Positions 1-47,953 of a stretch of DNA of 47,953 bases are shown here, one piece after another. The DNA comes from a virus (lineage: Duplodnaviria > Heunggongvirae > Uroviricota > Caudoviricetes). The stretch's first letter is position 1. Each line of letters begins with the position of its first letter. The translations under genes and the position numbers were made by a program. The notes beneath the pieces were generated by a model. The model was not told the DNA's origin and did not search any database. It was given only the letters and a program-made list of their open reading frames with translations. The stretch lies in the IMG/VR virus record IMGVR_UViG_2554235123_000011, one strand, 5' to 3'.

Positions 1-175
1 TTACTCTGCAGGTGAAGTCGGCCACTCAATATCAGGTGCAGTTGATGTATCAACACGATTCAACAATACCCGATATTTATTCCATGCCTCCAGCAACGAT
101 CTTTCTTCCGCCGTTGCGATTTCCAGATCTACAGCATCCTGCAGTGGCGCAATATACTCACTGAATTCCTGGATG
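1..175. repeat. Direct repeat copy 1 of the tfa 3' end (roughly 85% identical to 1047..1222)
   Basis: Visible nucleotide alignment: ggccactcaatatcaggtgcagttgatgtatcaacac... occurs at both 20..60 and 1070..1110 and continues for about 170 bp. Confidence 0.6.
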
Positions 176-267
176 TGGAACTGTGTGGTGACGGTCTTCC
201 AGTCATTCGGCTCCTGCTGTATCGAAGCATACCAGGCTATTTCAATATCGCTATGCTGCGGCAGCAT
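1..267 (-). CDS. Small protein (88 aa) consisting of a tail-fibre-assembly (Tfa) C-terminal domain; duplicate of the tfa 3' end
   Basis: C-terminal ~50 aa ([45 protein letters not shown]) nearly identical to the C-terminus of the full tfa at 1047..1631; ATG at 267 preceded by AAGGGG; stop at 1..3. Confidence 0.5.
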
Positions 268-323
268 TTAACCCCTTGTAATTCATCGCCATAATTGATT
301 TAATTCACAAATAAAACTATAAC

Positions 324-992
324 ATGGTGAAATCAATGAAAAAAAACACAGATGATGGGGCTAAAATTTACACACCACTTACCCTAAAGCTTTATGACTG
401 GTGGGTTTTGGGAGTATCAAATCGGCTTGCATGGGGATGTCCTACAAAGGAACACCTTCTTCCACACTTTCTGGAACATGTAGGTAACAACCATCTGGAT
501 ATTGGTGTTGGAACTGGGTTTTACCTTACTCACGTACCTGAGAGTAGTCTGATATCTTTAATGGATTTGAACGAAGCTAGCCTGAACGCGGCATCTACAA
601 GGGCTGGGGAATCAAAAATTAAACATAAAATTAGCCATGATGTTTTTGAACCTTATCCCGCGGCGTTACATGGTCAATTTGATTCCATTTCCATGTTTTA
701 CCTTCTTCACTGCCTGCCTGGAAATATATCTACAAAAAGCTGTGTAATACGCAATGCGGCGCAGGCCTTAACTGACGATGGAACTCTATACGGAGCCACA
801 ATTCTTGGCGATGGAGTTGTGCACAATAGCTTCGGTCAAAAACTGATGCGCATTTACAATCAGAAAGGCATCTTTTCAAACACAAAAGATTCCGAAGAAG
901 GCTTAACACATATACTCTCAGAGCATTTCGAGAATGTTAAAACCAAGGTTCAAGGTACTGTAGTAATGTTTTCCGCTTCAGGGAAAAAATAG
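324..992 (+). CDS. Class I SAM-dependent methyltransferase (222 aa), substrate unknown
   Basis: Gly-rich SAM-binding motif I (LDIGVGTGF) followed by an acidic motif II region (LMDLNEA); no DPPY or PCQ DNA-methyltransferase motifs seen. Confidence 0.7.
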   Translation: MVKSMKKNTDDGAKIYTPLTLKLYDWWVLGVSNRLAWGCPTKEHLLPHFLEHVGNNHLDIGVGTGFYLTHVPESSLISLMDLNEASLNAASTRAGESKIKHKISHDVFEPYPAALHGQFDSISMFYLLHCLPGNISTKSCVIRNAAQALTDDGTLYGATILGDGVVHNSFGQKLMRIYNQKGIFSNTKDSEEGLTHILSEHFENVKTKVQGTVVMFSASGKK

Positions 993-1046
993 CATCCAAC
1001 CGCAGCACGTTCTTGCTTAAGACGTGCTGCGGCATAATCCCAATGA

Positions 1047-1222
1047 TTACTCCCTGACAGGGTTCGTAGGCCACTCAATATCAGGTGCAGTTGATGTATC
1101 AACACGGTTCAGCAACACCCGATACTTTTTCCAGGCTTCCAGCAATGAGGTTTCTTCCTCCGTTGCAATTTCCAGATCTGCAGCATCCTGAAGCGGCGCA
1201 ATATGCTCACTGGCTACCTGCA
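1047..1222. repeat. Direct repeat copy 2 of the tfa 3' end
   Basis: See copy 1 at 1..175. Confidence 0.6.
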
Positions 1223-1631
1223 TCAGGTTGTTTTTTGTTTCTTCCGCCTCCCGGATCCGGAACAGTTTTTCTGCTTCCGTATCCTTCACCCAGGCTGTGC
1301 CGTTCCACTTCTGAAACTCCCCTTCCGGCGATAACCAGGTAACATTTTCCGGTAACGGACCGAGTTCAGAAATAAATAACTCGTCCCCTGACGCTACGTC
1401 ATAAACCGTTTTCCCCCGATGGTCTTCAACGAGATGCCACGATGCCTCATCACTGTTGAAAACAGCCACAAAGCCAGCAGGAATATCTGGTGGTGCAATA
1501 TCGGTACTGTTTGCTGGCAGACCTGTATGAGGCGGAATATATGCGTCACCTTCACCAATAAATTCATTAGTTCCGGCCAGCAGATTATAAATTTTTATGG
1601 TCCGTGCTTGTTCACTCATTCTGAATGCCAT
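1047..1631 (-). CDS. tfa: Tail fibre assembly protein Tfa (194 aa)
   Basis: Immediately downstream of stf with overlapping stop/start; conserved Tfa C-terminal domain; lambda-like position. Confidence 0.85.
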
Positions 1632-4600
1632 TATGCAAGCCTCACAATATAGTTAAATGCGATGTTTTTGACGGTGTTTTCCGCGTTACCCGCAGCGTTA
1701 ACGGTGATGGTGTGTCCATGTGAACCAATCGCAACGGAGTGCGTATGCGCACCAATACCTACAGTATGTGCATGTGCGCCAGAACTTGCTGCAGTACCAG
1801 ACAGCGAGTGGGTATGAGCACCTGCTGACTGTGTCTGAATACGTTGATAATACGATCTATAGGAAGAAGTCTCCGGGCTTACTTGATACTGTGAATTCTG
1901 GACATAAGTGAACCCACCGCCATCATAAAATGCTAACGCAGAACCGCCGCCTCCTGGCCAACGAATACCATTACCATGAGTATGAACACCGGCAGACCCC
2001 GTAGAGCCACTCAGACTGTGCGTATGCGCCCCGGTGTTATTCGTGGATTTAGTGCCGTAATCAAACGACGATGTGGTTTTCGTCCCCAAATCCGTACTGG
2101 ATGCGCTGGCGCTGTGGGTGTGCGATTTTATGCCGTCCTGTTCCTGAGACAATACGGCCCGGCCACTGGCGGGTTTGCCCTTGATTGTCCAGCCGCGCAT
2201 ATCTGGAATAACACCTGAAGGATAGGCAATAGCCAGTTTCGGATATGCTGCCTTATCAAACGTCTGCCCCTGCATGATCGCATAACCTGCAGGTGGTGTA
2301 TCTGATGGCCACGGCAGCGGAACACCTGGCGGAAACGCTTCAATATTTGCCGAGCCGTCAAATTTTACGCCGTTAATTGTCCTTGCAGTTTGCAATTTGG
2401 TTGCTGTGCTTGCATTACCCGATAAAGATCCAGTGATACCACCACTCGCGTTTAATTTAGTTGCAATTGTAACATTGCCAGTATGGTTACTAATTATAAA
2501 CGGCCTTAAGCTATTGTGCGTACCAAGACTGTTACCCGAATCTGTCAACATAAAATATGTGTTTGATCCATCATTTCGGATAAAGAATCCATAGTTGCCA
2601 TAGGCAATACGCAGACCATTTGCTGACCTTGAAATAACCTCACCAGCAGCAGTTAAACCACCTGAAAGAGTCCCTCCAGTTAATGCCAATGCCCCAATAT
2701 TTGAAGGGGTCAATGTGATATTTGCACTACCATCAAATGACACACCGTTAATCGTTCTGGCTGCCTGAAGTTTCGTGGCGGTCGCAGCATTACCTGTAGT
2801 GTTTTGATTACCGGTAGCGTTGACTCCAGGCAAGTTGATATCTGCCGATCCATCAAATGCCACGCCCCCAATCTTACGTGCTGTCTTGATCTTGGTCGCA
2901 GTATCTGCGTTTCCGGTCAAATTACCAGTAACACTACCACCAACTTTTAGTCCATTACCGATGGACACCAACCCTGATCTTAAGTTTATAGAGAATGGTC
3001 TTAATGAACCGATGTCTCCATTTTCCCCCTCCCCTTCATTAGTCGGAATAAGATGAAGATGATCTTCGGAACGCCTAAAAATAAGGCCAAAGGCTTGGTT
3101 GAATATTCGAAGAGCATTTATCGTGCTGATTTTTAACTGCCCTCCCATTGTGTCGCCAGTTTTTTGAACTGAACTATCTTTAACAGTTTTAACTGCCTTT
3201 GGCGTTGCCGCCAGCTTTTCACTGGTGCTGTTTGTTGCACTGCTGAGCTGTACTATCCCCTTTTTCGTCGTGCTCGCATCCTCCAGCGCCACGGCGGATG
3301 CAATATCCTCTGCCCGTTTTGCTGCTGTCTCGGCGCGCGTTGCCGCGGATTCAGCAGCAACTTTGCTCTGAGATGCAGCCGTCGCACTGCCTGCCGCCTC
3401 TGATGCTTTCGTTGTTGCTGTCGTGGCACTACCTTTCGCTGCTGACGCTTGTCTGGTCGCCTCATCTTTTGAAGCAGACGCAGATGATGCCGATGACGCC
3501 GCTGAACTGGCTGACGATGCGGCTGCCGCCTTAGAGGAAGCAGCATTGTCTGCTGAAGTCTTTGCATTTGTTTCAGAGGTTTTTGCTGCAGAAGCAGACC
3601 TCGCTGCTGCAGTGGCTTGCTCAGTGGCTTTGCCAGCCTTCGTTGTGGCTGTTGAAGCGGATGATGCGGCGCTTTCTGCCGATTTTCCGGCGGCGGTGGC
3701 ACTGGCTGAGGCCTGCCCGGCACTTGTTGACGCGGCACTGGCAGATAATGCAGCCGCTGTTTTTGAACCTGCCGCAGCTGAGGCGCTCTGTCCCGCTGCT
3801 GTTTCAGAAGACTTAGCGTTCGTCTCGGACGTTTTTGCCGCCTTCGCGGAATTTCCTGCCGCCGTTGCCGAGGAAGCTGCACTACTGGCACTTGATGATG
3901 CATTCGTTTCTGAAGATTTCGCTGCCTCTTTTGAGGCCGCCGCACCCCGTGCCGAGGTGGCAGCTTCTGACGCCTTCATGGTCGCTGTGGATGCAGAAGT
4001 GGCTGCCGATTTTTGTGATGCTGCGGCATTCGTTTCTGACGTTTTCGCGGCACTGGCGCTGGTAGCTGCCGCGCTTTTTGATGACTCTGCAGCAGCAGCA
4101 CTTTTTGCTGCTTCACGGGCCTTTGTCGATGCCGTTCCTGCGCTGGAAGACGCTGACTGAGCCGACGACGCGGCCTGTCCGGCTGACGTGCTGGCGGCAC
4201 GTGCTGAGGCTGCAGCATCGGTTGCATGAGTTGCCGCCTCGCTGGCTGATGCACTGGCATCGCTGGCTGATTTTTTCGCGGCTGCCGTATTCTGTGCAAC
4301 CGCGGAGGCGTTACGTGACACCTCTTCCACCATCTGCTCAAAGCGGCGCAGTGCCTCCGGTCGGACATCATCCTCCGTCATGGCACCGAGAAAATCATTC
4401 AGCGTACCTGGTCTGGAACCTTCATAGACGGTAATGGTCCCGGCATGTGAAGGCGGAAAACCTTCAACCAGCAGGGTGACGCTGTACTGGCCATGCCCAA
4501 CATCCATGCTGTAACGTCCGGCTTCATCCGGATTTTCAGAGGCCACCGTGTTCACCACCACCGTGCTGCTGGTTCGTCTGGCCTTCAGCACAATGGTGCA

Positions 4601-4657
4601 GTTCTGTACTGGTTTTCCTGTGCCATCTTTAAGCACGCCAGAAATTTTTACTGTCAT
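1631..4657 (-). CDS. stf: Side tail fibre protein Stf (1008 aa) with a long Ala/Ser/Thr-rich repeat region and Gly/His-rich C-terminal repeats
   Basis: N-terminus [22 protein letters not shown]... and C-terminus ...[31 protein letters not shown] match lambda Stf as remembered; low-complexity AS-rich middle. Confidence 0.9.
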
Positions 4658-4669
4658 ACTTTTCCACCA

Positions 4670-4702
4670 ATAAAAAAAGCCCGCAGCAGTGACGCCACGG
4701 GC
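4670..4702 (-). terminator. Intrinsic terminator-like hairpin plus T-run downstream of lom, just upstream of the stf start
   Basis: Minus-strand stem AGCCCG/CGGGCT followed by TTTTTTT. Confidence 0.4.
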
Positions 4703-4808
4703 TTCAGGACAGTGTAACTTTACGTTTCCTCAAACGCAGTTCACCCCATAAGGTGGATGAACCTGCGTATCATAACAATATTTACAGAAGATAAATCGGC
4801 GTCTGTTG

Positions 4809-5408
4809 TCAGAAACGGTATCCGATACCAACAATAAATGCATCCGTTCGCCAGTCGCCACTACCGGAACCTTCATAAGCAAGGTCAATGGTTACGGATT
4901 CGGTCGGGTTAAACTGCACGCCAGCCCCCCACGCCAGAGACGTGTTGCTGTGGCGACCGTCATCACTTCCGGTCAGCACATCGTGCGTTTTCCCCTTGTT
5001 GTCAGTTACGCGGAGATAATCCCCGGAGAAAGTCGACACACGGCTGTAAGCCACACCCACCATCGCATACGCGCTGAACCATTCATTCACGCGTACAGAC
5101 GGCCCCGCCATCACGCTGAACCAGCGGTTACGCACGGAATCTTCATGCCAGCGGGTATCGCTGTAGTGCGTTTTTTGCTCATCCTCAGCATTGGCATAAC
5201 TGAAGGACGTAATCAGCCCCAGCGCGTCCGTAAACTCATAACGGTATTTCACGTTAATCCCGTTCAGATTATCGCTGCCGGGAGCGTTCGTACGGGCATG
5301 AAGATACCCCGCGCTCAGTGTGGGCTGATGTTCAGACGCCCATGCAGGCGCACCGGATACGGACAGACAGATGGCTGCGGACAAAATGGCTGCACAAACT
5401 TTACGCAT
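4809..5408 (-). CDS. lom: Outer membrane protein Lom (Ail/Lom family, 199 aa, signal peptide)
   Basis: Signal peptide MRKVCAAILSAAICLSVSGAPAWA; C-terminal YEGSGSGDWRTDAFIVGIGYRF as in lambda Lom; located between J and stf. Confidence 0.9.
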   Translation of the reverse strand: MRKVCAAILSAAICLSVSGAPAWASEHQPTLSAGYLHARTNAPGSDNLNGINVKYRYEFTDALGLITSFSYANAEDEQKTHYSDTRWHEDSVRNRWFSVMAGPSVRVNEWFSAYAMVGVAYSRVSTFSGDYLRVTDNKGKTHDVLTGSDDGRHSNTSLAWGAGVQFNPTESVTIDLAYEGSGSGDWRTDAFIVGIGYRF

Positions 5409-5430
5409 AATTACCTCTCGCTTTTCTGCA

Positions 5431-5456
5431 ATAAAAAAGGCGCCATTTCTGGCGCC
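5431..5456 (-). terminator. Intrinsic terminator-like hairpin between J and lom
   Basis: GGCGCC-atttct-GGCGCC stem-loop with adjacent A/T run. Confidence 0.35.
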
Positions 5457-5475
5457 CGTATTGGGGTTATAAAAT

Positions 5476-8400
5476 TCAGCTAATCGTGATGCCTGCAGTG
5501 GCTTTCTTCATCACAACAACCAGCAAATCGCTGATACTTGCTGTGGGATACCAGCCATTTACCCACCATGCTGATACAGAAAACTCCAGCGTCATGTGGC
5601 CGCGACCAGCAGGCATATCAATAACACCACTGTAAATCAGCGTATTATCCAGCGCGGTACGGTTATAAATTTCAGCACCGTTTTTCCGTACTATCAGGCG
5701 GCATGACGAATAAGTATCGCTGTTCTCCCGCTCATGTCTGGCACCGCTGAAAGCCACCGCCGGAATAACAATCTGCCGGTTAAACGGCTGATCGTCATAA
5801 ACCCTGACGGTAATGGTTCCTGATGGCCAACGCTCCGGTGCACGGGAGTCACGGGGGAAAGCCTTACCCACTGTTTTAACGAGATCGCCTTCAATCTGGT
5901 TTGCAGACAGTTTCCCTCTGATGACACAGTTCTCGTTAATGGTGACATTATTGAGCGTGCCGGTATTCGCCGTGATGGCTCCACTGATATCCGCATTGCG
6001 GGCTGTCAGCCTGCCATCCGGCGTCAGGGAAAACGTAGGAGGATTGCCGGATGACGTGATGCTCACCGCAAACAGTCGCTTCAGGAACACGTCGTTCATG
6101 AACAGCTGATTCCCCTGCGCCACAAACAGCGGCGTGGTGTTGCCATTCTCCGGGGTAATCATCGCGATACGGTCCGCCTGCAGCAGAATACTGCTCAGCG
6201 TCTGACCATCAACATCCTCAATCCCCGCACCAATCCCGGCCACATAGGGAATACCGTTTTTTGTTTTCTGCACCTTCAGCATATACATGGCATTCAGCTC
6301 ATTGCGCGTGTCTGACTGAACCCGCTGGATTTGCTGTATGGTCACGGCCTGGTCACCCAGCTTTTTATCCGTGGTCGAGGTAATTTCACTCCCTTTTTTA
6401 TCCACGTACTGGCGGACCTGTGCTATCTGTCGGGCGTTTTCTGACTGCCCCTGGCTGACAGTCTGTGAGATTTCACTGCTCACCCGGTCCACTTTCTGGC
6501 TCACCTGCGCGATGGCCAGTGTCTGGTCCTCATTCTTTTTCGCAACCAGCTGCGTGAGGCTGTTTTCCGCCTTCCCGATTTTCCGGGTCACTTCTGCGAT
6601 ATCCGTGTCCATCCGCTGACGGATGTCTTCTTCCAGTTGCGTGACCTCCGTACGCAGCGCTGAAGCATCAATGCGCTCTTTCAGTGCCTGGCCCAGAAGC
6701 GTCTCATCTATCAGCCCCCGGAAAATTTCCAGATACCCTTCACCATCATTGCTGGGCTGCCCGCTGGCTTCCACAAAAGCAGATTTTCCCACCAGGTTGA
6801 CGCTTCGCACGTAAAACCAGAAATCCGTCCCCGGCTTAATCCGGCTCCCCTGGACAGTCCACTGACTGCCGGTCCCCAGATAACGGGCAGATTTTTCCAC
6901 CTGTGCCGTGTTCGTGATGCGTTTTTCTGAGAACCAGAATTCAAACTGTACCGTCGGGTCATACACCGCAAGACGCGGGACCGCCGTTATCTGAAAATAC
7001 CCCGGCGTCAGCTCAATCCGCGACGGTGCTGCCGGTGCGGCAATCCGGAAGGTGGTGGTCGCAGGTTCGCCCTGCTGGCCGTAGCTGTTAATGGCCCGCA
7101 CCGTCAGGGTGTATTCCCCCAGTGGCAGGCCGCTGAAACGGTGCTCCGTGTCTGCGGTGATGGCGGTGGTCACCAGTCTGGCATCCGTTCCCTTACCACT
7201 GGTCAGGCGCAGACTGAAGCGCACGCCCTTCACCACCCGCGGCGTGTCCCATTTAGCCTGCGCCAGATACTGGCCGTCAGCTGCGCTCACCTCCACCGTC
7301 AGGTGCTGCACTGCCGGTGGGATAACGCTGTTCAGGGTGCCTGACTGCGGCTCAAAGCGGGCCCCGTTATCCACGATGGCTTCTTTTTCAGGTACGTGCT
7401 GCACCGCCGTGATGGCAAAGGTGCCGTCCGTGTTTTCCCGGATGGAGACACAGCGGAACAGGCGACGACGCAGTGACGGCAGGGAGAGTCCCCACACACC
7501 GTATGTCTCCACACCATCCGGCAGGGTGCTGACCTGTATCCGGTCAGGCGCGGGGTGTGCGGTGATGGCCACGCTCGCCGGCTTACCGCTGCCGTTAATC
7601 AGATTAACAGTGGCCGTGCCGGTCTCCGGCAGTGTCACCTCCCGGTCCAGCGTCAGGGTACGGCTGGCGGCATCGATGGACAGGACACGTCCGCCGGTCA
7701 TGGTCCCGGCATAGTCGTTATCACAGATTTCAATGATGTCACCGGGTGTGTGACGCAGCCCCTGTGACCCGAGCGTGAAATCCACCGTCTGCGTTTCCAG
7801 CAGTTCGGTCTTTATCACCCACAGCCCGGCACGGTGGGCCTGACCGCGGCTGGTACAGCCGAACGCGTCCATCTTCAGCAGGTTGCGTCCGTAGCGCAGT
7901 ATGGCTTCCGGGTCTTCCACCAGTTCCGTGGAGGTCTGCCAGCCGTTCTGCGGGTCGGTGTAATTCACCTCCACTGCCGTGTGCCGGTCCTTCAGGGCAC
8001 TGAAGCTGTAGCGGAAACCCACGCCGTTATCATCCACCACCACATCGCTGTTGGTGTACGGCCACACCACATCCGACGGACGGTCCTGAACGAACGTCAG
8101 CGTCTGGCCGTTCCATACCGGCATACAGCGCATCGCAGAGCAGAAATCACTGAGAACGTCCCACGCCTTACGCTGTTGTGCCAGGTACGCATTAAAGGTC
8201 ATCCGCGGCTCGGTCCCCCCGAAACCATCCGGGACCGTCTGGTCGCAGTACTGCCCGATGGCATACAGCGCCCACTTGTCCACATCCGCCGCCCCCAGAC
8301 GTTTTCCCATGCCGTAGCGCGGGTGAGTCAGCATGTCCCACAGGCACCAGGCCGGGTTGTTGCTGTATGCCGGTTTCAGACTGCCGTCCCAGATACCACT

Positions 8401-9168
8401 GTACGTGCGTTTTTCCGGGTCATAGTTTGACGGCACCTGGATGATGCGACCGCGGATATGGTAGTTCACCGTCATCTGCTGGCCGCCGAACTGCTCCGCA
8501 TCCACCTGCAGCCCCACAATGGCCGTGTTCGGGTAGCACTGTTTCACATCGATGATTTCGGTGTATGACGACCACAGCGTCTTATTCTGCAGCTGGTCCG
8601 TGGTGCTGTCCGCCGTCTCCCTGACCATCCGGATGTTAAAGGGCCGGGGAGGCAGATTATCCAGAATCACCGAGGCCAGGAACTGCGAGGTGGTCTTGCC
8701 GTTAATGGTGACATCCTTTTCCGTCACCCAGCGGCCATTACGCTGTAACTGAATCAGAATCCGGACAGAGGAAGGATTACGGTCGCCCTTTGACGTGGTC
8801 TGCACCAGTGACTGCACCCCGAAGGTAACCCGCAGGCGGTCAATGTTCGCGGACGTAATGGTGCGCGTCACCGGTTTTGCCTTCGTCACTTCCACGCCCA
8901 GTCCGGTTTCAGCACCGGAGGACTCAAAGCCTTCCGGTGGTGTCTGCTCCTGCTCCCCGGCGCGCCAGACCGCCGTCACACCGTGTATCACGGGATTACC
9001 GTCCGTGTCCGTCAGCGGGGTTTTGTTCACCAGGATACTCTGCAGTCCCTTCACCGGACCTTCTATCGGTCCCTCACCAATCGCATCAATCACGCTCATC
9101 ATCTGCGTGGATTTGAGATTATCCTTCGCCTCACGAGGCGTGTGTGCCTTACCGCCACCTTTTCCCAT
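5476..9168 (-). CDS. J: Host specificity / central tail fibre protein J (1230 aa)
   Basis: Size, position after I, and N-terminal similarity to lambda gpJ (MGKGGGK...); contains a long heptad-like coiled-coil segment. Confidence 0.95.
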
Positions 9169-9269
9169 ACAGCCTTCCCCTGAATAAATTAACCGCCACT
9201 TGCCATTCCGTACAGAAGTCGGATATCCTTCGCCCGAAAAGCATGAAACACATTTCTGCCATGCTAAAG

Positions 9270-9307
9270 AGAAACCCCGGTATCAGCAGATACCGGGGTT
9301 TTCTTTC
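9270..9307. terminator. Strong bidirectional intrinsic terminator-like hairpin in the I-J spacer
   Basis: 10-bp GC-rich stem CCCCGGTATC/GATACCGGGG (9275..9284 and 9289..9298), 4-nt loop, T-rich tracts on both strands. Confidence 0.5.
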
Positions 9308-9373
9308 ATGCCCACCGATAATCCTGTTGGTTAAAACCGGTAATGGCATAAAAATTCTGAATATCTTCACATT

Positions 9374-9401
9374 TTCACAAACTGACTGTGGCGCGTATAA
9401 T
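9374..9401 (+). promoter_or_regulatory. Sigma70-like promoter on the plus strand (antisense to the tail operon)
   Basis: TTCACA, 16-bp spacer, TATAAT (9396..9401). Confidence 0.35.
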
Positions 9402-9407
9402 TTCTCT

Positions 9408-9505
9408 GCGTTAATTTTTTTGTCGTGATATAAGAATAATTCCTTACACTTAATCTTCGTAACTCTCCCGCAGTTCCTGTCCGCGATCACTGCGGGATTT
9501 TTTTA
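9408..9505 (+). ncRNA. Candidate small RNA (~100 nt) transcribed antisense to the tail operon in the I-J spacer
   Basis: Starts ~7 nt after the TATAAT; ends at hairpin CCCGCAGT...ACTGCGGG (9467..9496) followed by ATTTTTTTATT; no convincing ORF. Confidence 0.35.
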
Positions 9506-9511
9506 TTCTTT

Positions 9512-10192
9512 TTACCCCTGCCGCCCGATAACCACGACCTTTCCGCCCCCGCCTTCATCACGGGTGCTGATGTCCTGGGATATACGGCGGGAGCCAACCA
9601 GCATTTCCCCGTAAGGCACCGGCATCGGGTTCCCCTGGGCAATCATGTTATCCAGCGAGGAAAAGTACGTGTTCTGTCTGCCGTTATCCGTTGCGCGGTA
9701 ATCCGGTGTTTTTGCCTTCGGGGCCAGCATCTGGGCCACACCGCCCAGTATCATGCTGGCACCCAGTGAAAACAGCATTGTGGTGGCAGAAAAACCGCCG
9801 GCACTCAGGGCTGTACCCCATAACGCCATCGAGGCACCGGCCGTGAAGAAAGAGCCCACGATGGCTGCCGCCCCCAGCACAATCTGCAGTCCACCCTTTC
9901 CGGCCCCGGCCAGTCGCGGCACAATGTGGATGACCGTTCCCTCACCCAGCTGTTCGTGAAGACGGGCGTACACCGCCTCCGGTGCCGTGTCATCACCGGC
10001 AATACGTATCTGGTACCAGCCTTCGTTCATCTGACGGCGAAAGCCCGGCATCTGCATCGACAGGGCGCGAATGGCTTCCGCTGCCGTGTTCACATACAGG
10101 CTGAGGCGGCGGCCAAATCGTTGTAAATCCCCGTGAAGGCAGATGCGTGCCAGTGGCGGTGACGCCAGACAGAATGCGTTCGTCGTTGCCAT
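9512..10192 (-). CDS. I: Tail assembly protein I (226 aa)
   Basis: ARICLHGDLQRFGRR..., Gly/Ala-rich hydrophobic middle, position and size as lambda gpI. Confidence 0.9.
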   Translation of the reverse strand: MATTNAFCLASPPLARICLHGDLQRFGRRLSLYVNTAAEAIRALSMQMPGFRRQMNEGWYQIRIAGDDTAPEAVYARLHEQLGEGTVIHIVPRLAGAGKGGLQIVLGAAAIVGSFFTAGASMALWGTALSAGGFSATTMLFSLGASMILGGVAQMLAPKAKTPDYRATDNGRQNTYFSSLDNMIAQGNPMPVPYGEMLVGSRRISQDISTRDEGGGGKVVVIGRQG

Positions 10193-10833
10193 TTTTCGGA
10201 ATACCTCTCCCGTTTACTCAGTTGTTCAGGCAGATGGTGAAGCAGCTCACCGTTACCGCAGTAAATGGCGGCATGGTTCGGTACCGAAGCACCAAAGCAG
10301 CACAGCAGAATATCGCCCGCCTGTGCAGAGGACAGGGGCACCCGGTAAAAGCCGGTGACCGCCATATTGTCCAGGTAAAGGTTCTGGCCGTTGCGCCACC
10401 AGTCATCCTCGCGATGAAAATCCGGCATTTCAGTCCCCGCCAGATGATAAGCATCCCGGAACAGCGTGTAACAGTCCGTCACCCCGTGCTCAAAGCGCCG
10501 TCCCGTCAGATGTGGCACACAGCGGAATTTGTGAATGTCACCCCGGCAGACCAGCCACCAGGGCAGTGCGCTTTTTATCTGCAGCCGCCGGTCAGCCTCG
10601 CTCAGCCAGGGCAGCCCACCGGGATGACTGTGGACCAGTGCCACAATCTCCCCCTGCATCTCTGCCCGCAGCCAGTCTTCCGGTGCGATACGAAAATACG
10701 CCTCCGGCTCCGCGGAAATATTCACACAAGGGATATACCACTCCCCCTCCGGCGTGCTTATCACGAAGCCGCACGACTCCGCAGGCGCACACCGCCGGGC
10801 ATGTGCCAGAATCGCTGATTCAGTCTGTGTCAT
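10090..10833 (-). CDS. K: Tail assembly protein K (JAB/MPN plus NlpC/P60-like, ~247 aa); start taken at MTQTESAIL...
   Basis: HSHPGG JAB motif; lambda gpK-like; the longer ORF to 11094 would overlap L and is rejected. Confidence 0.85.
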   Translation of the reverse strand: MTQTESAILAHARRCAPAESCGFVISTPEGEWYIPCVNISAEPEAYFRIAPEDWLRAEMQGEIVALVHSHPGGLPWLSEADRRLQIKSALPWWLVCRGDIHKFRCVPHLTGRRFEHGVTDCYTLFRDAYHLAGTEMPDFHREDDWWRNGQNLYLDNMAVTGFYRVPLSSAQAGDILLCCFGASVPNHAAIYCGNGELLHHLPEQLSKRERYSEKWQRRTHSVWRHRHWHASAFTGIYNDLAAASACM

Positions 10834-10843
10834 AAACCGGGAT

Positions 10844-11542
10844 TTACTGCGAAAGTTTATTAATGGAAAGGAAACCGCCAAAATTGCCGACATTCCTGCG
10901 CAGTTCACACCCGCGCATGCACTTGCTGCATCTGTCCTTACGGATATCCGTGGTGGGTTTATCGAACTCATCCGCCACAGCCCCGCCCGTGTAACCACAC
11001 TCATCAGAGCGGTAGGTCCACATACAGGTGTTCGCCAGCATGATACGACCGGGAAACAGCGCCCCGTCCGTCTCGGTCGGTGTGGCCAGCACAAACGAGG
11101 CCGTCATGGCTGTCAGCGCTGACATCTGCTCCACCACCCACCGGTCCGTCAGCTCCTGCTCCGGGTCGGCCTCCGGATTGCCCGCAACGAAATTCACCGC
11201 ATCCAGAAAACGGGCATACACCCGGCGGCGGACCACCGTGGCCCCCACCAGACTCTGCAGGTCTTCCGCCATCCCGGTGACCAGACCGAACAGATTGGAC
11301 ACCGTCAGCGACGGTCTGGCACTGCTGCCCTTCCCGCTCATCTCAAAGCCACTCCCCTCAATCGGGTACGCCTGATATTCACGCCCCTGCCAGGTCACCG
11401 GCTCCCCTTTTTCATTCAGCTCATTGCAGAAAAAATACCGCTCACCGCCCTGCACCGTCAGGTCGATTTCCCAGAGTACCACCCGCGGTGACTGCTCTGA
11501 CTTAACCGACTCGTTCAGACTTTCTTCGTGAATATCCTGCAT
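10844..11542 (-). CDS. L: Minor tail protein L (232 aa)
   Basis: Same length as lambda gpL, conserved position; C-terminal Cys cluster. Confidence 0.9.
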   Translation of the reverse strand: MQDIHEESLNESVKSEQSPRVVLWEIDLTVQGGERYFFCNELNEKGEPVTWQGREYQAYPIEGSGFEMSGKGSSARPSLTVSNLFGLVTGMAEDLQSLVGATVVRRRVYARFLDAVNFVAGNPEADPEQELTDRWVVEQMSALTAMTASFVLATPTETDGALFPGRIMLANTCMWTYRSDECGYTGGAVADEFDKPTTDIRKDRCSKCMRGCELRRNVGNFGGFLSINKLSQ

Positions 11543-11871
11543 CAGTTCACCACCTGCTTAAACTCCGCGCTGAACTCAACGCGCAACATCCCGACCCGCG
11601 CAGACCACCCGGCACAGATCACCTTTATCTGCCGGTATGCATAGGGTGGCTTCCACAAAAATGCCTTCCAGCCACCGTGCTCTGCCAGGAACGCTTCCAG
11701 ATGCCGGGCCTCCTCCCGGGTCACGGAAAGCGTCACCCTGTATGTTTTCAGGTCAGCATTCAGCCCTGCCGCCATACGCTGTGAGTACCCGTCACCAAAA
11801 CGCACTTCACGCACCGATGGCTGCGAGTTCACCTCCATATCCGGCTTCACTTTCCAGCGAAATGTTTTCAT
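11542..11871 (-). CDS. M: Minor tail protein M (109 aa)
   Basis: Same length and position as lambda gpM. Confidence 0.9.
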   Translation of the reverse strand: MKTFRWKVKPDMEVNSQPSVREVRFGDGYSQRMAAGLNADLKTYRVTLSVTREEARHLEAFLAEHGGWKAFLWKPPYAYRQIKVICAGWSARVGMLRVEFSAEFKQVVN

Positions 11872-14429
11872 CGCCCGCTCCCCGATAACAGACCGCCATC
11901 ACGCAACTGCAGCCGGAGCTCATCCTGCGCACCTTTACGGGCCATCTCATACACCGCTTTCATCAGCTGCGGCCCGGCCTGTCCGTTGATACCGTCGTTC
12001 TGAATCACCACGTGATTGTTCTGATTAAAATTAATGCCTTCGGCCCGCCGCATCTGCGCCGGACTTCCGGCAGCACCCACATACCCCCCTTCCGCATAGC
12101 CCCGCATCAGGCGGTACAGGTTCCCGACACCAATCCGGCTGGTTGCCTCCTTCGTGAAGACAAACTCCCCGCGGTGGACAATCCCCGCTGGCTCATATTT
12201 GCCGCCGGTTCCCGTAAATCCTCCGGTCGCAAAATGGAATTTCGCCGCAGCTGCCTGAATGGCTGTACCGCCTGACGCGGATGCGCCACCACCAACAGCC
12301 CCGCCAATAGCGCTGCCGATACTCCCGACAATCCCCACCATTGCCTGCTTCAGCAGAATTTCTGTCATCATGGACAGCACGGAGCGGGTGAAGCTGCGCC
12401 AGTTCTGCTCACTGCCGGTCAGCATCGCCGCCATATTCTGTGCAATACCATCAAAGGTCTGCGTGGCAGCACTTTTTACCTGCGACATACTGTCCGTGGC
12501 ACTCTCTTCCCACTCACTCCAGCCGGACCTGAGGCCTGCCATCCAGTTCCCGCGAAGCAGGTCTTCAGCCGCCCAGGTCTTTTTCTGCTCTGACATGACG
12601 TTATTCAGCGCCAGCGGATTATCGCCATACTGTTCCTTCAGGCGCTGTTCCGTGGCTTCCCGTTCTGCCTGCCGGTCAGTCAGCCCCCGGCTTTTCGCAT
12701 CAATGGCGGCCCGTTTTGCCCGTTGCTGCTGTGCGAATTTATCCGCCTGCTGCGCCAGCGCGTTCAGGCGCTCCTGATACGTAACCTTGTCGCCAAGTGC
12801 AGCCAGCTGGCGTTTGTACTCCAGCGTCTCATCTTTATGCGCCAGCAGGGATTTCTCCTGTGCAGACAGCTGGCGACGTTGCGCCGCCTCCTCCAGTACC
12901 GCGAACTGACTCTCCGCCTTCCACAAATCCCGGCGCTGCTGGCTGATTTTCTCATTCGCTCCGGCATGCTTCTCCAGCGTCCGGAGTTCTGCCTGAAGCG
13001 TCAGCAGGGCAGCATGAGCACTGTCTTCCTGACGATCGCCCGCAGACACCTTCACGCCGGACTGTTTCGGCTTTTTCAGCGTCGCTTCATAATCCTTTTT
13101 CGCCGCCGCCATCAGCGTGTTGTAATCCGCCTGCAGGATTTTCCCGTCTTTCAGTGCCTTGTTCAGTTCTTCCTGACGGGCGGTATATTTCTCCAGCGGC
13201 GTCTGCAGCCGTTCGTAAGCCTTCTGCGCCTCTTCGGTATATTTCAGCCGTGACGCTTCGGTATCGCTCTGCTGCTGCGCATTTTTGTCCTGTTGACTCT
13301 GCTGCTCAGCCTTCTTTCGGGCGGCTTCAAGCGCAAGACGGGCCTTTTCACGATCATCCCAGTAACGCGCCCGCGCTTCATCGTTAACAAAATAATCATC
13401 CTTGCGCAGATTCCAGATGTCGTCTGCTTTCTTAAACGCAGCCTCTGCCTTAATCAGCATCTCCTGCGCGGTATCAGGACGACCAATATCCAGCACCGCA
13501 TCCCACATGGATTTGAATGCCCGCGCTGTCCTGTCTGCCCAGGTCTCCAGCGTGCCCATGTTCTCTTTCAGGCGGCGGGTCTGGTCATCAAACCCTTTCG
13601 TTGCGGCCTCGTTCGCCGCCTGCAATGCCCCGGTTTCATCGCCGGAACGCTGCAACTGAGCAACATACGCAATCTGCTCCGCCGTCACGTTATGGAACTG
13701 CTTCGCCATCGCAATCAGCCCCGACGTCGGGTCAGTGGTCAGTTTTCCGAAAGCCTCTGCAACCTTGTCCACCTCCACACCGGATGCAGAAGCAAAACGC
13801 GCGACACTCTGGTTGATGGCATCAAACTGTTCACCACCACGCACACCGGCATTCACCATGGCTGCCAGTGACTCACTCGCCTGGTTAAACGTCAGCCCTG
13901 CGGCCTGTCCGGCTCTGGAGAGCGTCAGCATGCGATCGGCAGTCAGTCCGGACTGATTACCGGAAAGAACCAGGGTTTTATTAAACGCTGAAAGCGTGGA
14001 ATCTCCCTGGTACCAGGCGTACACCAGCGCACCTGTCGCCACCGCCAGCGAGGTGACCCCGACCATCGGCAGGGTGATCGCACCGGCAAGCCCCCTGAAC
14101 ATGGGGATCATCCCGCCGAAGGAGTCCTTCACCTGACCGCCCTGTTGCAGCAGGATCAGCCAGGGATTCTGACCACCGGCAAGCTGCGTGGCGATATCCG
14201 TAAACTGTGCGGGCAGGGTTCGCATGGCCGCTTTATACTGCCCGACGGAAATCCCTGCTTTTTGTGCAGCCAGCGCCTGGTGGCTCAGCCCCTGCTCAAC
14301 GACAGTTGCGGTTTTTCTGGCGTCAGTATCCAGACCTGAAAAATGACGCCTTACCCGGCTCATCTGCTCATCGAAACGGACCGCATCCAGACTCAGGTCA
14401 ATAACAAGATCACCAACCGGCTGGGACAT
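11868..14429 (-). CDS. H: Tail tape measure protein H (853 aa)
   Basis: Same length as lambda gpH and near-identical over long stretches as remembered (e.g. ...KDGKILQADYNTLMAAAKKDYEATLKKPKQ...). Confidence 0.95.
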   Translation of the reverse strand: MSQPVGDLVIDLSLDAVRFDEQMSRVRRHFSGLDTDARKTATVVEQGLSHQALAAQKAGISVGQYKAAMRTLPAQFTDIATQLAGGQNPWLILLQQGGQVKDSFGGMIPMFRGLAGAITLPMVGVTSLAVATGALVYAWYQGDSTLSAFNKTLVLSGNQSGLTADRMLTLSRAGQAAGLTFNQASESLAAMVNAGVRGGEQFDAINQSVARFASASGVEVDKVAEAFGKLTTDPTSGLIAMAKQFHNVTAEQIAYVAQLQRSGDETGALQAANEAATKGFDDQTRRLKENMGTLETWADRTARAFKSMWDAVLDIGRPDTAQEMLIKAEAAFKKADDIWNLRKDDYFVNDEARARYWDDREKARLALEAARKKAEQQSQQDKNAQQQSDTEASRLKYTEEAQKAYERLQTPLEKYTARQEELNKALKDGKILQADYNTLMAAAKKDYEATLKKPKQSGVKVSAGDRQEDSAHAALLTLQAELRTLEKHAGANEKISQQRRDLWKAESQFAVLEEAAQRRQLSAQEKSLLAHKDETLEYKRQLAALGDKVTYQERLNALAQQADKFAQQQRAKRAAIDAKSRGLTDRQAEREATEQRLKEQYGDNPLALNNVMSEQKKTWAAEDLLRGNWMAGLRSGWSEWEESATDSMSQVKSAATQTFDGIAQNMAAMLTGSEQNWRSFTRSVLSMMTEILLKQAMVGIVGSIGSAIGGAVGGGASASGGTAIQAAAAKFHFATGGFTGTGGKYEPAGIVHRGEFVFTKEATSRIGVGNLYRLMRGYAEGGYVGAAGSPAQMRRAEGINFNQNNHVVIQNDGINGQAGPQLMKAVYEMARKGAQDELRLQLRDGGLLSGSGR

Positions 14430-14823
14430 ATCTCACACCTCCCGGAATCCCCGCTGAAGCCATCATTAATGCGGCATCATCCACCATGACATCCGCCACA
14501 TCCGCAGACGATAAAATATCGCCCCCTCCGTCCCCACCGAACCGGACGCCTCCGGCAAGTCCTGCCGCTTTCTGCATCAGCATTTTGTCCTCATCCGGCC
14601 TCTCCACCTGCTCTTCCTCATGCCGGGGGACAAGCAGACTGAAATCAGAGGGATGCATATCCGGATCGCAAAAAAACAGGCTGAGTACAGCGTACGTCAG
14701 CCCGGAAAAATGCATATCCAGCTGGGTATCCTGAAAATAATGCGTGCGGTAAAAACGGTGCCAGTCGGCATATTCGGTGGATGTCATCCCGGCAAGCATG
14801 GCGCGCCAGTCGGGTCTCCCCAT
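14410..14823 (-). CDS. T: T portion of the G-T tail assembly chaperone (expressed by -1 frameshift from G)
   Basis: ORF in the -1 frame overlapping the G 3' end; slippery motif G GGA AAG present near the end of G (about 14870..14880). Confidence 0.7.
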   Translation of the reverse strand: MGRPDWRAMLAGMTSTEYADWHRFYRTHYFQDTQLDMHFSGLTYAVLSLFFCDPDMHPSDFSLLVPRHEEEQVERPDEDKMLMQKAAGLAGGVRFGGDGGGDILSSADVADVMVDDAALMMASAGIPGGVRYVPAGW

Positions 14824-14849
14824 CTCACGCGCCAGTCTGAGGGCAAAGT

Positions 14850-15281
14850 TCAGCTCACCGTCGAAGACTTTCCCGCAGAAAAATCATCATCAGTCAGCGT
14901 GTTATTTTTCGCCACTTCAGTAATATCAGTATCCGGACGAACAGCTTCGATCATCCCGGACAGACGCAACACCACGTCTTCCGCCCGGGCAATGGCATCA
15001 GCAGGCCAGGTGGTGAGCACTTCCTGCTCTATCTTCATCACGGCCTCATTCATTGACGGTGACTGCGTTTTCTGTGGATGGTTATGCCACAGGGACATCG
15101 CCACCAGAAACGCGCCGGTTCTGACAAGATCTTCCACACTCACCTGCAGGTTGCCGCTGGCTTCAGCCTCTTCTGCCCGCCGTTTCAGGAGGGCAAGATG
15201 CTCAATACGCTACAGCGCAGACAGCTCAGAAAGCGTGACGGATACACCGTTATATTCAAATTGTTCTGTTTTCAGGAACAT
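14850..15281 (-). pseudogene. G: Tail assembly chaperone G carrying an in-frame TAG at codon 24 (15210..15212)
   Basis: Minus-strand reading from ATG 15281: MFLKTEQFEYNGVSVTLSELSAL-TAG-RIEHLALLKR...; lambda G has Gln at this position; remainder of G intact. Confidence 0.55.
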
Positions 15282-15299
15282 CGCTTATCTCTCAGCTCT

Positions 15300-16049
15300 T
15301 TAGCTACCCGGCACATTATTAACGGTAATTTCAGCCACCGCAGCAAACTGACCATTACCGGAAATCACAGGGATGCTGACTTTTCCATCCTTAACCCCCG
15401 TCACAGTAATCGTCATATCTTTCACGCTAATGGTGGCTTTTGATGGATCGGCGGAAATCGCCCTGAATGTCTTATCCGTTGCATTTTCCGGTTCCACAGT
15501 AACGGTCAGGGTGGTTGTTTTCCCTTTTGCCACCGTACCGGATGTCGGCGTCACCTTAATCGCACTGACCGGCGTAATTTTGCTGCGTTCTTCCGCTACA
15601 GAAGGTTTACCCACGTTAGTGACTTTCACCGTGCGGGTGATCACTTCTTTCGCCGTCACGGCCTTACCGATACTGCTGACCCAGCCACGAAACACATCCA
15701 CCGTGCCATTCGGAAAACGGATTTTATAGGCCCGGACATCGCCGCTTTCAAACCAGCCTATAAGCCCTTTCTGACCTTCCTCTCCCGGTTTCCAGGCCAG
15801 CGTAAAACTGGTATCACCTGCAGATTTCTGCCCCTGCCCGGTCGCGGTCCAGTCTGCGTCTTCATCATCCAGGTAGTTATCATCGTAGGATTCTGCCGTC
15901 ATCTCGCCCGGCGTCAGATCCTTCACCTTAGCCAGTCGCTGCCAGTCAGCGTCTGACAACGGGTTTGCATAAGCATCACCCTTGCCGTTGTAAACCCACA
16001 GAGTGGTACCGGCACCTTTTACCGGCTCCAGGGGATTTGGTGTTGCCAT
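15300..16049 (-). CDS. V: Major tail protein V (249 aa) with C-terminal Ig-like domain
   Basis: lambda gpV-like sequence and position. Confidence 0.9.
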
Positions 16050-16056
16050 ATCGTCC

Positions 16057-16452
16057 TCACATCTCGTATGTAATGGAATAAGTCAGATCCGCAGAGCTCC
16101 ATAACGCCATATCGTCATCACGACGATACTCATAGCCCTGCGTAACCATCGTGGTAATCAGTCCTGCCAGTGCCGGGATCGCAGTCATCGCCGGATAAAT
16201 CCGGCTTTCCATCCACTGATCAAGCTCTGAATCCGGTACCTGTGCCGGTAAAAACACCTCAATATGCAGTGTGGCCCGCCAGGTATCTGCATCCAGCTCT
16301 TCACCGGTATACTCTGCATCCGTCAGATAAACCGCGATCGCAGGAAAATCCTCTTCGTCAAAAACAACGGGGCGACCATCAAACAGCGTCGCCCCGTGTT
16401 CATGCTGCTCGAGTGCATCCAGCACTGCAGCACGGATATCAGTGTGTTTCAT
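16057..16452 (-). CDS. U: Tail terminator protein U (131 aa)
   Basis: Same length and position as lambda gpU. Confidence 0.9.
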
Positions 16453-16982
16453 CGTTTTATCGCAATCCTCAGTTGTTGTTTCAGCGCGGATGCCAGTTCT
16501 CCGGGCAGGCGTTCACGCCGGATACGGTCAACATTCTCATCAAACGCCTGTTTCAGTGGGGCCGCCATCGGGATTTTCACCACATCAATAGGGTAACGGT
16601 TTTTCCCGGCCACACGCTGCATGACATGCCAGCGACCGTTTTTTAATCGCTGAATGAATGCCCGCTGATACCGATGCTGACCGGCTTTAAGTATGCTGTT
16701 CGGACGACGGCCCAGCATCCTGATCCCCAGCTTAATCACTGGAAGATCACCGCGGTTAACGATAATTTTTGCGTTCGGATTTCTGACCGTCGCCCGTTTC
16801 AGTCTGGACCGTTCCTTAACCAGTTTCCGGCGTACCTTTGTCTCCCGGGCAACCTGTGATGAAGACTGATTAATCGCCGTTGTGGCCACGCGGTTAATCG
16901 TCATTGCTGAAGCCGCCGGAATGGCGTTTTTACGAACCCGGCTCAGATTATCAATCGCCTGATCAAGCCCTTTTATCGCCAT
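16449..16982 (-). CDS. Z: Tail completion protein Z (177 aa)
   Basis: Position between FII and U; lambda gpZ-like. Confidence 0.85.
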   Translation of the reverse strand: MAIKGLDQAIDNLSRVRKNAIPAASAMTINRVATTAINQSSSQVARETKVRRKLVKERSRLKRATVRNPNAKIIVNRGDLPVIKLGIRMLGRRPNSILKAGQHRYQRAFIQRLKNGRWHVMQRVAGKNRYPIDVVKIPMAAPLKQAFDENVDRIRRERLPGELASALKQQLRIAIKR

Positions 16983-16997
16983 AATTTCCCCCTGCGT

Positions 16998-17351
16998 TTA
17001 TCGTCGCCGGTTAACAGCGGGTGGTTGCCCACGGTTGAGCCAGAGATAACAGCTTCCCCCGTCATCCGGAGAAACACGATCCACCCAGAACATCTCGCCG
17101 TTAATGGTCAGCGTGTCACCACGCCGCACGGCACGCACCGTATCCGTCCGCACAAATAATGACGGGCTGCTTCCTTCAATACGGACCCCGCCACCGGCAA
17201 AACCCAGCGACTCCGGATCGTCAAAAACCCCCTGAACTTCGCCGCCACGTTGTGCTCCGGAGGTGAACTGCGCACGGATCCCCATCACTTCAACAATCGT
17301 ACTGTCCACCCCGGCAAGGGCGGCATCAAAGGCATTCTGAAAATCACGCAT
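16998..17351 (-). CDS. FII: Head-tail connector protein FII (~117 aa; start uncertain, ORF open to 17387)
   Basis: C-terminus ...VDRVSPDDGGSCYLWLNRGQPPAVNRRR as in lambda gpFII. Confidence 0.8.
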   Translation of the reverse strand: MRDFQNAFDAALAGVDSTIVEVMGIRAQFTSGAQRGGEVQGVFDDPESLGFAGGGVRIEGSSPSLFVRTDTVRAVRRGDTLTINGEMFWVDRVSPDDGGSCYLWLNRGQPPAVNRRR

Positions 17352-17718
17352 AAACAGCCATTCCACCATCAACGTGTGTTTTTGCATCTGAGGACATAAT
17401 CAGAATCACCCGACCAACATCCGCAAGCTCAACGGATTCCCCCGTTTCACCATCAACGCCACAGAGATGGAGGCAGGTCAGAACTCTGATGCGCGTTAAC
17501 GCGCCGGATGTTTCCTCACGAACATCATGAGCCGCGGTTTCCCGCTCCCGGATATCCATATTCATAACCTGTACATCATCGCCGGATGACTGCATTTCCT
17601 CTTCCCATTCTGCCACCCGCTGCGCTATCTCTGCGGCACTCCCGGATATATCCGGCTCACGCCCCAGAATCAGGGCCAGTTCATCAAGCCGTTTCAGATT
17701 TTGCTCTTTCGTTGCCAT
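17344..17718 (-). CDS. FI: DNA packaging protein FI (~124 aa; start uncertain, ORF open to 17766)
   Basis: Position between E and FII; acidic protein. Confidence 0.65.
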   Translation of the reverse strand: MATKEQNLKRLDELALILGREPDISGSAAEIAQRVAEWEEEMQSSGDDVQVMNMDIRERETAAHDVREETSGALTRIRVLTCLHLCGVDGETGESVELADVGRVILIMSSDAKTHVDGGMAVYA

Positions 17719-17769
17719 ATCAGCCCCCTGTGAAAAAAGACACGGGGGCATTTCGCCCCCGCTCACGGA

Positions 17770-18798
17770 TTATTTCACCTGTACCACCACAAACTCATCC
17801 GGGTCCGGCAACACCATCAGCGGCGCGGACTGCGTCATGGTAAATTCACGGGCGGGATCCCCTACCGTCAGCCAGTGTTTCGGATAACGGGAAGAGGCCA
17901 CCACACCTTCGGACAACGCCTGAGCATCCTGAATGGCACCGTAACAACGGATCCCATCTGCAGCAGTATTCCCCAGAACCAGCATGCCATCTGGAAGATA
18001 ACGTTTTTCGATACCGTCTTCTGCTATATAAGACGTTTTCGCCACCACAATGGCCAGATCGCCGTAATACCCCTTGAAGGACACCACTGCGCCCAGATCT
18101 TTCACTGCCGTTTCGAGTTGAGAATTTGAACCGCGACGGGTATCCAGTTTTTCGCGGAACAGCTTAAAACCATTCAGAAGACGCCAGCCGGTACCGTCCA
18201 TAATGGCAATATTCACAAGACCGCTGGCCTGGTCGCAGTAGAGGTCAATATCATGTGTAGGATCGAACGTGTCACGATCCTGTTTTGACCACTCCTTACC
18301 ACTACCCTGAGTGATGTTATTCTTCGTCGACCTGCCAAAATCGACCTCAATTTTCTCGAACTGGTCTCCTTCCATGGTGTATTTGCCATACAACACAGCA
18401 TTTACCGCCTGCATTTCTTCCACCTGGACAATGGCGTGCTCTTCCTGTTTGAGGTTATCGGTAATGATACGCAGACGGCGGTAAGCCGGATCATTCAGTT
18501 GAGATGGATCTTCACCAGGAAGGCGCTCAACCGCCTGCTGGTAATTAAATTCGTGTTTCGGCTTGACGTAGCCCGGACGCAACACGCGGGTTTCACCACC
18601 ACGATGGCGCAGCACTTTTCCTTCAACGATCGGGGAGACATAGGCCGCCACCGGCGTTTTTCCGGTAATTTTGTCCAGCATCACCTCTTCGGTGTGGAAA
18701 TTCACCGTACGGCGGAAAAACAGCTCCAGAAATAGCGCACGGAATTTAACTTTTTGTTCGGTATAACCGAGTAACTGGCGGGTCGTAAACAATCCCAT
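17770..18798 (-). CDS. E: Major capsid protein E (342 aa)
   Basis: lambda gpE-like length and sequence. Confidence 0.95.
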   Translation of the reverse strand: MGLFTTRQLLGYTEQKVKFRALFLELFFRRTVNFHTEEVMLDKITGKTPVAAYVSPIVEGKVLRHRGGETRVLRPGYVKPKHEFNYQQAVERLPGEDPSQLNDPAYRRLRIITDNLKQEEHAIVQVEEMQAVNAVLYGKYTMEGDQFEKIEVDFGRSTKNNITQGSGKEWSKQDRDTFDPTHDIDLYCDQASGLVNIAIMDGTGWRLLNGFKLFREKLDTRRGSNSQLETAVKDLGAVVSFKGYYGDLAIVVAKTSYIAEDGIEKRYLPDGMLVLGNTAADGIRCYGAIQDAQALSEGVVASSRYPKHWLTVGDPAREFTMTQSAPLMVLPDPDEFVVVQVK

Positions 18799-18855
18799 AA
18801 ATCAGTTCCTTTCATTCAGAAATCAGTCAGGCCACCATGGTGGCCTGATAACGTG

Positions 18856-19203
18856 TTACGGCAGAGCCGCGTGACTCAGGGCTGTGCCGGCAAAGGCATT
18901 TGCCTTTTTGTGTTCATCCACACTTTCAGGCCAGTGGATTGCCTCCGTCGCAAAGGTTCCCGACTTGTAATACGTCAGCGCTGTCTCTGTGCCTTCAAGC
19001 GGCAGTACCAGTATGCCAACCGCACTACCGGCTTTCTGTCCATCCCAGACCACCAGTTTCCCGGTGGCTTCATCCAGCATCAGGGGCGTCAGAGCCGGTG
19101 TTGCGGAAGAAATCCCGCTGCTGCCTGTGGCGGTATGAGCCGGATCATTACCGGCAAAAATACGTACTTCCGCACGCTGTTCAGTGATGGTTTTCGTCAC
19201 CAT
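18856..19203 (-). CDS. D: Head decoration protein D (115 aa)
   Basis: lambda gpD-like. Confidence 0.9.
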   Translation of the reverse strand: MVTKTITEQRAEVRIFAGNDPAHTATGSSGISSATPALTPLMLDEATGKLVVWDGQKAGSAVGILVLPLEGTETALTYYKSGTFATEAIHWPESVDEHKKANAFAGTALSHAALP

Positions 19204-19239
19204 TTTGTTAAAACCTCATATTGATGGTCAGCACTGACT

Positions 19240-20688
19240 TCATGGCATGGCCATGAGCATTTTCACGTCCGCATCACCGTCTGCTGACGTCTGTGACACG
19301 CCACCCCGCACCGCTGCCGGTGAATGATTCGCCATGAAATGTTCAAACAGGGCGGTTGTGGATGCAGAGACCGGTTCGGCCTTACCTGATCCCGCAGCCA
19401 GCACAGCCCGGGCGTTCTCCACGGTCATTCCCGGGCAGGCCGCCAGTTTTTCAGCCTGCGCTTCTGCCCCTTTTGCCTCATCCAGGGCCATGATCTGATC
19501 ACGAAGTGAGGGCCCGGCATCCGCCAGTGGTGCAGCCGCCAGTTGTTCACGACCGTTCGCTTCTTCACACGCCATAATGCGATCGGCTTCACTCTGCGCG
19601 GATGCCACCGGCTGCTGCGGTGCCGCCGCGGCCAGAATCGCCCGGGCCTGTTCAACGCTCATGCCCTGTTGCCCTGCCAGCATCGTGGCAAGCTGTTCAC
19701 GTCCTTTCGCTTCCTGGCATGTCAGGATCCCCATCACTCGCTGGTTCTCCTGCACGGCGGCTTCCGTTGCAGTTAATTGCGGCATAGTGCCTCCTCTGAC
19801 ATTACTGTTCAGCGCCGTGGCCATCACACTGATGGCATCCGACGCATTGATTAATTCATCCGCCAGCCCGGCCTCAATGCCGGACTGACCTTCAAAAACG
19901 GCGGCCTCTGTTCCCGTGACCGCATCCACAGACAACCCGGTATACATCGCCACTTTTTCGGCAAACATCCGGTGCGCCGCATCAATCCGCTGCTGCATGT
20001 CCTGGCGAACCTCTGCCGGCAACGCTTCAAACTGATTGCCATCCACCTTGTGCGCCCCGGCATAAATCAGCGTGATATCCACACCGGCCTGCGCCAGATG
20101 ACCGGCATAGCTGACATGGCTCATCATCACGCCAATGGAGCCGATACGGGATGTCTGGGTAACCAGCCGTCGGGAGCAGGCCGACGCCAGCAGCATGGCT
20201 GCAGAACAGGCAGTGTCATTGCACAGTGCCCAGACCGGCTTCTGCTGACGGAGGCGGTAAATCATGTCAGCGCAGTCAAACGCGCCGGCGGCCTGCCCGC
20301 CCGGACTGTCAATGTCCAGCAGTACGCCCCGCACCTGGCTATCCGCCATTGCCTGCTGAAGACAGGCGACAATGCCGTCATAGCCTGTCATTCCGGAAAA
20401 TGGCCGCATACCGCCCAGCCGGTGCACCAGCGTGCCGGTCACCGGCAGTACAGCAATACCGTTCACCACCCGGTAAACACGGGCCGGTCGTTTACCTCCG
20501 GCCATGTACTCGTCCGTTTCAGCCAGCATTCCGGGAGCATCAAGCTGTACCTGTTGTTGTGGTACCGAAAGACTTGCTGCCCCTATCTCGCGCCCGAGCG
20601 CGCAAAAGAAAACCCGCGCATAGGCGGGCTCCAGAAGCAGCGGTTCATTGAATGCTGCGGCAATAATGTGTGAAAGATTACGTCTCAC
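19240..20688 (-). CDS. C: Head maturation protease / scaffold C (with nested Nu3-like C-terminal region), 482 aa
   Basis: S49/ClpP-like peptidase region followed by an Ala/Glu-rich scaffold-like tail; position between B and D. Confidence 0.85.
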   Translation of the reverse strand: MRRNLSHIIAAAFNEPLLLEPAYARVFFCALGREIGAASLSVPQQQVQLDAPGMLAETDEYMAGGKRPARVYRVVNGIAVLPVTGTLVHRLGGMRPFSGMTGYDGIVACLQQAMADSQVRGVLLDIDSPGGQAAGAFDCADMIYRLRQQKPVWALCNDTACSAAMLLASACSRRLVTQTSRIGSIGVMMSHVSYAGHLAQAGVDITLIYAGAHKVDGNQFEALPAEVRQDMQQRIDAAHRMFAEKVAMYTGLSVDAVTGTEAAVFEGQSGIEAGLADELINASDAISVMATALNSNVRGGTMPQLTATEAAVQENQRVMGILTCQEAKGREQLATMLAGQQGMSVEQARAILAAAAPQQPVASAQSEADRIMACEEANGREQLAAAPLADAGPSLRDQIMALDEAKGAEAQAEKLAACPGMTVENARAVLAAGSGKAEPVSASTTALFEHFMANHSPAAVRGGVSQTSADGDADVKMLMAMP

Positions 20689-22270
20689 GTGGTGTTGTCT
20701 CCTCTTCCGGCCTGCGACTCTCCGCTATCTGCTGCTGATACGCCTGCGCTATCCACACCGGACGTGAGAGTCCGGCTTTTTCCCGCTCTGCAGATTCCCT
20801 GACCTGCTGGCGGAAAATGTCCTGATAATCCTCGCCCATCAGCGCCAGCTCTTTCTCATACGTGCTCAGTCCGGCCTCAATGCGCATCACTGATTCCTGA
20901 ACCTCCTTGAGCCCGTCAATGGCCATTCTTCCGGCTCCAATCCACTCAGCCCGTGACCAGGCTGATCGCGCCTGATAAAAATCAAAACGTGCCCGTGGCG
21001 GACGAATAATCCCCCGAAGAAGTGCCTCTTCCAGCCAGCAGGAAAACATCTGCGTGGCCAGCCGGGACGCAATAAATTTTCGCCGCCCCATAAAATAGCG
21101 CCACGACTCATTGGCGGATGCGCGGGCACTTGAATAACTGACCTTCGAGTAATCACGGGACAACTGTTCGTAGGAAACGCCAAGACCGGCGGCGATATAC
21201 CGCAGCAGCGCCTGTTCAAGCGCCGAAAATCCATTGTCTGAATCCTGCGCGGTCTGAAGTTTCAGATCATCACCGGGGAAAAGGTGCGGAATTTTGACAC
21301 CGCCCAGCGTCACGCTATTCGTGTCATACCAGGTGGAGAACTTATCCAGAATATTAATAAGCGGATTATCCTTCTGCCCCTGCGGCGCACCGGCGATATA
21401 TTCAAAGGCCTTTTCGGTATCAAGGTCACTTTCAATCGTCGCTGCATACATCGCCTTCACTATGGCCGACTGAAGCTGTGTTGCCTGCAGGGAATCGAGC
21501 ATCTTCAGCCGTTCCATAACGCTGTAAAACTGATTAGCCCCACGGGTCTGCCCGTCCTCCACCGGCTCGAAAATATGCAGCATGGCCGGACGCCCGGTGG
21601 GAAGTTCACGCGGGATCCGTTCCCATCGTCCACTCCCGGAGAACGGAAAATCATCCTCACAGATATGGTACGCAACGGCACGACCATATCGATCGACCTC
21701 CACCCCGGCCCGCAGAAAACGGTTCCCGATACCATGTCCTGGCGTGTCCACCCGTTTCGGACTCACGGCTTTAAAACGCGTACGAAACAGTTGCGTGCTC
21801 TCCGGATCCCAGACCGGCTGCACAAAGATTTCGCCGTTAAACGCATGAACGCCCACACCTTCACGAATAAATTCTGTAAACGTGCGTTTCCCTTCCACGT
21901 CGATCTCGCCAAACACCCCTTCTGCGTATTCTGACCAGGCCGCCTCCACCTCATCGACAAAACTTTTTGTCGCGGTCTCCCGCATCCCCAACCAGCGCCA
22001 GTTCGGGCGGTAGCTGATAAGAAACATATGCCCGACAATGTGATCCTTATGCAGGGCCACCGCATTGGCCGCTATCCCGTTATTGCGCACCAGATCATCT
22101 GCCCGGGCATTCCCCAGACGCAACGCGGGCAGCAGGGCCGCATCGGCACTCTGCGCCGGTGGCAACCACTCCGCCATTTGCCCGCCAAATCCTGCGCCGC
22201 CCCCGTTGTAGCTGAGGCTCTCCCGAAGCGGAACGCCGTTCACATCAATCAGGACAGGCGTTCGTTTCAT
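20678..22270 (-). CDS. B: Portal protein B (530 aa)
   Basis: lambda gpB-like length and position. Confidence 0.95.
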   Translation of the reverse strand: MKRTPVLIDVNGVPLRESLSYNGGGAGFGGQMAEWLPPAQSADAALLPALRLGNARADDLVRNNGIAANAVALHKDHIVGHMFLISYRPNWRWLGMRETATKSFVDEVEAAWSEYAEGVFGEIDVEGKRTFTEFIREGVGVHAFNGEIFVQPVWDPESTQLFRTRFKAVSPKRVDTPGHGIGNRFLRAGVEVDRYGRAVAYHICEDDFPFSGSGRWERIPRELPTGRPAMLHIFEPVEDGQTRGANQFYSVMERLKMLDSLQATQLQSAIVKAMYAATIESDLDTEKAFEYIAGAPQGQKDNPLINILDKFSTWYDTNSVTLGGVKIPHLFPGDDLKLQTAQDSDNGFSALEQALLRYIAAGLGVSYEQLSRDYSKVSYSSARASANESWRYFMGRRKFIASRLATQMFSCWLEEALLRGIIRPPRARFDFYQARSAWSRAEWIGAGRMAIDGLKEVQESVMRIEAGLSTYEKELALMGEDYQDIFRQQVRESAEREKAGLSRPVWIAQAYQQQIAESRRPEEETTPRET

Positions 22271-22473
22271 AACCTCACTCCCAGCGGACGACGGCGACGG
22301 CGGGTTGTCCCCAGTACCAACTCAGCATCATTGATCGCACGGTTAAGCTCATCCAGAGAGGCCGCCGTATATTCAATTCTTCGTCCATCTTTCTGGACAG
22401 ACACCACCCGTTTACCGGTTAATAAATCAAGGCGCGCCTGACGCAGCGCCTGCAGTTCAGCGACTGTAACCAT
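22267..22473 (-). CDS. W: Head-tail joining protein W (68 aa)
   Basis: Same length as lambda gpW. Confidence 0.9.
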   Translation of the reverse strand: MVTVAELQALRQARLDLLTGKRVVSVQKDGRRIEYTAASLDELNRAINDAELVLGTTRRRRRPLGVRL

Positions 22474-24385
22474 TCACTCCTCCGGACAGCTTCGCTGCCA
22501 GTTCTTTAAGGGTTGGCCGGGTCGTCTCTTCTTCCCGGGATTTTGCCAGTACAGCCAGATCAAGCTGCCAGCGTTGCACGGACACACGTAATGCCGCGTA
22601 GGCATACACCAGGCAGTCCAGCGCTTCGTTACGCCGCTTTTTGTTATCCCACAGCAGACGCATCTTTCCTTTTTCCCACTTCTCCACAAGCTCTTCCGCG
22701 ACCAGTTGCTGCGCCTCTGTCTGCGAAAAAATCTCCGGATCATCAGGAAAACGGATGGCATACGACGTGGCTTCATCCGCAGGCGTGGGCTCGGCTTTCA
22801 TACGGGCATAGAGAATTTCTTTTGCGGTGTCCGTCCCCACTTCACACAGATAAACGCCCCGCTGATTGCGGGTTTTCGGCATGGTGATCACCGGCTTGCC
22901 ATAGACAGACGCGCCTTTTACCGGCAGCACACGGAAAACACCGTGTTTTTTTGACCTCTGGTAGACGATTTCACCATCGATCCCCCCGGTGTCCCAGCAG
23001 ACACGGGAAATGGTCATTTCGGTGCCATCCGCATGGCGGTATTTTTTGTTGATCGCCGCATCCACACGTAACAGCGTCTCTTCCTCATCAGGACGCCCCA
23101 TAATGATGATTTTATCCACCAGAAAAGCTTCCTCTCCCGGTGCCCATCCCCAGACATACATCTCAAAACGGTTTCGCTGCGAGTCAATGCCCGCCGTCAG
23201 ATAAACCACCCGGGCAGGCACCGCCGCCGTGTAACGCACAACCTTATCCATCAGCACCTGGTGATCGAGTTTTTCGCCCACGGCCTCTTCCCAGGTCTCG
23301 CCCAGCGTGGTGTTCACAAAGGTTTTCAGGCCGTTGGGATCTTTCAGTGCATCCAGCCAGTCATAGACTATCTGTACCCAGGTGGTGAACGGACTGTACG
23401 CTGTCCAGATATGGAACGTGATGGAGCGCGGCGGCGGAATTTCATTATCCGCGGCGCTGAAAAACGTCAGACCGTCACGGGTCCACATCCCCGTGTTTTC
23501 ACAGATCCACCGCCCGTTGCTCTGGTCAAGCTCAGACTGATGGATCACGCAGCCATGATGTTCACAGAGGTAGAAAACGCTTTCGGGGCTGTCCTTCTCC
23601 CATTTAAGGCCAAAAGGCGTGGATTCATCGCCAAATTTCAGATACTGCTCCTCCCCACAGTGTGGGCAGGGCACATAAAAACGCATGAAATGCGCCGACT
23701 CGTTGGCCGCTTTTTCGATCTGGCAGGTGCCTTTGATTTTAGGCGTCGAGCCGCGAATGGATTTGGGCCATACAGAGCCCTCAATACGTTTATCCCCAAG
23801 CAGGGTTGGCGAACCCTCTTTTTCGACATCCGGTTCGAACGAGGAAAGTTCGTCATAGCAGACCACGTCCACGGATTTTTCACGGTAGTTTTTGGCGGCA
23901 GCGCCGCCCAGGCACCAGAAACCCACACCCGATGAAAAGCGTTTCAGCGTGAGGGTATTGTCACGATGTTTACGCCCCAGCCATGGAAAAAGGTCTTTCA
24001 GACATGGCACATCCCGAATCGTCGCCTCCACGTGAGACTTCATAAAATCTTCAGCGGCAGAATCCGTGGGCTGAAAAAGCAGACTGTTTCGGGATTTATG
24101 CTCAATAAAATACCCGACCACCCCCAGCAACATCTTTGTATAGCCAACACGGGCAGATTTAATCAGATTAACAGTCCGGATCTGATCATTCCCCATGCTG
24201 TTCATGATGGCGATCTGGAACGGCAGCGTTTTCCATTCTCCCTCACCATATGAAGATTCTTTAGGCAGATAATAATTTTGATCAGCCCATTCAACTGGCG
24301 TCACCGGCAATGCCCTTATCAGGGGCTGTAATGCTGTTGTGACAGCACTCATCATATTATTCAGTTGTTGCTCTGATATATTCAT
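22457..24385 (-). CDS. A: Terminase large subunit A (~642 aa from MNISEQQ...)
   Basis: lambda gpA-like throughout as remembered (e.g. CPHCGEEQYLKFGD, WTAYSPFTTWVQIV). Confidence 0.95.
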   Translation of the reverse strand: MNISEQQLNNMMSAVTTALQPLIRALPVTPVEWADQNYYLPKESSYGEGEWKTLPFQIAIMNSMGNDQIRTVNLIKSARVGYTKMLLGVVGYFIEHKSRNSLLFQPTDSAAEDFMKSHVEATIRDVPCLKDLFPWLGRKHRDNTLTLKRFSSGVGFWCLGGAAAKNYREKSVDVVCYDELSSFEPDVEKEGSPTLLGDKRIEGSVWPKSIRGSTPKIKGTCQIEKAANESAHFMRFYVPCPHCGEEQYLKFGDESTPFGLKWEKDSPESVFYLCEHHGCVIHQSELDQSNGRWICENTGMWTRDGLTFFSAADNEIPPPRSITFHIWTAYSPFTTWVQIVYDWLDALKDPNGLKTFVNTTLGETWEEAVGEKLDHQVLMDKVVRYTAAVPARVVYLTAGIDSQRNRFEMYVWGWAPGEEAFLVDKIIIMGRPDEEETLLRVDAAINKKYRHADGTEMTISRVCWDTGGIDGEIVYQRSKKHGVFRVLPVKGASVYGKPVITMPKTRNQRGVYLCEVGTDTAKEILYARMKAEPTPADEATSYAIRFPDDPEIFSQTEAQQLVAEELVEKWEKGKMRLLWDNKKRRNEALDCLVYAYAALRVSVQRWQLDLAVLAKSREEETTRPTLKELAAKLSGGVNGYSR

Positions 24386-24866
24386 CGAGTAAATCCGGTA
24401 ATTTATCCCCCGCCCGCGCACACTGATTTGCCCCCTTCGCAATAAGGGTTTTCAGATGGTCAAGATGGCGCGGTGTTAAATCAGGAAACTGTCGCTGCAT
24501 GGATAAAGGGATGGAATCAAGCGTACTGGATAACGCCATTGCCAGCTTGCTGAGGGCAAAAATACAGAACCCGGTATCAATAAGTTTTCCTTTTGACACC
24601 TCATTTTTTAACTGCTGTGTAACAGCCTGTTCTGCTGTCAGTTCCCATCTGGCAATAAGCAATTTCTCCTCATAGTCGTCTTCGCTATCGCCATCAGGCA
24701 CATCGTTTTTACTTCTTCTCAGATACGATATGTAAAAATCGCGCCAGGCATCCAGATCCAGTTGCCCTCGCTTATTCGATATCGGGGCACCCGGCAATTT
24801 CTGCAATCTGCGAAGCTGGCGATCGGTCAGACTTAAATGCCTGGCAACTTCAGTCTGCGTAGCCAC
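24357..24866 (-). CDS. nu1: Terminase small subunit Nu1 (169 aa, N-terminal HTH)
   Basis: Position between cos and A; HTH at N-terminus; C-terminus ...LPDLLDEYIRATTE resembles lambda Nu1. Confidence 0.8.
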   Translation of the reverse strand: MATQTEVARHLSLTDRQLRRLQKLPGAPISNKRGQLDLDAWRDFYISYLRRSKNDVPDGDSEDDYEEKLLIARWELTAEQAVTQQLKNEVSKGKLIDTGFCIFALSKLAMALSSTLDSIPLSMQRQFPDLTPRHLDHLKTLIAKGANQCARAGDKLPDLLDEYIRATTE

Positions 24867-25020
24867 TCCTCACCTCGCAAAAACTCTCACTTCACAATCA
24901 CAACAAAACCGGTCATGTCCGGCTTACATGTCTATTTTTTGTGCATGTCCGGTTCACAGAAGACCTCTTTTTTTATTTTTCATATAGTTAACTTGAAGAG
25001 AAACCGGACATGGTTCCCGG

Positions 25021-25065
25021 AAAATTTTCATAAATAGCGAAAACCCGCGAGGTCGCCGCCCCGTA
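25021..25065 (-). other. cos site: cosN with the 12-nt lambda cohesive-end sequence GGGCGGCGACCT (25050..25061) and adjacent cosB-side sequence
   Basis: Minus strand reads ATCCAACAGGTTACG-GGGCGGCGACCT-CGCGGGTTTTCGCTATTTATGAAAATTTTCCGG, matching the lambda cos junction as remembered. Confidence 0.85.
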
Positions 25066-25209
25066 ACCTGTTGGATCGACGGAAAGGACCCGAAAACGAG
25101 AATAATTATCACTTACAGCAAGAATCGAATCTGATCTATTATGGTGCTTGCTATTATGTGCCGGCACAAGTGCGTCGTTTACCGTCATTTCACACAGAGG
25201 CATCATCAA

Positions 25210-25461
25210 ATGAAAATCAGAAATATTCTCGCTATCTCCCTTGCAACATCATCCTTCAGTTGCCTGGCATTTAAATCCTCGCCCAATGTGCTACCAGGAC
25301 CAACGAATCAACTAACTGCGGTAGAAAGTAAAATTATCGGACATTTTTATGCCCCACACAGTGCATTACCCGGAACAACCATCACAGGGACATGTGACGC
25401 CTCCCCCGTCCCGGGATGCACCTGTCCGTTTTGTACTATGCTGCGTAGCCAAAACCGATAA
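25210..25461 (+). CDS. Hypothetical small Cys-rich protein with signal-peptide-like N-terminus (83 aa)
   Basis: ATG at 25210 with upstream GAGG; MKIRNILAISLATSSFSCLA...; no recognised domain. Confidence 0.3.
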   Translation: MKIRNILAISLATSSFSCLAFKSSPNVLPGPTNQLTAVESKIIGHFYAPHSALPGTTITGTCDASPVPGCTCPFCTMLRSQNR

Positions 25462-25522
25462 CATCCGCATTTACCTGGTATTACATGATGAGTTCACGCA
25501 GCGACTGATAGAGGAAGGAAAG

Positions 25523-25702
25523 ATGGTTAGTAAAAGCAAGGCGCATTGCCGCCGCATGCTGCAGGCATTGCAACAGACGAGAGCAGGTATTTTTGACCAG
25601 TTGGAAAACTGCCAGCATACTTTGCCCGAGTATATCGCCATCTCATCGGAAACCAGTGCAACTCTTATTCATCGGGTTCCACCAGAGAAAAAGAAGAAAT
25701 GA
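25523..25702 (+). CDS. Hypothetical protein (59 aa)
   Basis: Strong SD (GGAGGAAGGA) 5-8 nt upstream of ATG 25523. Confidence 0.35.
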   Translation: MVSKSKAHCRRMLQALQQTRAGIFDQLENCQHTLPEYIAISSETSATLIHRVPPEKKKK

Positions 25703-25824
25703 ACAGTGAGGCGTTGTGTGGCATACAACGCCTTCTTCCATCATTCCTCGTCAGCCATGACAAAAATATAACCGCTGGCTCTTTCATTTTTCTCCTGCGT
25801 CCAGCCCCTCTCTACCTGGAAGCA

Positions 25825-26151
25825 TCAAGGACGTGACGGCGTAAAGATAAATTGTCTCTTCACTCCCTGACAGGGGCGATTCTTTTCAAATCGCCATTTC
25901 GCCATGGCCTTCACCACTTCATCACGAAACAAATTATGAGGCTCTGAGCGGAGAAAAACGATCCGTGTCACAGTCCCATCAGCACCAATATCGAACTTAA
26001 CCTCAACCAGCCCCTTGATATAATTTGCTGCAGCATATTCCGGATATCGTGGATACACCGTCACTAATTGCCGGGGCTCATCAGCTTTTTGCTGCGAGCA
26101 TCCCACTGCCAGGACAGATAACAGAAAAAGTAGTAAAAGGCGTCTTTTCAT
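25825..26151 (-). CDS. Lipoprotein with TonB C-terminal-like domain (108 aa)
   Basis: Lipobox LAVGC after MKRRLLLLFLLSV; YPRYPEYAAANYIKGLVEVKFDIGADGTV...FRDEVVKAMAKWRF aligns by eye to the TonB C-terminal domain; SD AGGAA upstream. Confidence 0.7.
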   Translation of the reverse strand: MKRRLLLLFLLSVLAVGCSQQKADEPRQLVTVYPRYPEYAAANYIKGLVEVKFDIGADGTVTRIVFLRSEPHNLFRDEVVKAMAKWRFEKNRPCQGVKRQFIFTPSRP

Positions 26152-26461
26152 TTTTATTCCTACGGGTCTTATTCTGACAATATATCCTGTGTTCCAGACT
26201 GCCACATCACCACATCCTGTGCCATTATCTGACTCACATTACATACATCGCATCGGGATACAGTAGTAGCACTTTCTGTAATACAGCTTCCTGTTTCTTC
26301 CACCATCGCACCGGGATAAACCCGCGAATCATTAACGCGGTAAAAACCCGGTGTGCATCGTTTTTAATTATCCCCGCACACTCGCGCAGAGGAGTCTCCC
26401 TGTCGGGCTGCGGTCTCTGTTAATGAGGGAATATAGCGACGATACGGCGCATCAACAAAAC

Positions 26462-26920
26462 TTATTTCAGGCACTGAGTGCGGATATAGTCCTGTGCCCC
26501 TTCCAGTTGCTTGTGCATCGTCATCAGCCGCTCTCTGAGGGTGAAATAATCCCGTGTAACGGTGTCTGCCAGTTGGGGGCCGGTTGCATTATCCACGCCG
26601 GAGGTGGTGGGGGCTTCACGCACGGAGCCTGGACAGGTGGCGTTGATCCGCAGGCGCTTACGACCAGCGGCAACGTCAGCGCGAAGAGTTTCATTTTCAG
26701 CTCTCGCATCGGCTAATTCCCTCGAGTATTTTGCATCGAGCGCAGCAACATCGCGCTGGCGCACCTGCATATCAGTAATGGTTGCGTTCGCCAGCTTCAG
26801 TTCACTGGCTTTGTTATCGCGCTGCGCTTTGTAGGTAATCGCGTTATCACGGTAATGGTCTGTTGCCATCCACAGCGCACCACAGGCCACCAGCAGAATA
26901 ACGATAAACGCGGAAAGCAT
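26462..26920 (-). CDS. Rz: Spanin inner-membrane subunit Rz (~152 aa)
   Basis: ...[14 protein letters not shown]...[29 protein letters not shown]... lambda Rz-like. Confidence 0.9.
26524..26709 (-). CDS. Rz1: Spanin outer-membrane lipoprotein Rz1, embedded in Rz in the +1 frame
   Basis: [17 protein letters not shown]...[30 protein letters not shown], lambda Rz1-like Pro-rich lipoprotein. Confidence 0.8.
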
Positions 26921-26931
26921 TCGGTTTATGT

Positions 26932-27063
26932 TCACCCCAGCAACCCCGACGAAGACAACATCATCCAGGCCATGGAAAGAAAAAGAGCAACCAGCATTAG
27001 TGAAAATGAAATGCCGACAATTACACAGAGGATCTTCGCCAGCGTTATGAGTTTGTCTGACAT
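26932..27063 (-). CDS. Small hydrophobic peptide (43 aa, one predicted TM helix) between R and Rz
   Basis: Strong SD AGGGAGGA before ATG 27063; [43 protein letters not shown]. Confidence 0.4.
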
Positions 27064-27077
27064 GCTTAATCCTCCCT

Positions 27078-27260
27078 TCACGATTTCAACGCAATGACCA
27101 GTTTTGCCAGCCCATACAGCATCGGGGACACAGCAACACCGACCGCCACCCACTTAATGGCAAAAGCCAGTGCTCTGCTGATGTCATCAGTTACAGGCGC
27201 TTTCAGTTCAAGGCCATTTTTCATAGTCAACCTCAACAGAATTCGTTTACACTTCGCCAT
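27078..27260 (-). CDS. Small membrane protein (60 aa, C-terminal TM helix) between R and Rz
   Basis: SD AGGGAGA before ATG 27260; [60 protein letters not shown]. Confidence 0.4.
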
Positions 27261-27416
27261 GTTCTCCCTTGCCTTACTCAAGGTCAGAAACACAAAACCT
27301 CGCTTGGTGCCAACAAACGGGGTTTTTACTTTTATTCACTTACGTTTCGCCAGTTCGCAGGATTTCGTGTTATCCGCCCGCGTGGCCATTCCTCATTTTT
27401 CAGCAAAATATTCTGC

Positions 27417-27950
27417 TTATCTGTCGATACCCCAGCACGCCAGCGCGCTCTCCTGGTCACGACGGGATACCTGACCGTAACAGTTGTTTGAACGAATACG
27501 GCAGTCTCTGCCACCGTCCTTAATCCACCAGCGAATCGCTTCGCAGGCACCTTTTCGATCACCAGCATTAATTCGTCTGTAAAACGTCGACGGGAAACAC
27601 TTACCGGGACCAATGTTGTACGGACAGAATGACGCGATCCCCGCTTTCTGGGGTTCGGTCAGCGGCACTCTGATGTTTTTCTCCACCCACGCCAGCGCTT
27701 TATCACGCTCAATGGCGTTAACCTGGTCGCATTTTTCCTTCGACAACTTCATGCCCGGAACGACAGGTTTGCCATCCACCATGATGGCACCACGGCAGAT
27801 GGTCCAGATACCTGCACCATCACGGTATGCCGTGGTGTGGTTGCCTTCCTTTTCATCCAGAAACTGGTCGAGAATGTCAGGCGCAGGCGCACCAGCGGCA
27901 ATCAGCGCCAGAACGGCAGCCGACAGGCCGTATTTGATTTTGGTGTTCAT
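27417..27950 (-). CDS. R: SAR endolysin (T4-lysozyme-type, GH24) R
   Basis: Gly/Ala-rich signal-anchor-release N-terminus YGLSAAVLALIAAGAPA; catalytic E-8aa-D-5aa-T spacing (EGNHTTAYRDGAGIWT). Confidence 0.85.
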   Translation of the reverse strand: MNTKIKYGLSAAVLALIAAGAPAPDILDQFLDEKEGNHTTAYRDGAGIWTICRGAIMVDGKPVVPGMKLSKEKCDQVNAIERDKALAWVEKNIRVPLTEPQKAGIASFCPYNIGPGKCFPSTFYRRINAGDRKGACEAIRWWIKDGGRDCRIRSNNCYGQVSRRDQESALACWGIDR

Positions 27951-27986
27951 GGATATATTAAATATTCAGCCGCTGTCCCTGGCCCA

Positions 27987-28880
27987 CTAAATACGCACTT
28001 TAAGATAAGTCAGCCCCGGATGAAGCCAGTAAGCCGGCCCTTTTTTAAAGGGTGGAGTATTAAAATCACGAAGAAGAGCCTCCCGCACAATTGCATCCTT
28101 ATCAGCACCACTGGCCAGCGCTTCAATCTCAGCGGCTACCTGAAGATATCCCATGCAACGGCCAACGCGCTTCATCAGCCCCTGCTTTTTATTGTTCTTC
28201 AGGTAATCAATGGCAAATTCAATGAGCTCCTCACTGTGCTGGTGCGATGGAGGTGTTACTTTCCCATTTTCTGAGATGGTTATTTTCCCAGCATCACCGG
28301 ATACAACAAAGGATGGCCGGTTACACTCCCATTCCGGGTCACTGAAATTATCATTATGAATACTGAAACACTCTGCGAGATTTCTGCTCATCACTTTCCG
28401 ACAATAATCGTCAAACGCAGCAAACTGCTTTTCATCGCCAGAAGGCACCAATATCGACCATTTCTTATTCAGCTCAACGACGTAGCTCTCCAGTTTTTCA
28501 ATACGTGATTCAACATCATCTTTTTCTGACCGCAGTGTTGACGGCGGCATCTTCAGAGAACAAGTAATTCTTCCCGGTAGCTTTCCTTTGTAGGTTATCA
28601 ACACATCCTGCGCCTCTAAAATTACGGGGCGCTTTTCCGGCAACGGTTCGTTCCATTCACATAACCCGGCAGCAACATCCATGAAAAACTGCTTCGCCTG
28701 CTTTTTCGCCTCAGCTTCGTAAAACTCCAGCGTGGCACCTTCAGTACGGTCAAGACTAATCGCCACATCTGGCAACAACAGCGACGCTTGCCCGTCACCT
28801 TCCGACTTCACAGTAACAGTAACCTTATCCCCGTAATTATTTATCCCCTTAACAACCAGTTCATATTTTTTATTCATCAC
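27987..28880 (-). CDS. Hypothetical protein (297 aa) inserted between pinholin and endolysin
   Basis: Long ORF with start abutting the S stop; no recognised motif. Confidence 0.6.
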   Translation of the reverse strand: MMNKKYELVVKGINNYGDKVTVTVKSEGDGQASLLLPDVAISLDRTEGATLEFYEAEAKKQAKQFFMDVAAGLCEWNEPLPEKRPVILEAQDVLITYKGKLPGRITCSLKMPPSTLRSEKDDVESRIEKLESYVVELNKKWSILVPSGDEKQFAAFDDYCRKVMSRNLAECFSIHNDNFSDPEWECNRPSFVVSGDAGKITISENGKVTPPSHQHSEELIEFAIDYLKNNKKQGLMKRVGRCMGYLQVAAEIEALASGADKDAIVREALLRDFNTPPFKKGPAYWLHPGLTYLKVRI

Positions 28881-28881
28881 T

Positions 28882-29097
28882 TTACTCTCCCCGCGCCGCC
28901 TTACGCCGGTCCTCTTTGATTTTGAAATACAGGTTAGTCAGATATGTCAGCAGCCCAAACAGCAGACTCCCCAGCACGCCTATTGCCGCCCACTGAGACG
29001 GGGAAACCCTGTCCAGCAACTGCAGGAACCAGTAGCCCGTTCCCACCGCTGACGTGGTGTATGACACACCTGTTGTGATTTTTTCCATCTGGTACAT
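28882..29097 (-). CDS. S: Pinholin S (phage 21 S21-like, 71 aa) with dual-start motif
   Basis: [10 protein letters not shown]...[41 protein letters not shown]; Met1 and Met4 dual starts; same length as S21. Confidence 0.85.
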
Positions 29098-29404
29098 ACC
29101 CCGTCTCCCGTTATCCGGAAGCTGACAACAATAAAAAAGCCACCAGTTAAGTACTGATGGCTCTGATAACTCATGCAGGCGTCTCAGACGACCCACTGAC
29201 ACTACCGGTGAGTTTAACGATACCTTCCATTTGACTGGCTCACTTTTTATGATGATGCCGGTGCATTTATCTCCAGCACCAGACTTTCTATCTCAACGCC
29301 ATACGTTGCATTTTTGGTAATATCCGTCAGCGTCAGTGCATTTAGTCCCACTGCCAGACCGTCTTTTATGGCCTGGAATGCCGGGCCAGTACGATGACGT
29401 AGTA

Positions 29405-29608
29405 TCACTCCGGCTCAGTTGCACCACTGACCACCACATCACCTTCTGCTGCAATCGCCTGCATCAGGGTATAAGGGGTTATGGCCACCGGACTACCAAA
29501 CGGCTGCCAGCCCTCTTTCAGTTTATGTGTCAGCTTTTCCGCAAGATCTGACGGCGACGCCGCCCTGACAACATCATAGTGTTTAAATGCCATGGTTCTT
29601 TCCACCAT
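29405..29608 (-). CDS. Small conserved prophage protein (67 aa), possibly the N-terminal remnant of a larger gene
   Basis: ORF upstream of the holin; an overlapping downstream frame encodes a further protein-like 45-50 aa. Confidence 0.45.
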   Translation of the reverse strand: MVERTMAFKHYDVVRAASPSDLAEKLTHKLKEGWQPFGSPVAITPYTLMQAIAAEGDVVVSGATEPE

Positions 29609-29853
29609 CTGAAAAATGATTCTTTAAAATACCTGACATGTAATACAGAAAAAACACAAAACCATACCTTAAATAAAAACCTCATCATCAAGCAGATATG
29701 CATGGATAAACTACAAGACGAGATATAAACCACCCTGCATTTAAATAAACAATAAACAACATCAGAAAAATAATTCTGCTCTATGGTTTACAATCAAAAA
29801 TATCATTTATACTTTTCAGAACATCACCAGCAAGGCATAAACAAGGAAACTAA

Positions 29854-30189
29854 ATGAAGTGGATTGTGATTGATACAGTTATCCAGCCATCATGCGGAAT
29901 ATCTTTTTCAGTCATATGGAGTAAAATAAAATTAATAATCTGGTATCAATCGGATGCTTTCTTACCTCCTGAAAGTATATTTACACTGACTCACACAGGT
30001 ATCATGCTCAATAACAAAGTGCTACCTGTAACCATTTACAACGTAGTACCATTCAATAAAACATTCTGGAATTTAATCAAAAACAGCCAGGAATGCCCTA
30101 CAAATACAGATAACGTATTGAATGAATGCTTTAATAACCGTTGCACTCTGCAAATATGTCCTTATGGGCTAAAACAACAAAGTCCATAA
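29854..30189 (+). CDS. Hypothetical AT-rich ORF (111 aa) oriented against the late operon
   Basis: Low-GC ORF with AAGGA SD; promoter-like GTTTAC...TATACT upstream (about 29787..29820). Confidence 0.35.
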
Positions 30190-30544
30190 GGAGTTTACTC
30201 ACATCTGACAAAATCAATATAAACAGCCCCTCCGGAGAGGGGCTGGAGAGTGGCGCTATGTGCCATTGCATGGTGCCGGGTGCCTCCCGGTGAATTCAGT
30301 ACCAGCACCTGAATCCGCGATTATCCCATATACCTACTCGCTGATTGCCCCTCCGCACAGGGGGATTCACCATGCCAGTTTCTTTTAACAAACTCCCCGC
30401 AAACCAGACAACAGTCAACCGCCTGAATTGTGAAGTATTTAAAAATTTCTCCCGCTAACTGATACCCGGCTAACAGTCTGGCGTTTTCTTTTTCAGCAAC
30501 GGGAAAGCAACAACCACCACACCCACCAGCCGCCCATTTACCAC

Positions 30545-30571
30545 AAATAAAAAAGCCTTCAGGACTGAAGG
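30545..30571 (-). terminator. Intrinsic terminator-like hairpin overlapping the stop of the 65-aa ORF
   Basis: Stem CCTTCA/TGAAGG followed by CTTTTTTATTT on the minus strand. Confidence 0.45.
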
Positions 30572-30756
30572 TGTCTGTAACAACCAAACTGATAGTCTGC
30601 CAGACCCGCCATAACAAGCTGGGTCAGTATTAACTGGCAGCGTTCGCGTGAAAGGTAAGTATTCTGTGCAATCTCCCTGACTGTCGCCGGGTCGGTAACG
30701 CTTAATTCATTAAACACCACTCTGGCGGCTTCTGTCATATCCTGCTGTTTTAGCAT
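30559..30756 (-). CDS. Small putative winged-helix DNA-binding protein (65 aa)
   Basis: MLKQQDMTEAARVVFNELSVTDPATVREIAQNTYLSRERCQLILTQLVMAGLADYQ...; helix-turn-helix-like pattern. Confidence 0.4.
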   Translation of the reverse strand: MLKQQDMTEAARVVFNELSVTDPATVREIAQNTYLSRERCQLILTQLVMAGLADYQFGCYRHLQS

Positions 30757-30880
30757 GTCTTTTTCCCTTTTCCGGTTAACGTGACATACCAATAACTCTT
30801 GTCGAAAAAGCCGGCAAGCTGAAAGACCCGTATTCGCAACCACCAGCGCGTTTACTGTACTGACGCGATTTTCGGACATA

Positions 30881-30910
30881 AAAAAAACCACCTGGCGGTG
30901 GTTTTTTCTT
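30881..30910. terminator. Bidirectional intrinsic terminator-like hairpin about 60 nt downstream of Q
   Basis: Stem ACCACC/GGTGGT with A-run upstream and T-run downstream. Confidence 0.5.
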
Positions 30911-30968
30911 ACTTTGCCATCACGTACAAAATCGGCAAAATATCAGATTTATACGAAACATACGCGAT

Positions 30969-31658
30969 TTAATTGACTTTTGCAATATCTCGTCGTGAAA
31001 AGGTCGCTTTTTGTTGCGCTCTTATTTTCACGGAGCAAATCAAGGATTCTCTATCGAGGCGCTTAAAAATATCGCACATCTCACGCCAGTAGTTCGCATA
31101 ATTATGGCTCCAGTTATCAGGCTTAACTCCACACAGTCTGGCAAGCTCCTGTCTCTGGTAGACCTCACACCCGGTAACCCATCCTCTGACATCCTGTGCC
31201 GCCAGCCAGATCAACTTCTTCACACGCTCCAGCGTTTTCACTGCAATTTTTCTGGAGCCGGACTGAGTTTTAAATTCACTCCACCCCCACTGCGTTATCG
31301 CGATCTGATGCTCCCAGCAAATGTTTCCGCCATAACACCACAACAACCACGCCTTCTGATGTTCTTCCAGTTCCAGAACAGCACGCCGCCACGATGATGT
31401 TGCAAACTCAACAGGACTGACCAGCGCAATTGATGAGCCTTTCGCCAGTGATTGTTTACCCTGGATCGGGGGATTATCCCGCGTGATCATTTTTCCGGTT
31501 ACCTCATCGCGGTAACGAATTTTTTTGCGTCTGTAACGCCCTGTATCGAACAGGGCATTTTCCTGCCAGGCTTCCAGCTGGCATTTTGTCGACCCACTGA
31601 GATCTGCAGTGGCAATCATGAGTTGCTCACGAACAAACTGTAAATACTGGTTATTCAT
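30969..31658 (-). CDS. Late-gene antiterminator Q (~229 aa)
   Basis: Position between rusA and the lysis cassette; not lambda-Q-like in sequence; SD GAGGTGGG before ATG. Confidence 0.6.
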   Translation of the reverse strand: MNNQYLQFVREQLMIATADLSGSTKCQLEAWQENALFDTGRYRRKKIRYRDEVTGKMITRDNPPIQGKQSLAKGSSIALVSPVEFATSSWRRAVLELEEHQKAWLLWCYGGNICWEHQIAITQWGWSEFKTQSGSRKIAVKTLERVKKLIWLAAQDVRGWVTGCEVYQRQELARLCGVKPDNWSHNYANYWREMCDIFKRLDRESLICSVKIRAQQKATFSRRDIAKVN

Positions 31659-32019
31659 GCACACCCACCTCTGTAATTCTTATCTCCAGCCGTCCACCAG
31701 ATACTGGCTGGCCACGTACAATATTGATTTCATCAAACTGCTCATCGTCCATTAACAACCCCGCGTGCGTCAGCGCATCCAGTGGTGCTTTCAGAATATT
31801 GTCCAGGTCACGACGACGCTTATCCGGTGGCTCTGCAATAATTTTTATTGCCAGCCGTCCGGACAGGCTTAATTTCAGTCGCTGCTGGCGAACAATAAGC
31901 GCCACTGCCCGGCGATAACGCTCCCCGGCTTTTGATACAAAATATGTGCTGCCACGGCGTCGCCAGTAAGTGTTCACCGTCGGCGAGTAAGGCAAAACAA
32001 ATTCTATGCGTTCGGTCAT
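31651..32019 (-). CDS. rusA: Holliday junction resolvase RusA (122 aa)
   Basis: ...PPDKRRRDLDNILKAPLDALTHAGLLMDDEQ...GGRLEIRITE matches the RusA catalytic region. Confidence 0.9.
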   Translation of the reverse strand: MTERIEFVLPYSPTVNTYWRRRGSTYFVSKAGERYRRAVALIVRQQRLKLSLSGRLAIKIIAEPPDKRRRDLDNILKAPLDALTHAGLLMDDEQFDEINIVRGQPVSGGRLEIRITEVGVHE

Positions 32020-33078
32020 TTATGCTTTCCACTTCAGAACACCCGAATTTCTCGCGTGCATTAAAAAACGAATCAGCAACAACAACTGACTACCGTGTTT
32101 TTCTTCAAAATCTTTTACCCCGGCGTGTAGTTCGTTATGGCATTTACGACACAGCGGAATAACAAACAAATCGTCAGCCTTTGTTCCCATCCCTCCCAGT
32201 CCATGACCAATGATGTGATGCGGATCATCTGCCTGATTGCCACACGTCATGCATTTCTGCGTTTTTACCCAGCGCGTGTATACAGGCATCTCTTCCCGTT
32301 GTGGTTTCTGGCGCTGGAGATACTGAGCCGGAGATTCCGGATCAACGGCAATGCTGACCACCGTCTTTTCCTGTGGTGGGTTCTGTTGCTGGTGGGCGTG
32401 AGGCAGCGGCGCAAGATTTTTTGTGCGCTGTTTCAGTATGCTGGTGGCGGTCTGCTCTCCCGGTACGATGTCGCTTTCACGGTACATTGAGCGGATTTTT
32501 TCCGCACGCAACCCCAGCGAACGACGTAATACCGCTTCCGGTAGCGCGTCCGCCACCTGATTGCGGACCGCCCACCAGGATAATTCAGCCAGCGATAATT
32601 CCCGTTCCTGCGAGCCATTCATTGCATGGCGTATGACGTCAATCATCCATGCAGACAGGTTTTGGTGAGCAAGTTGCCCGAGTGATTCGGAGGTCTGGTC
32701 GCGCAGCTGGTTGTCGCAGTGCCAGCACAACACCATTGCGCCGGTACCATAACGGTGAATGACGGTTTCACTGTGGTGATAATCGCCGTGTGGCCACTGG
32801 CAGGATTTAACATGGCGCAGTAACCAGTCAGACAATGCGCCAGCGCCACCAGCAGCACGAATCACTCGTTCGTCGCTGAAAAATGGCAGTAATGATTTAT
32901 CCTCCGCCAGCGGCTGGCGAACGGCAGGAACGACCCCGGACGACAGATTACGCATGCTTTTCGGTTCCGGCTCCACCAGTACCCGGGTATTGTGGAATAC
33001 CGGCATGGATTCACGGCCCGGTTTTAGCACCACCAGCCCAAGTTCCGGTACCAGAACAGGTCGAAGTAATACCCGCAC
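32020..33078 (-). CDS. DUF968-like nin-region protein with C-terminal HNH-like Cys/His motif (352 aa)
   Basis: C-terminal CMTCGNQADDPHHIIGHGLGG...PLCRKCHNELH; resembles YdfU-type prophage proteins. Confidence 0.65.
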   Translation of the reverse strand: MRVLLRPVLVPELGLVVLKPGRESMPVFHNTRVLVEPEPKSMRNLSSGVVPAVRQPLAEDKSLLPFFSDERVIRAAGGAGALSDWLLRHVKSCQWPHGDYHHSETVIHRYGTGAMVLCWHCDNQLRDQTSESLGQLAHQNLSAWMIDVIRHAMNGSQERELSLAELSWWAVRNQVADALPEAVLRRSLGLRAEKIRSMYRESDIVPGEQTATSILKQRTKNLAPLPHAHQQQNPPQEKTVVSIAVDPESPAQYLQRQKPQREEMPVYTRWVKTQKCMTCGNQADDPHHIIGHGLGGMGTKADDLFVIPLCRKCHNELHAGVKDFEEKHGSQLLLLIRFLMHARNSGVLKWKA

Positions 33079-33079
33079 G

Positions 33080-33358
33080 TTACCTCCAGATGCGTTGCTG
33101 GAATGTGCGGGACGGACGCGGTGGCCGTTCGGAGTAAGGGAGCCTGACGGAGATTATCCAGTGACGATAATCGAGGCTGAGGGCTTTCTTAATCTCGTAT
33201 CCGTGTCTGCGGTAGCACTGAATTAGCCACTCGGCCTGTTCTTCAGTGCATGGGGGATGCTGGTACCAGTCTGACTTAAATGCATGAGAATACCGCTCGT
33301 GCGTGTGGGCAAGAACGGTCGAATTATCATGATTGTAATATTTTGCGTTGCGTGCCAT
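33080..33358 (-). CDS. Hypothetical protein (92 aa)
   Basis: ORF tightly coupled to the downstream gene (TAA-C-GTG). Confidence 0.45.
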   Translation of the reverse strand: MARNAKYYNHDNSTVLAHTHERYSHAFKSDWYQHPPCTEEQAEWLIQCYRRHGYEIKKALSLDYRHWIISVRLPYSERPPRPSRTFQQRIWR

Positions 33359-33424
33359 CGGTTTTCTCCGGTGGCACGGTGTTACTCAGCGGGAGTTCAG
33401 CCCCGCGCAAGATTGTAGATGAGT

Positions 33425-33676
33425 TTATTCTTCTGAAAAAGCAGAAAAGCCAGCTTTTATTCCGATCTCTTTCAATGCCTGTAATGAAGTGACAAACTCA
33501 CCGTCGTGCAAGATAAATCCGTCCGTCACTCGGGCATCCACAAAATTAATTAACGCAGCCCCATTTTTTTGCAAACACACAATGCGGTAATGGCTAACAA
33601 TATTTCCATTTTCAACGCACACAGCATAGAGGCCATCTTCACAAAAAATTTTACGCAGTTCTTCGATGTTCATCAT
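33425..33676 (-). CDS. Small protein in the position of Qin rem (83 aa)
   Basis: 83-aa ORF between the hok locus and the DUF968 gene, as in the Qin arrangement quuQ-ydfU-rem-hokD. Confidence 0.5.
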   Translation of the reverse strand: MMNIEELRKIFCEDGLYAVCVENGNIVSHYRIVCLQKNGAALINFVDARVTDGFILHDGEFVTSLQALKEIGIKAGFSAFSEE

Positions 33677-33794
33677 CAGAATCCTTCCGGATAATTAGCT
33701 CTCCCCTTTAAGGGACCATCCCTCTTATCCCTGCGCGCTACTTAAGTATTTTTGATTCTATTCCGGCACCGTCCAGAACTTCAAATGCGTTGAA

Positions 33795-33824
33795 AATAAA
33801 AACAAAAACCCGCCGAAGCGGGTT
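33795..33824 (-). terminator. hok mRNA intrinsic terminator
   Basis: Stem AACCCGC/GCGGGTT with 4-nt loop, followed on the minus strand by TTTTTGTTTTTATTTT. Confidence 0.6.
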
Positions 33825-33892
33825 AAGTGCGGGTGCGTTGAGGATGCCTGCCACATCAGAGGTGGCGAGGGATTTCTCCCTCGCCTGGTCTC

Positions 33893-34048
33893 TTACTCCT
33901 CAGGTTCGTAAGCTGTGAAGACAGCGACCTCCGTCTGGCCGGTTCGGATTCGTACCTCGCAGAGGTCTTTCCTCGTTACCAGTGCCGTCACTATGACGGT
34001 TAAACAGATGACGATCAGGGCGATTAACATCGCCTTTTGCTGCTTCAT
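33893..34048 (-). CDS. hokD: Hok/Gef-family type I toxin (51 aa)
   Basis: MKQQKAMLIALIVICLTVIVTALVTRKDLCEVRIRTGQTEVAVFTAYEPEE, as remembered for HokD/RelF. Confidence 0.85.
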   Translation of the reverse strand: MKQQKAMLIALIVICLTVIVTALVTRKDLCEVRIRTGQTEVAVFTAYEPEE

Positions 34049-34309
34049 AGCCTGCTTCTCCTTGACCTTTCGGCCCGTAAGAGGCTAACCTACATGTGTC
34101 TAGCATGAAATATGGCCTCAGATTAATGTTAAGCGTCTTGCAGGACGCGTAATGTTAACTGGGGCTTTTCTCTATCTGCCTTTTGGTGTTCATGCCTGAG
34201 ACAGATAGCCTCAAGCACCCGCAGTTATTCTACTTAACTAAGATTTCCCCGCAAACCGTTTTTGTCCGGCACAGTAAATATCCAACTAAACCAATGGCGT
34301 TCGCTGTAT

Positions 34310-34489
34310 TTACCGCCAGTATTCAATGCACATGACCGCCATGAACACCCCTAAAAAAAGGGCATTTATATGTCCAAACATTAATATCAAAACATCAATT
34401 TTTTCCATATACCTTGCTGTGAAGATGATGGGCATACATGATGCGAACAACCAGAACGCAACAAACAAAAACTGCAATGCGTTTTTCAT
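34310..34489 (-). CDS. Small membrane protein (59 aa, two predicted TM helices), AT-rich
   Basis: SD GGGGGA before ATG 34489; MKNALQFLFVAFWLFASCMPIIFTARYMEKIDVLILMFGHINALFLGVFMAVMCIEYWR. Confidence 0.4.
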   Translation of the reverse strand: MKNALQFLFVAFWLFASCMPIIFTARYMEKIDVLILMFGHINALFLGVFMAVMCIEYWR

Positions 34490-34609
34490 TATTCCCCCTA
34501 CAATCAATGTGCAATAACATTTAAACACACCTCAATTTGGCCGGACATATAAATATCTAAACCAGAAAAAATCACTTACATAGCGTTACAAACTCTTTAG
34601 TCTAAATAT

Positions 34610-35596
34610 TCATCGTAAAACATCCTCCACGCTTATCAGTCCATTTCGTTTCAGGTAATCCATCGCCTTCTCCGGTAATTTGCAGTCCGGCTGAGCTTTT
34701 TTCAGTTGACTGACCAGTCGTTTAACCCACATTGTTAATTCGCTAACCTGGTTACCTAGCGCTGGCGACGCTACTGTCTGTTCCAGAACGTCATCAGGTA
34801 CTACCGGCTCTACTGCCAACTGACTGGCATATTTGTTAATGGTAACGATAAGCTCTTGCTCGGCCTCATCCAGACAATCACCGATACCTCGCCTGTCACC
34901 GTCAAAATCATCGAAATCGGCGCGAATCCTGGCAACCTCCCGGATTGCGGACAACACCTCACCAGGAATTACCGGAGAGTTGCCCGATAGTGCATTCTGC
35001 TCCAGTGATGCCTTTACAAACCACGCGGCCTGAACTATTACGCCATGAATCCAGCGCAAATCAGCATCGCGATCTTTCTTTTTCATCTTTTCGCCACTTA
35101 AAGCCTGGCTTATGTGGCTACGTACAAGGTCTTCATGTAACACCTTCGCATCCTCAATGGTGAAACCACCAGGCAGGCGAGCCGGGGTTACATGAGGGTT
35201 GCCTTCCCCCTGACTCTGAAGCATGGCGGCGCGGTAGGCATTCCAGCCTCTCACCTCTGCAATAGCGGCAACATCATCGACCGCGTACATTTTAAGAGGG
35301 TTAGGCATTGGTTTTTCTTCAGATACTACTGGCACTGGAGGGGCGGCATAAACAGGAATAACGTCCGCTTGCTCTTTATTGCTTTCATCCGTTAAAGCCC
35401 AGAATAATTTCCCGGCCGGATGTTTGAAAATATAAGCAACTGGTTCTGCGCTATCAGCTTCGCGCCGCTTCTGTAGCTCTGCTGCCATTGCGCTCACGAC
35501 TTCAACTGGTGCCCTTGCAGCAAACTCTATGTTGGTGATAAGCTCATTAAGATATTGCTCGCTGGGATACTGTTTCTTATTGGTAATAGTGGTCAT
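34610..35596 (-). CDS. Hypothetical protein (328 aa); N-terminal region paralogous to the 135-aa protein at 35960..36367
   Basis: Shares the motif AAPPVPVVSEE and preceding pattern with the 135-aa ORF; start overlaps the HNH stop. Confidence 0.55.
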   Translation of the reverse strand: MTTITNKKQYPSEQYLNELITNIEFAARAPVEVVSAMAAELQKRREADSAEPVAYIFKHPAGKLFWALTDESNKEQADVIPVYAAPPVPVVSEEKPMPNPLKMYAVDDVAAIAEVRGWNAYRAAMLQSQGEGNPHVTPARLPGGFTIEDAKVLHEDLVRSHISQALSGEKMKKKDRDADLRWIHGVIVQAAWFVKASLEQNALSGNSPVIPGEVLSAIREVARIRADFDDFDGDRRGIGDCLDEAEQELIVTINKYASQLAVEPVVPDDVLEQTVASPALGNQVSELTMWVKRLVSQLKKAQPDCKLPEKAMDYLKRNGLISVEDVLR

Positions 35597-35958
35597 GCTG
35601 TAGCCCCTTCTTGATATTTTTCAAACCAGAACACAACCGGGTCAGATTTCATTTCAACCAATCCCATACGAACCAGCGCTTTGCCTTTCCCGGACGCAAG
35701 GAATTCACGACGACCATCACTGATAATTCGCCGATAGTCTTCCAGGCTACTGCAATGCTTGTGCAGATTGCATGGGTGGCATGCCGGAACCATGTTGGAT
35801 ATATCGTCACGTTCCTGGTGAAGCATATTTCCATTAAAACGAATGACCGGTTTTACATGGTCTGCATGCCACTTTTCGCCAAGTTCACAGCCGCAATAAG
35901 CACAGCGACCGCCAAACTTCATGCGCAATTCTGCACGTTGTTTTTTCGTCAGTGCCAT
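35593..35958 (-). CDS. HNH endonuclease (121 aa)
   Basis: CAYCGCEL...HADHVKPV...NMVPACHPCNLHK HNH motif. Confidence 0.8.
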   Translation of the reverse strand: MALTKKQRAELRMKFGGRCAYCGCELGEKWHADHVKPVIRFNGNMLHQERDDISNMVPACHPCNLHKHCSSLEDYRRIISDGRREFLASGKGKALVRMGLVEMKSDPVVFWFEKYQEGATA

Positions 35959-35959
35959 A

Positions 35960-36367
35960 TCAGTCTCCTTTGATGCCAGTGTTTACAACCTGGCAGGCCT
36001 CTTTGAGCACCCAGTCAACAGCGTCTTTCCATGCTCCGGTTTCGACTGGCGGATTTTCACGCTTAACCTTTTCATAGAAGCGCACGGCTTTAACCAGTTC
36101 TTCAGACACAACCGGCACAGGTGGAGCTGCGAATAGTGGTTTAGGTGATATCTCCGCACGTTTTGCGTATGCTTCAACTGTGTCAGGATTAAACAGGATT
36201 ATGTTTTCGCCGCATTTCCACGCTATCGGTTCCGCTTCTAGCGATGCCAGTGCAATTTTGAATAACTCACCCTCTACCCGTGCCATCCCTGAATTCGTGT
36301 GGCATTTCGCAATCGCTATTTTTAATTTGGCTTCTTCGATTAATTGCTCTTTTGTTAATTCAGTCAT
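35960..36367 (-). CDS. Hypothetical protein (135 aa), paralogous to the N-terminus of the 328-aa ORF
   Basis: Shared AAPPVPVVSEE motif. Confidence 0.5.
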   Translation of the reverse strand: MTELTKEQLIEEAKLKIAIAKCHTNSGMARVEGELFKIALASLEAEPIAWKCGENIILFNPDTVEAYAKRAEISPKPLFAAPPVPVVSEELVKAVRFYEKVKRENPPVETGAWKDAVDWVLKEACQVVNTGIKGD

Positions 36368-36462
36368 TTTTCATTACCGCCCTTTCGGGCGGCCTCCTGA
36401 TGTTCTGAGGGTGCAGAAATCCCTCCGGTTAAGGATAAAATTTTTAACAGTGCTAAATTTAA

Positions 36463-36819
36463 TTATTCAGTTCTGGATTTTGTCGCCCTGCATATCCGCG
36501 CTTTCGCGTTACGCTCAATCTGAATTAACTTTTCTATATTTTTCCGCCTTTCCTGTTCCTCCTGGCGCAATAGCCTTACATCATCTGCCAGTCTGGTTTC
36601 TCTTTTCGCCACAGAGAGCATCCAGTCAAACGGCTCCACAACTGCACCGCAGATTTTACAGCGGACCTGACGCTCTTTTTCGTCAACCCGAACAGAGGCG
36701 TGATGACAATATGGTCTTTCCGATGACTCATAAAGAAAATTAACCTGATTACGAGGGTCATCCTCTTTTACCGGAAATAAAACGATATTGCTTAACTCAT
36801 CCTCTGGTTTTATTTCCAT
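36463..36819 (-). CDS. Hypothetical protein with zinc-ribbon-like motif (118 aa)
   Basis: CHH...CKICG Cys/His cluster. Confidence 0.45.
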   Translation of the reverse strand: MEIKPEDELSNIVLFPVKEDDPRNQVNFLYESSERPYCHHASVRVDEKERQVRCKICGAVVEPFDWMLSVAKRETRLADDVRLLRQEEQERRKNIEKLIQIERNAKARICRATKSRTE

Positions 36820-37258
36820 GCTCCTCTCCTTTGATGCGAATGCCAGCGACGCGTAATGCGTGTTCTAGGTCAATCAGGTAAAGCCAACTGCCATTTTCTT
36901 TAGGTATCATGACATGTCGCTCATCTGCATTTATCGGATGTCCATATCGAAGGTCGTAGCGAGTCGGTAATTGAACTTCCCGCGCTTCCAGTTCAGCAAT
37001 ACGCTTACTCCCATCAGAGATAACGCCTTCGTAATACTCACGCTGCTCGTTGAGTTGTGATTTTGCTTCTTCCAGTCCATCCAGCAAATCAGCGATAATA
37101 TCCGCTTCCCGATGACGGATGTGACGCTTAAACGCAGCAAGAGCCGCATCACAATCCCGTTCAGCATTTGGGCTGTCCGGGATAGCCTGATACCACGCCA
37201 GCGTCGACTGATAGTTTTGTGCTGCCTCACGAAGCGCCTCATAGTTAACCTCTCTCAT
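36797..37258 (-). CDS. Hypothetical protein (153 aa)
   Basis: ORF in operon context. Confidence 0.45.
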   Translation of the reverse strand: MREVNYEALREAAQNYQSTLAWYQAIPDSPNAERDCDAALAAFKRHIRHREADIIADLLDGLEEAKSQLNEQREYYEGVISDGSKRIAELEAREVQLPTRYDLRYGHPINADERHVMIPKENGSWLYLIDLEHALRVAGIRIKGEEHGNKTRG

Positions 37259-37551
37259 TGAGCCACCTCCTGATAAATCACCGCATGCCCCAGTTTCTCC
37301 GCCAGTGCCAGCTCTGCCTTAGCGCCCGCTGACCGCTGCCAGCCATTCAGCATGTAAATCGCATCCACACAACGAATCATTGCCATGCAAATATCCATGT
37401 AGTGCGGCTGTGTCAGCCCGTCCGGAAGTACTGCCGGGTTTAAGACGGTATGCCCTTCCCGTTTCAGTTCCTCTTCCGCCTTGTGAAACGCCTCACGGTT
37501 GAAATTTTCATATCCCGTCATTGGACCGGCAATATAAACTCTCACCCTCAC
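37255..37551 (-). CDS. DUF4406-like (nucleoside 2-deoxyribosyltransferase-like fold) protein, GTG start
   Basis: VRVYIAGPMTGYENFN... typical of the family; GTG start overlaps the upstream stop (GTGA) with SD GGAG. Confidence 0.6.
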   Translation of the reverse strand: MRVRVYIAGPMTGYENFNREAFHKAEEELKREGHTVLNPAVLPDGLTQPHYMDICMAMIRCVDAIYMLNGWQRSAGAKAELALAEKLGHAVIYQEVAQ

Positions 37552-37940
37552 TCCATCACCTCCTGAAAGTTTCCCCGATAGAACGCCAGCACACGCTGCA
37601 TGACTTCGCTCTGGCGGCACTCACGACAAATTATGTTCTGCCGTCTGTTGTAACGACGTATTTCTCCGTCAGGTAACTTTCGAATCAGTGTCGGGTCAGC
37701 AGCCTTCTCCGGTGTCTTACGCCATACGCGATACGCCTGCTCTGATGGAAATACCCCGCAACCAGAGAGCCAGACATCACCACTGGCCGCAAGCGCACCA
37801 GATAAACGACGAATAGCGGTCTTACTGACACCCGTTTTATCTGCCAGTTGTCGAAAAGTTTCTCGTCCGCTCAGGCGCACGAATTCCACAATGCGCGCCT
37901 TCACTTCTTCCCGCTCTTCTGGTGTAAATACTTTTGCCAT
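37548..37940 (-). CDS. HTH DNA-binding protein (~130 aa)
   Basis: SD GGAGG before ATG 37940; ...FRQLADKTGVSKTAIRRL... HTH. Confidence 0.5.
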   Translation of the reverse strand: MAKVFTPEEREEVKARIVEFVRLSGRETFRQLADKTGVSKTAIRRLSGALAASGDVWLSGCGVFPSEQAYRVWRKTPEKAADPTLIRKLPDGEIRRYNRRQNIICRECRQSEVMQRVLAFYRGNFQEVME

Positions 37941-37955
37941 AAGCGCCTCCGGCAA

Positions 37956-38744
37956 TCACTTTTCCGATACAACACGGCGGGAAGAATCACTAATCTGTCG
38001 AACAATATCCCGGTGCTTGTTCAGCTCCCGCAGCGCGGCGCAGACTCGCTCCCACTTCTGAACATCACTTTTCGCCCTGCGCAGCGCCAGGTTTGCCCTG
38101 CGAAGGGACGGAAAAATCAGCTCATCTGCTTGCGTTTCGGTAAACGATGGCAACGGCTGCACAATGTCCGCCACAGTTTCTGTTTTAATTTCTTCCTGTG
38201 TTGCGGCTTCCCGGACTGGTAACGCAGCACCTGCTGGCTGAGGAAAGGCCTTACCATCACTTTCCGTTACCAGCGCGGCTTTCGGCTCTGCTGGTAAATT
38301 ATCGCCCGGCATGCAGTAACGAAATTTACCGTTCTGATTAACGCGTGCCAGCCGCCCCGTTGCGGTTACCACCGCCAGCGTGGAGGCAACCTTGCGAGTA
38401 CTGACGCCGAACTTACCCGCCAGTTCCTCACACGTTTTAGCACCATCCTGACCGATAAACTCAATCATCATGTCTGCGGTAACTTTTTGTTCGACCTCCC
38501 CGGTCAGCATATCCTGTGCTTCAGATTTTACTGGCCGCTCTTCGGTTACCCGGGATTCACCTTCGCCAGCCAGAAACCAGGTGTGACCAGTTTTATCAAC
38601 GACGCCATTTCTTTTGAGTTCCCACAGCTCGTTGAGAACCTCTTCACGACTGATATCAAGTCGCGCGGCCAGTTCTACCGATGTGGCTTTTCCCATTGCT
38701 TTCAGTGCGTCAAATACGGTTTCCATTAAAATTTCCTCCGACAA
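37956..38744 (-). CDS. Hypothetical protein with two winged-helix-like regions (262 aa)
   Basis: Two wHTH-like segments; downstream of the P-like gene. Confidence 0.5.
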
Positions 38745-38759
38745 AATCGTTTCTCAGAT

Positions 38760-39221
38760 TCAAATAAAACCAGCTGCCTTCCGGCGTTCGTATTCCTGTT
38801 TCAGCCGTTCAATTGGCGTTGGCCCTTGCGGGTGTTTCGCCCCTTCCAGTTGTCGTCGCACTGGCGGAACACTCATCCCGTTACCAACATGCTTTGCCCA
38901 TTTCGTCAGTTGCCGTTCTGCAAGTCGTTTTAACTCACCCTGCGTCATCTGGCGCTCAATCCCTCTGGTACGCATTTCGAGGCAGATGTGGTACAGCACA
39001 GGCTGAGGCCACGGATATTTGTCGCTTCCGTCATATCGCCAGGACTCATCACGCCAGCGGCGGTACTCCTCCATCACAGCATCCACCGTCAGGCCAAATG
39101 GATTGGCCCCGCTTTCTGAAATCAGCGCCACAAACTCAGCCAGGTCCGGAGGCCATGTTTCACCCGCCCGGCAGCGGTCCATGCACTGGCGGCAGACCTG
39201 TCGGATTTGCTGCTCAGTCAT
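38760..39221 (-). CDS. Replication protein P-like (helicase loader); start uncertain, ORF open to 39425
   Basis: ...SDKYPWPQPVLYHICLEMRTRG... resembles the lambda P region; ATG 39221 lies 5 nt before the O stop. Confidence 0.5.
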   Translation of the reverse strand: MTEQQIRQVCRQCMDRCRAGETWPPDLAEFVALISESGANPFGLTVDAVMEEYRRWRDESWRYDGSDKYPWPQPVLYHICLEMRTRGIERQMTQGELKRLAERQLTKWAKHVGNGMSVPPVRRQLEGAKHPQGPTPIERLKQEYERRKAAGFI

Positions 39222-40254
39222 CGCGCCAATCTGTGCAATCCAGAGCTTCGAAGGTGCGGCCCCGTTCTTCTGGGTCCAGCGGTTCGAATAAACCTCCCCC
39301 ATGAGTTCCCACAGCTTCCAGACCGTTTCCGTCGCTGATAAATCCGTTTTCACGTTCCCACTGCTCACGTGCTGCCCGAATTTCCTGAACTGCCCGTGAT
39401 GCGGTGCCACCTGGTGCTGCTGCATGGTTTACCCCCTTGCTGACTGGTTTAACCTGCGCCCTGACGTGATTTACGTGACGGGCGAATTTCTGCTCCCACT
39501 GAATCTGCGTAAACACTTTCCCCTCCGCTGCCCAGTAGTCCCGGAAGGCGGCAAGTTCAGCAGGTGTAAATTCTGTCTCCGGCAAAGCCATCCCCCACAA
39601 CGCAGCCCGTCGTCGAAAATCCCGTGACGGATACCAGCTATCGGTCATCGGAAATTTTCCGATGGGTTCGCTCAGGCCATCCAGGAATACAAGGGGTGCT
39701 GCCTGTAACGACAAAACTTCCTGCTCACTGGTCGGAGCACTCTCGCGTGCGTTATGTGTGGGGTTTAGATCTTTGGGTTCCTTTGGGTTCCGTGATCCGT
39801 TTTTGGGTGTCTTTGATGGAAAATTTGGGTGTCTTTGGTTATTTTCCATGCAGCTAAGAGTTCCGTTTTTGGGTCTGTTTTGTGCTGAAACATAACCATT
39901 TTCGGTACTGTTTTTATTAACAGCACCAATTTTACCCACCTTTAAAGACTCCCGTTTTTGGGTGTATTCAGGCTCGGCAACACTTTCTTCTACACCGATA
40001 AGTCGGTACACCACAATTTGCTTTGTTCTGCCTTTTCTCTCACCGGTATCAACAATTAACCCAATCTCCATCAGGTGTCGTAAGCTGTCCTGCACAGTCT
40101 TTTTGTTCAGTTCCGTTACTTCTGCCAGTGCAGATACAGACGGGTATGCACACAAATCGGCACCGCACATATCAGCAAGCCAGGTCAATACAGACTTACT
40201 GGATGAACTGCCGGTTTTCACCTTTTTAGCCCATCGTAGTGCATCGATACTCAT
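39214..40254 (-). CDS. Replication initiator O-like protein (HTH N-terminus; iterons within the gene)
   Basis: MSIDALRWAKK... HTH; origin-like iterons inside the coding sequence. Confidence 0.7.
   Translation of the reverse strand: MSIDALRWAKKVKTGSSSSKSVLTWLADMCGADLCAYPSVSALAEVTELNKKTVQDSLRHLMEIGLIVDTGERKGRTKQIVVYRLIGVEESVAEPEYTQKRESLKVGKIGAVNKNSTENGYVSAQNRPKNGTLSCMENNQRHPNFPSKTPKNGSRNPKEPKDLNPTHNARESAPTSEQEVLSLQAAPLVFLDGLSEPIGKFPMTDSWYPSRDFRRRAALWGMALPETEFTPAELAAFRDYWAAEGKVFTQIQWEQKFARHVNHVRAQVKPVSKGVNHAAAPGGTASRAVQEIRAAREQWERENGFISDGNGLEAVGTHGGGLFEPLDPEERGRTFEALDCTDWRDD
39770..39966. repeat. Origin-like iteron cluster (CCGTTTTTGGGTGTC-type repeats) plus AT-rich tract inside the O-like gene
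   Basis: ccgtttttgggtgtc (39797), tttgggtgtc (39824), ccgtttttgggtc (39863), cccgtttttgggtgt (39951), ctttgggttc x2 (39771..39790); AT-rich 39909..39935. Confidence 0.6.
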
Positions 40255-40777
40255 ACAAACCCCTGGCAGACATTTGTTTATCTGCAAAGTAATATTGATA
40301 TTGCTGACGATACGCATGCTTGAAAGCAATAGCTTTTTCTATAAGCTCGTCAGTCTCACGTTCCACAACAGCTGGATCCGCAAAAAGCAGCCCGGACTCC
40401 ACCACATCGCCATATTCTTTGTTTAATCCGGCGATCATGTACGTAATGCTTTTTCCATCACTGATCTCACGATACAACCTGAAATCACTAATTCGGATAG
40501 CCTCCATAATTGCCGGAATCAGCGCCGTGAATTTTTTCCGCTTATCCCTGGTGTCGATAGCTTTCCAGCGTTCGAATATCTTCACCCGGTTAACGCCCAG
40601 CGCCCGTTGATCAACCTCGCCATCATTAAACGTGACGCGTTGAACATCGATGTTCGGGCGTTCTTTCAGAGCCCAGAATGCTTCCGTGATTAATATCGTC
40701 GCTTGCTCCTGTGTCATTCCTGGTCGACATACCCAGGCATCCAGAGCCTCACAAACCTGTTCAGGGGTGATTTTCAT
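40226..40777 (-). CDS. YdaT-like protein (183 aa) in the cII position
   Basis: ...FERWKAIDTRDKRKKFTALIPAIMEAI... resembles YdaT; follows the cro-like gene. Confidence 0.55.
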   Translation of the reverse strand: MKITPEQVCEALDAWVCRPGMTQEQATILITEAFWALKERPNIDVQRVTFNDGEVDQRALGVNRVKIFERWKAIDTRDKRKKFTALIPAIMEAIRISDFRLYREISDGKSITYMIAGLNKEYGDVVESGLLFADPAVVERETDELIEKAIAFKHAYRQQYQYYFADKQMSARGLYEYRCTTMG

Positions 40778-40988
40778 TGTTCAACCGCCCCGCCCGCTTT
40801 GCCTTACGATATTCGTCATAAACTTTGGGGTCGTACTGAAGTTCCCCGCCGGATGCCTCCTGTAGACGCATCGCGCGACCTTCAGGAACCAGTTTCCCCC
40901 ATGCAGCAACGCTTGCCAGCCTAACTCCTGCGGCATTGGCAAGCTTTGTTTTGCTGCCAAAAAACGCTATAGCATCAATTTTCAACAT
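40761..40988 (-). CDS. dicC: Cro-like repressor (DicC/P22-Cro type, 75 aa)
   Basis: MLKIDAIAFFGSKTKLANAAGVRLASVAAWGK...; divergent from dicA. Confidence 0.8.
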   Translation of the reverse strand: MLKIDAIAFFGSKTKLANAAGVRLASVAAWGKLVPEGRAMRLQEASGGELQYDPKVYDEYRKAKRAGRLNNENHP

Positions 40989-41064
40989 ATCGAACTCCTT
41001 AGATTTTCCTAAGGAAACTAGATCGTAGAGAAACCTAAGTCAAGAAAAATTAGAATTACCTAAT
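40989..41064. promoter_or_regulatory. Divergent promoter/operator region between dicC and dicA
   Basis: Palindrome CCTTAG-attttc-CTAAGG (about 40992..41009) and related CTAAG half-sites. Confidence 0.5.
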
Positions 41065-41472
41065 ATGAAAAACGAAACCTTCGGTGCTCGCCTCTTATAC
41101 AGGCGTAAAAAATTAAAACTGTCTCAGGCCGCATTAGGTAAGCTGGTCAAAGTGGCTCACGTAACAATTTCTCAATGGGAAAGAGATGAAACACAGCCAG
41201 CGGGGAAGAGATTATTCGCACTGAGCCAGGCGCTTCAGTGCTCGCCGACTTGGCTTCTTTTTGGAGATGAAGATAAGCAACCAGGCGAACCGATCCCAGA
41301 TAATCAGCCAGTTAATCTGACAGAAGATCAAAAAGAGTTGCTTCAACTGTTCGACGCACTGCCTGAGTCAGAGCAAAAGGCTCTGTTGTCAGAGATGCGT
41401 GCTCGAGTTGAGAATTTCAACAAACTTTTTGAAGAACTACTCAAAGCTCGCAAAAGAAGCGCAAATAAATAA
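41065..41472 (+). CDS. dicA: DicA-type repressor (HTH-XRE, 135 aa; no LexA-like peptidase domain)
   Basis: ...LSQAALGKLVKVAHVTISQWERDETQPAGKRLFALSQALQCSPTWLLFGDEDKQP...; same length as K-12 DicA. Confidence 0.85.
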   Translation: MKNETFGARLLYRRKKLKLSQAALGKLVKVAHVTISQWERDETQPAGKRLFALSQALQCSPTWLLFGDEDKQPGEPIPDNQPVNLTEDQKELLQLFDALPESEQKALLSEMRARVENFNKLFEELLKARKRSANK

Positions 41473-41678
41473 CCCTCCCTTTTTTTTCGCCACTCTCTGT
41501 AATAAAAAGCACAAACTTTCAAATGCTTGTGTTTTTTACATCAAAAAGCTTAGGTTTTTCTACACAAAAAGCTTGACCATAATTCTTAGGTTATTCTAAA
41601 TTCTACTCATCAAGACACCGCACGGTGTTCTCAGCAAACAGTTCCGCTACCCTGGCGTTAAGGGGAAATGAGGTCAGC

Positions 41679-41831
41679 ATGGATACTATCGATCTTGGCA
41701 ACAACGAATCTCTGGTATGCGGCGTGTTTCCCAACCAGGACGGCACGTTTACCGCGATGACGTATACCAGAAGCAAAACGTTTCAAACTGAAGCTGGCGC
41801 GCGTCGCTGGTTAACCAGAAACACTGACTGA
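41679..41831 (+). CDS. ydfA: YdfA-like small protein (50 aa)
   Basis: MDTIDLGNNESLVCGVFPNQDGTFTAMTYT...; SD GAGG. Confidence 0.6.
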   Translation: MDTIDLGNNESLVCGVFPNQDGTFTAMTYTRSKTFQTEAGARRWLTRNTD

Positions 41832-41842
41832 TGAGGTTGACG

Positions 41843-42217
41843 ATGGAATTTAAAGATTTACCAGTACCATTCCAGGAAATGGCATCGAATGTGGTTCGCT
41901 CTCAACTGGCGACTCTTGACCTGAGTACCGTAGAAAAAGAAACCATCGATACTATATCCGGTAACGTGCGTCGTGCCTTTATCGGTCTGTACGAAGAGAA
42001 GCAGCTCTCTGATAACCAGGATTTACATGAAAAATACTTCCTGGAATTAATGGACATCATTAATAAAGGATTTGGCTTGTTAATGAAAAAGAAAGGGATT
42101 CGAATAGCTCCCCTTGAAAATCATTTTACAGCGAGCAGTATTAATTCCTGTGATTTAAAGCATCACACATCCGATGGGAAAGTTGAATCAAACAACAAAA
42201 TATCAATTAATCATTAA
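41843..42217 (+). CDS. Hypothetical protein (124 aa) in the ydfB/ydfC position
   Basis: ATG 41843 with SD GAGG. Confidence 0.45.
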   Translation: MEFKDLPVPFQEMASNVVRSQLATLDLSTVEKETIDTISGNVRRAFIGLYEEKQLSDNQDLHEKYFLELMDIINKGFGLLMKKKGIRIAPLENHFTASSINSCDLKHHTSDGKVESNNKISINH

Positions 42218-42516
42218 TTTATTCACAGGTGAGGTAGAGTGCGTGCGCCGGACACGGATAAGAATCCGGCACTGACAGTTTACTAAAAAGGATATATCCC
42301 TGAAAAGTCAGGGCATAACACGAAAGCGCCCGGCGAAGTTAGTCTCTCTGTATAGGTCGTCGTTAAATTTAATTCGATCGTGCGCTTCCGGTTGTGGCAA
42401 TCCGCGAAATGGCGCGGCGGTAAGTATGGCTGGGGTTTCCTCCATTGCTCCAGAAAATGCACCGGGTTGTCAGGTTGACCATACGCTTAAGTGACAGCCC
42501 CGCCACAATACCCATG

Positions 42517-42569
42517 TGTAGTCTTTGGTGGCATCAGTTCTACTCCGTGACTGCTCTGCCACCCTTTTT
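42517..42569 (+). ncRNA. dicF: DicF small RNA homologue
   Basis: tttggtggcatcagttctactccgtgactgctctgccacccttttt: conserved core TACTCCGTGACTGCTCTGCC and terminal hairpin GGTGGC/GCCACC plus T5. Confidence 0.8.
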
Positions 42570-42852
42570 AAAGTGAATTTTGTGATGCGGTGAATGCGGC
42601 TAAGCGCACGCGGAACAGTTAAAACCAAAAACAGTGTTATGGGTGGATTCTCTGTATCCGGCGTTAATTGTTAACTGGTTAACGTCACCTGGAGGCACCA
42701 GGCACCGCATCAACAAAGTTCACTTCGGTGATGAAAGGTAAGAGAAAATGTTGAATGTAGCTATTGAAAACCAGAACGGGTGGAATTATAGTGCACCTGC
42801 ACCTCATAAAACGGGTGCCGGGCGTGGAAACCCGGAATTCAATCAAGCGCAT

Positions 42853-42877
42853 AACCGCGCTCAGGCGGTTTTTTTAT
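42853..42877 (+). terminator. Intrinsic terminator-like hairpin between DicF and the Rha-like gene
   Basis: AACCGC-gctcag-GCGGTT followed by TTTTTTT. Confidence 0.45.
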
Positions 42878-43044
42878 GCGTCAAGCACAGCCACATTCAG
42901 ATTATGGTGGGGCGTGCAGGGCAGCTGCAAGGCTGGCCGGATTCTTGGTTGACCGGTATTTCCACCCCTGTACGCCTCACCACCCTTATGGTCGTGGAAA
43001 ACCTTGGTGGTGAGTTATTAATACTCAACCAAGAGGCTGCCATT

Positions 43045-43602
43045 ATGGCTACTATCCCTACCCTTTCTCACCCTGACGTAACCATCGAAAATGGTCGCGC
43101 TGTCACTACGTCTGTTGCGGTTGCAGAGTTCTTCCGCAAAATGCACAAGGACGTTCTGCGCAAAATTGAAACGCTAGAATGCTCTGAAGATTTTAACGAG
43201 CGCAATTTTACGCCCGTTACCTACACCGACGCCAAAGGCGAAAAACGCCCCATGTACCAAATCACCAAAAACGGCTTCGTTTTCCTGGTGATGGGGTTCA
43301 CAGGTAAAAAAGCCGCAACTTTCAAAGAAGCCTACATCGCTGAGTTCGATCGCATGGAGGAAGAACTGCGCCAGAATAACGCCCCGTCTCCCGACAAAAT
43401 GATTCACGGGGACGGACGCACCCTGGTTATCCGTCTCAACGAACACGGCAATATCAAATTCACTGAAACCGTTCCTGACGGCGCAATGGTCTGCACCCTG
43501 GATACCTTCCGGTTTTATCTGGAGAAACAAGGATGGACTCTTGTAAACCGGAGCGCAATTAAAAATATGACTGTGGAGCAATTGCTAAAAATTCATTGTT
43601 GA
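43045..43602 (+). CDS. Rha-family phage regulatory protein (~185 aa)
   Basis: ...AVTTSVAVAEFFRKMHKDVLRKIETL...RPMYQITKNGFVFLVMGFTGKKAATFKEAYIAEFDRMEEEL, Rha-like; SD AAGAGG. Confidence 0.65.
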   Translation: MATIPTLSHPDVTIENGRAVTTSVAVAEFFRKMHKDVLRKIETLECSEDFNERNFTPVTYTDAKGEKRPMYQITKNGFVFLVMGFTGKKAATFKEAYIAEFDRMEEELRQNNAPSPDKMIHGDGRTLVIRLNEHGNIKFTETVPDGAMVCTLDTFRFYLEKQGWTLVNRSAIKNMTVEQLLKIHC

Positions 43603-43612
43603 GGACGCGATA

Positions 43613-43801
43613 ATGGAAACGTCACTACCAAACGTTAATACGTCTGACGGGTGCTTTAATATTGGTGTTCTGCTCAGTAACAGGGATTTCACCGAGGATG
43701 CAATCAATATGAGAAAATATGAACCCTACCTGCTGAATGACAATTCCATACTCTCCAGAATTGCCCTTCTTAAACTCGGTATTTTCGGAGAGTGGCGATG
43801 A
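43613..43801 (+). CDS. dicB: Cell division inhibitor DicB (62 aa)
   Basis: METSLPNVNTSDGCFNIGVLLSN...TEDAINMRK...; K-12 DicB-like, same length. Confidence 0.85.
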   Translation: METSLPNVNTSDGCFNIGVLLSNRDFTEDAINMRKYEPYLLNDNSILSRIALLKLGIFGEWR

Positions 43802-44001
43802 ACACATTATTCGTACTCATTCTGACTGTACATCTCAATACTGGTGAGTCGCTTGATGCAATCACCGGCATGTACAACTCAATGAAAGAATGCATGGCTG
43901 CCGCAGCGGAACAGAAAATTCCCGGCAACTGTTATCCGGTCGATAAAGTTATTCACATGGACAATAACGAAATCCCGGCGGGGCTTAAAACAGCACCGTA
44001 A
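43798..44001 (+). CDS. YdfD-like small membrane protein (67 aa)
   Basis: ATGA start/stop overlap with dicB; MNTLFVLILTVHLNTG... hydrophobic N-terminus. Confidence 0.55.
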   Translation: MNTLFVLILTVHLNTGESLDAITGMYNSMKECMAAAAEQKIPGNCYPVDKVIHMDNNEIPAGLKTAP

Positions 44002-44078
44002 TTAATATCCGGTTTCATTTTTATATGCCAGCAATGGCAGGGATTTGTTCACCCTTAAATCTGTAATGAGGTTTATCA

Positions 44079-46535
44079 ATGAGCACTGATAAAGAAGAAA
44101 TTGCACTATATTACGAAGCCAAAAATGACAAAATCAGAAAACGTCTTGGAATTAAAGGCGGTTTTTACTGGCGCACAGCAAAAAAATTATCGGTTGCAAT
44201 ATCACGCGGTGTTGTCGCAATGGACGATGCCGGATTTGACAAAGAGGATTTTAAAAAACCTGTTCGCGTCCATTTACCCGTTGTGAATGACCTTCCTCCG
44301 GAAGGCGTGTTTGATACCGAATTCTGCAACCGATACGAAAAGGGCGGTGAAGATGGTATCACAATGGTACTTATCGCGCCCTCGCCCTCTGTTCAGGATA
44401 AACCAGCCAGCACTGACAATACCAACGTCAACGGCGAAAACATGGCTGAGATTGAGGAGAACATGCTCCTGCCGGTTTCAGGTCAGATTCTGCCTGTTCG
44501 ATGGCTGGCACAGCACGGCAGCGAAAAACCGATCACACACGTTTCGCGGGACGAACTGCGCACATTACATAACGCACAGGATGAAAAACTTCCCGCCGTT
44601 ACCGCGCTGGCCATCTCAAATAAAGCAGCGCAACTCGAACCGCTGGAAATTCGCGATCTCCACAAACTGGTTCGTGACACGGACAAAGTTTTCCCTAATC
44701 CTGGTAATTCAGACCTGGGACTGATGACTGCTTTTTTCGAAGCATACCTGGGCGCTGACTACACCGATCGCGGTCTGCTGACAAAAGAGTGGATGAAAGG
44801 AAATCGTGTTTCACGCATCACCCGCACGGCTTCCGGTGCTAATGCCGGTGGAGGGAACAAAACCGATCGCAATCCGAATTTAGTACACACCTTCGATACG
44901 CTGGATGTGGAGATTGCAGCGGCCACACTTCCGATGGATTTTAATATTTATGAAATTCCGGGCAGCGTTTATCGTCGCGCAAAAGAAGTCGTCCGGAAGA
45001 AAGAAAGTCCGTTCAAAGAATGGTCCGCAGCACTTCGCGCAATCCCGGGTATCCTGGATTATTCCCGCGCCGCTATTTTTGCACTTATCCGAAGCGCACA
45101 CCCTGAATTTTATCACTACCCGGGACGCCTTCAGGGGTATATCAACGCCTATTTGACGGAAACTGATCACGAGAACCCTACCGAGGAAACTCTCGCTGCT
45201 GCACGACATACACCGGAAAAAGATATCCTGGAAGAAGTTAACCGCGAACTGGCTGCTGAACGCGAAACAGAAGAAGAAAAAAATAATGAGGAAAAATCAC
45301 AACCGTCTGACGCAATGGCAGATGAACAGGCAACGACTGAAGCAATGGAGCCGAATACAACTGAACATCGCCAGGACACGCAATCGCTGGATACTCAGGC
45401 ACAGATAGATCCGGTTAATCAGGTAAAAGTTACCGCTGACGAAGTAAACAAAATTATGCAGGCAGCCAATATCAGCCAGCCTGACGCCGATAAGTTGCTT
45501 GCGGCCTCTCGCGGAGAATTTGTTGCAGGGATTAGCGACCCGAATGATCCGAAATGGGTCAAGGGGATGGAAACCCGCGATTCTGTGAACCAGAACCAGC
45601 AAGAAACGGAACAGAACGGCCAGAAAGCGGAACAAAACAGCCCAAATGCGTTACAAAACGAGCCAGAAACGAAACAACCTGAACCAGTAGTGCAACAGGA
45701 ACCGGAAAAGATCTGCACCGCCTGCGGTCAGACCGGCGGCGGCAACTGCCCTGATTGTGGCGCGGTGATGGGCGACGCAACATACCAGGAAACATTCAAT
45801 GAAGAGAATCAGGTTGAAGTTCAGGAAAATGATCCGGAGGAAATGGAAGGCACTGAACATCCACACAAGGAGAACCCTGGCGGCAATCAGCATCACGATA
45901 GCGATAGTGAAACTGGCGAGGCGACAGATCACTCAGTTAAGGTGAACGGTCATCATAAAGGCACATCCACCAGCGGGACGTGTGACCATCTAATGATCGA
46001 CCTTGAAACCATGGGAAAAAATCCAGATGCCCCGATTATCTCAATAGGTGCAATATTTTTCGATCCGCAAACCGGAGATATGGGACCGGAATTTAGTAAG
46101 ACTATCGATCTGGAAACTGCTGGCGGAGTCATTGATCGGGACACCATTAAATGGTGGCTTAAGCAATCACGCGAAGCGCAATCTGCCATTATGACCGATG
46201 AAATCCCGTTAGATGATGCACTGTTACAATTGCGGGAATTTATCGACGAAAACTCCGGCGAATTTTTTGTTCAGGTCTGGGGAAATGGAGCCAACTTCGA
46301 CAACACGATTTTGCGCCGTTCATACGAACGGCAGGGGATCCCCTGCCCGTGGCGTTACTACAACGATCGCGATGTACGCACAATCGTTGAGCTGGGGAAA
46401 GCCATAGACTTCGATGCCAGAACGGCTATTCCATTCGAAGGTGAGCGCCATAATGCACTTGATGACGCCCGTTACCAGGCAAAATACGTTTCAGTTATCT
46501 GGCAAAAACTGATCCCGAGTCAGGCTGATTTTTAA
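44079..46535 (+). CDS. Large prophage protein (818 aa) with C-terminal DEDDh 3'-5' exonuclease domain, central acidic low-complexity region and Cys4 zinc ribbon
   Basis: Exo motifs IDLETMG, VWGNGANFDNTIL, HNALDDARYQA; CTACG...CPDCG. Confidence 0.7.
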   Translation: MSTDKEEIALYYEAKNDKIRKRLGIKGGFYWRTAKKLSVAISRGVVAMDDAGFDKEDFKKPVRVHLPVVNDLPPEGVFDTEFCNRYEKGGEDGITMVLIAPSPSVQDKPASTDNTNVNGENMAEIEENMLLPVSGQILPVRWLAQHGSEKPITHVSRDELRTLHNAQDEKLPAVTALAISNKAAQLEPLEIRDLHKLVRDTDKVFPNPGNSDLGLMTAFFEAYLGADYTDRGLLTKEWMKGNRVSRITRTASGANAGGGNKTDRNPNLVHTFDTLDVEIAAATLPMDFNIYEIPGSVYRRAKEVVRKKESPFKEWSAALRAIPGILDYSRAAIFALIRSAHPEFYHYPGRLQGYINAYLTETDHENPTEETLAAARHTPEKDILEEVNRELAAERETEEEKNNEEKSQPSDAMADEQATTEAMEPNTTEHRQDTQSLDTQAQIDPVNQVKVTADEVNKIMQAANISQPDADKLLAASRGEFVAGISDPNDPKWVKGMETRDSVNQNQQETEQNGQKAEQNSPNALQNEPETKQPEPVVQQEPEKICTACGQTGGGNCPDCGAVMGDATYQETFNEENQVEVQENDPEEMEGTEHPHKENPGGNQHHDSDSETGEATDHSVKVNGHHKGTSTSGTCDHLMIDLETMGKNPDAPIISIGAIFFDPQTGDMGPEFSKTIDLETAGGVIDRDTIKWWLKQSREAQSAIMTDEIPLDDALLQLREFIDENSGEFFVQVWGNGANFDNTILRRSYERQGIPCPWRYYNDRDVRTIVELGKAIDFDARTAIPFEGERHNALDDARYQAKYVSVIWQKLIPSQADF

Positions 46536-46596
46536 TGTTCAACCGTCGCCAGTTGTCGTTGATATTCTGCAACTGGCGCGTTCCGGAGTGATAGCC

Positions 46597-46866
46597 ATGA
46601 GCGAACAGTACCTGATAACGCTCGACGAGTGGAAACCAAAACGGTTCAGTCTCCCAATAACAAACACTACCCTGGTGAAATACGGAAAACTAGGATACAT
46701 CGTTCCAAGACCACAAAAAATTCGTGGGCGTTGGCTGATAGATCGCCGAGCAGTATTTGTTGGGCCTGGTGAAACGGGAATTGCGCCGGAAATTCATACT
46801 GGCGATGATGATGCACTGAAGGAGATTTTAACTCATGTCACCGAGGCCACGAAAAAACAGCACTGA
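46597..46866 (+). CDS. xis: Putative excisionase-like protein (~89 aa)
   Basis: Small gene immediately upstream of and overlapping int. Confidence 0.45.
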   Translation: MSEQYLITLDEWKPKRFSLPITNTTLVKYGKLGYIVPRPQKIRGRWLIDRRAVFVGPGETGIAPEIHTGDDDALKEILTHVTEATKKQH

Positions 46867-47953
46867 CGTAGCCGGTCTTTACGAAAAGTTTGATCGCAGA
46901 ACTGGCAGAGTTTACTACCAGTATAAAAATCCTGTGACTGGAAAATTTCACGGACTCGGAACAGACAAAGGTAAGGCAGAAAAAATCGCTTCCACAGCCA
47001 ATCAGCGAATAGCTGCAGCAGAAGCTGAATATTTCATGCGCAAAATTGATGAAAGTCCGTCAGCAACAAAACGTCGGGGTATCAGATTAAAGGCATGGGT
47101 TGATCGATATCTGAAAATACAGGACACGCGACTGAAAAATGGAGATATTGCAGCTACAACTCACAAAGAAAAAACTCGAATGGCTGCATACCTGGTTTCC
47201 CGTCTGGGAAACCACCCATTGAAAGAACTGGAAGTAAGAGACTTTGCATTAATACTGGATGAGTGGCTGGATAAAGACATGGTCAGCACAGCGAGAGTAA
47301 ATCGTGGATTATGGGTTGATATTTATAAAGAAGCACAGCATGCAGGGGAAGTTCCTCCTGGATGGAATCCTCCGGAGGCTACCCGTAAACCGATCCCTAA
47401 AGTAACCAGAGCCAGGCTCACCATGGAAGACTGGCAAAAAATTTACAATGCAACGCCTGAAAAACACTTTATCCGTAACGCAATGCTTCTTGCGATTGTT
47501 ACTGGTCAGCGCCGTGATGACATTTGCCACATGCGTTTTTCAGATGTGTGGAACGAACACTTGCATATCACCCAGGGAAAAACCGGAATGCGTCTGGCGT
47601 TACCGCTTACACTACGCTGTGATGCCATTGGGATAACGTTAAAAGAAGTTATTGATGGGTGCCGAGACAGAATATTAAGTCCATATCTAATCCATAGTCG
47701 GCACCAGAAACAACCGAAGCCGATGAGTAAAGACAACCTGAGCGACTACTTTGCCAAAGCACGGGATCTGGCTGGGATAATTCCACCAGCAGGAAAAACT
47801 CCGCCAACATTTCATGAACAACGCTCTCTATCAGAACGGCTGTACCGTGCACAGGGTATCGATACAAAAACATTACTAGGACATAAAGTCCAGGCAACCA
47901 CCGATCGCTATAACGATACTCGAGGTCAGGAATGGGTTAAGTTGGTTATTTGA
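46835..47953 (+). CDS. int: Tyrosine integrase (lambda Int family, 372 aa)
   Basis: C-terminal catalytic region ...TFHEQRSLSERLY...LLGHKVQATTDRYNDTRGQEWVKL resembles lambda Int (R...HxxR...Y). Confidence 0.9.
   Translation: MSPRPRKNSTDVAGLYEKFDRRTGRVYYQYKNPVTGKFHGLGTDKGKAEKIASTANQRIAAAEAEYFMRKIDESPSATKRRGIRLKAWVDRYLKIQDTRLKNGDIAATTHKEKTRMAAYLVSRLGNHPLKELEVRDFALILDEWLDKDMVSTARVNRGLWVDIYKEAQHAGEVPPGWNPPEATRKPIPKVTRARLTMEDWQKIYNATPEKHFIRNAMLLAIVTGQRRDDICHMRFSDVWNEHLHITQGKTGMRLALPLTLRCDAIGITLKEVIDGCRDRILSPYLIHSRHQKQPKPMSKDNLSDYFAKARDLAGIIPPAGKTPPTFHEQRSLSERLYRAQGIDTKTLLGHKVQATTDRYNDTRGQEWVKLVI

Follow-up and report, generated by a model that had tools for sequence, protein, structure and literature searches.

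The closest described systems to the locus examined here come from Stx phages, phage 82, and two Escherichia coli strains. For the late promoter PR' of phage 82, the published features are GCC at +15-17 and U at +25 together with an extended -10-like element and an AT-rich region (PMC5001585). The phage 82 QBE maps within -31 to +30 of this promoter. StxS of Stx phages is a PR'-tR' leader sRNA, made as a 258-nt transcript and processed to 74 nt (PMC7547250). The literature also places the sRNA STnc100 downstream of stx2B in Stx2 phages and reports Hfq binding for its EHEC counterpart; its function is still unsettled there. The anti-adaptor IraL binds RssB and stabilises RpoS, as shown in CFT073 and S. 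sonnei (PMC4045071), and the sigma-70 promoter of CFT073 iraL was mapped by 5' RACE in an exponentially growing lysogen (PMC4045071). Expression of iraL increases when fur is mutated and at 37 °C. According to the literature, IraL and the related IraM differ in their RssB contacts and interaction pattern, as well as in the conditions that induce their expression. IraL is a prophage-borne factor raising RpoS in growing uropathogenic E. coli and Shigella.

The Q-S gap and its relatives

We analysed a stretch of 47,953 nucleotides (the window), in which 1871 nt separate the Q stop codon (30969) from the pinholin start (29097); a sequence-only reading of this DNA had put this spacing at about 1.9 kb, and every feature that it described was present where it had been placed. 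The interval very probably represents the variable late-leader region of a lambdoid prophage related in mosaic fashion to the CFT073 phi-potB prophage, with a switch, an orphan wHTH gene, STnc100, iraL, and a nanS-p remnant as its parts (Table 1). The window is mosaic with the phi-potB prophage over 31.7 of its 48 kb, and in Stx2a phages the DNA directly downstream of stx2B is colinear with the STnc100-iraL-nanS-p stretch. Of 5426 complete E. coli genomes, 185 have 80% or more of this 1.8-kb arrangement, which is also present in PhiR5_1 and the vB_EcoS series, phages obtained as virions or by induction.

Table 1 Coordinates of features between the pinholin and Q genes (window numbering).
Feature	Position	Strand	Evidence
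Q antiterminator, phage-82 type, 229 aa	30969..31658	-	Pfam PF06323, Q82 identity, annotation
Late promoter PR'	30957..30985	-	-35 TTGCAA 30985-30980, 17-nt spacer, -10 TATGTT 30962-30957, predicted start A30950
Sigma-70-dependent pause element, initial transcribed region	30926..30950	-	published 82 PR' features
tR', intrinsic terminator of the PR' leader	30880..30907	-	terminator scan, fold
65-aa conserved small protein, first ORF after tR'	30559..30756	-	homologues, dN/dS, phrog_331
Weak hairpin + T6 containing the 65-aa ORF stop	30550..30571	-	terminator scan, fold
Mosaic junction	30519..30530	.	homology ends/begins
DUF3927 small-ORF remnant, 24 codons, 5'-truncated	30470..30544	-	PGAP in a genome with identical DNA
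STnc100 sRNA (EcOnc27/sRNA103 region of EHEC), full length	30215..30404	-	Rfam RF02076
iraL, RssB anti-adaptor, 111 aa, AT-rich DNA, convergent with STnc100	29854..30189	+	identity to CFT073 IraL
iraL promoter	29787..29821	+	-35-like TTTACA 29787-29792, -10 TATACT 29808-29813, start A29821
Two small ORFs (67 aa, 53 aa), N- and C-terminal ends of internally deleted nanS-p (9-O-acetyl-sialic-acid esterase) gene	29247..29608	-	phrog_143
S21-type pinholin, 71 aa, Met1/Met4 dual start	28882..29097	-	Pfam PF04971 112.8 bits; PGAP class II holin

The GC fraction falls to 0.30-0.35 over 29600-30200 and is about 0.5 on either side, confirming the AT-rich stretch that had been noticed around the opposite-strand ORF. 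Terminator-like sites are abundant in 28800-31800 (11, vs 2.6 ± 1.6 in shuffles); promoter-like sites in the same interval were not enriched in a consensus scan (4, vs 4.5 expected). ARAGORN returned no tRNA or tmRNA in the whole window and the Rfam scan gave no tRNA match, consistent with the earlier failure to see a tRNA in the gap. The ORF list contains no stx ORF or other toxin gene between Q and S, and the gap thus carries neither component of the stx/tRNA moron cassette.

Comparison among relatives supported the earlier description of the Q-S gap as a moron hotspot: relatives of the same Q family hold tRNAs or almost nothing at this place, and in Stx2a phages the same flanking modules enclose a methylase, tRNAs, and stx2AB. 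The gap of the window looks like the Q-S region of a Stx2a phage minus the methylase, the tRNAs, stx2AB, and the body of nanS-p. Across lambdoid prophages, iraL and STnc100 travel together in Q-S gaps with at least three Q types, and the same iraL-STnc100 unit lies immediately downstream of stx2B in Stx2a phages. From this distribution it follows that the toxin genes are flanked by a regulatory cargo module that was already there, and not by toxin-specific DNA. Nearly every part of the gap is already known; the region is real but ordinary, and current understanding is unchanged by it.

The late promoter, its predicted leader, and the 65-aa gene

The Q gene product matched Pfam PF06323 with 276 bits (cut-off 25), aligned with phage 82 Q across all 229 aa without gaps (66% identical), and is called 'antitermination protein Q' in annotated genomes with identical DNA. 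We took the ATG used by PGAP as its start, giving 229 aa (the mechanical ORF begins at GTG 31664). Neither single-sequence nor profile searches returned a relative of Q with a solved structure.

The late promoter, which could not be placed confidently in the sequence-only reading, can now be assigned to a phage-82-type PR' with a predicted start at 30950. Both hexamers are kept, with a variable spacer, in five Q82-family loci including one from Klebsiella, and the start predicted from the -10 hexamer agrees with the numbering of the 82-type pause element downstream. This element contains TG at +6/+7, a -10-like TATTTT at +9 to +14 (30942-30937), GCC at +15 to +17 (30936-30934), an AT-rich tract, and then T at +25 (30926), so that each published feature of 82 PR' stands at the distance at which the predicted start would place it, and these elements are conserved in five loci. 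The comparison was made through the described features (the phage 82 record ends at the Q stop codon). Three E. coli loci share the 40-nt pause block without a single difference, although their Q genes are only ~84% identical, and the pause core TGATATTYTGCC also occurs in Klebsiella, at a locus with a Q of 29% identity.

An intrinsic terminator follows shortly past the pause site. Its stem (30907-30882) begins 62 nt past Q and is accompanied by T runs on both strands, matching the bidirectional hairpin reported earlier at about 60 nt after Q. The stem stays paired despite a change of sequence (CCACC/GGTGG here, CCCGC/GCGGG in 689R5). The predicted PR' leader RNA would be ~70 nt long, from 30950 to ~30881, and the 73-nt leader ending in tR' folds into two hairpins at -27 kcal/mol (z = -5.5). 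Three Rfam matches at the tR' hairpin were rejected as terminator-driven, namely STnc370 (35.9 vs gathering 54), Phe_leader (28.3 vs 55), and isrK (19.4 vs 50).

The PR' start, the pause, and Q read-through are predictions from the sequence and the phage 82 literature, and we infer the following steps because the Q82 mechanism is established. In the lysogen, transcription from PR' would end at tR' as the ~70-nt leader RNA. After induction, Q would load on polymerase paused at the sigma-70-dependent pause, the Q-loading site, and the Q-loaded polymerase would pass four hairpins (tR', the weak one past the 65-aa ORF, that of the STnc100 terminator, and the one before S) and so reach the lysis and morphogenesis genes.

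A wider proposal is that the ~70-nt leader is a constitutive, Hfq-type trans-acting sRNA like StxS, and not just a by-product of antitermination control, and that the gap is a stress-physiology island of three host regulators, each expressed independently in the lysogen (leader sRNA, STnc100, and IraL), forming the conserved backbone that received stx2AB in Stx2a phages; we consider this quite improbable. StxS-like activation of rpoS by the leader found no support, as the predicted duplex with the K-12 rpoS 5' UTR was no better than those of shuffled leaders, 24% of which matched it in the activating region and 7% over the whole UTR. The leader was also not assigned to HnrS, a multicopy prophage sRNA; the HnrS paper gives no sequence, and HnrS is essentially restricted to EHEC and EPEC.

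The 65-aa ORF has 274 homologues in Escherichia, Shigella, Salmonella, Klebsiella, Citrobacter, and Buttiauxella and matches phrog_331 with 124 bits. Its dN/dS is 0.06-0.07 vs Salmonella (dS ~1.2-1.3) and 0.28 vs a close Stx2-phage copy, the latter on 11 differences only. It is a genuine gene that evolves under purifying selection, and lambdoid prophages from several genera of enterobacteria carry it. Two nearly invariant positions are altered in the allele of the window (G27R and R62H), so that this allele may be under relaxed constraint. A longer, 110-aa version starting at GTG 30891 was rejected: it would cross tR', and cross-genus conservation begins at MLKQQDM.

The HTH-like character that had been ascribed to this ORF was upheld in kind, its sequence and fold matches all being winged-helix, but not in strength, all of them falling below significance. 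No wHTH family model matched significantly; PF01978 TrmB was the best at 19.4 bits, under its cut-off of 25.6, and HTH_24, DprA_WH, and MarR_2 were likewise under their Pfam cut-offs. No PDB sequence was matched by single-sequence or profile search. The AF2 model was of low confidence (pLDDT 63, pTM 0.41) and had three helices but no confident wing; its top Foldseek matches were all winged-helix domains (Z-alpha, OhrR, IclR, and DtxR), none of them significant (E ≥ 0.8). NCBI records name the protein 'TrmB family transcriptional regulator'.

In all four of the other loci inspected, a DNA methyltransferase gene follows the 65-aa gene; it is missing in the window. These methyltransferase neighbours of the 65-aa homologues occur in Stx2a phages, Klebsiella, and Salmonella. 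The usual state would be a two-gene module in which the gene precedes that for a phage N6/N4 DNA methyltransferase, of family PF01555 in the Stx2a and Klebsiella relatives; here the gene was probably orphaned by recombination at 30519-30530. Homology to Stx2a phages (the wHTH module) stops at 30519 and homology to CFT073 (the STnc100-iraL module) starts at 30530, with the overlap sitting in a motif common to both, GGCGGCTGGTGGGTGT; a hairpin and then the N6_N4_Mtase gene that the window does not have come after this motif in Stx2a phages, Klebsiella, and Salmonella. One possible role of the 65-aa protein is as a dedicated partner of the DNA methyltransferase of the phage late operon, or as its controller. 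The wHTH-methyltransferase pairing appears undescribed, and the 65-aa gene with its usual partner is the sole uncharacterised element of any breadth in this region.

We also considered whether the 65-aa gene is insulated, lysogen-expressed cargo with its own promoter and terminators on either side, for instance a regulator of host or prophage genes, and not merely the first gene of the Q-dependent late transcript. Terminators do flank the gene on both sides, and the claim that its stop lies inside a second terminator hairpin proved correct, with the TGA in the loop of hairpin 30571-30556, followed by T6. This hairpin is weak (-6.8 kcal/mol, z = -2.2), however, and although present in the E. 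coli and Stx2-phage copies it is absent from those of Klebsiella and Salmonella. The strong purifying selection on the gene is compatible with such cargo, as is a 19-nt motif, AGAGTTATYKGTRTGTCAY, ~35 nt upstream of the start codon, which the E. coli, Stx2-phage, Salmonella, and Klebsiella copies have in common, the remainder of the Klebsiella leader diverging around it; AGAGTTATYKGTRTGTCAY could be a promoter or an operator. Against this, a consensus scan revealed no sigma-70-like promoter on the minus strand from tR' to the ORF, the candidate hexamers upstream are poor, and the gene is oriented as the late operon and lies directly past tR' in every locus examined. Insulated expression therefore seems rather unlikely, and we favour a first gene of the late transcript. 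The conserved motif of the 65-aa gene is also written AGAGTTATTGGTATGTCA.

IraL, STnc100, and the nanS-p remnant

The 111-aa ORF at 29854-30189 lies, as had been described, on the strand opposite to the phage genes. Its product is identical to CFT073 IraL in 111 of 111 aa (WP_000871291.1 / c1429; uropathogenic E. coli), and matched NCBIfam NF007393 with 162 bits (cut-off 121) over residues 1-110 of 111, phrog_4407 with 244 bits, and PDB 8twd, IraM, over residues 1-78 (E = 9e-32). The published CFT073 iraL 5'-RACE sequence corresponds to 29821-29850 in 30 of 30 nt, and the 171 nt upstream of iraL differ from CFT073 at 3 positions (98% identical) that leave the hexamers unaffected. These matches lend support to the earlier view of the opposite-strand, AT-rich ORF as lysogen-expressed cargo with its own promoter. 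The ORF is IraL, to which we assign the role of RssB anti-adaptor from the identical CFT073 protein.

PGAP and NCBIfam label the same gene 'anti-adapter protein IraM', and its product is 62% identical to K-12 IraM; taken at face value, this would make it the Mg2+-starvation, PhoP-controlled anti-adaptor. The identity to IraL is complete, however, the upstream region does not align to that of K-12 iraM and instead follows that of CFT073 iraL, and the reported differences between IraL and IraM in RssB contacts and expression conditions likewise separate the two. We find the IraM assignment scarcely credible, and as a point of annotation the gene labelled 'IraM' by pipelines at this locus is IraL.

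As IraL, the protein would be made in the lysogen by transcription from its own sigma-70 promoter. With IraL present, RssB would be unable to hand RpoS to ClpXP, and RpoS would therefore be stabilised in exponential growth, an effect demonstrated by experiment for the identical CFT073 protein. In CFT073, loss of IraL function roughly halves the half-life of RpoS in exponential phase. Late transcription would run antisense through iraL and is expected to oppose it after induction. Regarding the end of the iraL mRNA, the plus strand of the STnc100 hairpin is not followed by a T-run.

STnc100, convergent with iraL, matched RF02076 with 132.4 bits (gathering score 47) over model positions 1-206 (E = 3e-30), and its terminator hairpin was located at 30245-30224 by terminator scan and fold. 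In CFT073, in phage 640R1, and in a Stx2a phage, the same sRNA lies next to iraL or an iraM-like gene. The STnc100 family is Hfq-associated and occupies the same place downstream of stx2B in Stx2 phages; the copy in the window would likewise be transcribed as a discrete, Hfq-associated RNA. When five copies were aligned, a conserved block was seen from TCACAATTCAG on, with a TTGACN motif; no convincing -10 of an own STnc100 promoter was found in this alignment. A plus-strand ORF at 30260-30388, listed by PGAP as a 'partial hypothetical', was judged spurious because it lies antisense inside STnc100.

The sequence-only reading had overlooked STnc100 within its own interval, together with the deletion-remnant nature of the small ORFs next to the holin. 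The 67-aa ORF corresponds to positions 1-58 of the 634 in phrog_143 and the 53-aa ORF to 582-632, so that only the two profile ends of NanS-p are encoded, in separate ORFs, and not a full-length protein with its catalytic domain. The first 53 aa of the remnant are 94% identical to Stx2a-phage YjhS/NanS-p, Pfam DUF1737 is matched with 62 bits, and PGAP flags the remnant as a pseudogene. A further terminator-like hairpin (29164-29136; terminator scan) stands ahead of the pinholin. The DUF3927 copy of CFT073 has 43 aa, and homology begins inside that copy.

These truncations raise the question of whether the Q-S gap in its entirety is decaying and without function, its ORFs being leftovers that are neither expressed nor selected any more. 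Apart from nanS-p, cut down to its two ends, and the truncated DUF3927, such decay would fit a 65-aa gene that has no methyltransferase partner, is altered at two nearly invariant positions, and shows the higher dN/dS vs its close Stx2-phage copy (0.28, from only 11 differences). It does not fit an intact iraL that is identical to the functional CFT073 allele and has unchanged promoter hexamers, an STnc100 that fits its full model far over the gathering score, or an invariant PR' pause block, and the same arrangement is carried by the virion-recovered or induced phages PhiR5_1 and the vB_EcoS series and by 185 complete genomes. Degradation, which the sequence-only reading had named as a way in which it could fail, thus applies to the nanS-p and DUF3927 fragments but not to the 111-aa and 65-aa ORFs, and decay of the gap as a whole is very improbable. 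We retain the reading of a variable late-leader region of a lambdoid prophage.

Comparison with known systems

The switch resembles that of phage 82, with a Q that is 66% identical over its full length and a shared layout of the pause element; the alleles differ. The predicted leader has the same position and logic as StxS, in that a transcript made constitutively from PR' would stop at tR' in the lysogen, and both are two-hairpin RNAs with a U-tail. No sequence relationship to StxS was found, however, and the primary transcript would be ~70 nt here.

The STnc100 of Stx2a phages has the same neighbours as the copy in the window, a convergent iraM-like gene and then nanS-p, and the two sRNAs are ~70% identical. 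Upstream, by contrast, the window has the 65-aa gene and the DUF3927 remnant, and not stx2AB as in Stx2 phages. Compared with the NanS-p (YjhS-like) sialate O-acetyl esterases, the remnant keeps the N-terminal DUF1737 segment and the C-terminal 50 residues in the same pre-holin position, whereas ~520 internal codons are missing, the catalytic part included.

K-12 IraM (b1160; PDB 8twd) belongs to the same family as IraL, with a conserved N-terminal domain and a Cys-rich C-terminal tail, but K-12 iraM has another regulatory region and no adjacent STnc100. With CFT073 IraL (c1429; Hryckowian et al. 2014, PMC4045071), the window shares the protein, the promoter, and the mapped start sequence, and the gene takes the same place in the Q-S gap of a related prophage, beside STnc100 and a nanS-p remnant. 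The two loci differ in their upstream neighbours, which in CFT073 are another Q type, IS200C, and three tRNAs, and in the window a Q82-type Q and the 65-aa gene.

Layout and mosaic origin of the Q-S gap

The phage genes around the gap between Q and pinholin S lie on the minus strand, and 1871 nt separate the Q stop codon from the holin start. Every element described by the sequence-only reading was recovered: a hairpin after Q, a 65-aa ORF whose stop codon lies within a second hairpin, an AT-rich stretch (GC 0.30–0.35 across 29600–30200) and a 111-aa ORF on the opposite strand. ARAGORN found no tRNA over the entire window; that reading had likewise seen none in the gap. Terminator-like sites were enriched (11 versus 2.6 ± 1.6 in shuffles). 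The pinholin start is separated from the nanS-p remnant by a further terminator-like hairpin (12 pairs plus T-run), the fourth for late transcription to cross.

Coordinates of features in and around the Q-S gap.
Feature	Position	Strand	Remarks
DUF968 gene	32020-33078	-	First in the phage gene order listed
RusA gene	31651-32019	-	After DUF968
Q gene	30969-31658	-	After RusA, before gap
Island TTGCAA	30985-30980	-	Five-locus alignment
-10 hexamer	30962-30957	-	17 nt downstream of TTGCAA; TATGTT here, TATATT or GATATT elsewhere
Island block TGATATTYTGCC	downstream of Q	-	Five-locus alignment
Predicted start A30950	30950	-	7 nt after -10; reference for element positions
TG	30945-30944	-	+6/+7
TATTTT	30942-30937	-	+9 to +14
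GCC	30936-30934	-	+15 to +17
T after AT-rich tract	30926	-	+25
Hairpin after Q	30907-30882		Candidate tR'
65-aa ORF	30559-30756	-	Stop codon within next hairpin
Second hairpin	30571-30556
DUF3927 fragment	30470-30544	-	24 codons, truncated
STnc100	30215-30404	-	Full length
STnc100 terminator	30245-30224
111-aa ORF	29854-30189	+	iraL
Small ORF 1 before holin	29405-29608	-	phrog_143 (NanS-p family, 634 positions), positions 1-58
Small ORF 2 before holin	29247-29408	-	phrog_143 positions 582-632
Fourth hairpin	29136-29164	-
S21-type pinholin	28882-29097	-	After gap
DUF1327 protein, 297 aa	27987-28880	-	Between pinholin and endolysin
Lysozyme	27417-27950	-	After DUF1327 protein

Comparison with Stx2a phages revealed that window 30905-30519 is 92–93% identical to DNA just after Q in these phages, and that 30433-29436 is colinear, at 70% identity, with DNA running from just after stx2B via an iraM-like gene into nanS-p in LC567829. 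The gap is therefore a Stx2a-type Q-S region from which the methylase, tRNAs, stx2AB and the body of nanS-p are missing, fused to a Q82-type switch. Ahead of the holin, two small ORFs match opposite ends of the NanS-p family, and the first shares 94% identity with Stx2a-phage YjhS at the N-terminus; we assign both to an internally deleted nanS-p esterase gene, in agreement with the pseudogene flag set by PGAP. The sequence-only reading had missed this remnant. Over 31.7 of 48 kb the window is 85–98% identical to the CFT073 phi-potB prophage, of which it is a mosaic relative. Relatives with the same Q family carry different gap contents, namely three tRNAs followed by S in 689R5, tRNAs and an IS element in PPompW, and essentially nothing in PhiR47_2; the label of hotspot applied from sequence is thus supported.

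Outside the gap, the 297-aa ORF matched phrog_1085 end to end (296/296 positions, E = 8e-190) with a DUF1327 domain at its N-terminus, and appears to be an intact, extended gene that has been inserted into the lysis cassette; PGAP, in genomes with identical DNA, records only a partial 'YdfR family' pseudogene there. RNA-family matches elsewhere in the window comprised a gathering-level Rfam cluster in the early-left region at 42513-42987 (+) (DicF 42513-42564, isrK 42799-42875, C4 antisense RNA 42900-42987), sok antitoxin RNA at 34046-34220 (-) (113.5 bits), whose presence implies that a hok/sok module precedes the DUF968-RusA-Q block, and IS009 at 1090-1288 (-) (225 bits), near the tail-fibre end.

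The divergent gene iraL and its neighbour STnc100

When 29200-31000 was compared by megablast with complete E. coli genomes, 185 carried 80% or more of it (many at 100%), and in these the 111-aa ORF is labelled 'anti-adapter protein IraM'. The ORF passed the NCBIfam IraM model (162 bits, cut-off 121), was 62% identical to K-12 IraM, and matched the solved IraM structure 8twd over residues 1–78. Uropathogenic CFT073 carries an IraM paralogue, IraL, 58.9% identical to IraM, on its 'potB island' (PMC4045071); this region is occupied by a lambdoid prophage, flanked by potC and potB, whose 'IraM' product (WP_000871291.1) is identical to the window ORF at 111/111 residues. The published iraL 5'-RACE start sequence (ACATCACCAGCAAGGCATAAACAAGGAAAC...) has a single, mismatch-free occurrence in the window (29821-29850), and the upstream 171 nt differ from CFT073 at 3 positions, none in the -35-like TTTACA or the -10 TATACT; no alignment was obtained with the K-12 iraM upstream region. 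We accordingly identify the AT-rich divergent ORF, by sequence identity, as iraL.

IraL, as the identical protein, co-purifies with RssB, contacting only its N-terminal domain, approximately doubles RpoS half-life in exponential phase, and needs no added stress for expression from its own promoter (PMC4045071); in later work, iraL was reported to be more highly expressed in a fur mutant and upon shifting to 37 °C. Own-promoter transcription in the lysogen, RssB binding and RpoS stabilisation have therefore been shown elsewhere for identical or near-identical sequence, so the earlier proposal of lysogen-expressed cargo was correct, and iraL had been characterised before.

The IraL C-terminal tail (residues 81–102, QECP...C....C....CPYG), outside the part matched to 8twd, holds four cysteines kept among IraL, K-12 IraM and the Stx2a-phage homologue, and may bind metal. 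In vB_EcoS-640R1 the iraL promoter reads TTTATA at the -35-like position, a change that may correspond to the -35 point mutation that strain JJ1886 is reported to carry in its second iraL copy.

The sequence-only reading missed a full-length STnc100 sRNA (Rfam 132.4 bits, gathering score 47), convergent with iraL, its 3' end lying 25 nt from the iraL stop codon. STnc100 also adjoins iraL or the iraM-like gene in CFT073, a Stx2a phage and vB_EcoS-640R1, the last with two tandem copies upstream of iraL (locus L009, 2624-2817 and 3093-3281), whereas none was found beside K-12 iraM (K-12 locus L003, 6414-7004), which sits just outside the annotated e14 boundary and adjoins the icdC pseudogene. In the literature, STnc100 lies 75 nt downstream of stx2B, where it overlaps the Hfq-bound sRNA EcOnc27/sRNA103, and is related to PasD.

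The 65-aa winged-helix-like gene

We found 274 homologues of the 65-aa protein in Escherichia, Shigella, Salmonella, Klebsiella, Citrobacter and Buttiauxella, typically of 63–65 aa and frequently annotated as 'TrmB family transcriptional regulator'. In the comparison with the Salmonella copy, dS was about 1.2–1.3 and dN/dS 0.06–0.07; against the Klebsiella copy, synonymous sites were saturated at 76% protein identity. These values point firmly to a real gene. The helix-turn-helix-like character claimed for it stood only in part: Foldseek matches of the AF2 model (pLDDT 63, three helices) were winged-helix domains throughout, but at E ≥ 0.8, the TrmB model scored 19.4 bits against a cut-off of 25.6, and a PDB sequence search gave no match.

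The gene directly follows the tR' of three different Q types, with an N6_N4 DNA methyltransferase gene ~150 nt further on, in Stx2a phages, phage 1720a-02 and prophages of Klebsiella and Salmonella. The methyltransferase partner is missing in the window, where Stx2a-module homology stops at 30519 and CFT073-prophage homology starts at 30530, inside a common GGCGGCTGGTGGGTGT motif. The window allele carries G27R and R62H at two nearly invariant positions, and its downstream hairpin is weak (-6.8 kcal/mol) and absent in Klebsiella and Salmonella. The most economical reading is that the 65-aa gene would be the first of the Q-dependent late transcript, formerly paired with the methyltransferase.

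Two further motifs flank the gene. In the Stx2a-phage, Klebsiella and Salmonella loci, the interval separating it from the methyltransferase gene contains a shared motif, AAATGGGCGGCTGGTGGGTGTT...CACC..CCAGCCAT..CTCATG (L006 4846-4997, L010 4193-4342, L013 4193-4343; window 30519-30545), with pairable arms (GGCTGGTGGGTG with CACCC..CCAGCC) and small changes between loci; the window recombined within the 5' arm. A conserved RNA hairpin or leader that controls the methyltransferase may lie here. The second motif, AGAGTTATTGGTATGTCA, about 35 nt ahead of the ORF start (region 30757-30800, -), is kept in E. coli, Stx2-phage, Salmonella and Klebsiella copies, within an unrelated leader in Klebsiella, and could be an operator or promoter element.

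The Q82-type late switch

Q matched Pfam PF06323 (276 bits) and was 66% identical to phage 82 Q, gapless across all 229 residues. Five loci with a Q of this family, one of them a Klebsiella prophage whose Q is 29% identical, were aligned over the 3' end of Q and the DNA that follows; this revealed invariant islands within otherwise diverged sequence. Two hairpins form when the predicted leader (30950 to about 30881) is folded (-27 kcal/mol, z = -5.5); the second is a terminator, whose stem varies in sequence between relatives with pairing kept. In phage 82, the sigma-70-dependent PR' pause comprises an extended -10-like element, a GCC discriminator at +15–17, an AT-rich region and a pause at U +25 (PMC5001585), and the Q-binding element lies within -31..+30 (PMC4914094). 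All published pause features were found in the window, matching exactly.

The islands, pause features and leader fold therefore place the late promoter PR', which the sequence-only reading had been unable to locate, at 30985-30957 with good confidence, its activity and Q dependence being predicted, and mark the hairpin after Q as the probable tR' of an 82-type promoter. Pairing of the leader RNA with the rpoS 5' UTR, as made by StxS, the PR'-tR' leader sRNA of Stx phages (PMC7547250), was no better than in shuffled controls.

By the established Q82 mechanism, PR' transcription would be constitutive and end at tR', Q would load at the +25 pause, and transcription would read through the four downstream hairpins into S. 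Late transcription could interfere with antisense iraL. Taken together, the earlier observation was confirmed and its interpretation supported. The contents of the gap are already known: the Q82-type switch, a NanS-p remnant, IraL (2014), and STnc100, which is documented both in Rfam and in the EHEC literature.

Follow-up and report, generated by a model that had tools for sequence, protein, structure and literature searches.

Lambda Ea22, its variants in Stx phages and the P22 EaA/Ead proteins are early, non-essential proteins of lambdoid phages, and the mosaic block structure of Ea22 has been published (PMC10834534, PMC7093339). In the slot that runs from the replication genes to Q, lambda encodes NinG/Rap, an HNH-like junction-specific endonuclease (PF05766), and HK97 gp74 represents a type of HNH protein associated with terminase. 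Phages also carry free-standing HNH homing endonuclease genes, such as the mob genes of the T4 family and I-HmuI of SPO1. The locus described here occupies positions 34610–37551 of a 47,953-nucleotide stretch of DNA (the window). It is probably the product of ordinary phage mosaicism together with an HNH gene of the free-standing, homing type located at a conserved junction, with no dedicated three-gene machine.

The prophage of the window is of the Rac/Qin lambdoid type, from E. coli, and many RefSeq E. coli chromosomes carry the element with 100% identity. The early array lies between replication gene P (38760–39425) and antiterminator Q (30969–31664), and the gene order is cro-like, YdaT, DnaT-like, P, DUF1627, DUF977, DUF4406, Ea22-like, zinc ribbon, 135-aa, HNH, 328-aa, hokD, rem, DUF968, RusA and Q. 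The first-pass annotation described seven tightly packed minus-strand genes with overlapping stops and starts. All of the genes are indeed on the minus strand; there are six ORFs rather than seven, and one junction is not tight, the zinc-ribbon and 135-aa genes being 95 nt apart. The overlaps are as described, with GTGA at the DUF4406/DUF977 junction, ATGA at both the 153-aa/DUF4406 and the 328-aa/HNH junctions, and 23 nt shared by the zinc-ribbon and 153-aa genes; the HNH and 135-aa genes are separated by a 1 nt spacer (TGAtATG). No terminator-like sites were found on the minus strand within the block, and the sole match in an Rfam scan is sok, outside it. The block would be transcribed within the PR operon, with translational coupling. 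The proposed designation as a nin region is correct in position only, downstream of the replication genes and between P and Q; no protein of the block reaches a Nin family threshold, and orthologues of NinA to NinH are absent from 34610–37551. The segment is best explained as a hypervariable accessory-gene array of the early-right operon, situated between the replication genes and hokD/rem/DUF968/rusA/Q.

The upstream half of the block contains three small genes, all on the minus strand. The DUF4406 protein (37255–37551; 98 aa; phrog_355), which is related to nucleoside 2-deoxyribosyltransferases, matches PF14359 over the full length of the profile (2–91 of 91; E 1e-37; 128.9 bits against a cut-off of 22), and its GTG start at 37551, identical in RefSeq, overlaps the stop of the upstream DUF977/Ren-like gene, as had been noted. 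The DUF977 protein that adjoins the block matches a 'Ren-like exclusion' PHROG. The 153-aa protein (36797–37258; phrog_250) is a member of the Ead/Ea22-like family PF13935 (46.7 bits, cut-off 27), so the statement that all of these proteins are uncharacterized does not hold for it. It has blocks in common with ArgO145 gp18 and ends in ...GIRIKGEEHGNKTRG, its IKGE codons (AAAGGAGA) doubling as the ribosome-binding site of the next gene. That gene encodes a 118-aa protein (36463–36819; phrog_1621, E 3e-55) with a C-H-H ... CxxC layout and a helical tail; the zinc-ribbon label given to it corresponds to a Zn_Ribbon_TF match that is weak and below threshold. It is a conserved cassette, with 96.5% DNA identity to ArgO145 gp17. 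The 95 nt linker that follows (36368–36462, minus strand) is conserved between otherwise different gene arrays, and is 88% identical in ArgO145, where a different gene comes next; a GC-rich hairpin with a GAAA tetraloop (36376–36393; fold z = -2.4) has AGGAGG on one side and the start of the 135-aa gene on the other. Searches of PDB sequences with the 153-aa, zinc-ribbon and DUF4406 proteins returned no meaningful match, NCBIfam names none of the block's unknown proteins, and literature searches on DUF4014 and DUF4406 found nothing relevant.

The 135-aa protein (35960–36367, minus strand; phrog_660/5117/26213; 1616 homologue clusters) and the 328-aa protein (34610–35596, minus strand), which flank the HNH gene, are modular. 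The former consists of an EaA-type N-terminal helix module, a linker (IALASLEAEPIAW), a variable beta module, a second linker (PLFAAPPVPVVSEE) and a C-terminal module whose final codons, ...GIKGD (AAAGGAGA), supply the HNH gene with its ribosome-binding site. The latter, whose start site is in error in RefSeq, is a patchwork of three PHROGs: phrog_6847 (residues 1–97), phrog_14306 (202–294) and phrog_660 (281–328). Its N-terminal module (1–97) is of the EaA/DUF551 family and takes in the beta module and linker found in both proteins; the middle part is helical, and the 45-aa C-terminal module, 76% identical to ArgO145 gp10, is common to relatives of 114, 175, 187 and 198 aa. Homologues of the 328-aa protein form at least 7971 clusters, the majority of them DUF551 proteins; PF04448 is present in most of these homologues and absent from the 328-aa protein itself, which has a different C-terminal module. 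No Pfam family was found for either protein at E ≤ 0.1, the PF13935 and PF04448 thresholds not being reached, and both share modules with proteins that do bear PF13935 or PF04448 (e.g. P0159, P0201). PDB sequence searches with the two proteins gave no meaningful match.

These two proteins had been called a paralogous pair on the strength of a shared N-terminal architecture and the motif AAPPVPVVSEE. The motif is exact in both (residues 80–90, 36098–36130; and residues 84–94, 35315–35347; both on the minus strand), and the DNA copies are 79% identical, all 7 differences among 33 positions being synonymous. BLASTP aligns a single module of ~50 residues (44% identity, E 1e-5), and the remainder of the two proteins is unrelated. 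Among listed homologues, 73 of 120 and 70 of 120 have PPxPxxPE-type linkers, and in the homologue alignment the linkers stay invariant while at least five different cassettes alternate between them. One relative, P0193, carries a 328-type cassette inside a 135-type frame, and 187-aa proteins of other prophages join residues ~1–125 of the 135-aa protein to the C-terminal module of the 328-aa protein. The pair are best explained as members of a very large mosaic family (P22 EaA, lambda Ea22 and DUF551-protein type) whose short conserved linkers (IALASLEAEPVAW; PL[FY]xAPPVPVV[PS]E) and conserved gene junctions (…IKGE/D-stop, AAAGGAGAnTGAnATG; MTTITKE starts) flank interchangeable cassettes. AAPPVPVVSEE is one such family-wide linker and not the signature of a dedicated pair. 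The flanking proteins would act independently as early accessory proteins, comparable to lambda Ea22, which shifts the lysis-lysogeny balance. The existence of the 187-aa proteins also raised the possibility that the 135-aa and 328-aa ORFs are halves of one decayed gene; this was rejected as the main reading because both ORFs are intact with many full-length homologues each, and because the 135-type ending, ...IKGD/E-stop, is a widespread cassette end.

The 121-aa protein between them (ORF 35593–35958, minus strand) was correctly recognized as an HNH endonuclease (PF01844, 31.7 bits against a cut-off of 21.4; phrog_2118, E 1e-56), and is predicted to be an intact, minimal, zinc-binding HNH nuclease. 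Residues C19, C22, H31, D33, H34, N55, C60, C63 and N64 are invariant in 51 homologues and include the catalytic His/Asn and zinc-binding cysteines of a beta-beta-alpha-metal fold. Structure prediction with AlphaFold2, suggested at the outset for each protein, is confident for the HNH protein (pLDDT 90.9) and too poor for fold searching for the 328-aa protein (pLDDT 43, from a 40-sequence alignment). In the structure search the HNH model comes closest to HNH domains, those of Cas9, Cap5 and Gme HNH, but every match is weak (TM about 0.48, E ≥ 0.027) with none at E ≤ 0.001; by sequence, its top PDB match is the small Gme HNH nicking enzyme 4h9d, also weak (E 0.047). Beyond the core there is only a helical C-terminal extension (residues 72–114), and profile search, model and structure search detected no known DNA-recognition domain in the 121 residues. 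The PVVFWFE.Y tail is intrinsic to the HNH family in the homologue alignment. The gene is under purifying selection, with synonymous to non-synonymous codon differences of 8:1 to 10:2 in four of eight comparisons and 3:2 to 6:1 in the others. Together, the invariant residues, confident HNH fold and codon changes indicate that the gene is very likely functional.

Comparisons with other genomes show that the HNH gene moves separately from its neighbors. A complete copy is present in 385 of 5426 E. coli genomes (7% of complete genomes), and the 135–HNH–328 arrangement is found in only 129 of these 385, in one near-identical prophage lineage. Elsewhere, HNH genes that are 98–99% identical have at least six other neighbor combinations. 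E. coli prophages show 142–HNH–114, and 135–DUF4014–HNH followed by a gene of 114, 271 or 77 aa, with HNH-less counterparts (135–DUF4014–175 or 198 aa); Ea22–HNH–DUF551 and DUF4014–HNH–DUF551 are seen in both exo-xis and nin-like regions. The same HNH gene occurs in the exo-xis region of Stx phages, and ArgO145, HK225 and a P22-like phage provide further contexts; a literature search for this gene in the exo-xis region found nothing relevant. In lambdoid prophages it is nearly always positioned between an Ea22-type/DUF4014 gene and an EaA/DUF551-type gene. Full-length homologues with 41–76% identity are encoded by T1-like, T4-like, Acinetobacter, Vibrio and Caulobacter phages (about 49% to the window protein), including T4-like RB49, where the gene follows DNA ligase; homologues in Streptococcus phages are weaker (27–33%).

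The edges of the mobile segment are sharp. Homology breaks at 35970–35976 and at 35580/81; the upstream breakpoint is 12–18 nt beyond the HNH ORF in every E. coli prophage/ArgO145 context with a whole HNH block, and the downstream breakpoint in many contexts is 12–13 nt inside the next gene. Graded co-conversion tracts around the gene were looked for and none were found, homology stopping abruptly at the ORF edges. Two loci, L032 and L033, have an exact empty site (…GGAGAGTGAT/ATGACCAC…), reading …AAAGGAGAGTGAT/ATGACCACTATAACC… where the window reads …AAAGGAGACTGAT/HNH/ATGACCACTATTACC…, and are about 90% identical to the window on either side of the junction. About 320 other genomes (6% of complete E. 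coli genomes) retain only the final 48–51 nt of the HNH gene, coding for its PVVFWFE.Y tail, fused into a 55-aa ORF. The HNH gene is best explained as a separate, self-contained cassette of 362 nt (35597–35958, minus strand; from the HNH ATG through the base preceding the next gene's ATG), lodged between the upstream stop/ribosome-binding site and the downstream ATG.

Two features expected of homing genes are found here. First, the whole ORF is present or absent at one site with homologous flanks (window versus L032 and L033). Second, it is spread sporadically over unrelated genomes and contexts (at least six combinations, two lambdoid regions and other phages). The nearly constant Ea22/DUF4014 and EaA/DUF551 flanks fit insertion at a conserved junction, and this pattern makes homing, one of the roles first suggested for the three genes together, reasonable for the HNH gene alone and not for the trio. 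Whenever two lambdoid genomes come together, by co-infection or when a phage encounters a prophage, the HNH protein would act as a homing-type selfish nuclease that cuts or nicks alleles lacking its gene close to the conserved junction, and recombinational repair from the HNH-bearing copy would spread the gene. A bare 121-aa HNH core with no recognizable DNA-recognition domain is unusual for a site-specific homing enzyme, and the abrupt ends of homology differ from the graded tracts expected of recent homing; both observations count against homing. The repeated adjacency to Ea22- and DUF551-type genes, with coupling, could also reflect a functional link.

An alternative to homing is that the HNH protein is a domesticated phage nuclease, kept for the benefit of the phage or prophage, for example in degradation of host or competitor DNA, superinfection exclusion or stimulation of recombination, and that its scatter reflects ordinary cassette exchange. 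Strong purifying selection, a minimal nuclease without a specificity domain, homology ends at ORF borders like those of every other cassette of the array, and an early-operon site among accessory genes that includes the Ren-like DUF977 neighbor are all consistent with this idea. However, it must accommodate frequent loss (the remnant-only genomes), presence in 7% of E. coli genomes when lambdoid prophages are far commoner, and spread over unrelated phage families between conserved genes, as after the RB49 ligase, which is the classic free-standing homing pattern; on balance we regard domestication as unlikely. A more speculative proposal is that the nuclease recognizes the conserved junction and linker sequences (AAAGGAGAnTGAnATGACC) of Ea22/EaA/DUF551 arrays, and that its breaks there, made when two lambdoid genomes meet, drive the cassette shuffling behind the hypervariability of these early accessory genes. 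This is improbable, but if true the HNH protein would be more than a passenger, its nuclease activity powering the diversification of a gene family with a possible role in host takeover or anti-defense.

The idea put forward in the first-pass annotation, that the nuclease and its paralogous partners form one module, was to be abandoned if the pair did not accompany HNH elsewhere. The HNH gene and its two related neighbors, acting for example as targeting or regulatory subunits, could in principle serve recombination, exclusion or defense. The three genes are tightly coupled, the same broad families almost always flank the lambdoid HNH gene (Ead_Ea22/DUF4014 upstream, DUF551/EaA-type downstream), and the shared linker is kept at the protein level despite its synonymous DNA changes. 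Yet the specific pair accompanies HNH only in the one near-clonal lineage, near-identical HNH genes have other neighbors, the two flanking gene types adjoin each other at HNH-less alleles of the same junction, and homologues in T1-like, T4-like, Acinetobacter and Caulobacter phages are without 135- or 328-type neighbors. The PADLOC defense library returned weak, generic matches to the HNH core (PtuB, PDC-M01B), with PtuA or any other partner gene absent and no system recognized. A dedicated module is therefore very unlikely. A packaging-associated HNH protein of the HK97 gp74 type, aiding terminase in cos cleavage, was rejected as scarcely credible: although the sizes are similar (121 versus 119 aa), the best PDB match is to 4h9d and the array lies 1–2 kb from a small terminase gene in a few related prophages, BLASTP yields no alignment with gp74, the lambda Nu1/gpA-type terminase of the window (22457–24866) has its own nuclease domain and is 11 kb away, past Q and the lysis genes, and the same HNH gene is also found in the exo-xis region.

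A free-standing HNH gene at a gene junction is a known kind of element and no new nuclease system, and the main practical value of this analysis is that correction. The locus also provides clean, documented examples of sub-gene cassette exchange at short linkers and junctions in the Ea22/EaA/DUF551 family, and of a small HNH gene coming and going at one junction, intact in 7% of complete E. coli genomes and reduced to a scar in another 6%. The junction, in its filled and empty forms, is a ready substrate for asking whether this minimal HNH protein is a true homing enzyme, and bears on whether nuclease-induced breaks contribute to lambdoid mosaicism.

Among the described systems, HK97 gp74 resembles the window HNH protein in being small, stand-alone and encoded by a lambdoid phage, but the two share no sequence similarity and the window gene is not beside the terminase genes. 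Lambda NinG is encoded in the same genomic position, from the replication genes to Q, and its HNH-like region aligns weakly with the HNH core; membership was rejected, as the match scores 18.9 bits (cut-off 25.4), is confined to the core motif (profile positions 93–147 of 193) and involves a protein of 121 aa rather than about 200 aa. A resolvase role in the window prophage is already covered by the RusA gene downstream. The lambda Ea22, Stx-phage and P22 EaA/Ead proteins resemble the flanking proteins in being highly mosaic, with N-terminal parts that are helical or coiled-coil and C-terminal domains that can be swapped; the 153-aa protein truly belongs to PF13935, whereas the 135-aa and 328-aa proteins fall below the PF13935 and PF04448 thresholds, and the array occupies a nin-like slot of the early-right operon instead of the exo-xis region. 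Compared with free-standing HNH homing genes, the window HNH protein is only 121 aa with no recognizable DNA-binding extension, and its gene sits at a zero-length junction, its stop overlapping the next start, without graded co-conversion tracts. The likeness is that of a stand-alone ORF between genes, sporadic over unrelated phages, present or absent at one site, leaving decay remnants and retaining an intact catalytic motif under purifying selection.

The window is a Rac/Qin-type lambdoid prophage, and a 3.3-kb segment of it matches chromosomal prophages of numerous E. coli genomes in RefSeq at 100% identity, with at least 80% of the segment covered in 128 RefSeq E. coli genomes. Gene order, taken from the RefSeq annotation of one copy (NZ_CP033884) and Pfam scans of the window, runs on the minus strand from Cro-like, YdaT and DnaT-like initiator genes to P (38760-39425), followed by DUF1627 and DUF977/Ren-like genes, and then by genes for a DUF4406 protein, an Ead/Ea22-like protein (153 aa), a Zn-ribbon protein (118 aa) and proteins of 135 aa (35960-36367), 121 aa (the HNH protein, 35593-35958) and 328 aa (34610-35596). 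After the 328-aa gene come sok/hokD, rem, DUF968, RusA and Q (30969-31664), and beyond Q lie lysis genes and then a lambda-type Nu1/gpA terminase (22457-24866), all on the minus strand. The six-gene block occupies the slot held in lambda by the nin genes; the proteins of 34610-37551 include no Nin orthologue, and the NinG profile gives HNH 18.9 bits where the cut-off is 25.4.

Several features adjoin this slot, all on the minus strand. The AT-rich stretch that separates the 328-aa gene from sok/hokD contains an unannotated hydrophobic ORF of 59–72 aa (34310-34528), which has no match in PHROG, Pfam or NCBIfam and may not be a gene. The hokD/sok type I toxin-antitoxin locus just downstream (33893-34220) is complete, with a Hok toxin ORF (33893-34048; phrog_251, NCBIfam Hok) and sok RNA (34046-34220; Rfam RF01794 at 113.5 bits, gathering score 59). 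Just past hokD lies a weak Rfam match, below threshold, to the prophage sRNA isrK (33803-33884; 25.7 bits, gathering score 50, E 0.019); where it ends, a hairpin and T-run resemble a terminator (33807-33824). The 352-aa DUF968 protein (32020-33078) carries a putative HNH-type domain, HNHc_6 (31.8 bits, cut-off 26.6), and adjoins the RusA resolvase gene; the operon thus appears to encode a second HNH-like nuclease.

The first-pass annotation counted seven tightly packed genes in the block, and we count six ORFs. Its description of the junctions holds, with ATGA between the 328-aa and HNH genes, TGAtATG between HNH and the 135-aa gene, a 23-nt overlap of the Zn-ribbon and 153-aa genes and ATGA between the 153-aa and DUF4406 genes, but a 95-nt gap (36368-36462) lies upstream of the 135-aa gene. 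The GTG start of DUF4406 does overlap the preceding DUF977 stop (GTGA), and the identical start is annotated in RefSeq. No terminator-like site was found on the coding strand within the block. The 95-nt linker recurs in phage ArgO145 with 88% conservation, there ahead of another gene (DUF4014). It contains a GC-rich hairpin with a GAAA tetraloop (36376-36393; GCCGCCC-GAAA-GGGCGGT), which separates an AGGAGG sequence from the start codon (ATG) of the 135-aa gene. The hairpin may serve in translational spacing or RNA processing; its fold z-score is only -2.4. For the 328-aa ORF, annotation of the RefSeq copy (NZ_CP033884, 4215619-4216233) is confined to the final 204 codons (WP_369759143.1), and 369 nt carry none. 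Support for the full reading frame comes from phrog_6847 on residues 1–97 (E 2e-55), from database entries of 328 aa and from conservation of the ATGA at which it overlaps the HNH stop; the start given in RefSeq is apparently wrong.

The 135-aa and 328-aa proteins had been taken as a paralogous pair flanking the nuclease. They do share one module, and the exact motif AAPPVPVVSEE is present in both; their BLASTP alignment, however, spans only ~50 residues at 44% identity, so that whole-protein paralogy falls away. The DNA copies of the motif differ at 7 of 33 positions, all synonymous, so its identity is kept at the protein level and does not stem from recent DNA duplication. The 328-aa protein is a patchwork of phrog_6847 (residues 1–97), phrog_14306 (202–294) and phrog_660 (281–328), and the 135-aa protein matches positions 3–143 of the same phrog_660. 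A database search returned at least 7971 homologue clusters for the 328-aa protein, nearly all from E. coli prophages, and 1616 for the 135-aa protein. The 328-aa homologues range from 190 to 530 aa, each covering different parts of the query, and most have a C-terminal DUF551 domain, which the 328-aa protein lacks. In an alignment of the homologues, a variable N-terminal helix module (MTxxTKE…) is followed by a linker that hardly varies (IALASLEAEP[VI]AW), then by a middle cassette of which at least five unrelated versions exist (a CxxC zinc knuckle among them), a second conserved linker (PL[FY]xAPPVPVV[PS]E) and alternative C-terminal modules. Linker motifs of the PPxPxxPE type occur in 73/120 and 70/120 listed homologues. 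One relative (P0193) is of the 135 type except for its middle cassette, which is that of the 328-aa protein. In two 187-aa relatives (P0138 and P0144), residues 1–125 of the 135-aa protein are joined to the 45 aa that make up the C-terminal module of the 328-aa protein; the two genes of the window thus hold the two ends of what is elsewhere one gene. The predicted structure of the 328-aa protein is poor (pLDDT 43), and what its model indicates is limited to a helical hairpin at the N-terminus, a small sheet of three strands corresponding to the common module, and then helices. For Ea22 of lambda and Stx phages, both a mosaic block structure and a pro-lysogenic effect have been published (PMC10834534; PMC7093339).

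Judged by the first-pass annotation's own criterion of co-occurrence elsewhere, the proposal that nuclease and pair form a module is refuted, as HNH does not travel with the pair. Of 5426 E. coli genomes, 385 carry the HNH gene complete; the arrangement in which it lies between the 3' end of the 135-aa gene and the 5' end of the 328-aa gene is found in only 129, all ~100% identical and therefore representing one prophage lineage. Elsewhere, HNH copies 98–99% identical lie between 142-aa and 114-aa genes, after 135-aa and DUF4014 genes and before a 114-aa, DUF551-271-aa or 77-aa gene, between Ead_Ea22 (150–229 aa) and DUF551 (188–302 aa), between DUF4014 and DUF551, and, in the exo-xis region of Stx phage ArgO145, between gp12 (DUF4014) and gp10. 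In HK225 and a P22-like phage, the order is Ea22, HNH (50–61% identity), DUF4014, EaA. Full-length homologues at 41–76% identity occur in a T1-like coliphage, in T4-like RB49, where the gene directly follows that for DNA ligase, and in phages of Acinetobacter, Vibrio and Caulobacter (about 49% to the HNH of the window); Streptococcus phage homologues are weaker (27–33%). None of these more distant homologues, from the T1-like to the Streptococcus phages, has Ea22-type neighbours. DUF4014, a 72-aa membrane protein absent from the window, is a frequent immediate neighbour of HNH in other phages, on either side. A 194-aa Shigella sonnei entry (P0242) fuses the two (PF13198 and PF01844), probably the product of read-through, or of faulty sequencing, at the TGAnATG junction.

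The edges of the HNH cassette (362 nt, from the HNH ATG to the base before the next ATG) are well defined. In every E. coli prophage and ArgO145 context sharing the whole HNH block, homology ends 12–18 nt upstream of the HNH ATG, and in many it ends 12–13 nt inside the next gene. An artificial HNH-deleted junction used as query gave contiguous matches. In E. coli AR_0055 (NZ_CP021935, ~809,226), a 119-aa gene with the C-terminal module of the 135-aa protein directly precedes a DUF551 gene that has the 328-aa protein's N-terminal module, and their junction reads …GGCATCAAAGGAGAGTGAT/ATGACCACTATAACCGATAAGAAACAG… (also written …GGCATCAAAGGAGAGTGAT/ATGACCACTATAACC…). The filled junction of the window reads …GGCATCAAAGGAGACTGAT/ATGGCACTG…(HNH)…GCTACAGC/ATGACCACTATTACCAATAAGAAACAG…, and a second empty site (L033) has an Ea22-like gene upstream. 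Upstream genes end in …IKG[ED]-stop, and their codons AAAGGAGA form the ribosome-binding site for whichever gene comes next; this junction motif occurs once only in the window. In a further ~320 genomes, all that is left of HNH is its last 48–51 nt (~15 codons), which together with an EaA-type N-terminal module make up a 55-aa fusion ORF (…LASLEAEPVVFWFEKYQEGATA; for example L002 4013-4180 and L009 2513-2680) annotated as 'EaA protein' or 'hypothetical'. Because the HNH tail is conserved throughout the family (F110, F112 and E113 are invariant), these ORFs are deletion remnants of HNH. A 15-nt near-repeat (13/15 identical) pairs HNH tail codons (S-D-P-V-V-F; 35631-35645) with 135-aa linker codons (P-V-P-V-V-S; 36106-36120), and such microhomology could mediate the deletions.

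The HNH assignment itself holds, with PF01844 passed and all residues invariant in 51 homologues retained (two CxxC zinc pairs, H-A-D-H, N55 and N64). The model is a minimal HNH domain predicted with high confidence (pLDDT 90.9), whose nearest structural matches are the Cas9 HNH, the Cap5 HNH and the Gme HNH nicking enzyme (TM ~0.48), all weak (E at least 0.027, so none as low as 0.001). HNH differs from eight further E. coli copies at 5–12 nucleotides, mostly synonymous (synonymous to non-synonymous codon differences of 8:1 to 10:2 in four comparisons and 3:2 to 6:1 in the other four), so the gene is under purifying selection.

By analogy, HNH is most likely a homing-type free-standing gene. 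This reading is weakened by two results, in that HNH has no recognisable additional DNA-binding domain that could confer specificity and no graded co-conversion tracts were found around it. A serious, if rather unlikely, alternative is a domesticated nuclease exchanged simply like other cassettes. It is quite improbable that HNH targets conserved cassette junctions and so drives shuffling of the hypervariable Ea22/EaA/DUF551 family; in recent work, a phage homing endonuclease is reported to promote rearrangement of anti-defence loci (PMC13096335), which makes this idea testable and nothing beyond that. A packaging role is excluded, since HNH is not similar to HK97 gp74 and the terminase of the window, which is of the lambda type, lies 11 kb from it.

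In the most likely mechanism, the block would belong to the PR operon and be expressed early, its genes translationally coupled. In a cell that contains two lambdoid genomes, HNH would cut or nick HNH-less alleles near the conserved junction, and recombinational repair would then copy the cassette across; phage Red-type recombinases are reported to recombine diverged sequences efficiently (PMC2327257). The flanking proteins would work independently, as accessory early proteins. Our literature search turned up no publication on this HNH cassette or on its junction. Both components, the mosaic Ea22/EaA/DUF551 early proteins and the free-standing HNH gene, are of known kinds, and the locus is not a new type of system. 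Free-standing homing endonuclease genes usually show insertion at a defined site, sporadic spread, selection while present and remnants left by decay. HNH would thus resemble homing genes of the T4 family and other phages in its defined site, sporadic distribution, selection and remnants.

What the first reader, a model, noticed from the sequence alone, without database searches (positions are those of the whole stretch)
42570..43602. Rha-like regulator inserted between DicF and dicB, preceded by a structured leader with an internal terminator
In the K-12 Qin arrangement as I remember it, dicF is closely followed by dicB. Here about 1 kb separates them. The six-frame track shows one 284-aa ORF (42748..43602), but a clean intrinsic terminator (42853..42877) lies inside its first 40 codons and a good SD/ATG at 43045 begins a Rha-family domain. 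I therefore read 42570..43040 as a structured non-coding leader (several hairpins, GTTAAC palindromes) and the gene as a 185-aa Rha-like protein. Rha-type proteins are anti-repressor-like regulators, and its placement inside the dicB operon would couple it to the immunity-region transcript.
Basis: partly seen in the sequence, partly recalled or inferred. Interest (0 to 1): 0.45.

Follow-up and report, generated by a model that had tools for sequence, protein, structure and literature searches.

The report
RNA-gated antirepressor cassette beside dicB
The ~0.87-kb insert between dicF and dicB is an intact copy of a known phage switch, the IsrK and C4 small RNAs with their own promoter and terminator (as in phages P4, P1 and Gifsy-1), sitting in front of a Rha-type antirepressor gene; it is real and well built, but it is a known kind of element.

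Summary
DicF (42513-42564) and dicB (43613-43801) are 1,048 nt apart, against 174 nt in K-12. The extra DNA is about 42723-43587.

The "structured leader" is two curated RNA genes. A C4-type antisense RNA follows (42900-42987, 78 bits). A promoter-like site (42764-42792) sits just upstream of IsrK. The conserved GAGG/ATG at 43045 starts a Rha-domain protein.

Phage P4 is homologous across the RNA part of the cassette, up to the start of the short gene (PLE, seqA, CI RNA, seqC, kil nested in eta). Gifsy-1 isrK-orf45-anrP is too. Across 34 diverged copies the RNA helices covary strongly. So do the pairings of C4 with a site in IsrK and a site next to the Rha ribosome-binding site.

Coding-type codon periodicity begins only at 43045. 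Yet the 284-aa frame is kept free of stops in nearly all relatives, and spacer lengths change almost only in multiples of three. A start codon with a ribosome-binding site recurs just upstream of the internal promoter.

This matches the P4 eta/kil design. Ribosomes on upstream-promoter transcripts read through the RNA elements. The internal promoter makes the regulatory RNAs.

Verdict: new member of a known kind, of modest interest.

The parts
42513..42564 (+). DicF sRNA. Context only; it marks the left neighbour of the cassette.
   Evidence: Rfam RF00039, 61.1 bits, E 4.5e-11.
42565..42722 (+). Ordinary dicF-dicB spacer shared with K-12 Qin. It is strongly structured and contains the GTTAAC palindromes. 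It is not part of the insert.
   Evidence: Almost identical to K-12 (two differences over 42565-42715). Homology with K-12 ends at about 42722. Fold z = -5.3 here and -5.5 in K-12. The two differences in the long closing stem are wobble-compatible.
42748..43602 (+). Long 284-aa reading frame, the positional equivalent of P4 eta. Its ATG at 42748 lies upstream of the internal promoter, so it can only be on transcripts arriving from the dicB-operon promoter. The first 99 codons run through IsrK and C4.
   Evidence: ORF list. Annotated by PGAP as WP_000935596.1. The frame is stop-free in 55/55 relatives, against 42/55 and 54/55 with stops in the other frames. In 33 clusters below 92% identity, frame 0 has stops in 2 (upstream half) and 4 (downstream half). 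An in-frame ATG 52-59 codons before the C4 AUG, usually with a ribosome-binding site, recurs in many contexts. There is no codon periodicity before 43045.
42764..42792 (+). Internal sigma-70-type promoter-like site (TTGAAA, 17 nt, TATAGT). It places the start at about 42799. It is the equivalent of P4 PLE and the Gifsy-1 isrK promoter.
   Evidence: Best promoter match in the region, 10 of 12. The -35 ATTGA is invariant and the -10 position is conserved in seven phage copies. The -10 TATAGT aligns with P4 and Gifsy-1. Activity was not tested here.
42799..42877 (+). IsrK sRNA (the P4 seqA element and P1 a1/b1 element). It has two 5' hairpins, a single-stranded tail and the intrinsic terminator (stem 42853-42870 plus T-run). 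It carries the upstream C4-complementary sites a1 (about 42820-42835) and b1 (42839-42846).
   Evidence: Rfam RF01394, 69.2 bits against a gathering score of 50, E 7.6e-13, full length. Terminator scan. Compensatory changes occur in hairpin 1 (6 of 6 pairs) and in the terminator (4 of 6 pairs). Pairing with the C4 arm is 90.9% kept, with covariation 0.602 against 0.141 or less for shifted controls.
42900..42987 (+). C4/CI-type antisense RNA (STnc1160 in Gifsy-1). It has a long closing stem and two inner hairpins. Its recognition elements are the loop 42944-42952 and the 3' arm 42953-42968.
   Evidence: Rfam RF01695, 78 bits against a gathering score of 45, E 1.1e-13, full length. Fold -47.4 kcal/mol, z = -5.05. 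The stems are 98-99.7% paired, with 8 pairs showing double changes.
42904..42906 (+). AUG inside the 5' strand of the C4 stem, equivalent to the first AUG of Gifsy-1 orf45. Here it is in frame with the Rha gene, which would give a potential 232-aa form.
   Evidence: ATTATGGTGGG is invariant in all aligned copies. It lies at position 106 from the IsrK start, against A107 in Gifsy-1 (PMC4825925). The distance to the downstream ATG is 138 or 141 nt in 53 of 60 copies, and 140 nt (the Gifsy-type ATGA overlap) in 6.
42990..43036 (+). Downstream C4 target sites, the equivalent of P4 seqC and P1 a2/b2. They are a2 (about 42990-43003, GGTCGTGGAAAACC) and b2 (43025-43032, TCAACCAA). b2 abuts the GAGG ribosome-binding site at 43033-43036.
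   Evidence: The motif covaries three ways with IsrK and the C4 arm in at least 10 specificity classes. The helix 42947-52 with 43025-30 is 83.5% paired and all 6 pairs covary. Cognate duplexes average -23.5 kcal/mol against -18.0 for non-cognate ones.
43045..43602 (+). The 185-aa Rha-type antirepressor-like protein, the equivalent of P4 kil and Gifsy-1 anrP in position. The N-terminal part is a Rha domain. The C-terminal part resembles the AnrP family.
   Evidence: Pfam Phage_pRha E 2.1e-31, residues 21-106. TIGR02681. phrog_995 and phrog_518, and phrog_2379 (the AnrP family) at residues 100-172, E 5.9e-9. The ribosome-binding site and ATG are invariant. Codon-position entropy is 0.47/0.40/0.98 from 43045 onward. 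The first residues MATIPTLSHPD align with P4 Kil MATTLTPSHPE.
43613..43801 (+). dicB. Context only; it marks the right neighbour. K-12 homology resumes at 43588.
   Evidence: Pfam DicB E 1.3e-32. BLAST to K-12.

Best explanation
The insert at about 42723-43602 is a P4-type RNA immunity cassette of the IsrK-C4 kind. It controls a Rha-domain antirepressor-like gene and sits in the early-left (dicB) operon of a lambdoid prophage.

Shown here from sequence:
- The internal promoter-like site, the IsrK sRNA ending at the intrinsic terminator, and the C4 antisense RNA are all present and intact.
- C4's loop and 3' arm are complementary to two sites in IsrK, and to two sites immediately 5' of the Rha ribosome-binding site.
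- Two nested in-frame starts exist, at 42748 and 43045, with a third in-frame AUG at 42904.

Inferred from P4, P1 and Gifsy-1:
1. While the DicA-like repressor keeps the operon off, the internal promoter fires. Most transcripts stop at the terminator as 77-nt IsrK. Read-through RNA yields C4. C4 pairs with the sites next to the ribosome-binding site, or the RNA folds so that those sites are buried. Rha is then not made.
2. Excess IsrK pairs with the C4 arm, opens the structure and permits translation from 42904 and/or 43045. This is the Gifsy-1 mechanism.
3. When the operon promoter is derepressed, transcripts arriving from dicF carry the ATG at 42748. Ribosomes then read through the terminator and C4. 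This prevents termination and RNA repression. It yields the long Rha form and lets transcription continue into dicB, exo, xis and int. This is the P4 eta mechanism.

The Rha protein most likely antagonises a prophage repressor, as AnrP does in Gifsy-1.
For: RNA genes and promoter:
- Rfam full-length matches to isrK and C4 are well above their gathering scores.
- The same pair of RNA genes, in the same order, is found in Gifsy-1, in P4 and in six lambdoid phages.
- The promoter-like site ends 7 nt before the IsrK start and is positionally conserved.

Covariation across 34 copies below 92% identity:
- Local helices are 94.3% paired, with 21 pairs changed on both sides. The score is 0.286 against 0.058 or less for shifted controls.
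- The IsrK-C4 pairing is 90.9% paired, with a score of 0.602 against 0.141 or less.
- The pairing of the C4 loop with the site next to the ribosome-binding site is 83.5% paired, with all six pairs covarying.
- Cognate RNA pairs are 5-8 kcal/mol more stable than non-cognate ones.
- The minimum-energy fold of 42799-43060 reproduces "structure A" of Hershko-Shalev 2016, with the middle of IsrK paired to the C4 3' arm (PMC4825925).

Homology with P4:
- It runs from the -10 element through seqA, CI and seqC to the kil ribosome-binding site, ATG and first codons.
- P4 eta carries the same Pfam Phage_ASH match.

Nested-frame evidence.

P4 mechanism as summarised in PMC10111431:
- The promoter is internal to eta.
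- CI and seqA drive termination.
- Kil is a truncated Eta.
- Translation of Eta from an upstream promoter prevents termination.

Other literature: the IsrK/C4 = seqA/CI equivalence, and their presence in lambdoid prophages, are stated in PMC3632133.
Against: - No expression data were available for this locus. Promoter activity, the RNA ends, C4 processing and the protein isoforms are all unverified here.
- The ribosome-binding site before the ATG at 42748 is weak (AAGAG).
- The published systems disagree on the sign of regulation. C4/CI represses in P1 and P4, while IsrK activates in Gifsy-1. Which effect dominates here is a guess.
- The cargo protein is not an AnrP orthologue. Its N-terminal domain is Rha, not ORF6N. 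No Rha-family member of this cassette type has a demonstrated target.
- Relatedness among the compared copies inflates the shuffle statistics.
- Pairing to the a2 site is only 64% kept in the register taken from the window.
Confidence: 0.78

Rival explanations
1. The region 42570-43040 is purely a non-coding structured leader of the dicB-operon transcript. The only gene is the 185-aa Rha protein. The 284-aa ORF is an accident that is never translated.
For: The RNA structure, the terminator, and the invariant ribosome-binding site and ATG at 43045 are all real. There is no codon periodicity upstream of 43045. The Pfam Phage_ASH match coincides exactly with the RNA elements.
Against: The frame is free of stops in 55/55 relatives at a median of 65% identity. 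The other frames carry stops in 42/55 and 54/55, and 96% of shuffles carry one. Spacer lengths are 105, 114, 102, 144 and 108 nt, and 138 or 141 nt, all multiples of three apart from rare cases. P4 has a 78-nt in-frame insertion. A start codon, usually with a ribosome-binding site, recurs just 5' of the -35 element in unrelated flanks. The module has its own promoter, so it is not merely a leader. 42570-42722 is K-12 spacer.
Confidence: 0.12
2. The database annotation is right. A single 284-aa two-domain protein (Ash plus Rha) is made, and the RNA-family matches are incidental.
For: PGAP annotates the long ORF. Pfam Phage_ASH scores 52.6 bits against a cut-off of 26. The frame is conserved.
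Against: Substitutions upstream of 43045 are compensatory in RNA helices rather than concentrated at third codon positions. There is three-way covariation of short motifs between non-adjacent sites. An intrinsic terminator and a promoter are conserved inside the "domain". In P4 and Gifsy-1 the homologous DNA is experimentally an RNA switch (PMC4825925; PMC10111431).
Confidence: 0.03
3. The cassette is an inert relic. It is intact in sequence but no longer used, because the prophage is cryptic or the partner repressor is absent.
For: Many dicB-type prophages are defective. The Rha target is unknown.
Against: All elements are intact. The complementarity is preserved (-36 kcal/mol for IsrK with the C4 arm). 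The ORF is unbroken. The sequence is 99.9% identical in many genomes. The prophage still has terminase, lysis, Q, replication, xis and int genes.
Confidence: 0.07

Closest known systems
Satellite phage P4 immunity region (PLE, seqA, cI RNA, seqC, with kil nested in eta)
   Same: The DNA is homologous from the -10 element through seqA (IsrK), CI (C4) and seqC to the ribosome-binding site, ATG and first codons of the short gene. Both have a promoter internal to a long ORF, with a short ORF nested in the same frame. Both have three-way complementarity.
   Different: The cargo is a 185-aa Rha-domain protein, not the 65-aa Kil. P4 has about 84 nt more between IsrK and C4, and a 78-nt insertion inside C4. 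The specificity motif differs by two bases (GTGGAAAC here, GTGAGAAC in P4). The host element is a lambdoid prophage, not a satellite. The long ORF here starts only 17 codons before IsrK and is not coupled to an alpA/vis homologue.
Salmonella Gifsy-1 isrK-orf45-anrP locus (Hershko-Shalev et al. 2016, PMC4825925)
   Same: IsrK, a C4-like RNA (STnc1160) and the downstream antirepressor-type gene have the same order and spacing. The predicted long-range helix between the middle of IsrK and the C4 3' arm is the same. The C-terminal half of the protein matches the AnrP family (phrog_2379, E 5.9e-9).
   Different: In Gifsy-1, orf45 is a separate 45-codon ORF whose stop overlaps the anrP AUG (ATGA). 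Here the equivalent AUG (42904) is in frame with the gene, as in most relatives. The N-terminal domain is Rha here and ORF6N in AnrP. Gifsy-1 has antQ upstream and isrJ downstream. Here the neighbours are dicF and dicB.
Phage P1/P7 immI operon (c4, icd, ant1/ant2)
   Same: A C4 antisense RNA is made from the same transcript as its target. Target sites are duplicated upstream and at the ribosome-binding site of the downstream gene. An antirepressor is the regulated product, and it has in-frame long and short forms. A P1-like phage "Icd" start region matches 43033-43076.
   Different: There is no icd gene and no P1 Ant homologue. The upstream target sites here lie in a separately terminated sRNA (IsrK). 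This comparison rests partly on my own knowledge of the P1 literature, which I could not read here.
Long "antirepressor" ORFs between cII and O in Stx-converting and other lambdoid phages (Stx2a_1447, ST64B sb41, cdtI orf44, phiP27 L16)
   Same: They have the same IsrK-C4-Rha cassette, 70-84% identical, annotated as a single 219-385-aa protein.
   Different: They sit in the rightward (cro-cII-O) operon, with about 120 extra upstream codons overlapping the cII stop. The window's copy is in the leftward dicB operon, with a minimal 17-codon lead-in.

Membership tests
Rfam isrK (RF01394) | Full-length covariance-model match at or above the gathering score | tested here: met
   69.2 bits against 50, model positions 1-77 of 77, E 7.6e-13.
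Rfam isrK (RF01394) | Two 5' hairpins plus a Rho-independent terminator, supported by compensatory changes | tested here: met
   Hairpin 1 has 6 of 6 pairs with double changes and the terminator 4 of 6. Pairing is 95%, 96% and 79% for the three helices. The terminator scan also finds it.
Rfam isrK (RF01394) | Made as a primary transcript from its own promoter | tested here: inconclusive
   A TTGAAA-17-TATAGT site ends 7 nt before the start and is positionally conserved. There is no transcript data for this locus.
Rfam C4 antisense RNA (RF01695) / P4 CI RNA | Full-length model match and a conserved stem architecture | tested here: met
   78 bits against 45, E 1.1e-13. Stems are 98-99.7% paired, with 8 covarying pairs. 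Fold z = -5.05.
Rfam C4 antisense RNA (RF01695) / P4 CI RNA | Complementarity to two target sets, one upstream (seqA, a1/b1) and one at the downstream gene's ribosome-binding site (seqC, a2/b2) | tested here: met
   Upstream set: 90.9% paired, covariation 0.602. Downstream set: the b2 helix is 83.5% paired with all pairs covarying, while the a2 helix is 64% paired in the window register. Cognate duplexes are more stable than non-cognate ones.
Rfam C4 antisense RNA (RF01695) / P4 CI RNA | Processed from a longer transcript (RNase P, PNPase) into a stable small RNA | not testable with these tools
   This needs Northern blots or RNA end mapping.
P4-type nested eta/kil immunity cassette | A long ORF that starts upstream of the internal promoter and contains, in frame, the short gene with its own ribosome-binding site | tested here: met
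   The ATG at 42748 is 16 nt before the -35 element. The ATG at 43045 is in the same frame. The design is conserved in 84 of 86 relatives. P4 ORF 8168-8812 has the same layout.
P4-type nested eta/kil immunity cassette | Translation of the long ORF prevents termination; the short form is made only on read-through | not testable with these tools
   This is inferred from frame conservation without codon periodicity and from the P4 account in PMC10111431.
Gifsy-1 isrK-orf45-anrP operon | A separate short ORF (orf45) whose stop overlaps the start of the antirepressor gene | tested here: not met
   The AUG at 42904 is in frame with the ATG at 43045, with no stop between them. The 45-aa ORF at 42876-43013 is in another frame and ends 32 nt before the gene.
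Gifsy-1 isrK-orf45-anrP operon | The downstream protein is an AnrP orthologue | tested here: not met
   BLASTP gives only 23% identity over 75 C-terminal residues, E 0.003. The N-terminal domains differ, Rha here and ORF6N in AnrP. The C-terminal region does match phrog_2379.
Pfam Phage_pRha (PF09669) / TIGR02681 | Domain match above the curated cut-off | tested here: met
   108.8 bits against 29.9. 110.1 bits against 45.95.
Pfam Phage_ASH (PF10554) | A protein domain, which should show protein-level constraint | tested here: not met
   The score passes (52.6 bits). However, the matched residues 14-109 are exactly IsrK plus C4. Codon-position entropy there is flat (0.47/0.50/0.51 and 0.54/0.51/0.54), against 0.47/0.40/0.98 in the Rha domain. 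The family appears to model the translation of conserved RNA. P4 eta is its best match.

The most novel reading that the evidence does not exclude
The cassette may be more than a private switch for one antirepressor.

First, its position. It sits between the DicA-controlled promoter and dicB-exo-xis-int. Expression of the division inhibitor and the excision genes may therefore depend on ribosomes reading through an sRNA terminator, a translation-gated checkpoint inside an early operon.

Second, its specificity. At least 10 short interchangeable specificity motifs exist, some of them carried side by side in tandem arrays. They could form an RNA "immunity code". Through it, co-resident lambdoid prophages and P4-like satellites would sense or block one another's antirepressors. 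Barquist et al. 2013 speculated along these lines.
Probability: 0.2. Interest if true: 0.6.

Novelty: new member of a known kind. Interest (0 to 1): 0.28.

Why it matters
It corrects the annotation of a gene found in about 7% of complete E. coli genomes. The "Rha family protein" of 284 aa is really a 185-aa protein domain preceded by two regulatory RNA genes that are read through, not a two-domain protein.

It suggests that Pfam Phage_ASH models translated RNA rather than a protein domain.

It also places an RNA-controlled antirepressor and an intrinsic terminator directly upstream of dicB, exo, xis and int. Anyone studying DicF or DicB expression, or induction of these prophages, in non-K-12 strains needs to know this.

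The switch itself is already understood from P4, P1 and Gifsy-1.

Tried and rejected
1. I first took the 45-aa ORF at 42876-43013 for the Gifsy-1 orf45. I rejected this. The orf45 AUG (A107) aligns with 42904, which is in a different frame.
2. A genome-contig scan with a pattern of 16 specified bases returned mostly chance hits in unrelated phyla. A pattern of 21 specified bases on viral contigs worked.
3. The primary P4 papers (Sabbattini 1995, PMC176756; Forti 1999, PMC94026) are not held. The P4 mechanism is therefore cited second-hand from PMC10111431 and PMC3632133, and from my own knowledge.
4. The generic terminator and promoter scans alone are not above chance (8 against 5.1, and 8 against 5.7). 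I did not rely on them.
5. The helix register for the a2 site taken from the window fits the alignment poorly, because of a 3-nt indel class. The motif-level three-way covariation and the duplex energies are the better evidence.
6. I considered that the open frame could be inherited by chance. I rejected this because stops arise at more than 25 different positions in each of the other two frames, and because length changes preserve the frame.
Full report
**1. What is in the sequence**

Rfam places DicF at 42513-42564. Pfam places DicB at 43613-43801. The two are 1,048 nt apart, against 174 nt in K-12 Qin.

BLAST against K-12 shows that window 42300-42722 and 43588-43724 are the K-12 dicF region and dicB. 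The extra DNA is therefore about 42723-43587.

It is almost identical to the K-12 dicF-dicB spacer, with two differences over 42565-42715. It belongs to the ordinary operon.

The 284-aa ORF (42748-43602), the hairpin with its T-run at 42853-42877, and the GAGG/ATG at 43033/43045 are all present.

**2. Identity of the "structured leader"**

A scan of the whole window against Rfam at gathering thresholds gives two full-length matches inside the ORF's first 99 codons:
- isrK at 42799-42875 (69.2 bits, E 7.6e-13).
- C4 antisense RNA at 42900-42987 (78 bits, E 1.1e-13).

The best sigma-70-like site of the region, TTGAAA-17-TATAGT at 42764-42792, ends seven bases before the IsrK start.

The same isrK-then-C4 pair, with the same spacing and followed by an antirepressor-type gene, occurs in several other places:
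- six lambdoid phages (Stx2a_1447, ST64B, cdtI, Stx1_499, Lys8385Vzw, phiP27);
- Gifsy-1, between antQ and anrP;
- satellite phage P4.

Alignment with P4 and Gifsy-1 shows homology from the -10 element through IsrK and C4. It continues to the ribosome-binding site, ATG and first codons of the downstream gene.

Barquist et al. state that IsrK and C4 are the seqA and CI RNA elements of P4. They also note that lambdoid prophages carry them (PMC3632133).

**3. Evidence that the RNAs are under selection as RNAs**

I collected 93 distinct copies, with a median of 65% identity to the window. I reduced them to 33 clusters below 92% identity and added Gifsy-1 (alignment A5).

| Structure tested | Cells paired | Pairs or cells with changes on both sides | Covariation score | Shifted controls |
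|---|---|---|---|---|
| IsrK and C4 local helices | 94.3% | 21 pairs | 0.286 | 0.058 or less |
| Middle and tail of IsrK with C4 loop and 3' arm | 90.9% | 168 cells | 0.602 | 0.141 or less |
| C4 loop (42947-52) with 43025-30, touching the GAGG | 83.5% | all six pairs | not scored separately | not scored separately |

- No shuffle of 500 reached the observed local-helix score.
- The a2 site (42990-43003) is less well captured in the window register, at 64% paired. It visibly covaries as a motif.
- At least ten specificity classes share one short word in IsrK, its complement in C4, and the word again downstream. Examples are GTGGAAAC / GTTTCCAC / GTGGAAAAC here and TTGGCGTC / GACGCCAA / TTGGCGTC elsewhere.
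- Cognate duplexes are more stable than non-cognate ones: -33.0 against -24.6 kcal/mol, and -23.5 against -18.0 kcal/mol.
- The minimum-energy fold of 42799-43060 (z = -3.98) pairs the middle of IsrK with the C4 3' arm. This is the translationally inactive "structure A" shown by mutation in Gifsy-1 (PMC4825925).

**4. One gene or two? The 284-aa frame**

Coding-type codon periodicity starts at 43045.

| Segment | Entropy at codon positions 1 / 2 / 3 |
|---|---|
| Rha domain | 0.47 / 0.40 / 0.98 |
| IsrK | 0.47 / 0.50 / 0.51 |
| Spacer between IsrK and C4 | 1.04 / 1.00 / 1.08 |
| C4 | 0.54 / 0.51 / 0.54 |
| C4 end to the ATG | 0.68 / 0.76 / 0.78 |

The 5' 99 codons are therefore not a protein domain under amino-acid selection. 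The Pfam Phage_ASH match (residues 14-109) is the translation of the conserved RNAs. Its best match is P4 eta.

Even so, the frame is clearly kept open.
- No stop occurs between the IsrK start and the downstream ATG in 55 of 55 copies. The other frames carry stops in 42 and 54 of 55, and 96% of shuffles carry one.
- Among the 33 clusters, frame 0 has stops in 2 (upstream half) and 4 (downstream half). The other frames have stops in 20-31, at more than 25 different positions each.
- The distance from IsrK to the C4 AUG is 105, 114, 102, 144 or 108 nt in 76 of 78 copies.
- The distance from the C4 AUG to the gene's ATG is 138 or 141 nt in 53 of 60. It is 140 nt, the Gifsy-type ATGA overlap, in 6.
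- P4's extra 78 nt inside C4 is also in frame.
- In 84 of 86 copies the frame stays open beyond the internal promoter.
- In many unrelated flanks a start codon, usually with a ribosome-binding site, sits 12-20 nt before the -35 element. The window has one at 42748.

This is the P4 design as summarised in PMC10111431:
- A constitutive promoter lies inside eta.
- Its transcript is terminated through CI and seqA.
- Kil is a truncated Eta made on read-through.
- Full-length Eta is translated only from an upstream promoter, and that translation prevents termination.

The window's MATIPTLSHPD aligns with the Kil start MATTLTPSHPE.

**5. Most likely mechanism**

Shown here:
- the elements themselves and their complementarities;
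- their covariation;
- the nested frames.

Inferred from P4, P1 and Gifsy-1:
1. In the repressed prophage, the internal promoter makes IsrK and, by read-through, C4. C4 pairing at the sites abutting the ribosome-binding site, or the folded "structure A", keeps Rha off.
2. IsrK in excess frees the structure and allows translation from 42904 and/or 43045.
3. When the DicA-like repressor is lost, transcripts from the operon promoter carry the ATG at 42748. Ribosomes then run through the terminator and C4. The long Rha form is made and transcription proceeds into dicB, exonuclease, xis and int (context).

The protein has a Rha N-terminal domain. Its C-terminal part resembles the AnrP antirepressor family (phrog_2379, E 5.9e-9). 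An antirepressor role is a family-level inference.

**6. Comparison and novelty**

The cassette is a member of the IsrK-C4 (seqA-CI) class. It differs from each described example.
- From P4, in cargo and host element.
- From Gifsy-1, in lacking a separate orf45 and in its N-terminal domain.
- From the Stx-phage copies, in lying in the leftward dicB operon with a minimal lead-in.

The exact sequence is common: 386 of 5,426 E. coli genomes cover at least 80% of the query, many at 99.9% identity. It is annotated only as a long Rha protein.

Neuhaus et al. already noted that isrK and C4 hits lie inside genes on the same strand in EHEC (PMC5331693).

I found no paper describing the dicF-cassette-dicB arrangement. 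I rate it a new member of a known kind, of modest interest.

**7. Limits**

- There is no transcript or protein evidence for this locus.
- The primary P4 papers could not be read.
- The compared copies are related, so shuffle counts overstate significance.
- The sign of IsrK and C4 control here is extrapolated from other systems.

Noticed in passing
window 42787-43075 (residues 14-109 of the 284-aa ORF); L250 8168-8812(-): Pfam Phage_ASH (PF10554) matches exactly the IsrK-C4 stretch here, in six phages and in P4 eta. That stretch shows RNA covariation and no codon periodicity. The Pfam family seems to model the conceptual translation of conserved RNA genes.
   Followed up: partly
L143 (three copies 656 nt apart); also L136, L137, L171, L173, L196, L227: Some viral contigs carry two or three IsrK-C4-small-Rha cassettes in tandem. 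Within an array each copy examined has a different specificity word (for example CGCAG, GGCGT and GGAAC in L143). This suggests arrays of independently addressed antirepressor switches.
   Followed up: partly
window 42574-42722; L002 2936-3109: The dicF-dicB spacer shared with K-12 folds into a long closed structure (-58.7 kcal/mol, z = -5.3; K-12 z = -5.5). The only two differences in its closing stem are wobble-compatible. It may be the processing site that releases DicF.
   Followed up: partly
window 42709-42722 and 43586-43600: Both junctions of the insert keep a copy of the K-12 sequence ACAAAATTCATTG. The left junction reads ACAAAGTTCACTT and the right reads TAAAAATTCATTG. This hints at insertion or exchange at a short repeat. 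The Rha stop codon lies inside the dicB ribosome-binding-site region.
   Followed up: no
window 42634-42717 (L001 4155-4238): PGAP annotates a 28-codon "DicB, incomplete" pseudogene inside the dicF-dicB spacer. It is probably an artefact of longer DicB models reaching into the spacer.
   Followed up: no
window 43033-43076: The ribosome-binding site and first ten codons of the Rha gene match the start of an annotated Icd protein gene in a P1-like phage (vB_EcoM-673R5; 88.6% over 44 nt). The 3' edge of the regulatory cassette may therefore extend into the coding start and travel with it between different cargo genes.
   Followed up: no
window 1090-1288(-), 30215-30404(-), 34046-34220(-): Other Rfam matches in the window are IS009 (225 bits), STnc100 (132 bits) and a sok antitoxin RNA (113 bits). 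The sok match lies next to the hokD-type toxin gene of the same prophage.
   Followed up: no
L242, L040, L248, L145: Four diverged cassettes break the in-frame rule. They have 15-37-codon ORFs from the C4 AUG, and the downstream gene starts differently (for example ATGAATAC). Frame linkage therefore seems to depend on the cargo type.
   Followed up: no
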